Assembly (NCBI GenBank): GCA_900554335.1
Contig: USGT01000007.1
Location: 15,235-79,234 of the forward strand
Direction of reading: 5' to 3'
Length of the DNA: 64,000 bases
Source: an uncultured Oscillospiraceae bacterium
GTDB taxonomy: Bacteria > Bacillota > Clostridia > Oscillospirales > Acutalibacteraceae
The first letter of the stretch is position 1. Each line of letters starts with the position of its first letter. The notes beneath the pieces are model-generated. The model was not told the DNA's origin, made no database searches, and saw nothing but the letters and a program-made list of their open reading frames with translations. The translations under genes were made by a program, and so were the position numbers. Below are positions 1-64,000 of this stretch, in pieces.

Positions 1-74
1 TTACCGGAAGACCGCAAAAATTTTTAGCGCTTCATTTTGCTAATTCAATATGGAAAAACAACACAGCTGAAGTT

Positions 75-479
75 ATGAAACATTCAAAAACCAGCGATGA
101 AGCTTTTGAAGACGTCATGAAATTCGCAAAAGAAATAAAAATGATTCCCCTTCCACTTAAAAAAGAAAAATCAGGATATTTGCTAAATTCAATGCTAATT
201 CCGCTTTTGTTTTCTGGGCTTGATTTGCTTGTTAACGGAATTTCAGACCACGAAAGTATTGACAAAGCTTGGGTTTTGGGAACGGGTTCACCGAAAGGGC
301 CTTTTCAAATTCTTGACACAGTCGGGCTTAAAACTGCTTATGAAATAGTTAATATGTATGTTAAGATTCCTTCATTTTTGGCACCTTACAACTTTAAGGG
401 TATGGCTAAACTTCTTAAAAAATATATTGACGAAGGCAAGCTTGGCAAATCAAGCGGCGAAGGATTTTATAAATATTAA
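75..479 (+). CDS. 3-hydroxyacyl-CoA dehydrogenase C-terminal domain-only fragment (likely hbd remnant)
   Basis: The 134-aa ORF matches only the 3HCDH C-terminal dimerisation domain (e.g. GTGSPKGPFQILDTVGL). An in-frame TAA at 42-44 excludes an upstream NAD-binding domain. Confidence 0.5.
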   Translation: MKHSKTSDEAFEDVMKFAKEIKMIPLPLKKEKSGYLLNSMLIPLLFSGLDLLVNGISDHESIDKAWVLGTGSPKGPFQILDTVGLKTAYEIVNMYVKIPSFLAPYNFKGMAKLLKKYIDEGKLGKSSGEGFYKY

Positions 480-735
480 ATTAAACACAAACCATCTGAA
501 TTTAATTTCAGGTGGTTTATTTTTTTCAATTTTATTGTGTTAGAAAATATTTTTCTAGCATTTTTTATTTTTTTAAATCATGTAAATTTAATTTTTATTA
601 ATTGTAAAAAATTTACAAAATTATAAGTAGATTACTGTTAAAGATAATGTTATATATGTATTTAAATTTTATTGAAAAAATGATATAATTAGTATTAACA
701 TAAATTTTAATAATTTAATTTAAAAAGGTGATTTA

Positions 736-1476
736 ATGAAAAAAATTAAAAAAACTATTTCGTTATTTTTAACGTTATTGTTAGTGTTTTTTAACCAACC
801 TGTTTTCGCCGGAGGAAAAGACGGAGTCGAAATTTTAAAAGATGGAACCAAACTGACATGGATTCCAACTGAGAAAATTGAGCAAAAAGCTGAAGAATAC
901 ACCAAAGAATTGGAAGAAATTAAAAAGAAGGAAATTTCTTCTTCGGCAAGGTTTTTGATAGGTTTTGCGGCAACGGCAGCAGGAGTTGCATCAATAGTAG
1001 GGCTTCAATGTGCGAAAAATAAAACGAGCAATCCAGTGCTTTCGTATTTATGTCTTGGAGCTCAAGTTTTGTCTGCTGCCGGAATATTAGCCTCTTACAT
1101 TTGCCCTAAAGTTCATAACCACAATGTTTTTCATGAAATAAAAGGAAATTATGAAAGCACAACGTATAGTCCATCATGCTGCTTGCTTGATTATATGTTA
1201 AATGGCATTAAGCATAGGGATTTATGTGAAACGAATGGAGGTGCAAAAGAAAAAAGTGAGCGTTTAAATGGAATTATTGATTACTATAAATTAATTAATG
1301 GCGATTACAAAAAAGCTTATAAAAATGGAATTGTAGTCGTTGAAAGGCCTAAGGGTTTTAAAACAACACTATTTCATCATGCTTATGGATCAGGTATTTA
1401 TTCTCAGGAAAAATGGGAACGCAACAGTGATTACTACTATAATGTTTTATTAAAACAGAAAAAAGGAGTTAAATAA
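736..1476 (+). CDS. secreted hypothetical protein (signal peptide ...VFA|GGKDGVE, internal hydrophobic segment)
   Basis: GGTGA RBS precedes the ATG. N-terminal signal peptide with AXA-type cleavage site. Its stop lies 2 nt before the next gene's start (translational coupling). N-terminus is paralogous to the next ORF. Confidence 0.6.
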   Translation: MKKIKKTISLFLTLLLVFFNQPVFAGGKDGVEILKDGTKLTWIPTEKIEQKAEEYTKELEEIKKKEISSSARFLIGFAATAAGVASIVGLQCAKNKTSNPVLSYLCLGAQVLSAAGILASYICPKVHNHNVFHEIKGNYESTTYSPSCCLLDYMLNGIKHRDLCETNGGAKEKSERLNGIIDYYKLINGDYKKAYKNGIVVVERPKGFKTTLFHHAYGSGIYSQEKWERNSDYYYNVLLKQKKGVK

Positions 1477-1478
1477 CA

Positions 1479-2744
1479 ATGAAAGTATTAAAAAAATTAA
1501 CATCAGCATTTCTTGCTACAACCCTAATTTTATCTTCTGTTTCAAGCAGCATTTTTGCCGGAGGAGATGGTGTGGAATCTTATAATCCACTTGGCTATGA
1601 TGTTGTAAATTCTTATGTTAAAAAAGAAATAAATCGAATTCAGATGGGAATGACTTCTGAAGACAAATCTTGTATTTATGTAGAGAATATTAAATTACCG
1701 GGTAAGGACAGACGCACCGCTAATGTTTTTCTTATGGGAGCTGTTTTTGGTGCCGATGACCCTGACCAAAATTGTGTTATTCAAAAGTATTTGAAAATTT
1801 TCAAAGAAACTCAAGAAGAAGTTAAACAATCAATAGAAAAAAGTAAAAAATTTAATAAAAAGGCTGCAGAGGCAGCAATAAATGCCGGAGCTAATGTTGC
1901 GAAAAATTTATTACAAAAATATGGAATTAAAAATTTATTAAAAATTTTTCCTAATGGTAAAAATATAAAGATGACTGCAGAAGAATTTAGTGAAATTATT
2001 GCCGCATATATAACTGGTGAGGAATTTTTAAAAGTTTGCAGTGCAGCTGAGGTTATAAGTGTATTTATGGTGATTGGCGGCGCAGCAGGAATTGTAGGAA
2101 CATGTATATCAAGAGGTGGAATAATTGCCGGAGTAGTTACGATTACCAAGGCCGTTCCTACTGTTGTTGCGGTTGTAACGGGTGGTGCTCTAACCGCAAC
2201 AGGTGCAAGTGCAGGAGCTGGAGCAGGGGCTTTGGTCGCAGCAACAGGAACAGCAGCTGCAGCAGCTGAAGGAGGAGCAGCAGCGGCGGGAAGTGCTTTA
2301 GTAGCAGGAGGGGCATTAGCCGCAGCATCGCCTTTGATTGTGCCGGCTTTGGCAATAGGTTCGGTTGTTTTAGTTGCCGGTGGAGCAGCTTTAGGTGGGG
2401 GCGCATATGTAGCTTCATCGCTTGCTTATTCAAAAAAATTAAAAAGTGAAAAATACGAAAATATTTGCGGAGTTATTTCAGGTTTAATAAACATTTTTCA
2501 AGCTAACTATGGTTGTGGTATACTTAAAAATAATTGCCTTGTTATTGCTTTAGACTTAAGAGATCAAAGTGGCTGGAATGTTTTTACTCGTGGAAGAAAA
2601 AATCAAGGTCATTTTGTTGGAACTTATATGTTAAAAGGTATTGCTAATGCGCCTACAGGCGAAGAATATATAAAGCAAAATGGAATTGATTATAAAGCAC
2701 TTTGTGAGAATTATTCTAAATACATAAAAGATAAGACTGCATAG
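1479..2744 (+). CDS. secreted hypothetical protein with ~110-aa Ala/Gly-rich glycine-zipper-like hydrophobic region
   Basis: AGGAG RBS. Signal peptide ...SIFA|GGDGVE resembles the upstream ORF. A GC-rich low-complexity stretch (2100-2410) encodes a long G/A run such as AGAGAGALVAATGTAAAAAEGGAAAAG. Confidence 0.6.
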   Translation: MKVLKKLTSAFLATTLILSSVSSSIFAGGDGVESYNPLGYDVVNSYVKKEINRIQMGMTSEDKSCIYVENIKLPGKDRRTANVFLMGAVFGADDPDQNCVIQKYLKIFKETQEEVKQSIEKSKKFNKKAAEAAINAGANVAKNLLQKYGIKNLLKIFPNGKNIKMTAEEFSEIIAAYITGEEFLKVCSAAEVISVFMVIGGAAGIVGTCISRGGIIAGVVTITKAVPTVVAVVTGGALTATGASAGAGAGALVAATGTAAAAAEGGAAAAGSALVAGGALAAASPLIVPALAIGSVVLVAGGAALGGGAYVASSLAYSKKLKSEKYENICGVISGLINIFQANYGCGILKNNCLVIALDLRDQSGWNVFTRGRKNQGHFVGTYMLKGIANAPTGEEYIKQNGIDYKALCENYSKYIKDKTA

Positions 2745-2794
2745 AAACAAAAAAATTGATTTATTCTCTGAAATTTTATGAAGTATAAATATAT

Positions 2795-2890
2795 TATGGA
2801 AATGAAGTTCTCCCGAGGAATTTTTCCTAAACTGCATTTGCTGATGACTTCTACGATGTGAGTAGGATCATTGGCATTTTATTTTTTTGA
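2795..2890 (+). promoter_or_regulatory. fluoride riboswitch (crcB motif) with terminator-type expression platform
   Basis: GGAAAUGAAGUUCUCC ... UAAACUGC ... GCUGAUGACUUCUAC matches the conserved crcB-motif cores (GGnGAUGnnGUUCnCC / AAAC.GC / CUGAUGAnUCCUAC). A hairpin and U-run follow, directly upstream of crcB. Confidence 0.7.
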
Positions 2891-2901
2891 GGTGATAATT
2901 T

Positions 2902-3231
2902 ATGGTTGATTTTTTGATAGTTGGTTTTGGCGGGTTATAGGCTCGGTGGTAAGATATTTATTCGGTCAAATTCTGATTTTTGCCAGCATAAAATTTCCTA
3001 TTTCTACGCTGCTTATTAATTTTATTGGGTGTTTGCTCATAGGAATAATAAATTCTTTGGCGATTGATTTTAAATTTAAGAGGTTTTACTACGTTTTCTA
3101 CTTTTTCGCTTGAAATAATTAACATGATTGAAACTGGAAAGACATTCTCAGCAATTGTTTACTGCCTGGTAAGTGTTTTGCTTAGTTTGGCCGGGGTGAT
3201 TTTGGGATCTAAAATAATGTTAAATTCTTAA
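2902..3231 (+). pseudogene. crcB: fluoride channel CrcB/Fluc, disrupted by two single-nt frameshifts
   Basis: Three frames together spell a complete CrcB (MVDFLIVGFGGL / GSVVRYLFGQ...FPISTLLINFIGCLLIGII / GFTTFSTFSLE...LAGVILGSKIML). Shifts lie near 2937 (TTATAGG) and 3080 (AAGAGGTTTT). No ORF of 60 aa or more is in the track here. Confidence 0.6.
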
Positions 3232-3333
3232 GTTTTTATTTTGATTTCGGTATTTATTTAATAAAAATAGATTAAAAATTTATTGACTAATTTTCATAAA
3301 AATATTATAATTAAAATAAAGGAGATGTTAAAA

Positions 3334-4473
3334 ATGAAAAGCCTGAAAAAAGTAACTGCATCCATTCTTTCGGTGTTAATTTCTTTTTCCGCTGTTAGTG
3401 AAGCGGCTGAAACTACCGTTGATTCTAACCCAAATTTTTGCTACAAAATAGTTGGCGAAAAAAATGCCGTTTTAACTGAATTTAAATCTTCTAAGCTAAA
3501 AAATCTTTCGGATCCTGAAGGTTACAATATTATTGAAATAGCAGATGATGCAAGCAAAACTGAAGTTTATAATCGCAGCGATGTTATTAATTTTTGGGCG
3601 ACGGTTGTTTTAACAGCCCCTACCATAGTTGTGCCGGCATTTATGTTTGATAATCCTGAAAATCCTCCAAAAGTTGGAAAATTTAAACGAAATAATGTTA
3701 TCTCTGGAATAACTTCTGTAAATTTGCCTCACTGCAAAAGAGTTGGGAAAAGGGCTTTTTCATGTTGCAATAAACTTGAAACTGTCAACCTGCCTGAATG
3801 CACTACCTTGGAAAGAGACAGTTTGATGGGCTGCATTATGGTTAATAAACTTAACGTTCCCAAATGCTTGACTTTGAGTAGTCCTTTTGGAATTTACGGC
3901 AATCATTCTGCAAAAGGAAGCTTGAAAGAGCTAAATGCTGAGCAATGCACGAAAATTGAAAAGGGAAGTTTCAAAGGTTTTATGAAGCTTGAAATTGCGA
4001 ATATCCCAAATGTTACTTATGTCGGAAGTGAATGCTTTGACTATTGCAAATCGCTAAAAGAGCTTGATTTAAACAAATGCAAAATTATTCCCGAAAGATG
4101 TTTCCAAAGATGCTTTGGTTTGAGAACAATTTTGTTGAATTCTTGCACTGAAATTAAGAAAAACGCTTTTAAAAAATGCGAATCACTGCAGAATATGAAC
4201 TTGCCTAATTGCGCCAAAATAGGGCCAGACGCTTTCGAAGGTTGCAAAAATCTGTGTAAATTAAGCGCACCGAAATTAACAAGTATTTCAAAAAACGCTT
4301 TTACCAGTTTGAGCGAAGTTTACATTCCGGCGTGCAAATATGTTGGTGAAGGAACATTTAACAATTGCAGGAATTTAAAGAAAATAACTGTTTCGCGCGA
4401 TTGCAAATTCGAAGGAAGTTCTTTGCCATATGATAAAGTTTTAAATAATGAATTAGAAATTGTTAGAGTATAA
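3334..4473 (+). CDS. BspA-type Cys-rich leucine-rich-repeat surface protein (signal peptide)
   Basis: Consensus promoter TTGACT-16-TATAAT lies upstream and a GGAG RBS precedes the start. Signal peptide followed by ~23-aa repeats of the form LP.C..IG..AF..C..L. Tandem paralog of the next gene. Confidence 0.7.
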   Translation: MKSLKKVTASILSVLISFSAVSEAAETTVDSNPNFCYKIVGEKNAVLTEFKSSKLKNLSDPEGYNIIEIADDASKTEVYNRSDVINFWATVVLTAPTIVVPAFMFDNPENPPKVGKFKRNNVISGITSVNLPHCKRVGKRAFSCCNKLETVNLPECTTLERDSLMGCIMVNKLNVPKCLTLSSPFGIYGNHSAKGSLKELNAEQCTKIEKGSFKGFMKLEIANIPNVTYVGSECFDYCKSLKELDLNKCKIIPERCFQRCFGLRTILLNSCTEIKKNAFKKCESLQNMNLPNCAKIGPDAFEGCKNLCKLSAPKLTSISKNAFTSLSEVYIPACKYVGEGTFNNCRNLKKITVSRDCKFEGSSLPYDKVLNNELEIVRV

Positions 4474-4508
4474 AATTTGGATGAATATATAAATGGAGAA
4501 TACTAAAA

Positions 4509-5660
4509 ATGAGAAGTTTTAAAAAAATAACAGCTGCTGTTCTTTCGGGGCTGATTTCTTTTTCTGCTGTGAGTGCTTTGCCTGAAACTACCGTTGATTC
4601 AAACCCGAATTTTTCTTACAAAATATTAGAGGGAAAAGATATCATTTTAACTGAGATAAAACCTTCTAAACTCGAAACACTTTCAGGCCCGGTTGAAGGG
4701 TATTATAATGTTGTTGAAGTGGCTAATGATGCCAGCAAAGCCAAAATTGTAAAAAATAATTACACTATTTTGGACGCTATTGAATTTTGGGGCATAGTTA
4801 TTGGTTTGGGTTTTACTGTTATAGTCCCAGTGTGCATGCTTAGCAACCCCAATATAAGGCCGGAAATTGGTAAGTTTAAAAATTTTAAATATATTTATTC
4901 AAAAATAACTTCTGTGGATTTGCCGCATTGCAAAAAAGTGGGCAAGAATGCTTTTCTTAGCTGCCAAAATCTAAAAACTGTGAGTTTGCCCAAATGCACT
5001 ATTTTGGAAAAATGCAGTTTAATGAGCTGCCATAATGTTACTAAACTTAATGTTCCTGAGTGTTTGGTTTTGGATAACCCCTTTGGAATTGACACCAGTT
5101 ACTCCATACGCTATGATGCCGGCAAAAAACTTAAAGAGTTAAATGCTCAAAAATGCACCAGGATTGAAGACAGGTGTTTTGGCGGGTTTATGAATTTAGA
5201 AAAATTAAATCTCCCGAATTTAGTTTCTGTTGGGTGCGAAAGTTTTGCGCTTTGCCGTTCTTTGAAAAATGTTTCTTTGAATTCTTGCGCTGAGATTAAA
5301 GAATGTGCTTTCAGGAAGTGCACATCTTTGAAAAATATAGATTTACCTAATTGCAAAAAAATTGGCTGGGGTGCTTTTGAAGGTTGCTGTAAGTTAACTA
5401 AATTTAATGCACCGAATGTAAAGGAAATTGGCGCGAATGCCTTTGGAGCCTTTAGAAATGATCGCGATCAAACGGTGTGGTTTAAGCGCAATAATTTAGA
5501 AGAGGTGTATGTTCCAAGCTGCAGTTATATTGGTGAAAATGCTTTTAGCGATTGCAAAAAACTAAAAAAGATAACAGTTTCGCATAATTGCAAATTTGCA
5601 AAAAATTCCTTGCCATTTGAAAGGGTTTCAAGCAATAAATTAGAAATCATAAGGGTTTAA
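4509..5660 (+). CDS. BspA-type Cys-rich leucine-rich-repeat surface protein (paralog)
   Basis: Same architecture and similar N-terminus (…SFSAVSA.PETTVDSNPNF.YKI…) as the upstream gene. A terminator hairpin follows. Confidence 0.7.
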   Translation: MRSFKKITAAVLSGLISFSAVSALPETTVDSNPNFSYKILEGKDIILTEIKPSKLETLSGPVEGYYNVVEVANDASKAKIVKNNYTILDAIEFWGIVIGLGFTVIVPVCMLSNPNIRPEIGKFKNFKYIYSKITSVDLPHCKKVGKNAFLSCQNLKTVSLPKCTILEKCSLMSCHNVTKLNVPECLVLDNPFGIDTSYSIRYDAGKKLKELNAQKCTRIEDRCFGGFMNLEKLNLPNLVSVGCESFALCRSLKNVSLNSCAEIKECAFRKCTSLKNIDLPNCKKIGWGAFEGCCKLTKFNAPNVKEIGANAFGAFRNDRDQTVWFKRNNLEEVYVPSCSYIGENAFSDCKKLKKITVSHNCKFAKNSLPFERVSSNKLEIIRV

Positions 5661-5682
5661 AATTTAATATAAGCTAAGTTGC

Positions 5683-5712
5683 CTCAGGGAGCACCCTGGG
5701 GTGATTTTTTAT
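5683..5712 (+). terminator. rho-independent terminator after LRR gene pair
   Basis: Hairpin CCTCAGGGagcaCCCTGGGG followed by a T-run. Confidence 0.6.
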
Positions 5713-5784
5713 TTTTGAGTTGTATTGAAGAAAACTGGATAAAGTCATATAATAAGTGTATTTTATTTGAAAAGTTGGAATTAG

Positions 5785-5880
5785 ATGAATAAAAATGTGC
5801 TTATTTTATCAGGCAGCCTTCGCAAAAAAGGCAATTCGGATTTGCTTTGCGATTTTCCTTGCAAATGCTTTTCTTTTTAG
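5785..5880 (+). pseudogene. NADPH-dependent FMN reductase / flavoprotein N-terminal fragment (31 aa)
   Basis: The fragment MNKNVLILSGSLRKKGNSDLLCDF is the canonical N-terminus of the flavodoxin-like FMN reductase family, then a stop. No continuation in any frame. Confidence 0.5.
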
Positions 5881-6509
5881 TTTTAACATTATTTTCTGCA
5901 GCATAGCTCGAAGTTTCACCTTTGTGCTTATGCATTTCAGTGTGCCCGAGAAGCCCATATTTATGAGAAATCGGGTTTTCAAAAATAAAGTTTTTTGGCG
6001 GATTAAAAATAAAAAAGCTCCGCAAACATCAATATGCATCCAAGGTAGTTACATATTGGGGGGCAGCGGGCCAAAATTAATTAAAAAATTAAAAAACGCC
6101 ACTGAGCAGATTACTGTGAAGTAAAAACAGGTTATATCTACCCATAAAATTGCTTTTTTGGTAAATTTTGTGTAAGAATAAAATATAGAAGGGATTAACG
6201 CAATTATGGCTAATAAACTTAGCAATTTAGCGACGAAATAATTAGGGTTTGCGCCGTAAATATAACCATCGTATAATCACTACAAAATCGCTGGCATAAG
6301 GCAAATTTTAATGTGTTCCCATGTACTTTCATTAACCGCTGCGAAAATGGCTACGACCTTATTGCACCCGCTTAATTCATACAAAAAATGCAGCAAAGCG
6401 CCTAACGCTGCAATTACAAGCATTTCGATATAAATCATTTAAATTCTTTTTTCACAATGCAAAAAATATCCTCACAGACTTAAAACTGTGAGGGTTTTAT
6501 AATATATTT

Positions 6510-7418
6510 TTAGTTTTCTATTTCCATTGCAGTGCCTGCGTTAACGAAAGTTCCTAATTGCTCTTCCAAAGCGGAGGTTTCGAGTTTCGTGCAATTGCCG
6601 AAAGGTATTCCAAAATATTTCTTTTGAATCTTTTCAACGTATTTTAGATATTCCGCAATTTGAGTAAAGCCCAACTGCTCGGCCTCGAAAGGTAAATCTA
6701 TATTAATTTTATTAAAATTCTCAGTTATAAACGATGGCCTAGTGCACACTAAGCTAATATCAGGCGCTGACTGCACGATGTTTTTCACTAAATCTAAGTT
6801 TCCTGAAATTACAGCGCACATAAGGTTTAAATTTAATCTCACAGCATATTCAAAATTTGCTGATGTATCCGGCGGATAGGCAGAGGAGTCAGTTGGCACA
6901 CCTATAATATAAAAATTTTTAAGGAAAATAGGTTCTGCAAAGGCCTTAAATTGGTCTGATTTAATTTTTACTAGCCGCTCTTCATCAAAACTAGGAATGG
7001 TTTCAAAATAACTTCCTCTTGATTCCCTTGCTTTTGTTTGTTTGGAGCAAGAATTACTATTTAATAATTTAGTATTGTATTTTTCTCTTATTAGATCTTG
7101 TATTTCACGGTTCGAATATTTTTTAGCTTCCTTAACGCTGAAAAATTTAATGCTTTCGTTAGGGTCGTTAGTTATAACGGGGAAGGTTTTTAAAATATCA
7201 ATTTTATCTATATTTTCTTTCACTAGATCAATATTGTTAGTAAGTATTCCGCGAATGAGATTATACCATTTTTTGTTCTTTAGTTTGCAATAGCACGCAG
7301 CCACAAAGTTGTTTTTCGGATAGCTTTCTTCTAAACCTACTATTTTAAAATTCCCCCAGGCGACAGGGTCAACTTCCCACATATCATTTACTTTTGCCTC
7401 TTGATAAAAGCTCATCAA
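6510..7418 (-). CDS. hypothetical protein with ankyrin-like repeats
   Basis: The 302-aa ORF has segments resembling ankyrin repeats (…LMCAVISGNLDLVKNIV…, …AACYCKLKNKKWYNLIRGIL…). It lies next to tRNA-Arg in a decayed region. Confidence 0.4.
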   Translation of the reverse strand: MMSFYQEAKVNDMWEVDPVAWGNFKIVGLEESYPKNNFVAACYCKLKNKKWYNLIRGILTNNIDLVKENIDKIDILKTFPVITNDPNESIKFFSVKEAKKYSNREIQDLIREKYNTKLLNSNSCSKQTKARESRGSYFETIPSFDEERLVKIKSDQFKAFAEPIFLKNFYIIGVPTDSSAYPPDTSANFEYAVRLNLNLMCAVISGNLDLVKNIVQSAPDISLVCTRPSFITENFNKINIDLPFEAEQLGFTQIAEYLKYVEKIQKKYFGIPFGNCTKLETSALEEQLGTFVNAGTAMEIEN

Positions 7419-7645
7419 ATCTTCCTTCCTGATTTATAAGTTTAAACTTTACAATTTTTTTTAATAATATTTATATGATATATTAATATTACATCTTAAG
7501 TTTGAAGTTTTGTCAAGTTTTCTTATTCTTATTGCTCCCTAAAAAAACCATTGGAGTAATAAGCTTTTAATTATTTTAGCCTTAAAAAAGAAAAAATTGC
7601 TTGCTAAAAATAACAAACAACTTATTTTATTATGAACTATAATAT

Positions 7646-7722
7646 TGGTCCGCCCGGAGGGATTCGAACCCCCGACCTTCAGAATCGGAATCTGCTGCGA
7701 TATCCAGCTTCGCCACGGGCGG
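7646..7722 (-). tRNA. tRNA-Arg (anticodon CCG)
   Basis: The reverse complement folds as a cloverleaf: acceptor CCGCCCG/CGGGCGG, D-stem GCGA/TCGC, anticodon loop TTCCGAT, T-arm GGGGGTTCGAATCCCTC, discriminator A and an encoded CCA. Confidence 0.85.
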
Positions 7723-8058
7723 ATACATAACTATTTTAATTCAAATTAGTTTGATTTTCAATAGCCAAAATTTTATGCCATGATTTTAAAAAATCATACG
7801 TAGTTTTTTAGAAAAAATAAATTATTTTAGAGCATTTCTCTGTTTTAAAACCTGAAAAAATTGGATATTATAAATTTGAAAACTAGTTTTACTGGAAAAT
7901 ATAACATTTAAACAGTGCAATTTGGCCTGCCTTTTAGAGTTGTGTAATAGTTAAAAATACCTAAATAATTATTCAATAGTAAAATAATATAGATAAATGC
8001 ACAAAATATGTTATAATTGCTTTTGTAAAATATCAAAAAAAGCGACAGGCAGATACTT

Positions 8059-8256
8059 TTGTGCGTTGATGGCGAAGATTGGTACCAGGAAGTTGGCAAA
8101 CCCGGAGACGTCGTAACAGTTCCGGCGGAGGTTAAACATTGGCACGGCGCTAAAAAAGGCAGCTGGTTTAGCCACTTGGAGGTGGAATGCCCTGGGGAAG
8201 ATACTTCAAATGAATGGTGCGAGCCGGTTAGCGATGAAGAATATAATAATTTGTAA
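8059..8256 (+). pseudogene. cupin-domain protein C-terminal fragment
   Basis: The sequence VDGEDWYQEVGKPGDVVTVPAEVKHWHGA...WCEPVSDEEY is cupin motif 2 plus the C-terminus only. TTG start and an in-frame TAA ~30 nt upstream mean no motif-1 half is present. Confidence 0.45.
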
Positions 8257-8271
8257 GTGAGGTATTTCAAA

Positions 8272-8778
8272 ATGGATTTCGAAACAGTTATTAAAACCCG
8301 AACCGCAGTTAGAGAATTTAAAACAGACAAGGTGGAAGACAGCAAAATTGAAAAAATATTAAACGCAGGGAGAATTGCTCCGACGGCTAAAAATTTGCAA
8401 CCGCAGAAAATTTATGTTGTTAAATCAGAAGATGCTTTAAGCAAAATCGATGAAATCACGCCTTGCAGATACGGCGCACCGGTTTGCTTGCTTGTTTGCG
8501 CGGATAAAAATATCGCTTGGGCAAACGAGGGCTGCTCTTCATATGAAACCGACGCAGCTATCGTTGCGACTCATATGCTTTTAGAGGCAGCTAATTTAGG
8601 CCTTGGGAGCGTTTGGGTTAGATATTTTGATATTCCAAAGTTAATTAAAAAATTTAATTTGCCGGAAAATGTGGTCCCGGTGTGCTTGATTCCAATTGGC
8701 TATGCTGCAGAAGGCTACAAAGAAAGCCCGCTTCACAATCAAAGAAAAAAATTAAACGAAACGGTAACGTATATTTAA
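8272..8778 (+). CDS. nitroreductase family protein
   Basis: GTGAGG RBS. Nitroreductase-fold similarity (…TRTAVREFK…RIAPTAKNLQPQKIYVV…). Confidence 0.8.
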   Translation: MDFETVIKTRTAVREFKTDKVEDSKIEKILNAGRIAPTAKNLQPQKIYVVKSEDALSKIDEITPCRYGAPVCLLVCADKNIAWANEGCSSYETDAAIVATHMLLEAANLGLGSVWVRYFDIPKLIKKFNLPENVVPVCLIPIGYAAEGYKESPLHNQRKKLNETVTYI

Positions 8779-8814
8779 AATTCAATTTTATTAAAAAATC
8801 AGGAGGTATAAACC

Positions 8815-8925
8815 ATGAAAAAAGTATTAGTCGCATATTTTTCAGCAAGTGGCACAAAGAAAGAGCTTGCAGAAAATCTTGCCCATATTGCAGAACAAAT
8901 TTTGGATACTCTCCAACAGGGGTAG
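8815..8925 (+). pseudogene. flavodoxin N-terminal fragment (36 aa)
   Basis: A perfect AGGAGG RBS precedes MKKVLVAYFSASGTKKELAENLAHIAEQ, the classic flavodoxin N-terminus. A TAG stop follows after 36 codons and no frame continues the flavodoxin. Confidence 0.5.
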
Positions 8926-17537: not shown

Positions 17538-19956
17538 AAAAATTAAAATAAAAAACTTCGGAAAATTCAAAGATAAAAGCCTAGATTTTTCCCCAGGGGT
17601 TCAGGTTGTTTACGGGCCGAATGAAGCCGGGAAATCAACTTTGATGGAACTGATAAAACTGATGCTTTACAGCCGCAGAAAAGGCACTTCAACAAGCAGC
17701 GAAGACAAAATTTTAAGAAGCAAATTCTTGCCTTGGGATAAATCCTCGATGTGCGCGATGATGGAATTTAGCCATGAAGGAAACGACTATTTTCTTCAAA
17801 AAGAAATCCACGAATCTTCGGTTTTGAAAGATGTTACCGTGCTTCAAAATCTCTCTTCGGGGCAAAACGTTAACCTTGGCAAGCGCCAAGAAGTGGGGGA
17901 ATATCTTTTTTCGCTTGATCTGGCCAGTTTTGAAAGAGGCAGCTTCATAGAAGACCTTGGCAAAGCAGGGTTTGAAAACATTAAAACTTCCGATGATAGT
18001 ATTCTTAACAAAATGCTCAATCTTTCGCAAACGGGCGAAACAGAGGTCTGCGCGGTTAAAGTTATGGCTCGCCTGGACGACGCCATAAAAGAAATGGAAA
18101 GAGCACGTGGCAAATCCGGGAAAATTCCTTCGCTTAAAACCGAAATTGCTGGCATTAAAAGCGAGATTAAAACTTTGAAAGATGAAGAAAAAGAAAATTT
18201 CGAGCTTTTGGAAAAATCAGCTGAGATTAAAAAATTAATGGCCGAGAAAAAAGAAATCGAAAATAAATTGGAAGCAGCCGAGAACCTAAGAAAAATTGCC
18301 GACGTAGAAAATCTCGTGAAAAAAATGAAAGCATCAGAAGGAAAGATTAAAAACCTTAAAACTCTTGAAGAAAAAATTAATGAGCTCAAGGATTTAAGCA
18401 CGGATTTAAACCTTTGCATGCTTAGCGTGAAAAGGCAAAAAGATGTTACCGAAAAGCTTGCTTGCACTGAAATTTCGGAAGAAGAAACCGAGAGGATAAG
18501 CAAATTTCTTAAAAATGAAGAGATTTTAAAAGACAATTTAAGCGAAGTGAGAAACGCTTTTAACTTCAAAAATTCAAGCGATTTAAAGGCTTTTGAAAAT
18601 AATCAAAAAATTTTGGATTTGGCTGCAAAATACGAAAAAAATCTTGAAGATGCAAAATCTTGCCAGAATATTTTTGAAGCTAAAGACGAAACTGACGCAA
18701 AAGAATTAAATTCATATAATAAAGAAAAAGTGATTTTTGCCGCGCTTTGCGTGATTTTTGCCGCTTCGCTGTTTTTTGCCCCGATGCCTGTTTACCTAAT
18801 CGCTTTAGCGCTTACCGCAATCGAAGCTTTCAGAATTTTTAAAATTAAATCTAAAATTGAAAGCAAAAAGAGAGCCCAAAATAGCGCCAAAGAAAGCATT
18901 TTTAAAGCTGAAAATGAGGCAGAAAATTTAAAAAATGAAATTTTAGAGCTCATAAAATCCGAAGAAGAAAATTTGCAAAAAAAGCTTCAGATTCAAAAGC
19001 AAATGATAAATAATTTCTTAGCAAGCAAAAAAGCAAATTCAGTCAAAGAATTTTATGAAAATTACGCTAAATTTCAAAACCTTTCGCAAAATAAATTTAT
19101 GCTTAAGAATTTAGAAGTTAAATTTGAAAATTTGAAAAAAAGATTCTTGGAAGCCGCTAAAGCGAAAGATTTAAACTCAGCAAACGAAAACTTGGCCAGG
19201 CTTTGCGCTCAAAAAGAAGAAATAACCAAGCAAAAAAACGAAATCCTAGCCACGGCAAGTGCGCTCAGAGTGAATGGCCTTAGCCTCAAAGAACTTGAAG
19301 AAAAACTCGAAAATTTGAAACTTAAATCAGTGGATTTTTCTGAAGAAAACACCGAAACTTTGGCCAAAAGACTAGAAGTTCTTAAATCGCTTGAACTTGA
19401 AAACGCATATATTGAAGCAATGAAAAAAATAAAAATTCCTGAAAAAACACTAGGCGATTTAACCGCTGAGCTTGAAACAAAAAAAGAAGACTTAACTTCT
19501 GCAAGCAGCTATTTCGAAAGCCTTAAACTCGCGAAAAAATGCATCGAAAAAGCCTCGATTGAAATAAGGAAAAATTTCAACCCGAAATTAAACAAGGAAG
19601 CTTCTAAGATTTTTAGCAACCTAACCGGCGGAAAATATGAAAATATTTATATCGGCAATAATTACGGAATTTTGGCTGAATATCAACTAATGCAACGAAA
19701 CCTTGAAAACCTCAGCAGTGGCACGATTGACCAGGCTTATCTTTCTTTGAGAATTGCAATTTCAAAACTAATTTGCAAAAATCAAGTTCCGCTCATTTTA
19801 GACGATACTTTAGTTCGATATGATCTTAAAAGAATGGAAAATGCACTTGAGTTTTTCAAAAATAATGAAGAAATTTCTCAAACAATAATTTTCACATGCC
19901 ATGATTACATAGTTAAAGCTGCTCAGAGCCAAGGAATAACAACAATAAAAATTTAA
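17527..19956 (+). CDS. AAA ATPase, SbcC/YhaN-like (long coiled coil)
   Basis: N-terminal Walker A GPNEAGKST, a long Lys/Glu coiled-coil, and C-terminal signature and Walker B motifs. Overlaps the upstream gene. Confidence 0.8.
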   Translation: MIIKKIKIKNFGKFKDKSLDFSPGVQVVYGPNEAGKSTLMELIKLMLYSRRKGTSTSSEDKILRSKFLPWDKSSMCAMMEFSHEGNDYFLQKEIHESSVLKDVTVLQNLSSGQNVNLGKRQEVGEYLFSLDLASFERGSFIEDLGKAGFENIKTSDDSILNKMLNLSQTGETEVCAVKVMARLDDAIKEMERARGKSGKIPSLKTEIAGIKSEIKTLKDEEKENFELLEKSAEIKKLMAEKKEIENKLEAAENLRKIADVENLVKKMKASEGKIKNLKTLEEKINELKDLSTDLNLCMLSVKRQKDVTEKLACTEISEEETERISKFLKNEEILKDNLSEVRNAFNFKNSSDLKAFENNQKILDLAAKYEKNLEDAKSCQNIFEAKDETDAKELNSYNKEKVIFAALCVIFAASLFFAPMPVYLIALALTAIEAFRIFKIKSKIESKKRAQNSAKESIFKAENEAENLKNEILELIKSEEENLQKKLQIQKQMINNFLASKKANSVKEFYENYAKFQNLSQNKFMLKNLEVKFENLKKRFLEAAKAKDLNSANENLARLCAQKEEITKQKNEILATASALRVNGLSLKELEEKLENLKLKSVDFSEENTETLAKRLEVLKSLELENAYIEAMKKIKIPEKTLGDLTAELETKKEDLTSASSYFESLKLAKKCIEKASIEIRKNFNPKLNKEASKIFSNLTGGKYENIYIGNNYGILAEYQLMQRNLENLSSGTIDQAYLSLRIAISKLICKNQVPLILDDTLVRYDLKRMENALEFFKNNEEISQTIIFTCHDYIVKAAQSQGITTIKI

Positions 19957-19959
19957 ACC

Positions 19960-19992
19960 ATCAGGATTTATTTCCAGATGGTTTTTGTTATA
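19960..19992 (+). terminator. rho-independent terminator
   Basis: Hairpin AACCATCAGGatttatttCCAGATGGTT followed by TTTTGTT. Confidence 0.6.
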
Positions 19993-20035
19993 TATTATAA
20001 TTTTAGTGAAAAAATTAAAAAACTTGTATAAATAC

Positions 20036-20105
20036 TTGACAAAATATTTTCAATAACTATAATAAGTTGTGTATTGTAAATTGTGCACACAGTACAATTT
20101 AATTT
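20036..20105 (+). promoter_or_regulatory. consensus sigma-A promoter (TTGACA-16-TATAAT) plus downstream palindrome ATTGTAaatTGTGCACAcagTACAAT
   Basis: Exact -35 and -10 hexamers with a 16-nt spacer. An inverted repeat with a palindromic TGTGCACA core lies immediately downstream. Confidence 0.55.
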
Positions 20106-20142
20106 AAATTTATCAATTATTTTTATTTAAGGAGGAATTACT

Positions 20143-21033
20143 ATGGACAAAGCCAGCTTTTTAGCAGTGTTAAAGGATAGTGTTAATAAGACATATAAGG
20201 AGGAATTAAAAGAAAAGAATATAGCTTTTAAAAAATATAGGGAATTAAAAGATATTTTAAAAAAATCGAAAAATAAGGATGATAAATATACAGCAAGTTT
20301 TCATAATTCCGAGGTAAGAAAAAGTTTTTTAGAATTGTTGGATAACATGTATGTTGCTTCAACGGCAGAACGCGACGCAGTATGTGAGGCCAAAAACCAA
20401 CTAGTGTACGGTCTTGATATTGCGGAAAAAGGTAAAGTCGAAGACTATACAAAAAATCTTATTAGTGGTGTGGTAGAAAGTGTTCCATATGCGAAAATAG
20501 TTACGGGTACAATTAGTAGTGTAGTTGGCACTGAAAAATTAGACAATTTAACTTCGTCTGCAGCTAAAACTTTAACTAGAACAGTGGTAAACTCAGTAGA
20601 TAAAGTTATAACATATTTTCGTGGTACTAGTTACAAGAATAATGTACAGGACCCTTTAGAAGAATTTGTGAATAAGAATATATGGGAAAAGAAAAAAAAT
20701 ACAGATATAAAAGATAATAGGAGTCGTGAGATTTTTAATAATTGGTTAATGAATGAATGTAAAAAATTGCAAGATAAAACAAAGCAGTATATTACGTATA
20801 GAAATAAGCTTCTGGAAGAGGCCGGAATAAAACCTTCTATTGAATGTTCTGTTTTTTTAAGGGTGTTATATAGTATTGCCGGAATAAAAGTAGCTAACTC
20901 GGAATCAGGTCAGGGCCCGGGTGGATTACTATATAAATTAACTCTTAACACTTGCCTTGATGAGCCAAAAAATCCTAAATTGTCGAAAGGATATGAAAAT
21001 TTAAATATTCTTGAAGATTATGTAGCAAAATAA
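20143..21033 (+). CDS. hypothetical protein (orphan, no signal peptide)
   Basis: AGGAGG RBS. 296 aa. Flanked by terminators on both sides. Confidence 0.6.
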   Translation: MDKASFLAVLKDSVNKTYKEELKEKNIAFKKYRELKDILKKSKNKDDKYTASFHNSEVRKSFLELLDNMYVASTAERDAVCEAKNQLVYGLDIAEKGKVEDYTKNLISGVVESVPYAKIVTGTISSVVGTEKLDNLTSSAAKTLTRTVVNSVDKVITYFRGTSYKNNVQDPLEEFVNKNIWEKKKNTDIKDNRSREIFNNWLMNECKKLQDKTKQYITYRNKLLEEAGIKPSIECSVFLRVLYSIAGIKVANSESGQGPGGLLYKLTLNTCLDEPKNPKLSKGYENLNILEDYVAK

Positions 21034-21063
21034 CAAGTTTTTATGTTAGCCTATAATTTTTAA

Positions 21064-21091
21064 AAAATCACCCATATTGAAGTGGGTGATT
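21064..21091. terminator. bidirectional terminator
   Basis: Hairpin AATCACCCATattgaaGTGGGTGATT between convergent genes. Confidence 0.65.
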
Positions 21092-21095
21092 TCTT

Positions 21096-22286
21096 TTATA
21101 TTTTAACTCTATCAAGCGTTGTGTTCGCAGTAGTGTAAACTACAGAATCCGAACCAAGAGCAATGGCTTCAAAGTTTTGGCTTGTTTTAGCCGAGCCTTC
21201 AGGGTGGCCTTCGAGGTTATAAATCAAAATTTTGCCGTTTGAAAGCCCAGCAATTCTATTTTTGCAATGCGAGATTTTTTTAAGGCTTGCATTTGTTTGA
21301 ATAGGGTTGCCTGTTTTGCCAAAATTATCAAGCAAAATGAGTTTATCGTCGTTTTTCTTGCCAAAAGATTCCGAAAAACAGAAAACCGCGCCGTATTCTT
21401 TTGTAAAGCTATAGGATTTAAAATATCCAAGATTGCTGAAATCAAATTTTTGAATATGCTTAGTTTTTTGGTTTATAACCGCGGCGTATTTATCTCCAAT
21501 TGCTAAAATATTGCTATTTTGGAAGTAATGAACGTGCATAACGGTGTTTTCATCCAAAGAAAAAACATTTTCTGGCTTTTCAGACTTAAAATCAAGCGCG
21601 TAAATTACCGAGTTTATTTTACCATTTGAAAAAGAAATCCCTGAAACTAGGCATTTATTTTCAGTTGGATGGACCGAAACGTCGCTGGCATGGCATTCTG
21701 AAAAGCAATATTTATATTTTTCGGTGTTTTCGTGGTTATATATTTTCACTTCCGAAAGATAACCGTGAGATTCGGTCAAAGTGGCGTAATTTCCGCTTTC
21801 AGCAATATCGCAGGAAATTATATTTTCATTGCTTCGTGATTTAAAAAGAGTTTTTGCAACCGATTGAACCTGAAAATTCTTGCCGCCAACATCATAAAGA
21901 ATGGCTCTGATTCCGCCGGTTTTAAACTTTGGCGTGGCTAAATTATGCTTTTCGGTTCGAAGCAATTTGCCAAAACCGTTAAACACGTTAAAAGATGTGC
22001 CGCTTAAAACCACGGGATCTCCGCCGAGGATCTTAACGTTATCATTAACGACTTCAGTTTGGCCCTCAATTTCAGCCGGGAAACTATATTCAAAAGAAAC
22101 AGATTTAAATTTTCCTTCGAGGTAAAGAATTATATTTTCGGGGTAAAATTTTGCTCTGTTTGCGAAGAAAAATAAAAACAAAAAGCAGAAAAGAAGCATA
22201 AGTGCTATGTTTTTTAAGTCTGAAACCAGTTTGGGTTCTTTTTTTATAAACTGCCGAATTTTTAAAATTATTTCTTTTATTTTCAT
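21096..22286 (-). CDS. membrane-anchored hypothetical protein
   Basis: N-terminal TM helix then a ~350-aa extracytoplasmic domain. Immediately downstream of truA. Confidence 0.55.
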   Translation of the reverse strand: MKIKEIILKIRQFIKKEPKLVSDLKNIALMLLFCFLFLFFFANRAKFYPENIILYLEGKFKSVSFEYSFPAEIEGQTEVVNDNVKILGGDPVVLSGTSFNVFNGFGKLLRTEKHNLATPKFKTGGIRAILYDVGGKNFQVQSVAKTLFKSRSNENIISCDIAESGNYATLTESHGYLSEVKIYNHENTEKYKYCFSECHASDVSVHPTENKCLVSGISFSNGKINSVIYALDFKSEKPENVFSLDENTVMHVHYFQNSNILAIGDKYAAVINQKTKHIQKFDFSNLGYFKSYSFTKEYGAVFCFSESFGKKNDDKLILLDNFGKTGNPIQTNASLKKISHCKNRIAGLSNGKILIYNLEGHPEGSAKTSQNFEAIALGSDSVVYTTANTTLDRVKI

Positions 22287-22299
22287 ATTCTCACGCTCT

Positions 22300-23040
22300 T
22301 TAAAATTTTATATTTTTGTAAAAAACTTTGTTTAAGTAAAGCCCTTGCGGGGGAGCTGTGGGTCCTGCGAATTTCCTGTTTTTTGCTTCTATTATCTTCG
22401 GTATTTCTTCGGGTTTTATCTTGCCTTGAGCCACTCTTAAAAGCGTCCCGACGATTATTCTCACCATGTTGTAAAGAAATCCGTCAGCGCTAATTTTAAC
22501 TTCCACTAAGTCTTTATTTTTGTTTATTTCAAGGTTTTGAACCGTTCGCACCATGTTTATCCGGTCTCTTTGGTCAAGCGTTGCGAAAGAAGTGAAATCA
22601 TGCGCGCCTAGAAAATATTTAGCTGCTTTTCTTAAGAGCTCTATATCTAAATTATACCAGTAATGAAGAGCATATTTGCCCATGAAAGGGTTTTTAATTC
22701 TGTTATTCCAGATTTTATATATGTATTCTTTGCCAAGGCAGTCGTACCTGGCGTTAAAGTCAAGAGGCACTTCGCAAGCTCCATTAACGGCTATTGTTTC
22801 GGGCAGGAAACGGTTCATAGCCAGGATTATATTTTCGGGTTTAATCAAATTAGACGTTTGAAAATTAACGCAATACATATTCGCATGAACGAAAGAATCC
22901 GTCCTGCTGCAGCCTTTAATGTCAACTTTTTCTTTCAAAACTTTTTCAAGCGCACTTTGAAAAACCTCTTGCACTGTGATGGCGTTTTTTTGAACTTGCC
23001 AGCCATGGTAGGGGCTTCCGTCGTAAGATATGCTAAGCAT
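22300..23040 (-). CDS. truA: tRNA pseudouridine(38-40) synthase TruA
   Basis: The sequence LSISYDGSPYHGWQ…RTDSFVHA fits TruA. ATG at 23040 overlaps the ecfT stop (TAATG). Confidence 0.9.
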   Translation of the reverse strand: MLSISYDGSPYHGWQVQKNAITVQEVFQSALEKVLKEKVDIKGCSRTDSFVHANMYCVNFQTSNLIKPENIILAMNRFLPETIAVNGACEVPLDFNARYDCLGKEYIYKIWNNRIKNPFMGKYALHYWYNLDIELLRKAAKYFLGAHDFTSFATLDQRDRINMVRTVQNLEINKNKDLVEVKISADGFLYNMVRIIVGTLLRVAQGKIKPEEIPKIIEAKNRKFAGPTAPPQGLYLNKVFYKNIKF

Positions 23041-23846
23041 TAAATTCCTAAAATTGTTTTGCATAAAATAACTCCTAAAATAAATAAACCCAAAATCAAA
23101 AATGCGATGTAATCTTCTTTTTTGAACTTCGAAGTTTTAAATTTTGTGCGGGGTCTTTGGCTATCATAGCAGCGAGATTCAAGCGCCGTGGCTAAATCAT
23201 CGGCTCTGTTTACCGAAGAAACCAAAAGCGGGATTAAAACCGAAAAAAGCGTTTTTATTGTTTTTAAAATGTTTTTGTTTTTAAAGGTTGCTCCTCGCGA
23301 TTTTTGCGCGTTTAGTATTTTGCTTGCCTGCTCGAAAACCGTTGGAACGAACCGAAGAGTGATAGTTATGGTTAAGGCTATATCTCTTGAACTAAGCCCG
23401 ATTAAATTAAGCGGCTTTAAAATTTTTTCAATTGCGAAAGAAATTTCGCTTGGCGAAGTCGTGAACATTAATGCTGAAGCTGTGAAAACTAGCGACATTA
23501 ACCTAAAAAACACCATAGCGCTATTTTCGACACATTTTTGCGAAATGAAAAATTGCCCTTTCGTTATCAAATTTGAGTGAATTTCAAAAATTATGCCCAT
23601 CAAAGTTGTTAGCAAAGAAAAGAGCAAAAGTGGCAGATTTGACTTTAAAAATTTTGAGATTTTTACGCCCGAAAGTTTGATTCCAACCGAGCAAATTAAA
23701 AACACAAAAGCCAAAAGGAAAACATTTTTTATGCAAAAAGCAAGCGTTGTTACAGCAATTGAGATTAAAATTTTCGAGCGAGTGTCAAGCCTATGAAGAA
23801 TGGAATCCCCGGGAATGTATTTTCCGATCGTTATTTTTTTAATCAC
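23040..23846 (-). CDS. ecfT: ECF transporter transmembrane (T) component
   Basis: N-terminus IGKYIPGDSILHRLDTRSK and multi-TM profile. Operon ecfA1-ecfA2-ecfT. Confidence 0.9.
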   Translation of the reverse strand: MIKKITIGKYIPGDSILHRLDTRSKILISIAVTTLAFCIKNVFLLAFVFLICSVGIKLSGVKISKFLKSNLPLLLFSLLTTLMGIIFEIHSNLITKGQFFISQKCVENSAMVFFRLMSLVFTASALMFTTSPSEISFAIEKILKPLNLIGLSSRDIALTITITLRFVPTVFEQASKILNAQKSRGATFKNKNILKTIKTLFSVLIPLLVSSVNRADDLATALESRCYDSQRPRTKFKTSKFKKEDYIAFLILGLFILGVILCKTILGI

Positions 23847-24685
23847 TTCATCACCGCCGAAGACTTCAAAAGTCTTAAAATCTCATTTTTTGCTTCGCTC
23901 ATTGTCAGAATATTTTCTCTCACGTTATATCCCGCGTTTTTCACGGCTTTCATTATATTAAAAACTTCAGGGGTGAAATCTTTAATATTTTCAAAATTTT
24001 CAAAAAAGCCTTTTTTAGCGCCGTAGTAAGCCGTTTTGCCGTCTTTGAGCATAAGGATTTTATCTGAAATTTCAATCACTTCTTCCATCACGTGAGAAAT
24101 GAATATAACGCTTCGGCCGCTTTTTTTGCAGTAAGTTTTAATCGAATCAAAAAGGGCTTTTTTGCTTTTAAAATCAAGCCCTGCGGTTGGCTCATCGAGG
24201 ATTAAAACCTCAGGATTCATGGCGCAAACGCCCGCAATAGCACACTTTCTTTTTTCGCCGCCCGAAAGATTAAACGGCGGGCTTTTCAAAATTTCTTCTT
24301 TAATTCCAAAAGCCAAAGCCATTTCTTCAACGATTTTCTCGGTTTCTTTTTCGTCAAGGCCTTTGTTTCTCGGGGCAAAAGCGATGTCGTTAAAAACCGT
24401 GTCTTCAAAAAGCTGATATTCCGGGTACTGAAAAACAATGCCAATTTTAAAATTCATTTCGCTTGCATTTTCAAAAATGTCTTTGCCACCGAGCAAAACC
24501 GTCCCACTAAGAGGCTTTAAAATTCCTGCTAAAACGCTAACTAAAGTAGATTTACCCGAGCCAGTTTTGCCGATAATTCCCAAAATTTCGCCGCTGCCAA
24601 GTTCAAAGCTGACGTCTTTTACGGCGGTTATTTTCTTGCCATTTGCGAGAGTGTATGCGTAAGAAAGATTTTTAGCAGCAATCAT
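23843..24685 (-). CDS. ecfA2: ECF transporter ATPase EcfA2
   Basis: ABC ATPase with Walker A GKTGSGKSTL, signature LSGGEKRK and Walker B ILDEPT. The manual start at MIAAKNL gives an ATGA overlap with ecfA1. Confidence 0.9.
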   Translation of the reverse strand: MIAAKNLSYAYTLANGKKITAVKDVSFELGSGEILGIIGKTGSGKSTLVSVLAGILKPLSGTVLLGGKDIFENASEMNFKIGIVFQYPEYQLFEDTVFNDIAFAPRNKGLDEKETEKIVEEMALAFGIKEEILKSPPFNLSGGEKRKCAIAGVCAMNPEVLILDEPTAGLDFKSKKALFDSIKTYCKKSGRSVIFISHVMEEVIEISDKILMLKDGKTAYYGAKKGFFENFENIKDFTPEVFNIMKAVKNAGYNVRENILTMSEAKNEILRLLKSSAVMK

Positions 24686-25518
24686 TTTTTCACCCCGGAA
24701 CTTAAAATTTTTATTATTTCGTTTGCGCACTGCTTTTCGCTAAAAGCTTTTAAAGAAACATCAAAACCGAGATTTTTCAAAAAAAACAAGATTTCAGCCG
24801 ACTGAGTGGGGGAGATAAACTCCGTGCAAGACTCGCTTGAAAAAATTTCTTCAGACTTTGAAATTTTTGTGATTTCGCCATTTTCGATTAAAATTGTTTT
24901 ATCTGAAAGAAGCGCCTCGCTCATGAAATGAGTGATCAAAACCACGGTTATTCCTTCGTTTTCATTAAGGTTTCTTATCAATCTAAGAATAGCTTTTCTG
25001 CCCTCAGGGTCAAGCATCGAAGTTGGCTCGTCGAAAACTATCATTTCAGGCATCATCGCATAAACGCTGGCTATGTTAAGCCTTTGCTTCTGCCCGCCGG
25101 AAAGAATGTGCGTAAGCTTCTTTTCAAAGCCGCTAAGGCCAACCGCTTCCAGTGCACTACTTATTTTTTCTTTCATTTCGCATGCAGGAACACACAAATT
25201 CTCAAGCCCGAAGGCAATTTCTTCTTCGGCAGTGCTCGCGATGATTTGATTGTCAGGATTCTGAAAAACCATTCCAACCTTTCTTCTTATTTCAAAGAGT
25301 TTTTCCTCGTTTTTAGTGTTCTCACCACTTACGATAACGTCGCCGCAGCTTGGAATTAAAATGCCGTTCAAATGCTTCGCGAGAGTTGACTTACCCGAGC
25401 CATTCGGCCCAACAACCGAAATAAAATCGCCTTTGTTTATTTCAAGATTTATGTTTTTGAGTATCTTCCTGCCGTTTGACTCATAGCTAACGTTTTTAAG
25501 CTCGGTGAATTTACTCAA
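24682..25518 (-). CDS. ecfA1: ECF transporter ATPase EcfA1
   Basis: ABC ATPase with Walker A GPNGSGKSTL, signature LSGGQKQRL and Walker B VFDEPT. TTG start. Confidence 0.9.
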   Translation of the reverse strand: MSKFTELKNVSYESNGRKILKNINLEINKGDFISVVGPNGSGKSTLAKHLNGILIPSCGDVIVSGENTKNEEKLFEIRRKVGMVFQNPDNQIIASTAEEEIAFGLENLCVPACEMKEKISSALEAVGLSGFEKKLTHILSGGQKQRLNIASVYAMMPEMIVFDEPTSMLDPEGRKAILRLIRNLNENEGITVVLITHFMSEALLSDKTILIENGEITKISKSEEIFSSESCTEFISPTQSAEILFFLKNLGFDVSLKAFSEKQCANEIIKILSSGVKK

Positions 25519-26395
25519 AGGCCTCAGCTCTTTCCAAATTTTCGCTCATCCAGATGCAAGTGTTGCCCGCCGGAAGCATAAGCCTACTCGAAGAAACTTT
25601 CAGCCCAATTTCATCAGCCAAAACGCTGCCTTTGTGAGTCTTGTTTATAATCGAAGACATTAAATAAGAAATAGCCCCCGCGCAAATTCCGGTTGAATAA
25701 GAGTTAATCATCATGAATTTAGCTTCGTCAGAAAGAAGCTTGGCGCAAAGAGAAACGAAATCATAAAGTTTTTCTTCTAGTTTCCAAATTTCGCCTTTCG
25801 GGCCTCTTCCGTAAGAAGGAGGATCCATAATTATTCCGTCATATTTATTTCCTCGGCGAATTTCACGCATAACGAACTTCTCGCAGTCGTCCACTATCCA
25901 TCTGATAGATGCATTTTCAAGCCCGGAATCTTTGGCGTTGCTCCTTGCCCACGAAACCATACCTTTAGAAGCGTCCACGTGGCAAACTTTAGCGCCGGCA
26001 TTTGCGCAAACGAGCGAAGCGCAGCCAGTGTAACCAAAAAGATTAAGAATTTTAAGGGGTTTGCCGTTTATCACTTTTTTGAAAAATTCCCAGTTAACCG
26101 CCTGCTCGGGGAAGACGCCCGTGTGCTTAAAATTCATGAGTTTAACGTTGAAATTAAGCTCACCGTATTTAATATTCCAGCTTTCTTCCTTGAGGTTTTT
26201 TATTTTCCAGTGGCCGCCGCCCGTGTTTGAGCGGTGGTAAATTGCGTTTGCTTGGTTCCAACGAGGGTCTTTTTTCTCGGTGTTCCAAATTATTTGAGGG
26301 TCCGGGCGGATTAAAATTTTGTCGTTCCATCGTTCGAGCCTTTCGCCGTTTGAAGCGTCAAGAAGCTCGTAATCTTTAAAGGTTGTAAATCTCAT
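25511..26395 (-). CDS. class I SAM-dependent RNA methyltransferase (RlmI/YwbD-like)
   Basis: SAM-binding motif LNLFGYTGCASL, the acidic motif IIMDPPSYG, and the N-terminal PUA-like region. Confidence 0.75.
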   Translation of the reverse strand: MRFTTFKDYELLDASNGERLERWNDKILIRPDPQIIWNTEKKDPRWNQANAIYHRSNTGGGHWKIKNLKEESWNIKYGELNFNVKLMNFKHTGVFPEQAVNWEFFKKVINGKPLKILNLFGYTGCASLVCANAGAKVCHVDASKGMVSWARSNAKDSGLENASIRWIVDDCEKFVMREIRRGNKYDGIIMDPPSYGRGPKGEIWKLEEKLYDFVSLCAKLLSDEAKFMMINSYSTGICAGAISYLMSSIINKTHKGSVLADEIGLKVSSSRLMLPAGNTCIWMSENLERAEAFE

Positions 26396-26412
26396 TTTAT
26401 CTTTTGCCTTTC

Positions 26413-27753
26413 TTATTTTTCCATCATTTTACTGATGGTTTCAGCCAATTTTTTCGTTATTTCTTCGGCTGCTTCTTCGCTTTCGTGCTCGGTCATAACT
26501 CTAATTTTCGGTTCTGTGCCCGATTCTCTTACTACTATTCTGCCTTTTTGGCCGATTTCTTTTTTAACTTCTTCCAGATAAGCTTTTATTTCTTCGTTTT
26601 TAGCGAACATGCCTTTTTGATTAAAATTAATCTTAACTGCGGAAGATTTTTGAGGGTATTTTTTCACGATTTTTCTGAGCTCCGAGGCTTTTTTGCCTGA
26701 AGAAAGCAAAATTTCGATTAATTTAAGAGCCGTCAGCTGGCCATCTCCGGTGGTTGAATTTTCAAGAAATATAATATGGCCGGATTGCTCGCCGCCAAGG
26801 CTGTAGCCTTTTTGATTCATTCTTTCAAGAACGCATCTGTCGCCGACGTTTGTTTCTTCGAAGCTTATTTCGTTTTCAGCGCAGAACTTTTTAAGCCCCA
26901 TGTTAGACATTATCGTGCCGACTAGAGCGTTTCCTTTCAAAGTGCCGTTTTTCTCCATGTGATCGGCGCAAATTCCAAGAATAAAATCGCCGTCAATCAC
27001 GTTCCCACACTCATCAACCGCAAGGCATCTGTCGGCATCGCCATCAAAAGCAAAGGCAATGTCATAGCTTTTTTCTTTCACTTTTTCTGCCAAATTTTCA
27101 ATGTGAGTTGAGCCACAATTTTCATTGATGTTTATTCCGTCAGGGGAGTGGAAAATAAAATCAGCTTTGATTCCAAGCTCGCCGAAAATTTTTTCTGCAG
27201 TGAGTGAAGAAGAACCGTTCGAGCAGTCCACAAGCACTTTTATTTCCTTTTTTTCAGGCAGCTTTACAGCGCTTTCTAAGTATTTTGCGTATTTTTCGGT
27301 TGCATTTTCGCACTTTTCAATTTTACCGATGTTCTCCGCTTCCGGGAGCAAATCATCAATGTTTTTAGAGATTAAATCCTCGATTTTTTCTTCCATTTCA
27401 TCAGGAAGCTTATAGCCCTTATTCCCGAAAATTTTAATTCCGTTGAATTCAAAAGAATTGTGAGAAGCCGAAATCATTATTCCTGCGTCAGCTTTTTCTT
27501 CTAAAGTAAGGTAAGCCACCGCCGGAGTTGGAACAACGCCCAAAGAAACGGCATTTGCGCCCATCGAGCTGATTCCTGCCAAAAGCGCAGCTTCCAGCAT
27601 GTTTGATGAAATTCTAGGGTCCTTTCCAACCAAAATCTTCGAGCCTTTGCCCAAAGTGTAGGCCACTGCCATGCCAACTTTCAGCGCAAGAGAGCATGTT
27701 AGCTCTTTGTTTGCGACGCCTCTTATTCCATCTGTGCCAAAAAATTTACCCAT
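26413..27753 (-). CDS. glmM: phosphoglucosamine mutase
   Basis: N-terminus MGKFFGTDGIRG and the active-site Ser motif SASHNSFEFNGIK. Confidence 0.95.
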   Translation of the reverse strand: MGKFFGTDGIRGVANKELTCSLALKVGMAVAYTLGKGSKILVGKDPRISSNMLEAALLAGISSMGANAVSLGVVPTPAVAYLTLEEKADAGIMISASHNSFEFNGIKIFGNKGYKLPDEMEEKIEDLISKNIDDLLPEAENIGKIEKCENATEKYAKYLESAVKLPEKKEIKVLVDCSNGSSSLTAEKIFGELGIKADFIFHSPDGININENCGSTHIENLAEKVKEKSYDIAFAFDGDADRCLAVDECGNVIDGDFILGICADHMEKNGTLKGNALVGTIMSNMGLKKFCAENEISFEETNVGDRCVLERMNQKGYSLGGEQSGHIIFLENSTTGDGQLTALKLIEILLSSGKKASELRKIVKKYPQKSSAVKINFNQKGMFAKNEEIKAYLEEVKKEIGQKGRIVVRESGTEPKIRVMTEHESEEAAEEITKKLAETISKMMEK

Positions 27754-27761
27754 TTAAAAAA

Positions 27762-28769
27762 TTACCTCCAAAGTTTTTCTTGTTTGTTATATCCCATATG
27801 ATTATATGCCGCTTCGGTCACGCATCTTCCTCGAGGAGTGCGGTTTAAAAAACCTATTTGCATCAAAAACGGCTCGTAAACATCTTCGATCGTTATGGCT
27901 TCTTCGCCGATTGCAGCCGCCAAAGTTTCAAGGCCTATCGGCCCGCCGCCATAAAGCCTGATTATCGTGTCAAGGATTCTTCTGTCGTTCCAGTCAAGCC
28001 CCAAAGCATCAATTCCAAGCCTGTCAAGGGCTTCTTTCGCAGCGCTGTGAGTTATCTTCCCGCCGTTCATAACGAGCGCAAAGTCACGCACCCTTTTCAA
28101 AAGCCTGTTTGCAATTCTCGGCGTGCCTCTTGAGCGCGAGGCTATTTCCAAAATGCCGTCGTCTTCGTATTTCGCTTTTAAAATCGAAGCGCTTCTTTTG
28201 ACTATCGAAGCGAGCTCGCTGTTATTATACATTTCAAGCCGCAAAACCACCCCGAAACGGTCGCGCAGTGGGGCACTTAGCTGCCCTGCACGAGTTGTTG
28301 CACCTATCAAAGTGAATTTCGGGAGCTGAAGATGATATGAAGTTGCCATTTGGCCTTTGCCGGTTACTATGTCAATTGCGAAGTCTTCCATTGCCGGGTA
28401 AAGAATCTCTTCAACGTGCCGTGAAAGCCTGTGAATTTCGTCAATGAAAAGGACATCCCCCGGCGAAAGGTTGGTAAGAAGCGAAGCAAGATCTCCCGGC
28501 CTTTCGATTGCAGGGCCTGAAGTTATTTTGATGTTCACGCCAAGCTCATTTGCTATTATCATTGAAAGAGTCGTTTTGCCCAGGCCAGGAGGGCCATAAA
28601 GCAAAACATGGTCAAGGGGCTCACCGCGCATTTTCGCCGCTTCTATGAAAATTTTGAGATTTTCTTTGATTTTATCTTGCCCAACGTATTCTTCAAGAGC
28701 CTTCGGCCTTAGGCTAACGTCTTCTTCGTTTGAAATTTCGCTGGGGTCTAAAATTCTTTCTTCTTCCAT
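27762..28769 (-). CDS. ruvB: Holliday junction DNA helicase RuvB
   Basis: Walker [10 protein letters not shown], Walker B FIDEIHR and the winged-helix C-terminus. Confidence 0.95.
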
Positions 28770-28774
28770 TTAAA

Positions 28775-29380
28775 TCAGCCTCCTTTTCCAATGTTTTTAA
28801 GCGTCATGCTTATCATTTCGTCAACCGAAAGATTCTGGCTAAGGTTTGCAAGCCACGGCGTTATTTCGGGCTTTGAAAATCCTAAAGACATCAAAGCGTT
28901 TAAAGCCTTGGCTTTGTTGCCTGCCGTTGTTGAAGATGGCATCTCGGCTATGCTTTCGGTTTCTTCTGAAGAGTTTATTTTTGAAAATTTATCTTTAAGC
29001 TCCAAAATTATTCTCTTTGCAGTTTTCGCGCCAATTCCCGGTGCAGAAGTCAAAGCTTTGCTGTCTGCGTTTGAAATTATTCCCGCAAGTTCGCTTGAAG
29101 GGAAGCACGAAAGTATCCCGAGCGAAGCTTTTGGCCCAACGCCTGAAACCGAAATCAAAAGTTTGAAGTGTTCAAGCTCGGTTTCGCTTGAAAAACCAAA
29201 AAGCTCAACGCTGTCTTGGTGCACATTTAAATATGTATAAACCGTTACTTCTTCAGTTTTTTCCCTCAAAGCAGCCTGCGTGAACAAAGAACACATGCAT
29301 TTGTATCCAACGCCGCCGCACTGAACAACCAGAAAATTGTCTTTGGCAAGCATTATTTTGCCCGTTAAACTGTATATCAC
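28775..29380 (-). CDS. ruvA: Holliday junction DNA helicase RuvA
   Basis: The sequence IYSLTGKIM…LVVQCGGVGY and HhH motifs fit RuvA. GTG start chosen manually. The track ATG at 29491 would overlap ruvC by ~100 nt. Confidence 0.8.
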   Translation of the reverse strand: MIYSLTGKIMLAKDNFLVVQCGGVGYKCMCSLFTQAALREKTEEVTVYTYLNVHQDSVELFGFSSETELEHFKLLISVSGVGPKASLGILSCFPSSELAGIISNADSKALTSAPGIGAKTAKRIILELKDKFSKINSSEETESIAEMPSSTTAGNKAKALNALMSLGFSKPEITPWLANLSQNLSVDEMISMTLKNIGKGG

Positions 29381-29387
29381 TTTACTG

Positions 29388-29906
29388 TCACACTCCTGTG
29401 AATTTATTTTTCGAAATAAGCCCCGCAACGTAGTGCCTTCCAAGAGACTGCACGTGGCAAATGCCTGCTGCCAAGGCATCAGCGGTATCATCCGGTTTGG
29501 GGACTTCTTTTAAATTAAGAAGCCTTGTAACCATGAGCATAACCTGAGGCTTCAAAGCTCTGCCGTAGCCTGTGAGGGCGCTTTTTATTTGAAGCGGTGT
29601 GTATTCAAAAATAGGAATGCCACACTTTTTCGCCGCAAGAAGCGTAACTCCTCTGGCTTGAGCAACATCTATTGCAGTTTTGTGGTTATTTTGGAAATAA
29701 AGCTTTTCAATTGAAATAGCATCAGGGTTATATATCTTTATTATTTCGGTTATTCTATCGTATATTTTTTCAAGCCTTAAAAGAAAATCATCTTTTGAAT
29801 CAGTCAGCACTGCACCGTAATCTTTCGCAGTGAATTTACTGTTTTTGTATTCTATTACTCCCCAGCCAACGATCGCATAGCCTGGGTCAATGCCTAATAT
29901 GAGCAC
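29388..29906 (-). CDS. ruvC: crossover junction endodeoxyribonuclease RuvC
   Basis: N-terminus MLILGIDPG and RNase H-like fold motifs. Confidence 0.95.
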   Translation of the reverse strand: MLILGIDPGYAIVGWGVIEYKNSKFTAKDYGAVLTDSKDDFLLRLEKIYDRITEIIKIYNPDAISIEKLYFQNNHKTAIDVAQARGVTLLAAKKCGIPIFEYTPLQIKSALTGYGRALKPQVMLMVTRLLNLKEVPKPDDTADALAAGICHVQSLGRHYVAGLISKNKFTGV

Positions 29907-30014
29907 TTAATTCACCTCTCCGGGCTTAATTATATCATTTATTTAAATGAAGATAAAGAACATTAACAAAAAAGCTTTAAGGGCCATAGTATAACAAAGA
30001 GGGGAGTGATAAAA

Positions 30015-30431
30015 ATGAAGACAACAAACAATTTGAGCAGTTGCAGACCTTGTTGCAGCACAGCTGGGATTTTACTCGGTATTATTTCGGGTATAATAGT
30101 AGCAATCCTTTTCTCATTAGGACTTACACCTCTGATTTTAAATGGAATATGGGTTGCTTTTAGCATCGGAGCTGCGGCGCTAGTTTATGTTGCAGTTTTG
30201 GCGGCTGTGGGTGGTTGCAGTTCTTGCAGCGCTTTAAGAGGAAGCCTTATTAAAAATTTAAGATGTTTACTAGCCGGCATATTCGGCACCATTTTAACCT
30301 CAATCGTGCTTGTGTCGGTCGCACTTGAAATATCTTCAATCATAATTTCAGTTTTGGTTGGAATTTTAACATTTTTCTTAATATTTCTTGTAGCGTCTCT
30401 TATTTCTTTTCTAAAATCTTTAGTCTATTAA
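30015..30431 (+). CDS. small Cys-rich multi-pass membrane protein
   Basis: GAGGGGAG RBS. About 4 TM segments and Cys clusters (SSCRPCCS, GGCSSCSALRG). Confidence 0.5.
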   Translation: MKTTNNLSSCRPCCSTAGILLGIISGIIVAILFSLGLTPLILNGIWVAFSIGAAALVYVAVLAAVGGCSSCSALRGSLIKNLRCLLAGIFGTILTSIVLVSVALEISSIIISVLVGILTFFLIFLVASLISFLKSLVY

Positions 30432-30562
30432 CATCATAAAGTTAGCCCGGTGGTATAATAATATCATCGGGCTTATTCTTCTTAATTTGTAATTTATAAT
30501 TAATTTTTTCAAGTTTAAATCTGTTTATAATATATAAAACCCAGAAATTTAATTTTCGAGTT

Positions 30563-30615
30563 GACATTTTGCCCGAATGAATTTTATAATCTAAATAATG
30601 TGATATCTTATCACA
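30563..30615 (+). promoter_or_regulatory. consensus sigma-A promoter (TTGACA-spacer-TATAAT) with perfect palindrome TGTGATA-tct-TATCACA just downstream
   Basis: Exact hexamers. A 7-bp perfect inverted repeat overlaps the transcription start region, upstream of the Spo0A_C-domain gene. Confidence 0.6.
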
Positions 30616-30651
30616 GTGATTTTAAATTACATTCACATCGGAGGATCAAAA

Positions 30652-31044
30652 ATGGACGAAACAATACGAAGAAGCAAAGACATAATTTACAACGGTAATG
30701 ATGAAACACTGCTAAAAAGAATAGAAGTGACCAAAAAAGTTTTAAGGGAAATTGGCATACCTGCTAATTTCATTGGGTATAAATATATCGGTGAGGCAAT
30801 TCTTTACATGTTGCAAAATAAAGAAGTAAATTTCGTTAGTGAAATATATCGCAAAATTGCTGCATACCACCGCACTTCGCCAAATTCAGTCGAAGTTTCG
30901 ATTAATAACGCAATTAAAAGAGCACTTGAAATTTCTGAAGAAAACGTCAGAAAAATTTTGAAGATTTCAAGTTCAGTCAAACTCACTAACTCTGTCTTTT
31001 TAAACACAGCAAAAGAAATAATTTATGAAAAAGTGATTAAATAA
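30652..31044 (+). CDS. standalone Spo0A C-terminal (DNA-binding) domain protein
   Basis: Matches Spo0A_C: EIGIPANFIGYKYIGEAI ~ GVPAHIKGY.YLREAI. Also …YHRTSPNSVEVSINNAIKRA… ~ …TTASRVERAIRHAIE…, and …SVKLTNSVFL… ~ …KPTNSEFIA…. GGAGGA RBS and no receiver domain. Confidence 0.65.
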   Translation: MDETIRRSKDIIYNGNDETLLKRIEVTKKVLREIGIPANFIGYKYIGEAILYMLQNKEVNFVSEIYRKIAAYHRTSPNSVEVSINNAIKRALEISEENVRKILKISSSVKLTNSVFLNTAKEIIYEKVIK

Positions 31045-31065
31045 ACGCAAATTAAAAGCCGGTTA

Positions 31066-32004
31066 CTAATCGTAATCGGCATTAGTGCTTTCACTTGAAA
31101 GTTTGCAAATTATAAGCTCAGGGTCGTTAAGGAATCTAAACGGTAATTTACTTTTTCCAAGCCCGCGGCTTATAATCATTTTTGTGTTTTCGAAAGTATG
31201 CAAACCCGAGGTGTATTTCGGGAAAAAGCCCTGCCCAGGAGACATAAGCGGGCCTATAAACGGCAACCTTATTTGCCCTCCGTGAGCGTGCCCGGTGAAA
31301 ACTAGATCATATTTATATTTGGCGTAAATTTCTATATACTGCGGCTGGTGAGTTAACAACACATTGAATTCAGAATCATCTAACTTTATTTTATCAAGGC
31401 AGCGTTTAATTATGTTTTCCTCAATCATTATAACTTCTTCAATTGTTATGATCTTTTTTCCGCTGTTTTTTATGTATTCATCTACATAGTCGTCAAAATA
31501 CATTTCTAGGTCGTTAATTCCTGCTAAATTTATGTGCTTTCCTTTGAAATTAAGCTTAGTTGAAGTTTCATCCAGCAAAGTCACGCCAGAATTGGCAAGG
31601 CTTTCTCTGATTTTTTTCAAATTTTCTTTTCCAACTTGATTTTCGTGGTTCCCCGTAACAAAATAAACCGGGGCAATTTTGACAATATTATTTACAAATT
31701 CAGTCACGTCGCTTATTTCTTTTTCTATGTCTTTGCTGCGTTTGTAAATTAAATCACCTGTAATAACTATTACATTCGGCTTATTTTGCTCAATTCTTTT
31801 TATGAGCCGGGCTTGGTTTTTGCCAAATTTGGTGTTATGTAAATCCGAAACTTGAACTATTGTGTAACCATTAAATTCTTCAGGGATTTTAGGGCTTTTT
31901 ACTTCAAATGTAGTGCTGCAAATGTGGTGGTTTCCAATGTAAAGCACAGCCCAGAAAAGCCACACGATAAATACCAGGATAACAATAGAATTTTTCAATT
32001 TCAT
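31066..32004 (-). CDS. membrane-anchored metallophosphoesterase (calcineurin-like)
   Basis: N-terminal TM helix. Motifs DLH, GDL, GNHE and GHAHG. Confidence 0.8.
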   Translation of the reverse strand: MKLKNSIVILVFIVWLFWAVLYIGNHHICSTTFEVKSPKIPEEFNGYTIVQVSDLHNTKFGKNQARLIKRIEQNKPNVIVITGDLIYKRSKDIEKEISDVTEFVNNIVKIAPVYFVTGNHENQVGKENLKKIRESLANSGVTLLDETSTKLNFKGKHINLAGINDLEMYFDDYVDEYIKNSGKKIITIEEVIMIEENIIKRCLDKIKLDDSEFNVLLTHQPQYIEIYAKYKYDLVFTGHAHGGQIRLPFIGPLMSPGQGFFPKYTSGLHTFENTKMIISRGLGKSKLPFRFLNDPELIICKLSSESTNADYD

Positions 32005-32106
32005 TTTTTCAAATCCTCTTAAAATAAATTTTTTATATTCATATTACATCATTTTAAAAAAAATTGCATTAAAATAAAAAGAGCTCCCGGCAAGTGGCCG
32101 AGAGTT

Positions 32107-32913
32107 TTAGTTTTCTTTGTCAAGAATTAAAAGCGGGTCGATGAATTTGCCTTCTTTATTAATAGCAAGGTGAAGGTGGCTTTGGCCTTCGGCTGCTTCG
32201 CAAGGCACTTCGTCTATTTTGCCTATTTCATCGCCATTTTTAAGTTTAGCGCCCTTTTTAACCGGTACATTTTTTTCAAGGCCTGAATAATATGCAGTGA
32301 ATCCACCGTCATGAGACATAACCACGGTTGTTCCATAAGATGGATCTTCATAAACGTCTGCAACAACGCCTGAAGTTATGGATTTAACAGCGCTTCCTTT
32401 TTCAGCTTTGAAGTCTGTTCCTTCGTGTGACCGCCAATCACAAAAAGTTTTGCTGTAAACTGGTGTGTCACCGCTGAATTCTTTTGTCACAGTGCTGTCG
32501 GTTGGGTAAGAAACTTCCGGTTTTTCTTCGGGTCTTTCGTTTTCTGCCCAAACTGCTTTGACTTTTTCTTCGCCGGCGTCTGATTCTTTTTCTGCTGGGG
32601 CATCAGCGGGTTTTGCTGCTTCTTTCTCAGGTTTTTTCTCAAAAGGAATAGCCTGCTTTTTTTCGAAGCTGTCGTTTTCGTTTAAAATTTCGTTTTTAAC
32701 GGTCGATTGCTTCATTGGTGGGTTATTTTTCGGTTTTGAAATTCTTGGGCTATTGCTTTTTTGAGGAGTAACAAATTCTTTAACCGTTTTATAAGTCGAC
32801 CAACCTGCCGCTGAAACCGCTGCAAGACACACGAGCAAAGCAACGTAAAACTTTGAATGTCTTTCGGGTTTTTCTTCGAATTGCTCTTGAATGTTTCCGT
32901 TTTTAATTTTCAT
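32107..32913 (-). CDS. M23 family metallopeptidase, membrane-anchored (LytM/SpoIIQ-like)
   Basis: N-terminal TM helix. M23 motifs HEGTD (HxxxD) and HLHLAI (HxH). A terminator hairpin lies downstream. Confidence 0.8.
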   Translation of the reverse strand: MKIKNGNIQEQFEEKPERHSKFYVALLVCLAAVSAAGWSTYKTVKEFVTPQKSNSPRISKPKNNPPMKQSTVKNEILNENDSFEKKQAIPFEKKPEKEAAKPADAPAEKESDAGEEKVKAVWAENERPEEKPEVSYPTDSTVTKEFSGDTPVYSKTFCDWRSHEGTDFKAEKGSAVKSITSGVVADVYEDPSYGTTVVMSHDGGFTAYYSGLEKNVPVKKGAKLKNGDEIGKIDEVPCEAAEGQSHLHLAINKEGKFIDPLLILDKEN

Positions 32914-33043
32914 CTCTTAGCACCTCCAATTTTATTATTGTCATGCATTTACTTTTATATACAGATAAAATTTAAATAAAAATGGTAATTTACTTATATA
33001 ATGTGTATAATGATTAATATCATTTAGGAAAGGAAAAAATAAA

Positions 33044-33625
33044 ATGAGTTTAAAAGACGAATTTATAGATATATTTGAAAGCAACATAACGAGAGAAGGC
33101 TCGAAAAAGCTTTTGGAATGGCTTAAAACCACTGATTTTTTCACTGCTCCAGCAAGCACAAGATACCACTGTGCGTGCGAAGGCGGCCTTTTGATGCACA
33201 GCATTAATGTTTATAACGTTATGATGAAACATTTTGAAGAAACGAAAGACAGCAAAGAAAGTTTTGCAATCGTTTCACTTTTGCATGATATTTGCAAGAT
33301 TCAATATTATAAAATTTCGCAGAGAAATGTTAAAAACGAAGCTACCGGAACTTGGGAAAAGGTCCCTTTTTACAGCGTTGAAGATGCTTTTCCTTTCGGC
33401 CATGGTGAGAAGTCTGTGTTTTTAATAGAAAGATTCATGAGGCTAAAACCAGCCGAAGCTATGGCTATAAGGTGGCACATGGGCGGGTTTGACGAAGCAG
33501 TAAAAGGCGGCAGTTATGCAATAAGCCTGGCTTATGATAAATTCCCAATAGCCGTGAAGCTTCACATTGCAGACCTTGAAGCAACTTACCTCCATGAAAA
33601 AGGTACATCAGAAGTTGCAAAATAA
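33044..33625 (+). CDS. HD-domain phosphohydrolase
   Basis: H…HD motif (LLHDICK) and the HD superfamily profile. Confidence 0.75.
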   Translation: MSLKDEFIDIFESNITREGSKKLLEWLKTTDFFTAPASTRYHCACEGGLLMHSINVYNVMMKHFEETKDSKESFAIVSLLHDICKIQYYKISQRNVKNEATGTWEKVPFYSVEDAFPFGHGEKSVFLIERFMRLKPAEAMAIRWHMGGFDEAVKGGSYAISLAYDKFPIAVKLHIADLEATYLHEKGTSEVAK

Positions 33626-33664
33626 AATAATTTAACCGAATTTTTCGAAAGGAAGTGACTTACT

Positions 33665-34876
33665 ATTAAAATTTTAGTTCTTAATTCAGGAAGTTCCTCG
33701 CTTAAATATCAGCTCATAGACATGAAAGATGAAAAAATTCTTTGCAAGGGCAAATTTGCCGAAATAGGCCAAAATGACACCGAATTTCACCACAAAACAT
33801 TTGAAAATAAAAAAATTTACGAAGATTTCCATGATGTGAAAAACCACGACGATGCTTTTAATCATTTGAAAGAGATTTTAACGAGCAAAGAAAGCGGCGT
33901 TATAAAAAGCATGGATGAAATCGCCGCAATTGGCCACAGAGTGGTTCACGGAGGGGAATATTTCACGGGGCCTGTGATTATTAACGACGAAGTGATTAAA
34001 AAAATCGAGTCGCTCATTCCTCTTGCGCCGCTTCACAACAAAGCAAGCATTTCAGGCATAAAATCCTGCACGAAAATGTTCGGGAATAAAATTCCTCAAG
34101 TTGCAGTTTTCGACACTTCTTATTACTCGAATATTCCTGACTACGCTTTTGTTTACCCGATCCCTTATGAATATTATGAAAAGTGCGGAATCAGAAAATA
34201 TGGTTTCCACGGCACTTCGCATGAATTCGTGAGCAATGCTGTGGCAAAAATTTTAAATAAAAACATAAACGACCTGAAAATCATAAGCTGCCATCTTGGA
34301 AACGGCTCTTCGATAACTGCTATAAAAAACGGCAAAGCAATCGACACAAGCATGGGTTTAACGCCTCTTGGCGGAATCATGATGGGCACTCGCTCTGGTT
34401 CGATGGACCCTTCGGTGATTATAAAAATGGCTGAGGAAAAGTCGCTTTCTTTAGAAGAAATCGGGAATATTCTCAATAAAGAATCCGGGCTTAAGGGCGT
34501 TTCGGGCGTTGGAAGCGACGACAGAGATATTTTAAGAGCTGAAAATAACGGCAACAAAAGAGCGAAGCTTGCGCATGAAATGATGATTTACAAAATAACT
34601 AAGTATATTGGCGGATATATAGCTATTCTTGGCGGTTGCGACGCAATTATATTCACCGGAGGAATTGGCGAGCATCAATGGATGCACCGCGAAAAAATTT
34701 GCAAGCATTTTAAGTTTATGGGCCTTGAGCTTGACGACGAAAAAAATAAAAACGCAAAACTCGGCAAAGAAGAAATTATTTCTAAAAATGATTCTAAAAT
34801 TAAAGTTTTTGTAATTCCAACGAATGAAGAGCTGGCAATTGCAAGGTTTACGCTTGAACTTATAAGTAACAAATAG
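33665..34876 (+). CDS. ackA: acetate kinase (apparent ATT start)
   Basis: The conserved N-terminus (M)KILVLNSGSSSLKYQL begins at an ATT codon 9 nt after GGAAG. An in-frame TGA lies at 33656 and the first ATG (33722) comes after the ATP-binding motif. The rest matches AckA (GHRVVHGGE, LAPLHN, FDT, GFHGTSH). Confidence 0.85.
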   Translation: MKILVLNSGSSSLKYQLIDMKDEKILCKGKFAEIGQNDTEFHHKTFENKKIYEDFHDVKNHDDAFNHLKEILTSKESGVIKSMDEIAAIGHRVVHGGEYFTGPVIINDEVIKKIESLIPLAPLHNKASISGIKSCTKMFGNKIPQVAVFDTSYYSNIPDYAFVYPIPYEYYEKCGIRKYGFHGTSHEFVSNAVAKILNKNINDLKIISCHLGNGSSITAIKNGKAIDTSMGLTPLGGIMMGTRSGSMDPSVIIKMAEEKSLSLEEIGNILNKESGLKGVSGVGSDDRDILRAENNGNKRAKLAHEMMIYKITKYIGGYIAILGGCDAIIFTGGIGEHQWMHREKICKHFKFMGLELDDEKNKNAKLGKEEIISKNDSKIKVFVIPTNEELAIARFTLELISNK

Positions 34877-34893
34877 ATAGGAGGCAATTTGGT

Positions 34894-35862
34894 TTGAGCA
34901 TTAAAAATATTGGCATTCTTACAAGCGGCGGAGACGCACCCGGAATGAACGCTGCGATTCGCTCCGTGACTCGTTTGGCGATTGAAAACGGCGTGACAGT
35001 ATGGGGGATTATGCGCGGTTTCACGGGGCTTAGAAACGGCGACATGATAGAAATGAACCTAAGGACGGTTTCGGATGTTCTTCACAGAGGCGGAACAATT
35101 TTGTATAGTTCCCGCGATGAAAAATTCAAAACCGAAGAGGGAACTCAGGAAGCAGTTAAAAGCTGCAAATTACATAATTTAGATGCAGTTGTGGTCATTG
35201 GCGGAAACGGAAGCCTCAAAGGGGCAAAGGCGCTTAGCGACAATGGCATAAGAAGCATTTTTATTCCCGCAACTATTGACAACGACATTGCCTGCACGGA
35301 TTATTCAATCGGCTACGACACTGCGATGAATACAGGCGTTGAGATGGTAGATAAATTAAGAGATACTGCTAGATCACACGAAAAGTGTAGCGTAGTTGAA
35401 GTTATGGGAAGAAAATGTGGTGACATAGCTCTTAACATAGGAATGGCCGTGGGAGCCACTGCGATTTTAATTCCTGAAGTTAAATATGATTTCAAAAGAG
35501 ATGTAATCGACAAAATTAAATATACTCAAAATTTGGGCAGAAGGCATTTCATAGTAGTTGTTGCAGAAGGATGCGAAAAAACTATGGAAATTTCAAACAA
35601 AATAACTGAAGGCACAGGAATTGAATCCAGGTGCACGATTTTGGGCCATGTTCAGCGCGGAGGTTCGCCAACGCTTAGAGACAGAGTTTTAGCAGGAATA
35701 ATGGGATCACACGCAGTGAAAACAATTTTTAATAGTTCCGGAAGCAAAGCAATTTCAAGTAAATGCGACAGAATTATAGACTATAGTATTGATGAAGCTT
35801 TAAAAATAAAAAAGCATTTCGATATTAATCTTTATGAAGAAGCTTTAAAGATTTCTATCTAG
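34894..35862 (+). CDS. pfkA: ATP-dependent 6-phosphofructokinase
   Basis: Motifs GGDAPGMNAAIR, GGNGS and PATIDND. TTG start after AGGAGG. Confidence 0.95.
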   Translation: MSIKNIGILTSGGDAPGMNAAIRSVTRLAIENGVTVWGIMRGFTGLRNGDMIEMNLRTVSDVLHRGGTILYSSRDEKFKTEEGTQEAVKSCKLHNLDAVVVIGGNGSLKGAKALSDNGIRSIFIPATIDNDIACTDYSIGYDTAMNTGVEMVDKLRDTARSHEKCSVVEVMGRKCGDIALNIGMAVGATAILIPEVKYDFKRDVIDKIKYTQNLGRRHFIVVVAEGCEKTMEISNKITEGTGIESRCTILGHVQRGGSPTLRDRVLAGIMGSHAVKTIFNSSGSKAISSKCDRIIDYSIDEALKIKKHFDINLYEEALKISI

Positions 35863-35991
35863 CTAATAGTAAACTTTCCTGGATATATCTACATCGGTTT
35901 ATTTGGGCAGTAAAACTATAATACCCAAAATTAAGATTATTCTGAACTATACAAAATGAATATTTTGTATAGGTGGAGAGATAAAAAAATA

Positions 35992-36528
35992 ATGAAGAAA
36001 AATAAAGTCTCTTTAATCGTCTATAATTCAATGTTCTCAGTAATGTCGTTAATACTTGTTTTTATAAGCAACTTTAGTTTGTTTCCTGTGTTTCCTTATT
36101 TAAAAGCCGACATCTCCGACATGCCGGTTTACCTCGCTGCAATCTTTTCCGGCGCTTACTCTGGCGTTAGCGTTTTGCTCACTGTTTCTATAATAAGAGC
36201 TTTGCTTTTCAGTTCTTCGGGCTGGATTGGCGCTATAATGCGTTTGGCTTCTGTTTTTCTCATCATTGCAATTGGCGCTTCAAGGCGCAAACCTTTGCCT
36301 GCTAAGATTATTATTCTTTCTCTTGGCGTTATTCTTAGTGTTATTTTCAAGCTTATGCTTAACTATTTTTGCTGGCTTAATTTCTTTTCAATCCCTGAAA
36401 TTACCATCAAATCAATGCTCTACTCAGTCGTTCTGCCTTATAATTTAATTAAAACCGTGCTTAGTTTGAGCTTAGCGCTGCTTTTAAATTCGAAATTAAA
36501 AAAATACATAAAAAAGGAAGTTTGTTAA
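35992..36528 (+). CDS. small multi-TM membrane protein, possibly ECF-transporter S component
   Basis: About 5-6 TM helices, ~180 aa, GGTGGAG RBS. Substrate unknown. Confidence 0.45.
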   Translation: MKKNKVSLIVYNSMFSVMSLILVFISNFSLFPVFPYLKADISDMPVYLAAIFSGAYSGVSVLLTVSIIRALLFSSSGWIGAIMRLASVFLIIAIGASRRKPLPAKIIILSLGVILSVIFKLMLNYFCWLNFFSIPEITIKSMLYSVVLPYNLIKTVLSLSLALLLNSKLKKYIKKEVC

Positions 36529-36533
36529 TTATC

Positions 36534-37181
36534 ATGATTAAAGTTTCACCCTCGATGCTCGCCTGCGATTTTTCTAAAATGGGTTTAGAAATTGAAAAAA
36601 TATCTAATTGTGGCGCTGATTTAGTCCATATGGACGTAATGGATGGCCATTTTGTTCCAAATATTTCGTTTGGCCCGGCGGTTATAAAATCAATGAGAAA
36701 TAAATCAAATTTGCCGTTTGACGCTCATTTAATGATTTCAAAACCTTATGATTACATTGAAAAATTCGCAAATGCCGGCGCGGATATCATCACGTTTCAC
36801 TTGGAATCGCAAAGCGATATTATCAAAACAATTGAAAAAATTAAAAGTTTTGGCATAAAAGCTGGCCTTGCAATCAACCCTGAAACTGATATCACTTCCC
36901 TACTTCCCTATCTTGAATTAATAGATTTAGCCTTGGTTATGACGGTTCACCCGGGTTTTGGTGGGCAGAAATTTATGGCAAAACAAATGAAAAAAGTGGA
37001 AATATTAAAAAAAAATATTACAAATAAAAAATTAAGTTGCCTCATAGAGATTGATGGAGGGGTTAATTTGGAGACAATCGGCACAATTAAAAATTACCCG
37101 GTTGATATCGTAGTTTCGGGAACGTGCATTTTTAATTCTCAAGATGCCACTCAGGCTATAAAGCTCCTTAAGGCTTTATAA
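36534..37181 (+). CDS. rpe: ribulose-phosphate 3-epimerase
   Basis: The motifs SPSMLACDF, HMDVMDGHFVPN and GGV fit Rpe. Confidence 0.9.
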   Translation: MIKVSPSMLACDFSKMGLEIEKISNCGADLVHMDVMDGHFVPNISFGPAVIKSMRNKSNLPFDAHLMISKPYDYIEKFANAGADIITFHLESQSDIIKTIEKIKSFGIKAGLAINPETDITSLLPYLELIDLALVMTVHPGFGGQKFMAKQMKKVEILKKNITNKKLSCLIEIDGGVNLETIGTIKNYPVDIVVSGTCIFNSQDATQAIKLLKAL

Positions 37182-37198
37182 AAAACCAGTCGTGAGGG

Positions 37199-38416
37199 AT
37201 GATTAAAATCAAAGCATCTCATAAATATTTATTATCCGTTTTCTTAGTTTCACTGATTATTTTCGTTCCGGCTTTATTCGCAGTTTTTAAAAATAATCAA
37301 AAAAGCAAAAGCGTTTTTAGCCCGCCGGCTCAAGAAATAACAAAAGAGCTTCCCCCTGCTCCTGCAGAAAAAAGCACCGCCAGCGAGCGGCATATTGGGG
37401 CTTGGGTGACTTACATGGACCTTAACATTTCAGATAGCGAAAACACCGAAAGCTCATTTAAAAGCCGTTTTGAAAATGTTATTGAAAAGTCAAAAAAGTT
37501 CCATGTTAATAATCTTTACGTTCATGTCAGGCCGTTTTGCGATTCGCTTTACCCTTCGAAAATTTTTCCGTGGTCGCATCTTTTAACGGGCACTCAGGGC
37601 AAAGATCCGGCCTTTGACCCGCTTAAATACATGATTGAAATTTCTCATAAAAACGGCATAAAATTTCACGCTTGGGTGAACCCGCTTCGTGTTAAGCTCA
37701 AAAACATGCCCGAGAAACTTTCAAGTGAAAACCCTTATTATAAATTGGGCTCGTTTAAATATTTCTTGGAATCAGAAGGCACGATTTGCCTCAATCCGGG
37801 CTATGAAGAAACGCAGAATTTGGTTTTGGAAGGAATAAAAGAAATCATTTCGAATTACGACGTTGACGGCATTCATTTTGACGATTATTTTTACCCTGAA
37901 TCAACCGAAATTAAAGATTGCGCCGCAGAAGAAAATCAAGTTTCAGATATAATTGCCTGGCGGAAAAAATGCATAACAAAGCTTATTGAAAGCACTCATA
38001 GCGCGGTTAAATCCGCAAACAAAAATATTGCATTCGGCATTTCGCCCCTCGGAAACAACGAAAAATGCCACACCATGGGAATAGACGCTCAGGAGCTGTG
38101 CAAAACGAAAGCGATTGATTACATTTGCCCGCAGCTTTACTGGAGCCTTAAATATAAAGTTATGCCTTTTGAAAAGGCCGCAAAGATCTGGCAAGAAATG
38201 ACCAGAAACACCGGAGTTAAGCTTTTTGGCGGGCTTGCACTTTATAAAATAGGCACTGAACTTGACGACAAAACTTGGCAAGATGACAAAAATATTTTGC
38301 CAAAAGAGATTGAAATTTTAGAAAATCTTGGCTACGATGGCGCGATTTTATATTCATTTGGCCAGCTTGATGAATCGAAAGAGGAAATCTCAAATTTGCT
38401 AAAAAAGCTTAGTTAA
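37199..38416 (+). CDS. GHL10 (YngK-like) glycoside-hydrolase-like family protein, membrane-anchored
   Basis: N-terminal anchor. GHL10-type motifs (…GAWV…HAWVNP…DGIHFDDYFYP…). Confidence 0.65.
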   Translation: MIKIKASHKYLLSVFLVSLIIFVPALFAVFKNNQKSKSVFSPPAQEITKELPPAPAEKSTASERHIGAWVTYMDLNISDSENTESSFKSRFENVIEKSKKFHVNNLYVHVRPFCDSLYPSKIFPWSHLLTGTQGKDPAFDPLKYMIEISHKNGIKFHAWVNPLRVKLKNMPEKLSSENPYYKLGSFKYFLESEGTICLNPGYEETQNLVLEGIKEIISNYDVDGIHFDDYFYPESTEIKDCAAEENQVSDIIAWRKKCITKLIESTHSAVKSANKNIAFGISPLGNNEKCHTMGIDAQELCKTKAIDYICPQLYWSLKYKVMPFEKAAKIWQEMTRNTGVKLFGGLALYKIGTELDDKTWQDDKNILPKEIEILENLGYDGAILYSFGQLDESKEEISNLLKKLS

Positions 38417-38450
38417 AGCAAAAACCATGTGCATTTCGCACATGGCAATT

Positions 38451-38885
38451 TTATTTTTTCAGGCAGTAAAGAGCTATAATAAGCCCGCCCAAACATATGA
38501 AATAATCAGAAAGATTGCACACCGGCGGGAAAAACGAAAGTTTTAAATAATCGATAACATAGCCAAAAAATATCCTGTCGATCAAATTCCCAATTCCGCC
38601 ACCAATTACAAACGAAGTAGCAAGCAAAAGCTGCCTGCTTTTAATTTTTTTGCTAAAAATCAGGTATAAAAGAGCAATCAATATAGCCGAAATAAGCAAA
38701 ATTAAAAGCCCTGTTTGACCTTTGAAAATCCCGAATGCAATGCCGAAATTTTTAACTTTCACGATGCTTAAAAACGGAATAAACGTTCTAATTTCATCGC
38801 TGGAACTCAAATTATTAAGAACAAAAAACTTTGCAGCAAAGTCCAAAACCGGGATTAAAACAGAAATTAAAATAAAAATAATCAT
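38451..38885 (-). CDS. lspA: lipoprotein signal peptidase II
   Basis: Motifs NFGIAFG and GNLIDR with 4 TM helices. Confidence 0.9.
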   Translation of the reverse strand: MIIFILISVLIPVLDFAAKFFVLNNLSSSDEIRTFIPFLSIVKVKNFGIAFGIFKGQTGLLILLISAILIALLYLIFSKKIKSRQLLLATSFVIGGGIGNLIDRIFFGYVIDYLKLSFFPPVCNLSDYFICLGGLIIALYCLKK

Positions 38886-39391
38886 TAATTCGAGCTGCTC
38901 AATTTAAATTCGCTGAGGATATCCGAGAATTTATTTTCAGTTTCAGATTCAGGAATTTTTTTAATTATTTCCATATGTTTTTTATAAATATCCTCTAAAT
39001 CAGACTTGAGTTTTCCTGATTCTTTTTTCAGTCTGCTTAAAATTTCTTTTTCCGTAGCAACTTCTTTTTTTGCTTCGATTATCATTTTTTCAGAAGCTTT
39101 TGAAGCATCAGAAATGACTTCTTTAGCCCGGGTTTCGGCGTCGTAGATTGATTTTTCGGTGATGGATTTTAAATTCACTATAACTTCTTTAATAGAAGAT
39201 TCTTCATCACGAAATTTTTTCAGCTCTCTTTCAAGTTTTTGAACCGTCAAAGCAAGGTTGCGGTTTTCGCGCATCATTTCTTCATAAGAAGTTTGAATGT
39301 CATCCAAAAATGAGTCAACATCCTGGGCTTTGTAACCTCCAAATCGGGCTTTTTTAAAACTTGCATTTTTAATTTCTTCGATGCTTAACAA
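38885..39391 (-). CDS. divIVA: DivIVA domain cell-division protein
   Basis: N-terminus LSIEEIKNASFKKARFGGYKAQDVDSFLD followed by coiled coil. Confidence 0.9.
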   Translation of the reverse strand: MLSIEEIKNASFKKARFGGYKAQDVDSFLDDIQTSYEEMMRENRNLALTVQKLERELKKFRDEESSIKEVIVNLKSITEKSIYDAETRAKEVISDASKASEKMIIEAKKEVATEKEILSRLKKESGKLKSDLEDIYKKHMEIIKKIPESETENKFSDILSEFKLSSSN

Positions 39392-39481
39392 AAGATCAGC
39401 TCCTAAATTTTAATTTACAAAATTTTCCATATTATATCATAAACCATGCCTCTTGCCAAGAAGCAAGAGGATAATTTTCGG

Positions 39482-39913
39482 TTAAAAATACACGCCTTTG
39501 TTTTCAAATTCGCTAAGAAGATCTTCGCCTTCAATGTCAACATTGCACGGAGTTACAACGAAAGTGTCAGTCGAAACTTTTTTGATTTTTCCGCCAATAG
39601 CATAAGCAATTCCGCTGAGGAAGTCAACGAGGCGCCTGGATTCAGACTTCGGAGTTACTTCCAAATTAAGCACAACAGTGTGCATTTTCAAAAGTTCATC
39701 AGCTATATTTTTGATTTCTTCGCCAAAATGTTCAGGCCTTGAAAGAACAACCTTAACTTTTGCGCCAGAATTTATGCTAACAATTTTGCCATTGTTAACG
39801 CTTCTGAACTTCGGTTCTTCCTTATTCACGCTTTCTTGAACTTCTTCGTTTTCTTCATAATATTCGTCAGATGGATTCCACATCTCTTTAAGTTTTTCTA
39901 CTATTCCGGACAT
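39482..39913 (-). CDS. sepF: cell division protein SepF
   Basis: SepF C-terminal domain (…VVLNLEVTPKSESRRLVDFLSGIAYAIGGKIKKVSTDTFVVTP…). Confidence 0.85.
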   Translation of the reverse strand: MSGIVEKLKEMWNPSDEYYEENEEVQESVNKEEPKFRSVNNGKIVSINSGAKVKVVLSRPEHFGEEIKNIADELLKMHTVVLNLEVTPKSESRRLVDFLSGIAYAIGGKIKKVSTDTFVVTPCNVDIEGEDLLSEFENKGVYF

Positions 39914-40076
39914 TTCATTATTCCTCCTATTTTTAATACTAGCATATTGACTAATAATAAGCCAAATAATTATTTTTAAAATATGTACTATGTTAGTTTT
40001 ATTATCTTAACAATGCAAATGAAAGTCAATAAAATATTGTTTATTTAATAAAAAAATCATGATATTTAAATAAATT

Positions 40077-41285
40077 TTACTTCACTTTTTTACCATTATA
40101 TAATTTTTTACCTTTAATAACAATTTTATCGCCCGGCTGGATGTAATTTTCATTGTCGTAATAATCTGGTCCATATTTTGCAATTAAAAAGTCCGGCCCT
40201 GAAAAATCAATATCTATTCTTTTGAATTTCAAATACCCTGCACGCTTAACAAAAACACCAAAATCGGAATTTTCTTTGTGAAGCGCTTCGCTCGGGATTT
40301 TAATTCCATAGTAATTCCCGGTTGAAACCCTGAAATTTTCTTTTCTAATCGCCGCGAGATCTTCATTCATATAGTTGCAAGAAAGCATCAGCGTGCAATT
40401 TTCGTCATTATTGCTGCAATTTAAAGATTTAACCTCGCAAGGAATATTCTTAGCGCTATCTTTGCCCTCGACAGTAAGATTAAATTCAAGGCCTTTTTTA
40501 ATTTTTTCTGCGTCATCTTTTGAAATTCTCAAAAGAACATACCAGGTGTCATTTTTAATGATCTTGCCCAAAACTTTTCTTTCACTGCCTTGAGCAATTA
40601 TGTTTTCTAGATTAAAATTCTCAGGAATTTCGCCATAAGGAACCGAAGCCTCAAAACCGTCAATGCTGTTTATAAAAAGCCCGCACTCAGGCGAAATAAC
40701 CGACCTCAAAGCCGCGGGAACGCTCAAACTGCTTTGCGCAGCCTTAAGATTTTTTATTATGCTTTCGGTGCTGTCCTTCCTGCCAAGGCCAATCTCTTTT
40801 TTGTTAAGGCTGTCCCAAAGTTCAAGGCTTGCTTTTTGCTTTTCTTTGAAAGTTCTAGCGGAGGAAAGCTTCATTATTGCCAAACTGACTTTTTGGTTCA
40901 AAAATTTTGCGCCTGTTCCGGCGTAAGAAAACGGCTTGCTTTCAATTTCTTCTATAGCTTTTTTCAAATTTTCAAATTCATAGGCGGTTTTTGCTTCGCT
41001 TTCAGAACCATAAACATTAGCAATAATCGAGCCTTTCGGCGCTTTTTCGCCGCTTGAAAAGTTAAACACCATGTTTTTTTCATTTTCGCCTTCAGAAAAA
41101 TCTATGATTTCTTCATCGCGCACGGCAAAACCTTTGGAGCAAACATCATTGCTGAAGTTCACAATTTTAGCATCTTGCGTTGTGATTTTGCTCTGCATAG
41201 CCGAAACCGAAACATAAAAAACCATCGCCGCAGCGGCAGACGTGAGGAATATTATTCTATTTCTTTTTGATTTTTTTATTTTCAT
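40077..41285 (-). CDS. membrane-anchored HlyD/membrane-fusion-like protein
   Basis: N-terminal TM helix. The C-terminus …IQPGDKIVIKGKKLYNGKKV resembles the MFP beta-barrel terminus. Weak overall. Confidence 0.4.
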   Translation of the reverse strand: MKIKKSKRNRIIFLTSAAAAMVFYVSVSAMQSKITTQDAKIVNFSNDVCSKGFAVRDEEIIDFSEGENEKNMVFNFSSGEKAPKGSIIANVYGSESEAKTAYEFENLKKAIEEIESKPFSYAGTGAKFLNQKVSLAIMKLSSARTFKEKQKASLELWDSLNKKEIGLGRKDSTESIIKNLKAAQSSLSVPAALRSVISPECGLFINSIDGFEASVPYGEIPENFNLENIIAQGSERKVLGKIIKNDTWYVLLRISKDDAEKIKKGLEFNLTVEGKDSAKNIPCEVKSLNCSNNDENCTLMLSCNYMNEDLAAIRKENFRVSTGNYYGIKIPSEALHKENSDFGVFVKRAGYLKFKRIDIDFSGPDFLIAKYGPDYYDNENYIQPGDKIVIKGKKLYNGKKVK

Positions 41286-41295
41286 TTTTAATCAC

Positions 41296-42237
41296 TCACT
41301 GAATAAATTTTTCGGTAATTTCTTTCGCTTTTTTTATAACTTGGGAAAAATCTTGGTAATCATCAATATAAATCCAGTTAATATTTTCGTCTCTTTTAAA
41401 CCATGTGATCTGGCGTTTGGCATACCTTCTCGAAAATTTTTTCACATTTTCATAGGCGTTTTCAAGCGTTTCTCTTCCCTCGAGGTAATCCACCATTTCT
41501 TTGTAGCCTATGGCTGCCTGAGCGGTTTTGCTCACTGCTTTTTGAGCGTAAACTTTTTTGGCTTCTTCCAAAAGGCCGCTTTTCGCCATTTCATCCACTC
41601 TTTTGTTTATTTCGGAATACAAAATCTCTCGGTTTCTGAAATTAAGCCCAATTTTGCAGGCTTCATAAGGCGACTCAATTTTCTTTGAATCCGCAACTTG
41701 TTTTGAAATCGGGTAACCAACTGTGTAATAAAATTCCAAAGCTCTTTTTAAACGTTTTATGTTATTAACGTGAATATTTTTCGCACTTTCGGGGTCAACT
41801 TTTCTCAGCATTTTCATGAGCTCGGCACCGGAATCCGGAAGAGAAATGTTTTTTGCCTCGACGGAAGAAGGAGAATTAAAATCAATATTTTTAATGAGAG
41901 AATCAATATAAAGGCCTGTCCCACCGACTAAAATCGGCAATTTATTCCTGCTTTTAATGTCTATAATGCAAGCAGAAGCCATTTCTTTGAACTTAGCAAC
42001 GCTGTAAGTTTCTTTGACTGAAAGGAAATCAACAAGATGATGTTTAACTTCCGAGAGCTCTTTTTTAGTTGGTTTTGCACTTAAAATGTCAAATTCTTTA
42101 TAAATTTGCATCGAATCGCCCGAAATTATTTCGCCGCCAAATCGCTTGGCTAAATTTATAGCTAAATTTGTTTTCCCGGTTGCAGTGGGGCCTATTATGC
42201 TCAAAATTTTTATTTTTTCCACTTTAAATTCTCCCAA
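41296..42237 (-). CDS. miaA: tRNA dimethylallyltransferase
   Basis: P-loop GPTATGKT and the motif GDSMQIYK. Confidence 0.95.
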   Translation of the reverse strand: MGEFKVEKIKILSIIGPTATGKTNLAINLAKRFGGEIISGDSMQIYKEFDILSAKPTKKELSEVKHHLVDFLSVKETYSVAKFKEMASACIIDIKSRNKLPILVGGTGLYIDSLIKNIDFNSPSSVEAKNISLPDSGAELMKMLRKVDPESAKNIHVNNIKRLKRALEFYYTVGYPISKQVADSKKIESPYEACKIGLNFRNREILYSEINKRVDEMAKSGLLEEAKKVYAQKAVSKTAQAAIGYKEMVDYLEGRETLENAYENVKKFSRRYAKRQITWFKRDENINWIYIDDYQDFSQVIKKAKEITEKFIQ

Positions 42238-43990
42238 AACGTTTTTCGATAAAGCTCTTATCGAATTTTATGTAAATTGGCCTGCCGTGCGGGCAATGCC
42301 TAAGCTGAGGGTTTTCAGATATATCATTAACCAGCTTCACGAGCTCTTCAACCGAGGTTTTGCTTTTGGCTTTGATTGCGCTTCTGCACGCAATATTTTG
42401 ATATATCCACTCCAACTTTTTGGTTTCGCTGCTTTTTTTATTGTCAAGAATGCAGTTAGCAATTTCGATCACCGAATTTGCAAGGTCGTCAATGTCTTCA
42501 TACATTGGTGCGCTACGAACGACAACAGTCCCCGGGCCGAAATCCTCGATTTCATAACCCGACTTCGAAAAAAGGCTTAAATTTTCAATAACTGCGCAGT
42601 ATTCCTGCTTTTCAAGCATTACAGTAACAGGATTAAGAAGCATCTGAGAACTATATTCATTCGAGCTTTTTTTCATTTTTTCGAAAATTATTCTTTCGTG
42701 AGCTGCATGTTTATCGACGAAAATGAGCTCATTTTTGCATTCTAAAATAAGATAACACCCAAAAACTTCGCCCACAACTTTAAAATTTTCGCGAAGAGAT
42801 TTATTCATGAAAAGGCTGGTTTTGCCCGTGAGCGAAATTTTCTCGCTTTTATTACTTGAATTTTTAAAAAGACTTTGCAACCCAAAAAGATTAATAACGC
42901 CGGGGTTTTCGAAGCTTTGAACAGCAGCCGAACTATCTTTAAAAGAAAAGTCGCTTTCAGCTTTTTTCGAAGAAGGGATATACTTTTCGAAATCTTTTTT
43001 GTTTTTATTTATAATGCAGTTTTTAACCGCGCTGAAAACGAGCTCCGAAACGGCTTTTTCATCCGCAAAACGAACTTCAGTTTTGGCAGGGTGAACATTA
43101 ACATCAACCAAATTCGCCGGAATACTAAAGTAAATAACGCAGTAAGGGCTTTTGCCAACCATCACGGAATTTTTAAAAGCTTCCTCAAGAGCAGTTGAAA
43201 TAAGCTTGCTTTTAATAAACCTGCCATTAACGAAAAAAATCTGCAAACTTTTGCTCGGGCGGCAATTTTCAGGCTTGCTCACAAGTCCGGTAATTTTCAT
43301 TTTGCCGAGGCTGCCTTTTAAAGGAATAGTGCCTTCTAAAAATTCTTTGCCGTAAACCGAATAAACCGCCGAAGAAATTTTGCCATCGCCGGGGCTAAAA
43401 AGGCAGGGTTTGCCATCCCTTATGAACTTAAAAGAAACCTCAGGGTGCGAGAGCGCGAGCTTGTCTATAACCGAAGCGACTTTGTTGCCTTCAGCGGTTT
43501 CTTTTTTCAAAAATTTCATTCTAGCAGGGGTGTTAAAAAACAAATTTTTGACGCAAACGTCAGTTCCAATGAATCTTCCGGCGTCTGCAATCTCGCCAAA
43601 TTCTCCGCCAGTTACCGTGATTTTTGTTCCCATCATTTCGCCGTCGGATTTCGTTACGATTTCAGTTTTTGAAACCGCAGCTATCGACGCAAGGGCTTCG
43701 CCTCTAAAACCCAATGAATTTATATTTTCAATTTCTTTTTTGCTTTTAATTTTGCTGGTAGCATGGCGGGAAAAAGCGTCTTTAACGTCATCGCGGTAAA
43801 TTCCGTGGCCGTTATCCGAAACCCTTATCATTTTAATTCCGCCATTTTTTATTTCGGCTGTAATCCTCGTTGCGCCGGCATCAAGCGAATTTTCGAGCAA
43901 TTCTTTAACCACGCACGCCGGGTTTTCCGTTACTTCGCCCGCAGCAATAAGCTGAACCGTTTCGGGGTCTAAAATATTAATCCTTTTCAT
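42224..43990 (-). CDS. mutL: DNA mismatch repair protein MutL
   Basis: GHKL ATPase motifs (ELLENSLDAG, DNGHGI). Confidence 0.95.
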   Translation of the reverse strand: MKRINILDPETVQLIAAGEVTENPACVVKELLENSLDAGATRITAEIKNGGIKMIRVSDNGHGIYRDDVKDAFSRHATSKIKSKKEIENINSLGFRGEALASIAAVSKTEIVTKSDGEMMGTKITVTGGEFGEIADAGRFIGTDVCVKNLFFNTPARMKFLKKETAEGNKVASVIDKLALSHPEVSFKFIRDGKPCLFSPGDGKISSAVYSVYGKEFLEGTIPLKGSLGKMKITGLVSKPENCRPSKSLQIFFVNGRFIKSKLISTALEEAFKNSVMVGKSPYCVIYFSIPANLVDVNVHPAKTEVRFADEKAVSELVFSAVKNCIINKNKKDFEKYIPSSKKAESDFSFKDSSAAVQSFENPGVINLFGLQSLFKNSSNKSEKISLTGKTSLFMNKSLRENFKVVGEVFGCYLILECKNELIFVDKHAAHERIIFEKMKKSSNEYSSQMLLNPVTVMLEKQEYCAVIENLSLFSKSGYEIEDFGPGTVVVRSAPMYEDIDDLANSVIEIANCILDNKKSSETKKLEWIYQNIACRSAIKAKSKTSVEELVKLVNDISENPQLRHCPHGRPIYIKFDKSFIEKRFGRI

Positions 43991-44009
43991 ATTTTACTCC
44001 ACTTTGCTG

Positions 44010-46643
44010 TTAATTCCTTATATTTTGAGCCAAACCCACCAATTTATAAAGTATGTTCATAGATTCTATAGGATTTAAATTATTAATATTTATGTCGCCA
44101 AGCTGCATTAAAATCTCTGAAATATTCGGGTCTGTGGGCTCTTTGCTTTCATTTTCCGAGGAATAAGTAATAGACTGTGCCACAGAGCTTTCGGAATCTT
44201 CAATTTGCCTTAAAACTTCCCTAGCTCTGGAAATAACCGAAGCCGGCAAACCCGCCAATTTAGCGACTTCAATGCCGTAGCTATCGTCCACAGCGCCTGG
44301 AACAATAGTGTGCAAAAAGGTTATTCCTTCGCCTTGATTTTCAACCGCAACGCTGTAATTTTTCACGTTATGAAACTCTTTTGAAATTTCAGTTAGTTCA
44401 TGATAGTGCGTTGCAAAAAGGGTTTTAGCTCCGAGCTTTCTTTTGTCGGCCACATATTCAAGAACAGCCCTGGCAATGCTCATTCCATCGAAAGTTGAAG
44501 TTCCTCTGCCGATTTCATCGAGTATTAAAAGGCTTTTCGAAGTTGAATTTTTAAGTATTTCAGCAACTTCGCTCATTTCAACCATGAATGTCGATTGCCC
44601 TGCGGCCAAGTCATCCGAAGCGCCTATCCTCGTGAAAATGTTGTCAACTATGCCAATTCTAGCTGAAGAAGCTGGCACAAAAGCACCGATTTGAGCAAGC
44701 AAAACAATGAGTGCAGCCTGGCGCATGTAGGTTGATTTTCCTGCCATGTTCGGCCCAGTTATTATTGCAACATTGTTTTCGCCTGAATCAAGAATAAGGT
44801 CATTCGGCACGAAAGTATCGCCAGTTACTAAAGATTCAACCACGGGGTGGCGGCCTTCTTTGATGTTTATGGTGTCAAGGGTGTTTATTTCGGGCTTGAC
44901 ATAGTTGTTGTAAACCGCAACTTCCGCCAAAGAACGCACTGCATCAAGCGCAGCTATTATGTTTGCAACTGCAATTATTTTCGAAAAGCTTTCAGCAACT
45001 TTATTCCTAACTTCTTCGAAAATCTTGTATTCCGTTTCGTTTATGCTTTCTTTCGCATACATGACTCTCGATTCCAAATTTTTAAGCTCTTCGGTAACAT
45101 ATCTTTCGCAGCCCGTTAGAGTCTGCCTGCGGATGTAATCGCTCGGGACTTTATCTTTAAACGAATTAGTAACTTCAATAAAATATCCAAAAACTTTATT
45201 ATATGTAATTTTAAGCTTAGGAATTCCGAGCCTTTTTCTTTCTTTTTCTTCCATGTCGCGAATCATGGCTTTGCCGCCTTTTATGTCGCTTCTTAATCTA
45301 TCAACTTCAGGGCTATAGCCATCTTTTATGATTCCGCCGTCTTTAAGAGTAATAGGAGGTTTTTCATGAATTGAAGCCTCGATTAAATTGTGAACTTCGC
45401 TTAAAGTGTCGAATTTAAAATACATTTTCTTGAGCATTTTCGATTTTGAATTTTCAAGAAGCGCCTTAACGCCCGGCAGTTTGGCAATAGCCTCCGAAAG
45501 CGAGCGCAAATCTTTCGCATTGGCTGAAGCATACGCAATTTTAGTCGTAAGCCTTTGAATGTCGGTTATTTCGCCGAGTTTTTTCTTTAGATTTTCCCTG
45601 AAAATAGTGTCTTCAAAAAGCTCTTCAACCGCGCCTTGGCGAGTGAGAATCTTTTCAGTGTCAAGAAGAGGCCTTTCAATCCACGAACGAAGCATCCTCT
45701 TGCCCATTGAAGTTCTGGTTTTGTCGATAACCCAAAGCAACGAGCCCTTTTTAGATTTAGTTCTAATTGTTTCAAGGAGTTCAAGATTTCTTATAGTGTT
45801 AAGGTCAAGGCCCATATATTGCGATTTATCGTAAAAAACCGGGAAGTTAATATGGTGCAAATCGCCTTTTTGAGTTTCCTTTAAATAAGAAAGCAAATTC
45901 GCAATGCTTTTAACTGCGCAAACCCTGTTGGCAAGGCTCAGGTTTTTAAGGTCATCGCACTGGAAATGGCTTCTAACCGAATTTTGAGCGTCTTGATCGG
46001 TTATGTCTTCTTTTAAAATCTCGACATTGCACTGGAGCTTTTCATTCACGAATTTTCTAACTTCGCTGTAAATATCTTGCTTCAAAAAGCATATTATTTC
46101 GCTAGGGCAAAATTTGCCGATTTCAATTTTAAGTTGGTTGGCAAGCTCTTTGTCGTTTCCGAAAATTTCAGTCACTTTAAGCTCGCCAGTTGAAGTGTCG
46201 CAAAAAGCAATCCCAGCAATCGGAAGCGCCCCTGAGCAATAAACCGAGCAAATAAAGTTGTTTTTCGATTCATCAAGCATGCTTTCTTCCATAACCGTGC
46301 CGGGAGTTATAACCCTTACGACTTTTCTCTCAACGAGGCCCTTGGCTTTTGCAGGGTCGCCTATTTGGTCGCACATTGCAATTTTATAGCCTTTAGCAAC
46401 GAGCCTTGCAATGTAAGATTCGCAGCTGTGGTAAGGCACTCCGCACATTGGGGCTCTTTCCTTTTGGCCGTAATCTTTGCCGGTTAAAGTTAAACCAAGC
46501 TCCTCAGAAACCAAGTTAGCATCTTCAAAAAACATTTCATAAAAATCGCCCAGCCTGAAAAACACGATGCTGTCTTTGTGCTCTTTTTTTATGTCTAAAT
46601 ATTGCCGCATCATTGGCGAAACGTCTTTGCTCACTTCAATCAT
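44010..46643 (-). CDS. mutS: DNA mismatch repair protein MutS
   Basis: Walker A GPNMAGKST and FATHYHELT, 877 aa. Confidence 0.95.
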   Translation of the reverse strand: MIEVSKDVSPMMRQYLDIKKEHKDSIVFFRLGDFYEMFFEDANLVSEELGLTLTGKDYGQKERAPMCGVPYHSCESYIARLVAKGYKIAMCDQIGDPAKAKGLVERKVVRVITPGTVMEESMLDESKNNFICSVYCSGALPIAGIAFCDTSTGELKVTEIFGNDKELANQLKIEIGKFCPSEIICFLKQDIYSEVRKFVNEKLQCNVEILKEDITDQDAQNSVRSHFQCDDLKNLSLANRVCAVKSIANLLSYLKETQKGDLHHINFPVFYDKSQYMGLDLNTIRNLELLETIRTKSKKGSLLWVIDKTRTSMGKRMLRSWIERPLLDTEKILTRQGAVEELFEDTIFRENLKKKLGEITDIQRLTTKIAYASANAKDLRSLSEAIAKLPGVKALLENSKSKMLKKMYFKFDTLSEVHNLIEASIHEKPPITLKDGGIIKDGYSPEVDRLRSDIKGGKAMIRDMEEKERKRLGIPKLKITYNKVFGYFIEVTNSFKDKVPSDYIRRQTLTGCERYVTEELKNLESRVMYAKESINETEYKIFEEVRNKVAESFSKIIAVANIIAALDAVRSLAEVAVYNNYVKPEINTLDTINIKEGRHPVVESLVTGDTFVPNDLILDSGENNVAIITGPNMAGKSTYMRQAALIVLLAQIGAFVPASSARIGIVDNIFTRIGASDDLAAGQSTFMVEMSEVAEILKNSTSKSLLILDEIGRGTSTFDGMSIARAVLEYVADKRKLGAKTLFATHYHELTEISKEFHNVKNYSVAVENQGEGITFLHTIVPGAVDDSYGIEVAKLAGLPASVISRAREVLRQIEDSESSVAQSITYSSENESKEPTDPNISEILMQLGDININNLNPIESMNILYKLVGLAQNIRN

Positions 46644-46657
46644 TCACATCCTTAAAA

Positions 46658-47065
46658 TTAGTTGCATCCGCCGCAAGTTGCGCAGCTTCCCGTGCAGTTG
46701 TCTTCTTCGATTTCAATGTTGTATGGGTCTTGCCCTTCTGCTGATTTGTTTATAATGAAGCTAACGGCTTGAAGTTTTTTTGCGAATTTTTCTTTGCTTT
46801 CGTTGTAGGCTTTCATTGTTTCGTTTGAAACCATTTGCCTGTAAAGAAAGCCGATTTCTTCGTTTAGCTTGTCAATTTTTTCAGTGTCGGGGTTTTCTTT
46901 CGAGATTTCGTGGTTAATCTCGACTTTTTTAAGATTAAATTTTTCAATTGTTTCTTGGAGCTCATGGTCGCACTCAACGTTTTGCTCCGTTACTTTATAA
47001 TCAATGTAATCATCATCGTTTTGAATTGCAAATCCAATTTCTCTTGCTAAAGATATTAAGTCCAT
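46658..47065 (-). CDS. YlbF/YmcA-family regulatory protein (RicA-like) with C-terminal Cys cluster
   Basis: Helical YlbF/YmcA-like protein between miaB and mutS, as ymcA is in Bacillus. C-terminus is CTGSCATCGGCN. Confidence 0.6.
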   Translation of the reverse strand: MDLISLAREIGFAIQNDDDYIDYKVTEQNVECDHELQETIEKFNLKKVEINHEISKENPDTEKIDKLNEEIGFLYRQMVSNETMKAYNESKEKFAKKLQAVSFIINKSAEGQDPYNIEIEEDNCTGSCATCGGCN

Positions 47066-47084
47066 TTTTATTTCTCCTTTATTT

Positions 47085-48491
47085 TTAAATTATTTCTCCT
47101 TGTAATGATTCCCTTGAGGAATCTGTTATTTTAATTTTCACAAACTGGCCTGTTAAGTCTTTTTCACTCGGAACTTTAACAACTATATTTCCGTCAGTCC
47201 TGCAAGATAAAACTCCGTTTTCGAAGCTTTCGGCCAAAACTCTTTCTTCATTGCCAACCATCTTTTTGCAAAGGTTTTCAGAAATTTCTTCTTGAACTTT
47301 AAGAAGCTCCAAAAGCCAGGAGGTTTTCTCTTTTTTGCTTATGTTATCGGGCATTTTAGCGGCCGGAGTGCCCTGCCTTTTTGAATAAATGAAAGTGAAA
47401 AGCGAAGAAAACTCAACTTTTTTAATAAGGTCGACTGTTTCCAAAAACTCTTCGTAGGTTTCACCCGGGAAGCCAACTATTATGTCGCTGGTGAATGAAA
47501 CATCTTTCATGATGCTTTTTGCATACTCAATTTTCTTTAAATAATCTTCTTTGGTGTATTTCCTGTTCATTTCTTTAAGCACTCTGTTGCTTCCGCACTG
47601 CACCGGGAGGTGAATGTGCTTTGAAATATGCTTGCTGCCCGCAATGACGTCAAAAAGCTCTTTCGTAGCGTCTTTCGGGTGCGAGGTCATGAACCTTAAT
47701 TTAAAGTCACCTTCCAAAGCGTCAAGCTTTTTAAGAAGATAGCAAAAATCAATTCCTCCGCCTAAGTCTTTGCCGTAAGAATTAACGTTTTGGCCAAGAA
47801 GAGTTATGTCTTTATACCCCGCGCTTAAAAGCTCCTGCGTTTCCTTTATAATAGCTTCGGGAGTCCTGCTTCTTTCCCTACCCCTGACATAAGGCACAAT
47901 GCAGTAAGAACAGAAATTGTTGCAGCCGGACATAATCGAAACAAAAGCCTTAATTTTGTTATTCCTTTTCATCGGGAAGTCTTCTAAAATTGGGTCTTCT
48001 TTCGAAGTGTAAATAACAGCGTGTTTATTTTTCACAGGCCTGTTTAAAATAAAATCACAAAGAATCTTCGGGAAACTTTGGATTTGTTTTGTTCCTAAAA
48101 CTATGTCAACAAACGTGTAAACTTCGCTTATTTTCTTCGCAATTGATTCTTGCTCGGTCATGCACCCGGCCAAAACCACAACAGCGTTAGGGTTTGCTTT
48201 TTTCACGGCTTTTATCCTGCCAATATTGCCAAAAACTTTATTTTCTGCGTTTTCTCTAACTGCGCAGGTGTTAAAAAGTATAACGTCGGCATCTTTATAA
48301 TCTTCCAAGAATGTAAAACCGGCTTTTTCGAGCATTCCTCTGTATTTTTCGCTGTCTGAAACATTTTGCTGGCAGCCGTATGTTCTGATGTAAGCCTTTG
48401 GGTTTTCTTTTCCTGCAAAAATTTCTTTTAATTTTTTTATATAATCAAGTTCTTCTTTTCCATATATATATGTATTAACTCCGATTGGCAA
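47085..48491 (-). CDS. miaB: tRNA-2-methylthio-N6-dimethylallyladenosine synthase MiaB
   Basis: Radical-SAM CxxxCxxC (CNNFCSYC), MTTase N-terminal Cys motifs and a TRAM domain. TTG start after GGAGGA. Confidence 0.9.
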   Translation of the reverse strand: MPIGVNTYIYGKEELDYIKKLKEIFAGKENPKAYIRTYGCQQNVSDSEKYRGMLEKAGFTFLEDYKDADVILFNTCAVRENAENKVFGNIGRIKAVKKANPNAVVVLAGCMTEQESIAKKISEVYTFVDIVLGTKQIQSFPKILCDFILNRPVKNKHAVIYTSKEDPILEDFPMKRNNKIKAFVSIMSGCNNFCSYCIVPYVRGRERSRTPEAIIKETQELLSAGYKDITLLGQNVNSYGKDLGGGIDFCYLLKKLDALEGDFKLRFMTSHPKDATKELFDVIAGSKHISKHIHLPVQCGSNRVLKEMNRKYTKEDYLKKIEYAKSIMKDVSFTSDIIVGFPGETYEEFLETVDLIKKVEFSSLFTFIYSKRQGTPAAKMPDNISKKEKTSWLLELLKVQEEISENLCKKMVGNEERVLAESFENGVLSCRTDGNIVVKVPSEKDLTGQFVKIKITDSSRESLQGEII

Positions 48492-48894
48492 AGCTTATTC
48501 CTCCAGTTTGCTTAATTACTTAAAATTCTACCAGAAAATTAAGAAAACTTCAAGAGATTAGCTAAAGTATATTTCCAAATCATAAATACAATATAATTTT
48601 AATAGTTCTTAAATACTTGCAAATTTTTGATAATATGTATAAATTTTCCATATTCGCAATTCGAAATAAGATAGATATAAAATAATTATTATTTTTAAAG
48701 TCAATTAGCCTTATCAAATTGTGAATAAACTACAAATATTTTCAAAAGACTTGTTTTTGATTTCCGTTTATAATATAATTTCCTAGTGTTAAAAACAATT
48801 AGTAATATGTTAAATTTTATCAAATTATTAATAATTTCAATTACTAAAATAAACTATTTTATCATTAAACTTAAACAGGAGCGTGTATAAAATT

Positions 48895-49620
48895 ATGTCA
48901 GATTCATCAATGGGATTAATTTATGTTGTAGATGATGAGCCGAATATTAGAAGGCTTGCTTCTCTGGCACTCAAAGAGTATGGTTTTGAGACACAAGAAT
49001 TTTCAGGCGGAGATGAACTTTTAAGAGCTGTTCAAAGACGTTGCCCGGATCTTATAGTTCTTGACTGGGTTATGCCTGCGCCAGACGGCCTTAGCGTTTG
49101 CGGAAGACTCAAACTCGACAAAACAACTAAAGCTATCCCGATTATTCTTTTAACTGCAAGGAACGATGAAGTTGATTGCGTGCTTGGCCTTGAAATGGGA
49201 GCAGACGACTACATCACTAAACCTTTCAGCTTGAAAGAACTTTGCGCAAGGGTTAAAGCGGTTATTAGAAGAAATGAATACCTCAACACAAACTCAAGCA
49301 ACAACGACATTATAACCTGCGGCGGAATCACGATTAACCTTGCAAGAAGAACAGTTTCCAAAAACGGCCAACTTATCGACCTTACAATGAAAGAATTCGA
49401 TCTTTTAACTTCGCTTATGCTCAGCAAAGGCAGCGTTCTTAACAGAGATCAACTCATGGAAAAAGTTTGGGACGTTGAATTCAGCGGAGACGCTAGAACA
49501 GTTGACGTTCACATCAGATATTTGCGCCAAAAAATCGAAGATGATTCTGAAAACCCGAAATATATTTTAACTGTTCGCGGTGTTGGATACAGATTCGCAT
49601 CTGAAGACGAAATTCAATAA
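48895..49620 (+). CDS. OmpR-family response regulator
   Basis: Receiver motifs (DDE…D…K) and a winged-helix C-terminus (…TVRGVGYRF). The ATG at 48895 was preferred over the track's GTG at 48883. Confidence 0.85.
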   Translation: MSDSSMGLIYVVDDEPNIRRLASLALKEYGFETQEFSGGDELLRAVQRRCPDLIVLDWVMPAPDGLSVCGRLKLDKTTKAIPIILLTARNDEVDCVLGLEMGADDYITKPFSLKELCARVKAVIRRNEYLNTNSSNNDIITCGGITINLARRTVSKNGQLIDLTMKEFDLLTSLMLSKGSVLNRDQLMEKVWDVEFSGDARTVDVHIRYLRQKIEDDSENPKYILTVRGVGYRFASEDEIQ

Positions 49621-49648
49621 AAATTTTTAGGAGGTGAAGTGAGCAATT

Positions 49649-50341
49649 ATGGACAAATTCAGAAATATTAATAAATCTGAACTTGATGGCCTTGTTCATG
49701 ATTTAAAAACGCCTATAACTTCAATTATGGGGTTTGTTGAGCTTTTGAAGCAAGGTGGCCACGACCAAAAAACAACGACAGAATTTTACGACATAATTCT
49801 TTCGGAATCTCAAAAACTTTTGAAGCTTGTTAATGACATTCTTTATATTAACAAAACCGGCGAGAATAAAATTGACCCTTGCAACCTTACCATTCAGCTT
49901 GACAAATACGTCAAAGAGCTCACTCCACTTGCTAATAAACACAATGTAAAAATATGCATTAACAGCGCTTCGAGTGACATATATGTTTCGATTCCTGAAG
50001 ATAAAATTTCGCGCATTTTAATAAACATAATTGAAAACGCAATTAAATATAATAAAGAATACGGAAAAATATTTATCGACATTGAAGAAGAAAATAAGCA
50101 AGTTTCTGTTAAAATCCGTGATACCGGTGTTGGTATCCCTGAAAATGAACTCGACAAAATATTTAACAGATACTATCGCTCTTCCGTCACAAAGAAAATG
50201 AGCGTTGAAGGCTCAGGCCTTGGCCTCGCAATTGCTAACGACATAGTTAAAGATTATAGCGGCCACATTAAAGTAAACAGTAAACTCGGGGAATATACGG
50301 AATTTATTATTACTTTCCCTGCTTCAAATATTTCGAAATAG
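49649..50341 (+). CDS. cytoplasmic histidine kinase lacking TM/sensor domain
   Basis: H-box LVHDLKTPITSI near the N-terminus, plus N, G1 and G2 boxes (NAIKYN, DTGVGIP, GSGLGL). Only 230 aa and no hydrophobic segment. Confidence 0.8.
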   Translation: MDKFRNINKSELDGLVHDLKTPITSIMGFVELLKQGGHDQKTTTEFYDIILSESQKLLKLVNDILYINKTGENKIDPCNLTIQLDKYVKELTPLANKHNVKICINSASSDIYVSIPEDKISRILINIIENAIKYNKEYGKIFIDIEEENKQVSVKIRDTGVGIPENELDKIFNRYYRSSVTKKMSVEGSGLGLAIANDIVKDYSGHIKVNSKLGEYTEFIITFPASNISK

Positions 50342-50390
50342 AATAGTACTTATGGAGGAAACGGTAACTTTTTAGTTACCGGTAAATTTT

Positions 50391-51047
50391 ATGCAAATAG
50401 AAAATTATTTAGATTTATCAAAAACAATTGCAAGCGAAATTTTTTCAGGTCTAACTTACCCTTGGGAGGCTCTTCCGAAAATAAAAGACTTCATTTTAAA
50501 TTTAGGCCCCAAGCTTCCGAAAGATGAATTTGAAGAAATAAAAGAAAATGTTTGGGTTTCAAAAGAAGCGGTTATTGCTGATTCAGCTTTCATTGCAGGG
50601 CCTACGATAATCTGCAAAGGCACTGAAATTCGCCACTGCGCTTTCATCAGAGGCTCAGTAATAGTTGGCGAAAACTGCGTTGTCGGGAATTCCACGGAAC
50701 TTAAAAACGCCATTTTGTTTAATAATGTTCAAGTTCCGCATTTTAATTATATCGGCGATTCTATTTTGGGTTTCAAAGCTCATTTTGGAGCGGGTTCAAT
50801 CGTTTCGAATGTTAAATCAGATAAATCAAACGTGAGCGTTTTAATAAACGGAAGTAAAACTGACACAGGCCTTAGAAAATTCGGCGCAATAGTTGCCGAT
50901 TACGTTGAAATTGGCTGCAACGCCGTTTTGAATCCGGGGACTATAATCGGAAAAAATTCAAACGTTTACCCCACTTCGATGGTTAGAGGTGTCATAGGCG
51001 AAAACATGATATTTAAAGCACAAAACAATATAGTGAAAAAAATTTAA
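50391..51047 (+). CDS. hexapeptide-repeat (left-handed beta-helix) acyltransferase-family protein
   Basis: Tandem [LIV]-G-x-x-x-x hexapeptide repeats over the C-terminal 150 aa. Confidence 0.6.
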   Translation: MQIENYLDLSKTIASEIFSGLTYPWEALPKIKDFILNLGPKLPKDEFEEIKENVWVSKEAVIADSAFIAGPTIICKGTEIRHCAFIRGSVIVGENCVVGNSTELKNAILFNNVQVPHFNYIGDSILGFKAHFGAGSIVSNVKSDKSNVSVLINGSKTDTGLRKFGAIVADYVEIGCNAVLNPGTIIGKNSNVYPTSMVRGVIGENMIFKAQNNIVKKI

Positions 51048-51071
51048 GCGAGCTTTTTCGGCTCGCCCTTT

Positions 51072-51353
51072 TCATTTTAAATTCGAAATCGCAGATATAA
51101 CATCGTGAATGTAGTTGCTTCCTCTTGAAATTAAAATCCCGGTTAGAATATTCCCGAAAAAAGGCACCGAAGAATCAATTTCGAAACATTTTGGAATATC
51201 AAGATCGTAAGCAAAAGCCACTGCAACACCAACCAAAAGGCTCAAAAACATGCTAAAGGAAAAGCACCCAGCTGCGAAAAATTCTTTGAAATAAGTTATA
51301 ACGCTTTCGGTGAGAACGGCTAAAGTTAAAATCGTTAAAATTTTTTTGTTCAT
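51072..51353 (-). CDS. small 2-TM holin-like protein
   Basis: 93 aa with two TM helices and a charged C-terminus. Immediately downstream of a GH25 lysozyme. Confidence 0.45.
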   Translation of the reverse strand: MNKKILTILTLAVLTESVITYFKEFFAAGCFSFSMFLSLLVGVAVAFAYDLDIPKCFEIDSSVPFFGNILTGILISRGSNYIHDVISAISNLK

Positions 51354-51363
51354 TTTTCTTCCC

Positions 51364-52134
51364 TCATTTCGGAACTTTAAGCACTTGCCCGGGGTATATA
51401 ACGTCGCTTAAAAGATTATTTAGGCTTTTTATTTCAGTGTATTTAGCGCCACTTTTCAAATATTTTTCGGAAATCGCCCAAAGGCTATCGCCTTTTTTTA
51501 CCGTATAATTAAAATAATTTTTTTGAGTTTTAAAGCCGTTTAAACCGTTTGATTTCATTATTTCAGGGTAATTTTTATAAGAAACATCAAGGTCGACGTT
51601 GCCGTTTATTCCGTCTATTTTCCCTTGCGAAGAATATTGCCAAATGCCGCACTCTTGTGAAGGTTTAGTGCTGCTCCATCGTGCGAGCCACAAATCAAAT
51701 TGCTTCAAATTCTCATAATTTAAATAATTTTCAAGCCAATTTAAATTGCAGTAAAACGTGGCATAATAGCCTGCTGTTTCAATTTCTTCGCAAAAAGTCT
51801 TAACGATTTCAGTCCTTGTTTCATTTGAAAGCTTTAGCATTTCTTTTTCTTCAATGTCAAAGCAAACCGGGTACTCAAGTTCCAAACCTCTTATGTTTTC
51901 AAGGCAAAATTCTGCTTCGTTTTTAGCATCAAAAGCCGAGCTTGCATAGCTGTAATGGTAAACACCTATATTCATTCCTGCCGCTTTCGCTTTTTCGCAA
52001 TTTTCTTTGAATTTTTTGTCAATCTGCAAGCCGTAACCCTCTCGCAAAATTGCAAAATCCACTCCTGAAGCTTTAACTTTTTCCCAGTTTATTTCTCCTT
52101 GCCATTTTGAAACGTCTATTCCTTTAAATTCCAT
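51364..52134 (-). CDS. GH25 muramidase (lysozyme) with C-terminal LysM domain
   Basis: N-terminus [13 protein letters not shown]…GVDFAILR is the GH25 start. C-terminus [16 protein letters not shown]…PGQVLKVP is LysM. Confidence 0.85.
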
Positions 52135-52244
52135 TTTAAAACGCAGCTCCTTTCAAAAAGCAGGTTAAAAACAACCTTTTTTGCCTTTTAAAGCGAAACT
52201 GCGCAAAAAATAATAGGCTGCAAAATAGCGGCCTACTTTTTAAT

Positions 52245-52916
52245 TTAAGAAAACTGATATTTATAAATTTTTTCATAGCCAAAGTTCGTTTTAATAATTT
52301 CTTCGCTCGTCGTAAACCCTGCTTTTAAAACTGCCTTCCTTGAAGCAAAATTACTAGGTTTGCTAGTCGAGACCAAGGTTTTGTATTTGTAAATTCCAAG
52401 ATTTTTAAGCTCTTGCATAACCGAAACCAGCTTTTTAACAATGAAATTTCCAAGACCTTTTCCTGAAGAATTTTTCTCAACTACCATTCCCAGTTCAGGA
52501 TTGGACGAAGAACTATCAACCGGGCCTGCAGCAACGAATCCAACAGACTTGCCATCTTCTTTAACTATGAAAGACAAAGATTTCGGTTTGCTATAATTCC
52601 ACATTCTTGAAATTCTTCTATCAAATGAATTATTGCTAGACTTCTTGCTCATGATGCGTCCATTTCCGTAATGTTTCATATATTCTGCATTTTCTTTGTT
52701 TGAAAACAAACCTATGTAAAAATCTCTGTCGCTTGAAACTATTGGAACGAGCTTTCTTTTGCCGTCTGTGAGTATTGTGTCCATCCTTTCTGCTGTAATA
52801 TTAAACTTAGCAGCTAGGTCTTCAACGCTTTTTTCATAAGCGAAAATCCCAGGCACGAACGAAAACAAACAAAATATAAGCCCGAAAGAAAATAAAAATT
52901 TTTTCAAATTAAACAT
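52245..52916 (-). CDS. GNAT-family acetyltransferase with N-terminal signal/anchor
   Basis: Hydrophobic N-terminus with …IFA|YEK. GNAT core motif (…GKGLGNFIVKKL…). Confidence 0.55.
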   Translation of the reverse strand: MFNLKKFLFSFGLIFCLFSFVPGIFAYEKSVEDLAAKFNITAERMDTILTDGKRKLVPIVSSDRDFYIGLFSNKENAEYMKHYGNGRIMSKKSSNNSFDRRISRMWNYSKPKSLSFIVKEDGKSVGFVAAGPVDSSSSNPELGMVVEKNSSGKGLGNFIVKKLVSVMQELKNLGIYKYKTLVSTSKPSNFASRKAVLKAGFTTSEEIIKTNFGYEKIYKYQFS

Positions 52917-52937
52917 CCCTTTCTTAAACTATTTTGC

Positions 52938-53234
52938 TTATTTTTTAACAACAGCTCCAACAGCCCATTTTTGAATTCTGATTTTTTCCGAGCCTGTTTC
53001 CAAAATCAAAGAATCTGAATCTTCTTTAACGCTAACAACTCTTCCCACTATTCCGCCAATTGTTACGATTTCATCACCGATTTGGACTGATTTTCTCATC
53101 TCTTCTTCTTGCTTTCTTTTCTTTTGCTGCGGCCTAAAAAGAAGCAGATACATTCCTCCGATGACTACGCCGTAAACCAAAAGCATGGTAATAAGCTGAG
53201 AAGCAGTGCCATTTCCTGCGAGTAAACTGTTCAT
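52938..53234 (-). CDS. yajC: preprotein translocase subunit YajC
   Basis: Single TM helix plus …FRPQQKK…VQIGDEIVTIGGIVGRV…. Confidence 0.9.
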   Translation of the reverse strand: MNSLLAGNGTASQLITMLLVYGVVIGGMYLLLFRPQQKKRKQEEEMRKSVQIGDEIVTIGGIVGRVVSVKEDSDSLILETGSEKIRIQKWAVGAVVKK

Positions 53235-53438
53235 AAAATTTTTCCTCCTAAAATTATTTATAAAACTGCTTGATTATTATAACTTATAATCAACTTATTT
53301 CGCAATAAATTTGAAAATCATTGTCATATTTAACATAATAAAATATTTATTTAGAATTTGATTGTGATTATTTTAGAATTTAAATTAATGTGTTGACATT
53401 TTTAAGTTAAAAACATATACTAGTTATATAAGCAATGG

Positions 53439-53515
<77 letters not shown>

Positions 53516-53616
53516 AAATTTTACCTCACAGCCGATTGGTTGTGAGTTTTTTATTCCTTAAAACAGATTGCCAAAAAATTAAGGCTTACCTTTTTCAGAT
53601 AAGCCAAAATAAAAAA

Positions 53617-53976
53617 TTATTCAATCGTGGTGCCAAACGGCATCAAAGCAAGGCCTGCAAACTTGAAGCACTGTAGCCCCACGGGGATTCCTACTATGGT
53701 TATGCACCACAAAACCCCTACCAAAAAAGACGCCACTGCAAGATAAACACCAAAAATGATGACCCAAAAAATATTTAATACTATTGAGCTCGTTTCGCCA
53801 GAATAAACGATTTTTCTTCCAAAGGGTGCAAGCATAAGCTCAGCAAATTTAAAGCATTGAATGCCCACGGGAATAAAAACAATCGTTAAACAAAGAATTA
53901 CCCCTGCAATTGCCCAGCCGAGAGCTAAAAGTAAACCGCCAAAAAGCAACCATATTATATTCCCTATTGTTTTCAT
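53617..53976 (-). CDS. YccF-domain inner membrane protein
   Basis: Two internal repeats of the YccF motif (…IVFIPVGIQCFKFA… / …ITIVGIPVGLQCFKFA…). Confidence 0.8.
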   Translation of the reverse strand: MKTIGNIIWLLFGGLLLALGWAIAGVILCLTIVFIPVGIQCFKFAELMLAPFGRKIVYSGETSSIVLNIFWVIIFGVYLAVASFLVGVLWCITIVGIPVGLQCFKFAGLALMPFGTTIE

Positions 53977-54158
53977 ATTATTACCTCTATTCTTTGCCTC
54001 AATTTTACATTAAAAATAATTATTTGTCAAAATCTTTTATATATGTTATAGTAAATATACAAAAAAAATCTATAAGTATCATATTTTTTAAACACTACGA
54101 TGATACTTATTTTTTCTCTTGACAATATTTTTAATATATAATAGAATAAGCCATGTGA

Positions 54159-54243
54159 GCGGTCATGCTGGAATCGGTAGACAGGCATGTTTGAGGGGCA
54201 TGTGTTGAGAGACGTGTGGGTTCAAGTCCCACTGACCGCACCA
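54159..54243 (+). tRNA. tRNA-Leu (GAG), type II long variable arm
   Basis: Acceptor GCGGTCA/TGACCGC, anticodon loop TTGAGGG, a long variable arm, T-arm GTGGGTTCAAGTCCCAC and an encoded CCA. Promoter TTGACA-17-TAGAAT upstream. Confidence 0.85.
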
Positions 54244-54383
54244 TATGGCACAGCTTATACAGAACAAAAGATTGTCTAAGAGATAAGATTGCTTTTGGCA
54301 GTCTATTTTTTTGGCTTTAAACGAGGCTCAGCTTCAACTGAGTTGATTTTGTCGTTCAAAAATTTATTATTGGAGGTTTAACA

Positions 54384-54989
54384 ATGAAAAACAAAACCAT
54401 GAAAAATTTACTGTGCCTTACTGCTGCGGCATTAATTTCTGGCTCTTCAACTGGCATGGCCGGCTGCATTTCTTCAAAACCAGTTGTTCACACTCAATCA
54501 CCGGCTATTGACGCAGAACAAATGGAAATTATACTTGGCAGCAAACATCTTCCTTGGGTTTCGTCTGATGGAGGCAAGGCATATTTTAACGCCTGGAACG
54601 GAATGGGAAAAGGAAAAGATTTCGAATTCTTCCTGAAAGAATGCAAAGAAAAAATTGAAAATAAAGCATCTGCTGAAATGCTTGAAAATTCTGACAAAAC
54701 AGAAGAGTGGGTAACTAAAGAAATCAACCAAGAATCTAGACGTTACAGCTTTTTGGATAATACAGACGAATTTCCTATTGGCAAATATTTTTTGAGAGTA
54801 GACCCTGAAAACCATGTTATTTATACGGTTAGAAGGTCGGATAATGATTTTCTGTTTGAATTTTATCTGCTTTTTTATAAAGAGGAAACGAACACTTCCA
54901 ACCTTTCTTTAATGTGCAGGGCAATTTCTTGCGACATTGGAAATTACATCAACGTGCTCCTTCCTACTGACAGAAAACTTATAAATTAA
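54384..54989 (+). CDS. lipoprotein (lipobox GMAGC), paralog family of ORF 9103
   Basis: GGAGG RBS and a signal peptide with lipobox. It shares the VIYTV and LLP.DRKLI motifs with ORF 9103-9972. Confidence 0.65.
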   Translation: MKNKTMKNLLCLTAAALISGSSTGMAGCISSKPVVHTQSPAIDAEQMEIILGSKHLPWVSSDGGKAYFNAWNGMGKGKDFEFFLKECKEKIENKASAEMLENSDKTEEWVTKEINQESRRYSFLDNTDEFPIGKYFLRVDPENHVIYTVRRSDNDFLFEFYLLFYKEETNTSNLSLMCRAISCDIGNYINVLLPTDRKLIN

Positions 54990-55119
54990 CTATTTTTTCA
55001 TTTTAATCACTTTTGTAATTATAATATAGTATTTACAAATATAAATAAATTTATTTATAAAATTGACATTAAAATAATCATTTGATATAATCTGTGGTAA
55101 GCATAATGGAGGTGAGTTT

Positions 55120-55563
55120 ATGAAAAAGATTTCTGCATTTATTTTGCCTTTGCTTTTAACTTTTTCTCTTTCTGCGTGCGGAAACTCCAGCACTGAAAAT
55201 AAGCCTCAAACCACCGAATCGACGGCTTCCGAGAAAATAAATCTTGAAGGCAACTGGAAGCAAACTAACGCAAGCCCGGAAGAAGATTACCAAACAGCGG
55301 CCATAAACAACGGCATTATTGAAATTAAAGTGGTAAATAAAAAAGATAACACCACCTCGGTTTACTGGTCTGGCACATACACTACGCCTGAGCTTAAAAA
55401 CGGCGTTTACACCTGGGCTTCGGAAAATAATTTGAGCAAAAACGAATCTCCTTTAGTTGCTTCAAGCGAAGATTCAAAAACTTTTTATTATGCAAACGGC
55501 GTAATAAGCTATGAATCAAGCTATCTTGGAGCAGAAAAAACAATCAAATTTGAAAAAATTTAG
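55120..55563 (+). CDS. lipoprotein (lipobox LSAC), hypothetical
   Basis: GGAGGTGA RBS. Lipoprotein signal peptide MKKISAFILPLLLTFSLSAC. Confidence 0.65.
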   Translation: MKKISAFILPLLLTFSLSACGNSSTENKPQTTESTASEKINLEGNWKQTNASPEEDYQTAAINNGIIEIKVVNKKDNTTSVYWSGTYTTPELKNGVYTWASENNLSKNESPLVASSEDSKTFYYANGVISYESSYLGAEKTIKFEKI

Positions 55564-55704
55564 TTTACTCCAAAAGCTCAATTTTGCCACGCAGTAATTG
55601 CGTGGCTTTTATATTTCGAATTTAAATATGTTTTATTAATTTTTTTTTGAAATATTTTTAAAATAATAATATAATAAATTTAAATGCAAATTTAGGAGGT
55701 TAAA

Positions 55705-56208
55705 ATGAACATCTTAAAAAAACTTGCGGCTACTTCATTTGTAGCGCTAACTGTTTTAATCCAACCAGCTTTTGCGGCAAACAAATTCACTAAAATCGCG
55801 GGTTTTGCGGCAGGGTCAGCGGCTTTGGCAGCGGGCGTTTATGCGGCCGTGATAAGAGACATGGTGAAAAGCAAAACGATTGAAGCTTCGAACGACTTTT
55901 TGTTAACAAACGAACAATCTCTCGAAAGATGCAAAAAAGCAAAAAAGTTACTGCAGAAAAATAAAATTTTGTTTACTAAAAAAGAAATAAAAGATATTGA
56001 AAGAGTGCTAGAAGAAAAAATCCCAAAATTAACCAGAATTATTAATTTAGCCAAAACTCGGCAAGAACATAACCAAATCATGGAGAAAGTAGCAAACTTA
56101 TATAAAATTCAGTTGCAATACAGACTAAAAGGCGACATGGAAAATTGCGAAATTTGCGAAAAAGAAATTCAAAACCTGCTAAACAAAGATATTAATTTGG
56201 CAAACTAA
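55705..56208 (+). CDS. secreted hypothetical protein
   Basis: AGGAGG RBS. Signal peptide …QPAFA|ANK. A terminator hairpin lies at 56213-56240. Confidence 0.6.
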   Translation: MNILKKLAATSFVALTVLIQPAFAANKFTKIAGFAAGSAALAAGVYAAVIRDMVKSKTIEASNDFLLTNEQSLERCKKAKKLLQKNKILFTKKEIKDIERVLEEKIPKLTRIINLAKTRQEHNQIMEKVANLYKIQLQYRLKGDMENCEICEKEIQNLLNKDINLAN

Positions 56209-56265
56209 CTAAAAAGCACCTCTCTTAGCTTGAGAGATGCTTAATTTTTTATTCAATTTTAAAAT

Positions 56266-56556
56266 TTAATAAGAGTCATCTATGTAATCTTCAATCACAT
56301 CTCTGAAATGAATAGTGTCAATGCCATTTTCAGAAAGGCAATCAATCAAATTTAAAACTTCTGTTTTATCTTGAGAAATGTCTTCCACTTTTACACTTTC
56401 ATTTATAGAGCTAGATCTCAAAATCAGCTCTATTCCATATGTTTTTCCACTCAAAATTGAATCATTTTCGCTCTCACACAGGTTATATTCGAGCTCTCTG
56501 CCTCCGAAAGAACGTTGCGAAAGAATACAAACATTTTCTTTACCCAAAAATCTCAT
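56266..56556 (-). CDS. hypothetical protein
   Basis: 96-aa acidic ORF convergent with the upstream gene. No recognisable domain. Confidence 0.4.
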   Translation of the reverse strand: MRFLGKENVCILSQRSFGGRELEYNLCESENDSILSGKTYGIELILRSSSINESVKVEDISQDKTEVLNLIDCLSENGIDTIHFRDVIEDYIDDSY

Positions 56557-56819
56557 CTCCCGGCCATTTAAATTTCACCTACCATTTTAAGTCTATACAA
56601 AATGATTCGCAACAAAATAAAATGCAATAAAACTTAAAAAAACCCAAAATCGTAGGTAATAATTAATATTAAAATCTATTATTATTAGAAAATATTGTAT
56701 ACTTTTCATCTTGAGTTGTCAACAGTTAAAATAATTTTTTATTTTGCAGCTTGCAATATTTATCTCATTAGTATATAATAGTACTAATATATACTACTAA
56801 ATTTAAGAGGAGGTCTACA

Positions 56820-64000: not shown

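Follow-up and report, generated by a model that had tools for sequence, protein, structure and literature searches.

Probable recent pseudogenisation of crcB behind a canonical fluoride riboswitch in a gut bacterial species

In the 64-kb stretch of DNA analysed here (the window), a canonical ON-riboswitch for fluoride very probably precedes a crcB gene that became a pseudogene recently and the state of which is polymorphic in the population. The locus would be a fluoride-responsive unit of the standard type, the cargo gene of which was inactivated only recently. Intact, frameshifted and frameshifted-plus-deleted alleles coexist in one species, and the locus offers a small, clean case of gene loss in progress within one gut species, where the regulatory RNA outlives its gene. 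The current understanding of riboswitches and Fluc channels is not challenged by it. Its value lies mainly in quality control and annotation: the interruption of the gene is biological, the lesions are corrected to 1 nt and 26 nt in two reading frames, and the assembly is shown not to be riddled with indels.

The fluoride riboswitch and its expression platform

The aptamer of the fluoride riboswitch (crcB RNA motif, Rfam RF01734) was found on the forward strand at 2789-2860, with a score of 42.9 bits against a gathering cutoff of 34, an E value of 1.4e-8 and coverage of the model from 1 to 64 of 64, and this riboswitch is real. The fluoride riboswitch controlling crcB was described by Baker et al. 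2012, as cited in PMC9484302 and PMC8315801. The core strings of the aptamer that had been picked out in the first-pass annotation are all present, namely GGAAATGAAGTTCTCC at 2798-2813, AAACTGC at 2829-2835 and GCTGATGACTTCTAC at 2840-2854. The window aptamer has both the P1 helix and the pseudoknot joining the P1 loop to the 3' tail. In P1, positions 2798-2801 pair with 2810-2813, and of these four pairs the window has three canonical ones and one A.C; in the pseudoknot, GAAGU at 2804-2808 pairs with ACUUC at 2847-2851, and all five pairs are canonical. The residue-level fit to the RF01734 model was made on the L013 copy, which is identical to the window. As compared to the canonical fluoride riboswitch, the aptamer of this clade contains a 13-nt inserted mini-hairpin after P1 (2817-2819 with 2825-2827), and its second helix is reduced to 2 bp (2834-2835 with 2840-2841); both features are common to relatives with an intact crcB. 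The pseudoknot has been kept through covariation relative to the RF01734 consensus, with GAAGU/ACUUC replacing GGAGU/ACUCC.

The pairing is also conserved in the clade. Over nine clade sequences, 92.9% of the aptamer pair cells were canonical, as against 36-71% when the 3' partners were slid, and the values for the P1 and pseudoknot cells were 83% and 98%, respectively. Three pairs were altered on both sides, and compensatory changes were found in P1. The RF01734 scores of aptamers before an intact crcB were 43.0, 43.6 and 36.2 bits in the more distant relatives L024, L026 and L023, respectively, and 42.3 and 42.0 bits in L014 and L015, which are strains of the same species with the intact allele; the frameshift strains scored 42.9 bits. 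Since the scores are similar across broken and intact loci, the window aptamer matches the quality of those that precede a working crcB.

The expression platform, an intrinsic terminator identified by folding, occupies 2839-2888 of the forward strand and is composed of a 15-bp stem (2839-2854/2862-2876) and a U-tract (2877-2888). The hairpin at 2839-2876 has a minimum free energy of -16.5 kcal/mol (z = -3.9), and only one of 200 shuffled sequences folded equally well. A terminator had been noted here from the first reading of the sequence, and it is indeed present, the hairpin being followed by UUUUAUUUUUUU at 2877-2888; the low G+C content of the stem caused a simple scan for terminators to overlook it. 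In the nine clade sequences, 96.3% of the terminator cells were paired, as against 27-57% for slid partners, and double compensatory changes were absent. The 5' arm of the terminator is the 3' strand of the aptamer (nucleotides 2840-2854), including the pseudoknot strand ACUUC at 2847-2851, and therefore the ligand-bound aptamer and the terminator are mutually exclusive, so that the expression platform competes with the aptamer. To judge from the sequence, this arrangement is the usual one of an ON switch acting on transcription. If it behaves like the fluoride riboswitches that have been characterised, fluoride binding would hold the 3' strand in the aptamer pseudoknot; with the architecture observed here, the terminator would then not form and transcription would continue into crcB. 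A Shine-Dalgarno sequence, GAGGTG at 2889-2894, and the crcB start codon, ATG at 2902-2904, were read on the forward strand (2889-2904) and are kept in all relatives.

The window thus resembles the canonical RF01734 crcB riboswitch in its full-model match above the gathering score, in the overlapping terminator and in the position of crcB immediately downstream. The aptamer lies upstream of a fluoride-toxicity gene, and the crcB homology begins 42 nt past the aptamer, but the gene controlled in the window is a pseudogene.

Lesions of crcB and comparison with Fluc channels

The joined crcB fragments belong to the CRCB family by homology (Pfam PF02537, E = 2.7e-20), and CrcB HMM matches were obtained for the pieces 2910-3110 (E = 4.8e-22) and 3052-3228 (E = 2.8e-22). 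The protein P0003, a member of the same-species allele cluster, is 89% identical. These matches and the translation bear out the earlier reading that an interrupted crcB lies downstream of the riboswitch. Three frames and two separate 1-nt insertions had been proposed to read through the gene; in fact CrcB-like sequence occurs in two frames only, in the order A (2902-2934), B (2937-3077) and A again (3082-3231), and two such insertions therefore cannot restore the reading frame.

All fragments and lesions lie on the forward strand. The first fragment (2902-2940, frame A), delimited by translation and by alignment to the 118-aa orthologs, reads MVDFLIVGFGG, followed by L and a premature stop, TAG at 2938-2940. 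Lesion 1, which was seen in DNA alignments, is a deletion of one nucleotide at 2935-2936 in codon F12, where the window has GGCGGG-TT-ATAGG and the intact alleles have GGCGGG-TTT-ATAGG; it falls after codon 11, shifts the frame from A to B and brings in a stop at codon 13. The second fragment (2937-3079, frame B; translation and HMM) reads IGSVVRYLFGQ...AIDFKF and comprises the remainder of TM1 together with TM2; if frame B were continued, it would stop at 3111-3113. Lesion 2, at the junction 3079|3080, returns the sequence to frame A, and the DNA alignments identify it as a deletion of 26 nt, CTTGTTTTTCAAAATTGGTTTTTGCG, which are present in all relatives. The third fragment (3082-3231, frame A; translation and HMM) reads GFTTFSTFSLE...KIMLNS, contains TM3b and TM4 and ends at the stop TAA at 3229-3231. 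The two deletions, of 1 and 26 nt, add up to 27 nt, and therefore the last fragment returns to the frame of the first. Of the two single-nucleotide deletions supposed at first, the one at lesion 1 was correct and the other has to be replaced by the 26-nt deletion.

Helix TM3a, made up of residues N60-G69 (NLFFKIGFCG), is lost through lesion 2, and the nearest public relatives, of 118 aa, carry NLF(F/L)KIG(I/F)CG exactly at the point where the window switches from frame B to frame A. Because these residues are deleted, a complete CrcB, which had been suggested with a length of about 107 aa, is not obtained by joining the three fragments; they amount to about 108 of 118 aa. A single ORF with four TM helices (about 118-130 aa) is not found in the window, where the longest fragments are 55 aa, nor is TM3a with the glycine-rich break before TTFSTF. 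Neither of the two 55-aa fragments had an exact match on record, and gene callers had not called them.

The Fluc channels are small homodimers of dual topology, in which an arginine is conserved and a sodium ion is buried (PMC8315801). Over its full length, the intact allele of this species, P0121 (118 aa), can be aligned with Fluc-Bpe (E = 5.5e-10), and in comparison with the Fluc channel structures (PDB 5A40 for Fluc-Bpe; 5A43 and 6BX4 for Fluc-Ec2) it keeps the GSVVRY arginine, the TM2 asparagine and the TTFSTFS segment. The deleted NLFFKIGFCG lies opposite RLAAVTGFLG of Fluc-Bpe (5A40), i.e., TM3a up to the glycine before TTFSTF. In contrast to the Fluc channels, the window copy stops at codon 13 and is without the ten residues of TM3a, which makes a four-helix subunit impossible. 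The glycine-rich break of TM3 reportedly contributes to the buried Na+ site in Fluc-Bpe, as found by McIlwain and colleagues in 2020. The predicted products of the window crcB cannot make a Fluc channel.

In the 64-kb window, a CrcB HMM search found no second crcB, and a Pfam scan of the 15 ORFs with a length of 379 aa or more gave no CLC-family protein. A scan of genome contigs with the repaired CrcB gave mostly spurious pattern matches and only distant CrcBs, from Bacteroidaceae, Ignavibacteriaceae and Rickettsiella. The protein P0007, an NCBI CrcB with 60% identity, was considered as a second copy in the same MAG and was rejected because it belongs to a different assembly, GCA_037194205.1. 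The strain is predicted to be without Fluc-mediated fluoride export and should be sensitive to fluoride unless an exporter is encoded beyond the window. If it has no other exporter, natural strains of the species should differ in their fluoride sensitivity.

Alleles, selection and alternative explanations

At 90% identity, the nearest relative falls in a protein cluster of ten members, eight of 103 aa and two of the full length of 118 aa; the 103-aa members are called from an internal GTG that corresponds to window 2946, and in five of these eight the frameshift is deduced from the gene call. At the DNA level, crcB is intact in L014-L018, carries only the 1-nt deletion in L001 and L019-L022, and carries both the 1-nt and the 26-nt deletions in the window, L012 and L013. 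A string search gave the same picture, with GGCGGGTTATAGG, the state of lesion 1, in L001, L012, L013 and L019-L022, and GGCGGGTTTATAGG in L014-L018. The related contigs come from human-gut metagenomes, e.g., the Hadza set, and the organism belongs to the uncultured Clostridia of the gut. The identity of the flanks to the window is 97.4-98.9% in the frameshift strains and 96.0% in L015, which carries the intact allele, and all strains are therefore placed in one species-level group. In the assemblies compared, the crcB state is polymorphic in the species, and some strains keep a riboswitch-crcB unit that is intact as far as its sequence goes. The frameshift would have occurred before the 26-nt deletion, since several other strains share the frameshift; the 26-nt deletion would have followed later, in the window lineage only.

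The window itself is a recombinant mosaic, about 98.5% identical to L015 upstream of the riboswitch and about 99.5% identical to L019 downstream of crcB (2200-5400), and the breakpoint region lies around crcB. The identical CDSs of L014-L018 had raised the idea that the intact allele had undergone a selective sweep or been repaired through recombination; this was discarded, L014 and L015 being 99.6% identical throughout.

The frameshifted alleles no longer exhibit purifying selection on the crcB coding sequence, although the counts are small. Between two frameshifted copies, those of the window and L001, 9 nonsynonymous and 3 synonymous differences were counted, which gives a dN/dS of 0.90 (12 differences, small counts), as compared to 0.19-0.23 in comparisons across the functional lineages, and for the nonsynonymous excess the binomial P against omega = 0.21 is 0.019. 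The segregating sites of the frameshift clade were 12 nonsynonymous and 5 synonymous; the per-site classifier is approximate for codons with three alleles, and the counts between species are rough. The frameshifted alleles also carry radical changes where residues are conserved: G48E replaces a near-invariant glycine, TTFSTF has a T-to-I change, and there is a G-to-E change. Judged by these counts, crcB is drifting neutrally since the frameshift. In the leader, 6 of 118 positions differ between the window and L001, similar to a dS of 0.042. We saw no evidence of special protection of the riboswitch; it probably looks intact because the gene was lost recently and there has been too little time for decay, and not because of a known new purpose.

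A frameshifted gene in a metagenome-assembled genome raises the question of assembly or sequencing indels, which had been offered at first reading as the alternative to a loss of crcB; lesion 1 sits in a short homopolymer, and lesion 2 was seen in no independent sample. The window is 100% identical to the MAG GCA_900772125.1 over 8,744 nt and to the Logan assembly of SRR1761709 over 5,186 nt, both lesions included, and the upstream 421-aa protein is identical in that MAG (contig CAAGQM010000007.1, 134,186 bp) and in the Logan assembly. Evidently, the window belongs to that MAG. Lesion 1 is also found in L001 (ERZ28636797), L019/L020 (ERZ15609929, SRR31227312) and L021/L022 (ERZ28634539, ERR11504622), which come from at least three other metagenomes and other assemblers, differ from the window by SNPs and have an ankyrin-repeat gene upstream of the riboswitch instead. 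Being shared by independently assembled strains, lesion 1 is a real inherited mutation, and an assembly error is rejected for it. Apart from the window, the junction string of lesion 2 is confined to L012 and L013; the deletion is the same in the NCBI MAG and in the Logan assembly, possibly from the reads of one run, neither repeats nor microhomology flank it, and its length exceeds that of a homopolymer error. An assembly error is very unlikely as its cause. JGI metagenomes were scanned for the junction of the deletion and, in either allelic state, for the site of the frameshift; neither scan gave a copy of the species, which is absent from that collection. Neutral evolution and additional damaging substitutions in the frameshifted alleles would not be expected from sequencing errors either, and the further indel supposed in ackA turns out to be an ATT start codon. 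That crcB is intact in the organism is thus extremely improbable; the loss of the gene is supported and the assembly indels are not. A functional channel might still be made part of the time, by programmed ribosomal frameshifting or by phase variation of the T-run, given that the deletions total 27 nt, that the last fragment is in the original frame and that the species holds both TT and TTT alleles in the homopolymer of lesion 1. However, GGC GGG TTA TAG has no slippery heptamer of the X XXY YYZ type, a run of 2-3 nt is far shorter than the known contingency tracts, and TM3a would be absent from the window product even after a perfect correction of the frame. The further inactivating changes and a dN/dS near 1 in the frameshifted alleles also speak against it, and the clustering of the frameshift strains by their flanks (97.4-98.9%, versus 96.0% for L015) fits a single origin better than repeated switching. 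We give this explanation hardly any credence.

The riboswitch could also have been retained to regulate read-through into the genes directly downstream of crcB, two tandem paralogs of the BspA-type leucine-rich-repeat (LRR_5) surface proteins at 3334-4473 and 4509-5660. From the crcB stop to the LRR gene at 3334 there is no predicted terminator (z = -0.65, and the terminator scan was also empty), the distance from crcB to the LRR gene is about 20 nt in the sister species L002 and about 50 nt in L024, so that the pair looks operonic, and the aptamers of the broken strains score as high as those of the intact ones. On the other hand, the LRR gene has a strong promoter-like site of its own at 3283-3311, the leader of the broken alleles diverges at about the synonymous rate, and L002 has lost the 5' half of the aptamer despite an LRR gene directly downstream. 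To our knowledge, no link between fluoride and LRR proteins has been described. Retention for read-through is therefore quite improbable. Only slightly more room is left for a broader proposal, which we regard as a long shot: the sole Fluc of a gut commensal would be a segregating loss-of-function polymorphism with the riboswitch kept, either because fluoride export is conditionally dispensable or costly, or because the orphan riboswitch has been co-opted for the LRR genes via read-through. Recent pseudogenisation of crcB behind a canonical riboswitch is what we consider far more probable, and it has parallels among bacterial pseudogenes with intact upstream signals (PMC522871, PMC9122581), which show the same frameshift and deletion lesions, neutral substitutions, retained promoter and leader and presence/absence polymorphism among strains. 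The crcB locus has nothing distinctive in comparison with these, except that the retained regulator is a riboswitch and that the evidence comes from gut metagenome assemblies. A literature search for a crcB pseudogene behind a fluoride riboswitch gave no specific report, and its one match concerned intact plasmid crcB genes.

Sister species and flanking genes

In the sister species, decay has gone in the opposite direction, as far as the aligned loci tell: the gene is kept and the aptamer is degraded. In L002 (5924-6000) and L004, crcB is intact and the terminator hairpin remains, and the 5' half of the aptamer is lost. In L008 (516-568), crcB is intact, and the aptamer scores 21.9 bits, which is sub-threshold, with GG/CC of P1 changed to AA/UU. 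The sister-species crcB is under purifying selection, with a dN/dS of 0.19.

The promoter-like sequence before the first LRR gene, TTGACT-17-TATAAT, matches at 11 of 12 positions and lies in a spacer that is absent from L002. Upstream of the riboswitch, alternative cassettes are found between the gene of a 3-hydroxyacyl-CoA dehydrogenase and the riboswitch (window 480-2784; L019 6279-7835; L021 8279-9835; L002 5923-6001). The cassette of the window, L014 and L015 consists of two genes without a Pfam match, encoding a protein of 246 aa and a secreted Gly/Ala-rich protein of 421 aa; that of the frameshift strains consists of a 518-aa ankyrin-repeat gene, and the sister species have nothing at this place. 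The homology between strains resumes exactly at window 2784.

An indel had also been suspected at the start of ackA. The listed start of this gene is ATG 33722 (region 33650-33724), and the resulting 384-aa call forms a singleton protein cluster. When read from an ATT at 33665, which lies 9 nt downstream of the Shine-Dalgarno sequence AGGAAG, the canonical N-terminus, IKILVLNSGSSSLKYQ / IKILVLNSGSSSLKYQLID, is in frame, so that no indel is present; this codon is a rare ATT start, or else the start codon has mutated from ATG to ATT. The remaining features that were recognised in the window are ordinary housekeeping features: a bacterial small SRP RNA on the reverse strand at 16221-16319 (Rfam, 61 bits), tRNA genes at 7649-7722 on the reverse strand and at 53439-53512 on the forward strand (both Rfam), and Ffh on the reverse strand at 60144-61496.

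Follow-up and report, generated by a model that had tools for sequence, protein, structure and literature searches.

A chromosomal gene that encodes a Spo0A effector domain on its own, with no receiver attached, was identified in the window (the whole 64-kb stretch of DNA analysed here). Sequence comparison places it in a divergent Spo0A-like clade with an altered recognition helix, and a palindromic operator was found to co-occur strictly with genes of this clade. The gene is vertically inherited, and its gene order holds down to about 40% protein identity. We propose, with evenly balanced confidence, that the product is a phosphorylation-independent Spo0A-family transcription factor that would derive from a receiver-bearing paralogue and be negatively autoregulated at an operator at its own start site. 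The features of the locus are listed in Table 1.

Table 1. Features of the Spo0A_C locus, in window positions
Feature	Position	Strand	Basis
138-aa Cys-rich membrane protein gene, four predicted TM segments	30015..30431	+	ORF; TM segments by inspection
Intrinsic-terminator-like hairpin, 13 pairs then T-rich tail, ending the 4-TM gene	30444..30473	+	Terminator scan
Sigma-A-type promoter, TTGACA (30561-30566), 18-nt spacer, TATAAT (30585-30590)	30561..30590	+	12/12 consensus match
Putative operator O1, TGTGATAtctTATCACA	30599..30615	.	Palindrome; core conserved in ~14 lineages
Possible second, degenerate operator O2, GTGATtttaaATTAC, 1 mismatch; function uncertain	30616..30630	.	Conserved in sister species
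Ribosome-binding site GGAGGA, 6 nt 5' of ATG	30640..30645	+	Sequence; conserved in sister species
Spo0A_C-domain CDS, 130 aa, stop included	30652..31044	+	ORF, profile matches, AF2, Foldseek, dN/dS
Imperfect hairpin GCCGGTTAC-taatc-GTAATCGGC, possible bidirectional terminator (weak)	31058..31080	.	Read by eye

Domain architecture and fold

In the list of open reading frames, the 130-aa protein starts at the ATG at 30652 and its TAA ends at 31044. The preliminary description of this DNA had read the gene as the Spo0A C-terminal domain alone and had staked that reading on a match to the Spo0A_C profile. The Pfam profile search bore it out: residues 29-121 match PF08769 (Spo0A_C) with 61.3 bits against a cutoff of 25 (E=1e-16), and no other Pfam domain was found in the protein. 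The frame is closed upstream, with the first codon after the preceding stop at 30604, and therefore no receiver domain can be read into the gene; the 220-bp intergenic region 5' of it is of insufficient length for a receiver remnant. The Spo0A equivalog model TIGR02875 scored 43.4 bits against a cutoff of 200, and only its C-terminal part (profile positions 150-248) was aligned.

The AF2 model of the protein has a pLDDT of 90.5. Its best Foldseek matches were 1FC3 and 1LQ1 (TM 0.70-0.83, rmsd 2.0-2.6 Å), with no other good ones, and the sequence matches in the PDB were to Spo0A-C only. Between the window species and its sister species the gene shows a dN/dS of 0.097, and it was found in many gut metagenome contigs; it is a real gene under purifying selection. 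With the Spo0A effector domain of Bacillus and Geobacillus (1FC3, 1LQ1) the protein shares PF08769, the six-helix fold and the position of the helix-turn-helix, whereas it is only 24-28% identical and lacks the receiver. The C-terminal motif also differs, PTNSEFIA in Spo0A and TNSVFLN here. The usual spo0A neighbourhood includes spoIVB, whereas the window gene is flanked by ruvC and the 4-TM gene.

Recognition helix and clade membership

The recognition helix reads VERAIRHAIE in Spo0A and VEVSINNAIK in the window protein. The conserved helix residues ERAIRH reportedly read the 0A box; the aligned residues of the window protein are EVSINN. Two positions in the helix carry Arg in 120 and 180 of the 228 family domains, respectively. 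The second of these is Asn in both the window species and its sister species, and Arg in all other operator-bearing relatives. The window protein carries the clade signature VE[VAI][SA]I[RN]NAI[KR][KR]A with a C-terminal [ST]NSxFL, with N replacing R once.

The closest relatives of the domain (40-45% identity) are the receiver-bearing proteins P0047, P0048, P0053 and P0074 and those encoded by the genes of L016-L023. These sister genes encode 245-252 aa and are annotated by their sources as stage 0 sporulation protein A; their TIGR02875 scores of 66-154 bits lie below the cutoff of 200. Such receiver-bearing Spo0A-like regulators of uncultured Clostridia have the signature VE[VA]SIRNAIKKA / SNSxFL and the promoter/operator layout in common with the window gene. 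They differ from it in keeping a receiver, with an acidic pocket, the phospho-acceptor Asp and a conserved Lys recognised by inspection, and in retaining the helix Arg that is absent from the window species. The contexts of these receiver-fused relatives include an Amidase_3 gene, a recombinase and a PP2C phosphatase.

The altered helix bears on the suggestion, made in the preliminary description, that the protein could act as a constitutively active mimic or competitor of Spo0A occupying 0A boxes (TGTCGAA). The fold does equal that of the Spo0A effector domain. Phosphorylation is not needed for isolated Spo0A DNA-binding domains to bind 0A boxes (PMC3485338), and a role of this kind has been proposed for the truncated spo0A copies of gut phages (PMC10294663). 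Such a role nevertheless appears very unlikely from the sequence, given the change from ERAIRH to EVSINN at conserved positions, the low TIGR02875 score (43 bits) and the nature of the associated element, which is the palindrome TGTGAT-N5-ATCACA and not the TGTCGAA box of Spo0A. Moreover, no 0A box with up to one mismatch was found in the gene's own promoter region. The phage copies, only 31-39% identical, keep the canonical helix SRAERGIRHAIE. Exact 0A boxes number five in the window, close to the chance estimate of about 8 from the 7-mer frequency on both strands.

Chromosomal setting and the Cys-rich neighbour

The Cys-rich 4-TM gene that the preliminary description had placed immediately upstream proved to be a conserved neighbour of the Spo0A_C gene in relatives. 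Its product contains six Cys and four hydrophobic segments, the latter judged by inspection, and matched no Pfam or NCBIfam family. The family comprises only 14 clusters. Homologues in L010 and L013 are 56-61% identical, with C10, C14, C68, C71 and C84 invariant. Look-ups begun from two 4-TM homologues both reached the order ruvCAB / 4TM / Spo0A_C.

The full order glmM-ruvB-ruvA-ruvC / 4TM / Spo0A_C was observed in the window, the sister species, L010/L011/L044, L013 and L043. Protein identity in these syntenic loci is 86% for the sister species, about 41-47% for L010/L011/L044, 42-45% for L013 and 39-44% for L043. No phage or mobile-element genes were found near the Spo0A_C gene in the window. 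A phage or mobile-element origin was rejected on the basis of the conserved housekeeping neighbourhood and of viral collections that gave only partial matches of 31-39%.

Effector-only spo0A homologues have been described on phages and mobile elements of the human gut (Schwartz et al. 2023, PMC10294663; Jiang et al. 2019, PMC6907783). The window gene has the stand-alone Spo0A_C architecture and the gut Firmicutes setting in common with them, and PF08769 includes many proteins of 100-170 aa among its 716 clusters. The window gene is instead chromosomal, with housekeeping flanks and synteny over distant relatives, whereas the viral copies have the canonical recognition helix and are without the operator. 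No functional study of effector-only Spo0A homologues, phage or chromosomal, was found in the literature searched.

Neither a full-length spo0A nor sporulation genes were found among the approximately 60 genes of the 64-kb window. The M23 peptidase of the window was considered as a SpoIIQ and rejected (48.7 bits against a cutoff of 250). The same M23 peptidase gene is the convergent downstream neighbour of two genes, the receiver-fused one of L020 and the solo one of L044, and the L020 peptidase is 41% identical to that of the window. In the case of L008, the solo gene adjoins feoAB, and the sporulation genes yabP and yqfD are retained.

Promoter and palindrome

The exact TTGACA/TATAAT pair given in the preliminary description is upheld; its spacer is one nucleotide longer than the optimum of 17. 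The sister species has an identical promoter, and distant orthologues show an equivalent anatomy (TTGAyw, 17-18 nt, TATAAT). Upstream, the terminator-like hairpin closes the 4-TM gene and is conserved in the sister species, which makes the Spo0A_C gene a separate transcription unit. Downstream, the imperfect hairpin sits between the convergent Spo0A_C and metallophosphoesterase genes, and the terminator scan made no call on it.

The perfect 7-bp inverted repeat that had been described at the transcription start was also recovered. It reads TGTGATA-TCT-TATCACA, with the conserved core GTGAT-N5-ATCAC, and begins 8 nt past the −10 box, so that it coincides with the predicted start site (probably about 30597-30598) or lies just past it. 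The 17-mer is unique in the 64 kb when up to two mismatches are allowed; 0.11 matches were expected, and at least one was obtained in 10 of 100 shuffles. The palindrome is thus not significant on the window alone, and its significance comes from conservation in other lineages.

With one mismatch allowed, the core matches three additional positions in the window: 30616 (the adjacent degenerate O2), 32427 (in the M23 coding sequence) and 56284, which by eye falls within a small minus-strand ORF. No regulon could be defined from the matches in the 64-kb window. O2 abuts O1, and their centres are 16 bp apart. Among eight strain contigs of the window species, four carry an A>G change in the operator core (ATCAC to GTCAC), and in the sister species an outer position has changed from A to G; the constraint on the operator therefore looks relaxed in this lineage.

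Operator conservation across lineages

The exact core was found 5-10 nt past the −10 box in about 14 lineages. Solo genes with the core past TATAAT are those of the window, the sister species, L008, L010, L012, L013, L043 and L044. Receiver-fused genes with it are those of L016/17, L018, L020, L021, L022/23 and L031, and L034 has one mismatch. The search for further motif copies that had been recommended returned 15 exact cores in 168 kb of non-redundant DNA, where chance predicts 0.19; these promoters account for 14 of the 15. Each locus contains one copy, at the promoter only, and the remaining intergenic DNA cannot be aligned between lineages.

The operator follows the gene across settings, next to feoAB in L008, Amidase_3 in L017/L018/L031 and a recombinase in L020, and it tracks phylogeny: both the solo clade and the receiver-fused group that is its sister have it. 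It was missing upstream of the distant clade members L024, L032 and L033, the canonical-like L025-L028 and the viral L029/30. The preliminary description had envisaged tight repression by a dimeric regulator. Of this, the palindrome stands as a genuine conserved regulatory element that fits a dimeric repressor, while the repression itself is what we infer. The presence of the same operator before receiver-bearing relatives had gone unseen, as had the gene's own product as the simplest candidate for the dimeric regulator.

Two other readings of the palindrome were weighed at this point. It could work as RNA, forming a 5'-terminal stem-loop of the mRNA that is stabilising or serves as the target of an RNA-binding factor. 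At most a few nucleotides would separate the hairpin from the predicted 5' end, the minimum-free-energy fold and the centroid fold both contain the hairpin, and both natural variants, core and outer, are A>G changes opposite U that would keep a wobble pair. However, the fold energy of the leader is ordinary (z = -0.89; 34 of 200 shuffles fold as well), and no Rfam match was found in it. The distance from the −10 box varies by lineage, so that in some the start site would be inside the stem. The five core pairs never covary across the roughly 14 deeply diverged lineages; the stem bases are invariant, as expected for sequence-specific recognition. We regard an RNA function as improbable.

The palindrome also resembles the 17-bp consensus TGTNA-N7-TNACA of GlnR/TnrA, described for B. 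subtilis and streptococci. This consensus is matched by the window site (TGTGA-tatctta-TCACA) and by several of its orthologous counterparts, such as ATGTGAtgttttaTCACAT in L012; on this reading a MerR-family regulator would place the gene under nitrogen control. Within the sites collected here, however, neither the "N" position (G4/C14) nor the base that follows (T6/A12) varies, whereas the outer T1/A17, conserved in GlnR boxes, are replaced in L008, L043, L010, L044, L020 and the sister species. No MerR-type or nitrogen genes are linked at any locus, and the site goes with a single clade of Spo0A-like genes; nitrogen control appears very unlikely. A CRP/FNR or Rex site (TGTGA-N6-TCACA) was rejected, as the spacing is 7 nt and not 6 in every lineage.

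Proposed autoregulation and the identity of the regulator

In the proposed mechanism, the clade would descend from receiver-bearing Spo0A-like response regulators, with the receiver lost once and the promoter and operator kept. Being receiver-less, the protein would be independent of phosphorylation, as the isolated DNA-binding domain of Spo0A is known to be in target binding (PMC3485338). The near-consensus sigma-A promoter would drive the gene, and a presumed dimer of its product would bind the palindrome as DNA at half-sites whose centres are 11 bp apart. The bound dimer, overlapping the transcription start, would block RNA polymerase, and this negative autoregulation would hold the protein at a set level. 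The autoregulation that we infer here has in common with autoregulated helix-turn-helix repressors a strong promoter and a palindrome at about +1 to +20 with half-site centres one helical turn apart.

Several observations count against autoregulation. The conserved helix Arg was lost while the operator was kept, which would be odd if this Arg reads the half-site, and the core change in half of the strain contigs suggests relaxed constraint. Canonical Spo0A in PDB 1LQ1 is said to occupy head-to-tail direct repeats, not palindromes, and we know of no use of symmetric sites in the Spo0A family. No second exact copy of the operator was found in the 64-kb window, and the protein that binds it could be a receiver-bearing paralogue, or a different regulator, with its gene elsewhere in the genome.

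The last point corresponds to a reading in which the solo gene is the target of another regulator, most plausibly a receiver-bearing paralogue of the same clade, and in which the product of the solo gene, instead of repressing its own promoter, is an output or competes with that regulator for its sites. The identical operator of receiver-fused sister genes and the retention of the operator in a lineage without the helix Arg would both fit. Furthermore, clostridial genomes with two to three spo0A paralogues are documented (bioRxiv 10.1101/2022.02.25.481979), and the L008 organism, which retains yabP and yqfD, probably has a full-length Spo0A in addition to its solo gene. However, no receiver-bearing paralogue was found in the window or in any locus examined, and the one-sided M23 synteny (L020 and L044) suggests that the solo gene replaced the receiver-fused gene at its locus and does not coexist with it. 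We consider control by another regulator possible and rather unlikely.

A further version of autoregulation can be drawn, in which the solo gene is the only surviving spo0A descendant, having lost its receiver, exchanged 0A-box for palindrome specificity and become a constitutive, self-limiting regulator. It may thereby have been uncoupled from phosphorelay input and paired with the lineage-specific Cys-rich membrane protein. The same one-sided synteny, which points to replacement and not addition, speaks for this version; the sporulation genes beside the L008 solo gene speak against it, as they suggest that a normal Spo0A persists in at least some carriers, and we consider it unlikely.

Implications for the Spo0A family

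The ability of gut Firmicutes to sporulate is called from the presence of spo0A (PMC8340488; bioRxiv 10.1101/2022.02.25.481979), and Spo0A counts as a marker that occurs in a single copy and whose DNA specificity is fixed. The present analysis describes a whole clade of Spo0A-domain proteins, with and without receivers, that departs from Spo0A in its recognition helix and in its candidate cognate element, which is palindromic. Effector-only Spo0A homologues have so far been discussed only for phages; the receiver-less form described here is chromosomal, inherited stably and subject to purifying selection. Searches for spo0A at the domain or tblastn level can therefore mislead. The 130-aa protein and its 17-bp site make up a small system that bears on how the DNA specificity of the Spo0A family may be re-programmed.

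A receiver-less Spo0A_C protein in a conserved neighbourhood

The solo protein contains Spo0A_C (PF08769) as its single Pfam domain (residues 29-121, E=1e-16, 61.3 bits against a cutoff of 25). Against TIGR02875, the NCBIfam Spo0A equivalog, it scored 43 bits (cutoff 200), and the C-terminal third of the profile alone aligned. The frame is closed 48 nt 5' of the ATG and the intergenic region spans 220 bp, which excludes a receiver remnant 5' of the gene and confirms the effector-only ORF of the preliminary description. The ATG is preceded at 6 nt by a ribosome-binding site, GGAGGA, and the equivalent Met is the start in all orthologues. A longer GTG start (30616) was rejected, having no ribosome-binding site and beginning within the regulatory palindromes. 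Among PDB sequences, only the Spo0A effector domains 1FC3 and 1LQ1 matched the protein significantly. A confident AlphaFold2 model, built with 13 homologues, has six helices (pLDDT 90.5, pTM 0.86), and Foldseek matched it meaningfully to no PDB entries but these two (TM 0.70-0.83, rmsd 2.0-2.6 A). It is very likely that the gene encodes a DNA-binding protein with the predicted Spo0A effector fold.

The window represents an ordinary Clostridia chromosome (36% G+C); its 64 kb yielded neither a full-length spo0A nor a recognisable sporulation gene, and nothing from phages or mobile elements. A minus-strand run (truA, ECF transporter genes, a methyltransferase, glmM, ruvB, ruvA and ruvC) is followed by the Cys-rich 4-TM gene, found directly upstream as had been claimed, the solo gene, and a convergent metallophosphoesterase and M23 peptidase. 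Beyond these lie an HD protein, ackA, pfk, rpe, lspA, divIVA and sepF, with mutS, mutL, miaA, miaB, ffh, rimM, trmD, recR and dnaX farther off.

In the sister species (locus L002), the locus is fully syntenic and the solo protein is 86% identical; the dN/dS of the gene is 0.097, indicating purifying selection. No other gene of the syntenic block is as diverged as the solo gene (84% nucleotide identity, dS 0.81, compared with 91-96% and dS 0.12-0.44 in eight neighbours); local recombination or rapid evolution could be the cause. The metallophosphoesterase 3' of the solo gene differs in length (312 aa in the window, 299 aa in L002).

The order glmM-ruvBAC/4-TM/Spo0A_C was kept in the homologous loci L010, L011 and L044 (identity about 41-47%), L013 (42-45%) and L043 (39-44%); two loci of this order were found from the 4-TM query and not from the Spo0A_C query. 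The 4-TM gene was located directly 5' of the solo gene at every locus examined, which hints that the two form a functional pair. Its family is lineage-restricted, with only 14 clusters, no Pfam match and no name. The 4-TM protein is 56-61% identical, with five invariant Cys, and is better conserved than its Spo0A_C partner.

Coordinates of features in the window and in homologous loci
Feature	Location	Strand	Description
Solo Spo0A_C gene	window 30652-31044	+	ORF, ATG to TAA, 130 aa
Solo orthologue	L002 8001-8393
4-TM gene	window 30015-30431	+	138 aa, six Cys, four hydrophobic segments
4-TM gene copies	L010 3291-3713; L013 about 888-1310; L043 3501-3935; L044 3501-3923
Terminator hairpin	window 30444-30473		ends 4-TM gene
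Promoter	window 30561-30590		TTGACA-N18-TATAAT, upstream of solo gene, score 12/12
Palindrome	window 30599-30615		TGTGATAtctTATCACA, starts 8 nt past -10 box
Polymorphic operator core	window 30610 (-42 from ATG)		TGTGATatcttGTCACA in L035, L039, L040, L041
Second operator copy	L031 2634-2648		AGTGATttaaaATCACA
Large serine recombinase gene	L020 172-1576		two overlapping ORFs
Phage genes and P0055 gene	L033 (GCA_026001365.1, BNZV01000034.1) 1-3241		tail sheath and tube genes, PP-binding ORF, then P0055 gene
ORFs without Pfam match	window 736-2744		246 and 421 aa; no NCBIfam match for either
BspA-type leucine-rich-repeat genes	window 3283-5660		two adjacent paralogues, 396 and 383 aa
Run of ORFs without Pfam match	window 9103-12844		289, 499 and 384 aa; no NCBIfam match for the 289-aa ORF
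ruvA, mechanical ORF	window 28775-29491		238 aa, overlaps ruvC by about 100 nt; true start probably internal, as orthologue is called at 201 aa
Two-component genes	window 48883-50341		OmpR-type response regulator, then 230-aa histidine kinase (HisKA and HATPase only, no space for membrane/sensor part)
Fic/DOC-family gene	window 56820-57995		preceded by long AT-rich intergenic region

A conserved, probable operator at the predicted transcription start

The consensus promoter and perfect palindrome reported 5' of the solo gene are both present. The operator occupies about +1 to +20 of the near-consensus promoter, and its half-site centres are spaced 11 bp, one helical turn, apart. By itself, the palindrome is statistically weak within the window; it is the cross-lineage comparison that makes it compelling. 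Intergenic DNA between lineages is unalignable apart from the GTGAT-N5-ATCAC core, which was observed 5-10 nt past the TATAAT in all members of the solo clade and its receiver-bearing sister group (one mismatch in L034). Base composition predicts 0.19 exact copies of the core in the 168 kb of non-redundant DNA; 15 were counted, and 14 of these lie at promoters of solo-clade or receiver-bearing sister genes. The operator travels with the gene, next to neighbours such as feoAB (L008), an Amidase_3 gene (L017, L018, L031) or a recombinase (L020). It is absent upstream of the more distant clade members L024, L032 and L033, the canonical-like genes L025-L028, and the viral copies L029/30, which retain the canonical helix. 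The palindrome is considered a likely functional cis-element controlling the solo gene. The receiver-bearing gene at L031 has a second exact copy within its receiver-coding part (+134), the only internal copy in any gene of the clade.

Operator sites in solo and receiver-bearing lineages
Group	Source	Site
Solo	window	TGTGATatcttATCACA
Solo	sister species	TGTGATaacttATCACg
Solo	L008	aGTGATgttaaATCACt
Solo	L010	TGTGATtaattATCACt
Solo	L044	TGTGATtaatcATCACt
Solo	L012	TGTGATgttttATCACA
Solo	L013	TGTGATtttttATCACA
Solo	L043	aGTGATttaatATCACt
Receiver-bearing	L016/17	TGTGATttaaaATCACA
Receiver-bearing	L018	TGTGATtttaaATCACA
Receiver-bearing	L020	TGTGATtttaaATCACc
Receiver-bearing	L021	TGTGATttaaaATCACA
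Receiver-bearing	L022/23	TGTGATtaaaaATCACA
Receiver-bearing	L031	TGTGATttaaaATCACA
Receiver-bearing	L034	TGTGAc...ATCACA, one mismatch

Sites of CRP, FNR and Rex were excluded, their spacing being N6. The GlnR/TnrA box has the consensus TGTNA-N7-TNACA, a string that the operator also fits; its conservation pattern is opposite to the one this consensus predicts. Within the window species, the core carries an A>G change (ATCAC to GTCAC) in four of eight strain contigs; the 300 bp 5' of the solo gene contain just one other polymorphism. In the sister species, A>G is seen at the outer position. Because both natural changes keep U.G pairing, an RNA 5' hairpin is somewhat supported as the role of the palindrome. 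However, the bases of the stem stay the same across about 14 lineages and do not covary, the fold energy of the leader is unremarkable (z = -0.89), the leader has no Rfam match, and the spacing to the -10 box is variable.

Divergence from canonical Spo0A

An exhaustive HMMER search (E<=1e-3) yielded 716 Spo0A_C clusters. True Spo0A proteins in this set are about 255-270 aa long, with TIGR02875 scores of 279 bits (P0121) and 209 bits (P0105), and receiver-bearing proteins of 243-253 aa reach just 66-154 bits. The set also includes many stand-alone domains (100-170 aa) and many uncharacterised tandem proteins with 2-6 domains and no receiver (e.g. P0031, P0033, P0036, P0040, P0041), among them one of 439 aa with four domains and one of 849 aa with 5-6. 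At least two domains were present in 49 of the 163 family proteins examined.

Alignment of 234 Spo0A_C domains gave a canonical recognition helix V-E-R-A-I-R-H-A-I-E, with P-T-N-S-E-F-I-A near the C-terminus. The corresponding sequences in the window-protein clade are V-E-[VAI]-[SA]-I-R-N-A-I-K-K-A and [ST]-N-S-x-F-L. Of 228 domains, 120 have Arg at the first Arg position of the helix and 180 at the second; the window species and the sister species lack the second Arg as well (V-E-V-S-I-N-N-A-I-K). Both Arg residues reportedly contact bases in the 1LQ1 structure. Spo0A of B. subtilis and C. difficile have identical DNA-contacting residues and read the 0A box, TGTCGAA, via G2, C4 and G5 (PMC3485338). 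In contrast to canonical Spo0A, the solo protein is altered at conserved recognition-helix positions. No 0A box (up to one mismatch) was found in its promoter region, and the clade element has the first three bases (TGT) in common with that box, with nothing further alike seen. These differences, and the tie of the clade to another element, speak against the earlier proposal of a 0A-box binder or Spo0A mimic; a part of that interpretation that did find support is the palindrome, as a conserved regulatory element.

In a neighbour-joining tree, only indicative because it has no bootstrap, receiver-less proteins with ruvC or 4-TM context formed one group. Its sister comprises the receiver-bearing P0047, P0048, P0053, P0074 and P0094, together with the L017, L018 and L020 genes. 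The two groups sit within a wider set of divergent receiver-bearing proteins, which in turn falls within canonical Spo0A. The same convergent M23 peptidase gene lies directly 3' of both the L020 receiver-bearing gene and the L044 solo gene, and the L020 peptidase is 41% identical to that of the window (E=6e-67). In the simplest history, the receiver-coding part was lost once and the promoter was kept. The recombinase gene 5' of the L020 relative may mark a mobile-element insertion at that locus. At L033, P0055 is a divergent receiver-bearing Spo0A-like protein, which NCBI annotates as stage 0 sporulation protein A; its gene has no operator.

Putative autoregulation and novelty

Negative autoregulation is the most economical model because the clade gene is the only constant companion of the site. 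The solo-clade product would bind the operator at its own start site; among the receiver-bearing relatives, this role would fall to the phosphorylated regulator. We see about even chances that the solo protein is a receiver-less Spo0A-family transcription factor, negatively autoregulated via TGTGAT-N5-ATCACA. The helix Arg is lost in the window lineage and kept in all other operator-bearing relatives, and the window lineage still has the operator. Given this and the A>G changes in the strain contigs and the sister species, the interaction may be relaxed or changing here, or a different protein, for instance a receiver-bearing paralogue, may bind the site. The latter would agree with the retained operator, with the presence of yabP and yqfD in the L008 organism, and with the 2-3 spo0A paralogues known in some Clostridial genomes (bioRxiv 10.1101/2022.02.25.481979).

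The literature searched offered neither functional work on a stand-alone Spo0A_C protein nor a description of the clade with TGTGAT-N5-ATCACA, its palindromic element or its 4-TM partner. Several "Spo0A homologs" are listed in Faecalibacterium proteomics (PMC13020158). The stand-alone architecture is already known from phage and mobile-element reports: effector-only spo0A homologues occur in human-gut phages, where they were proposed to bypass host signals (PMC10294663), and PF08769 is enriched on mobile elements of gut Firmicutes (PMC6907783). What is new, as judged from sequence comparison, is a chromosomal, vertically inherited clade with a putatively re-specified helix and a conserved start-site operator common to its receiver-bearing relatives.
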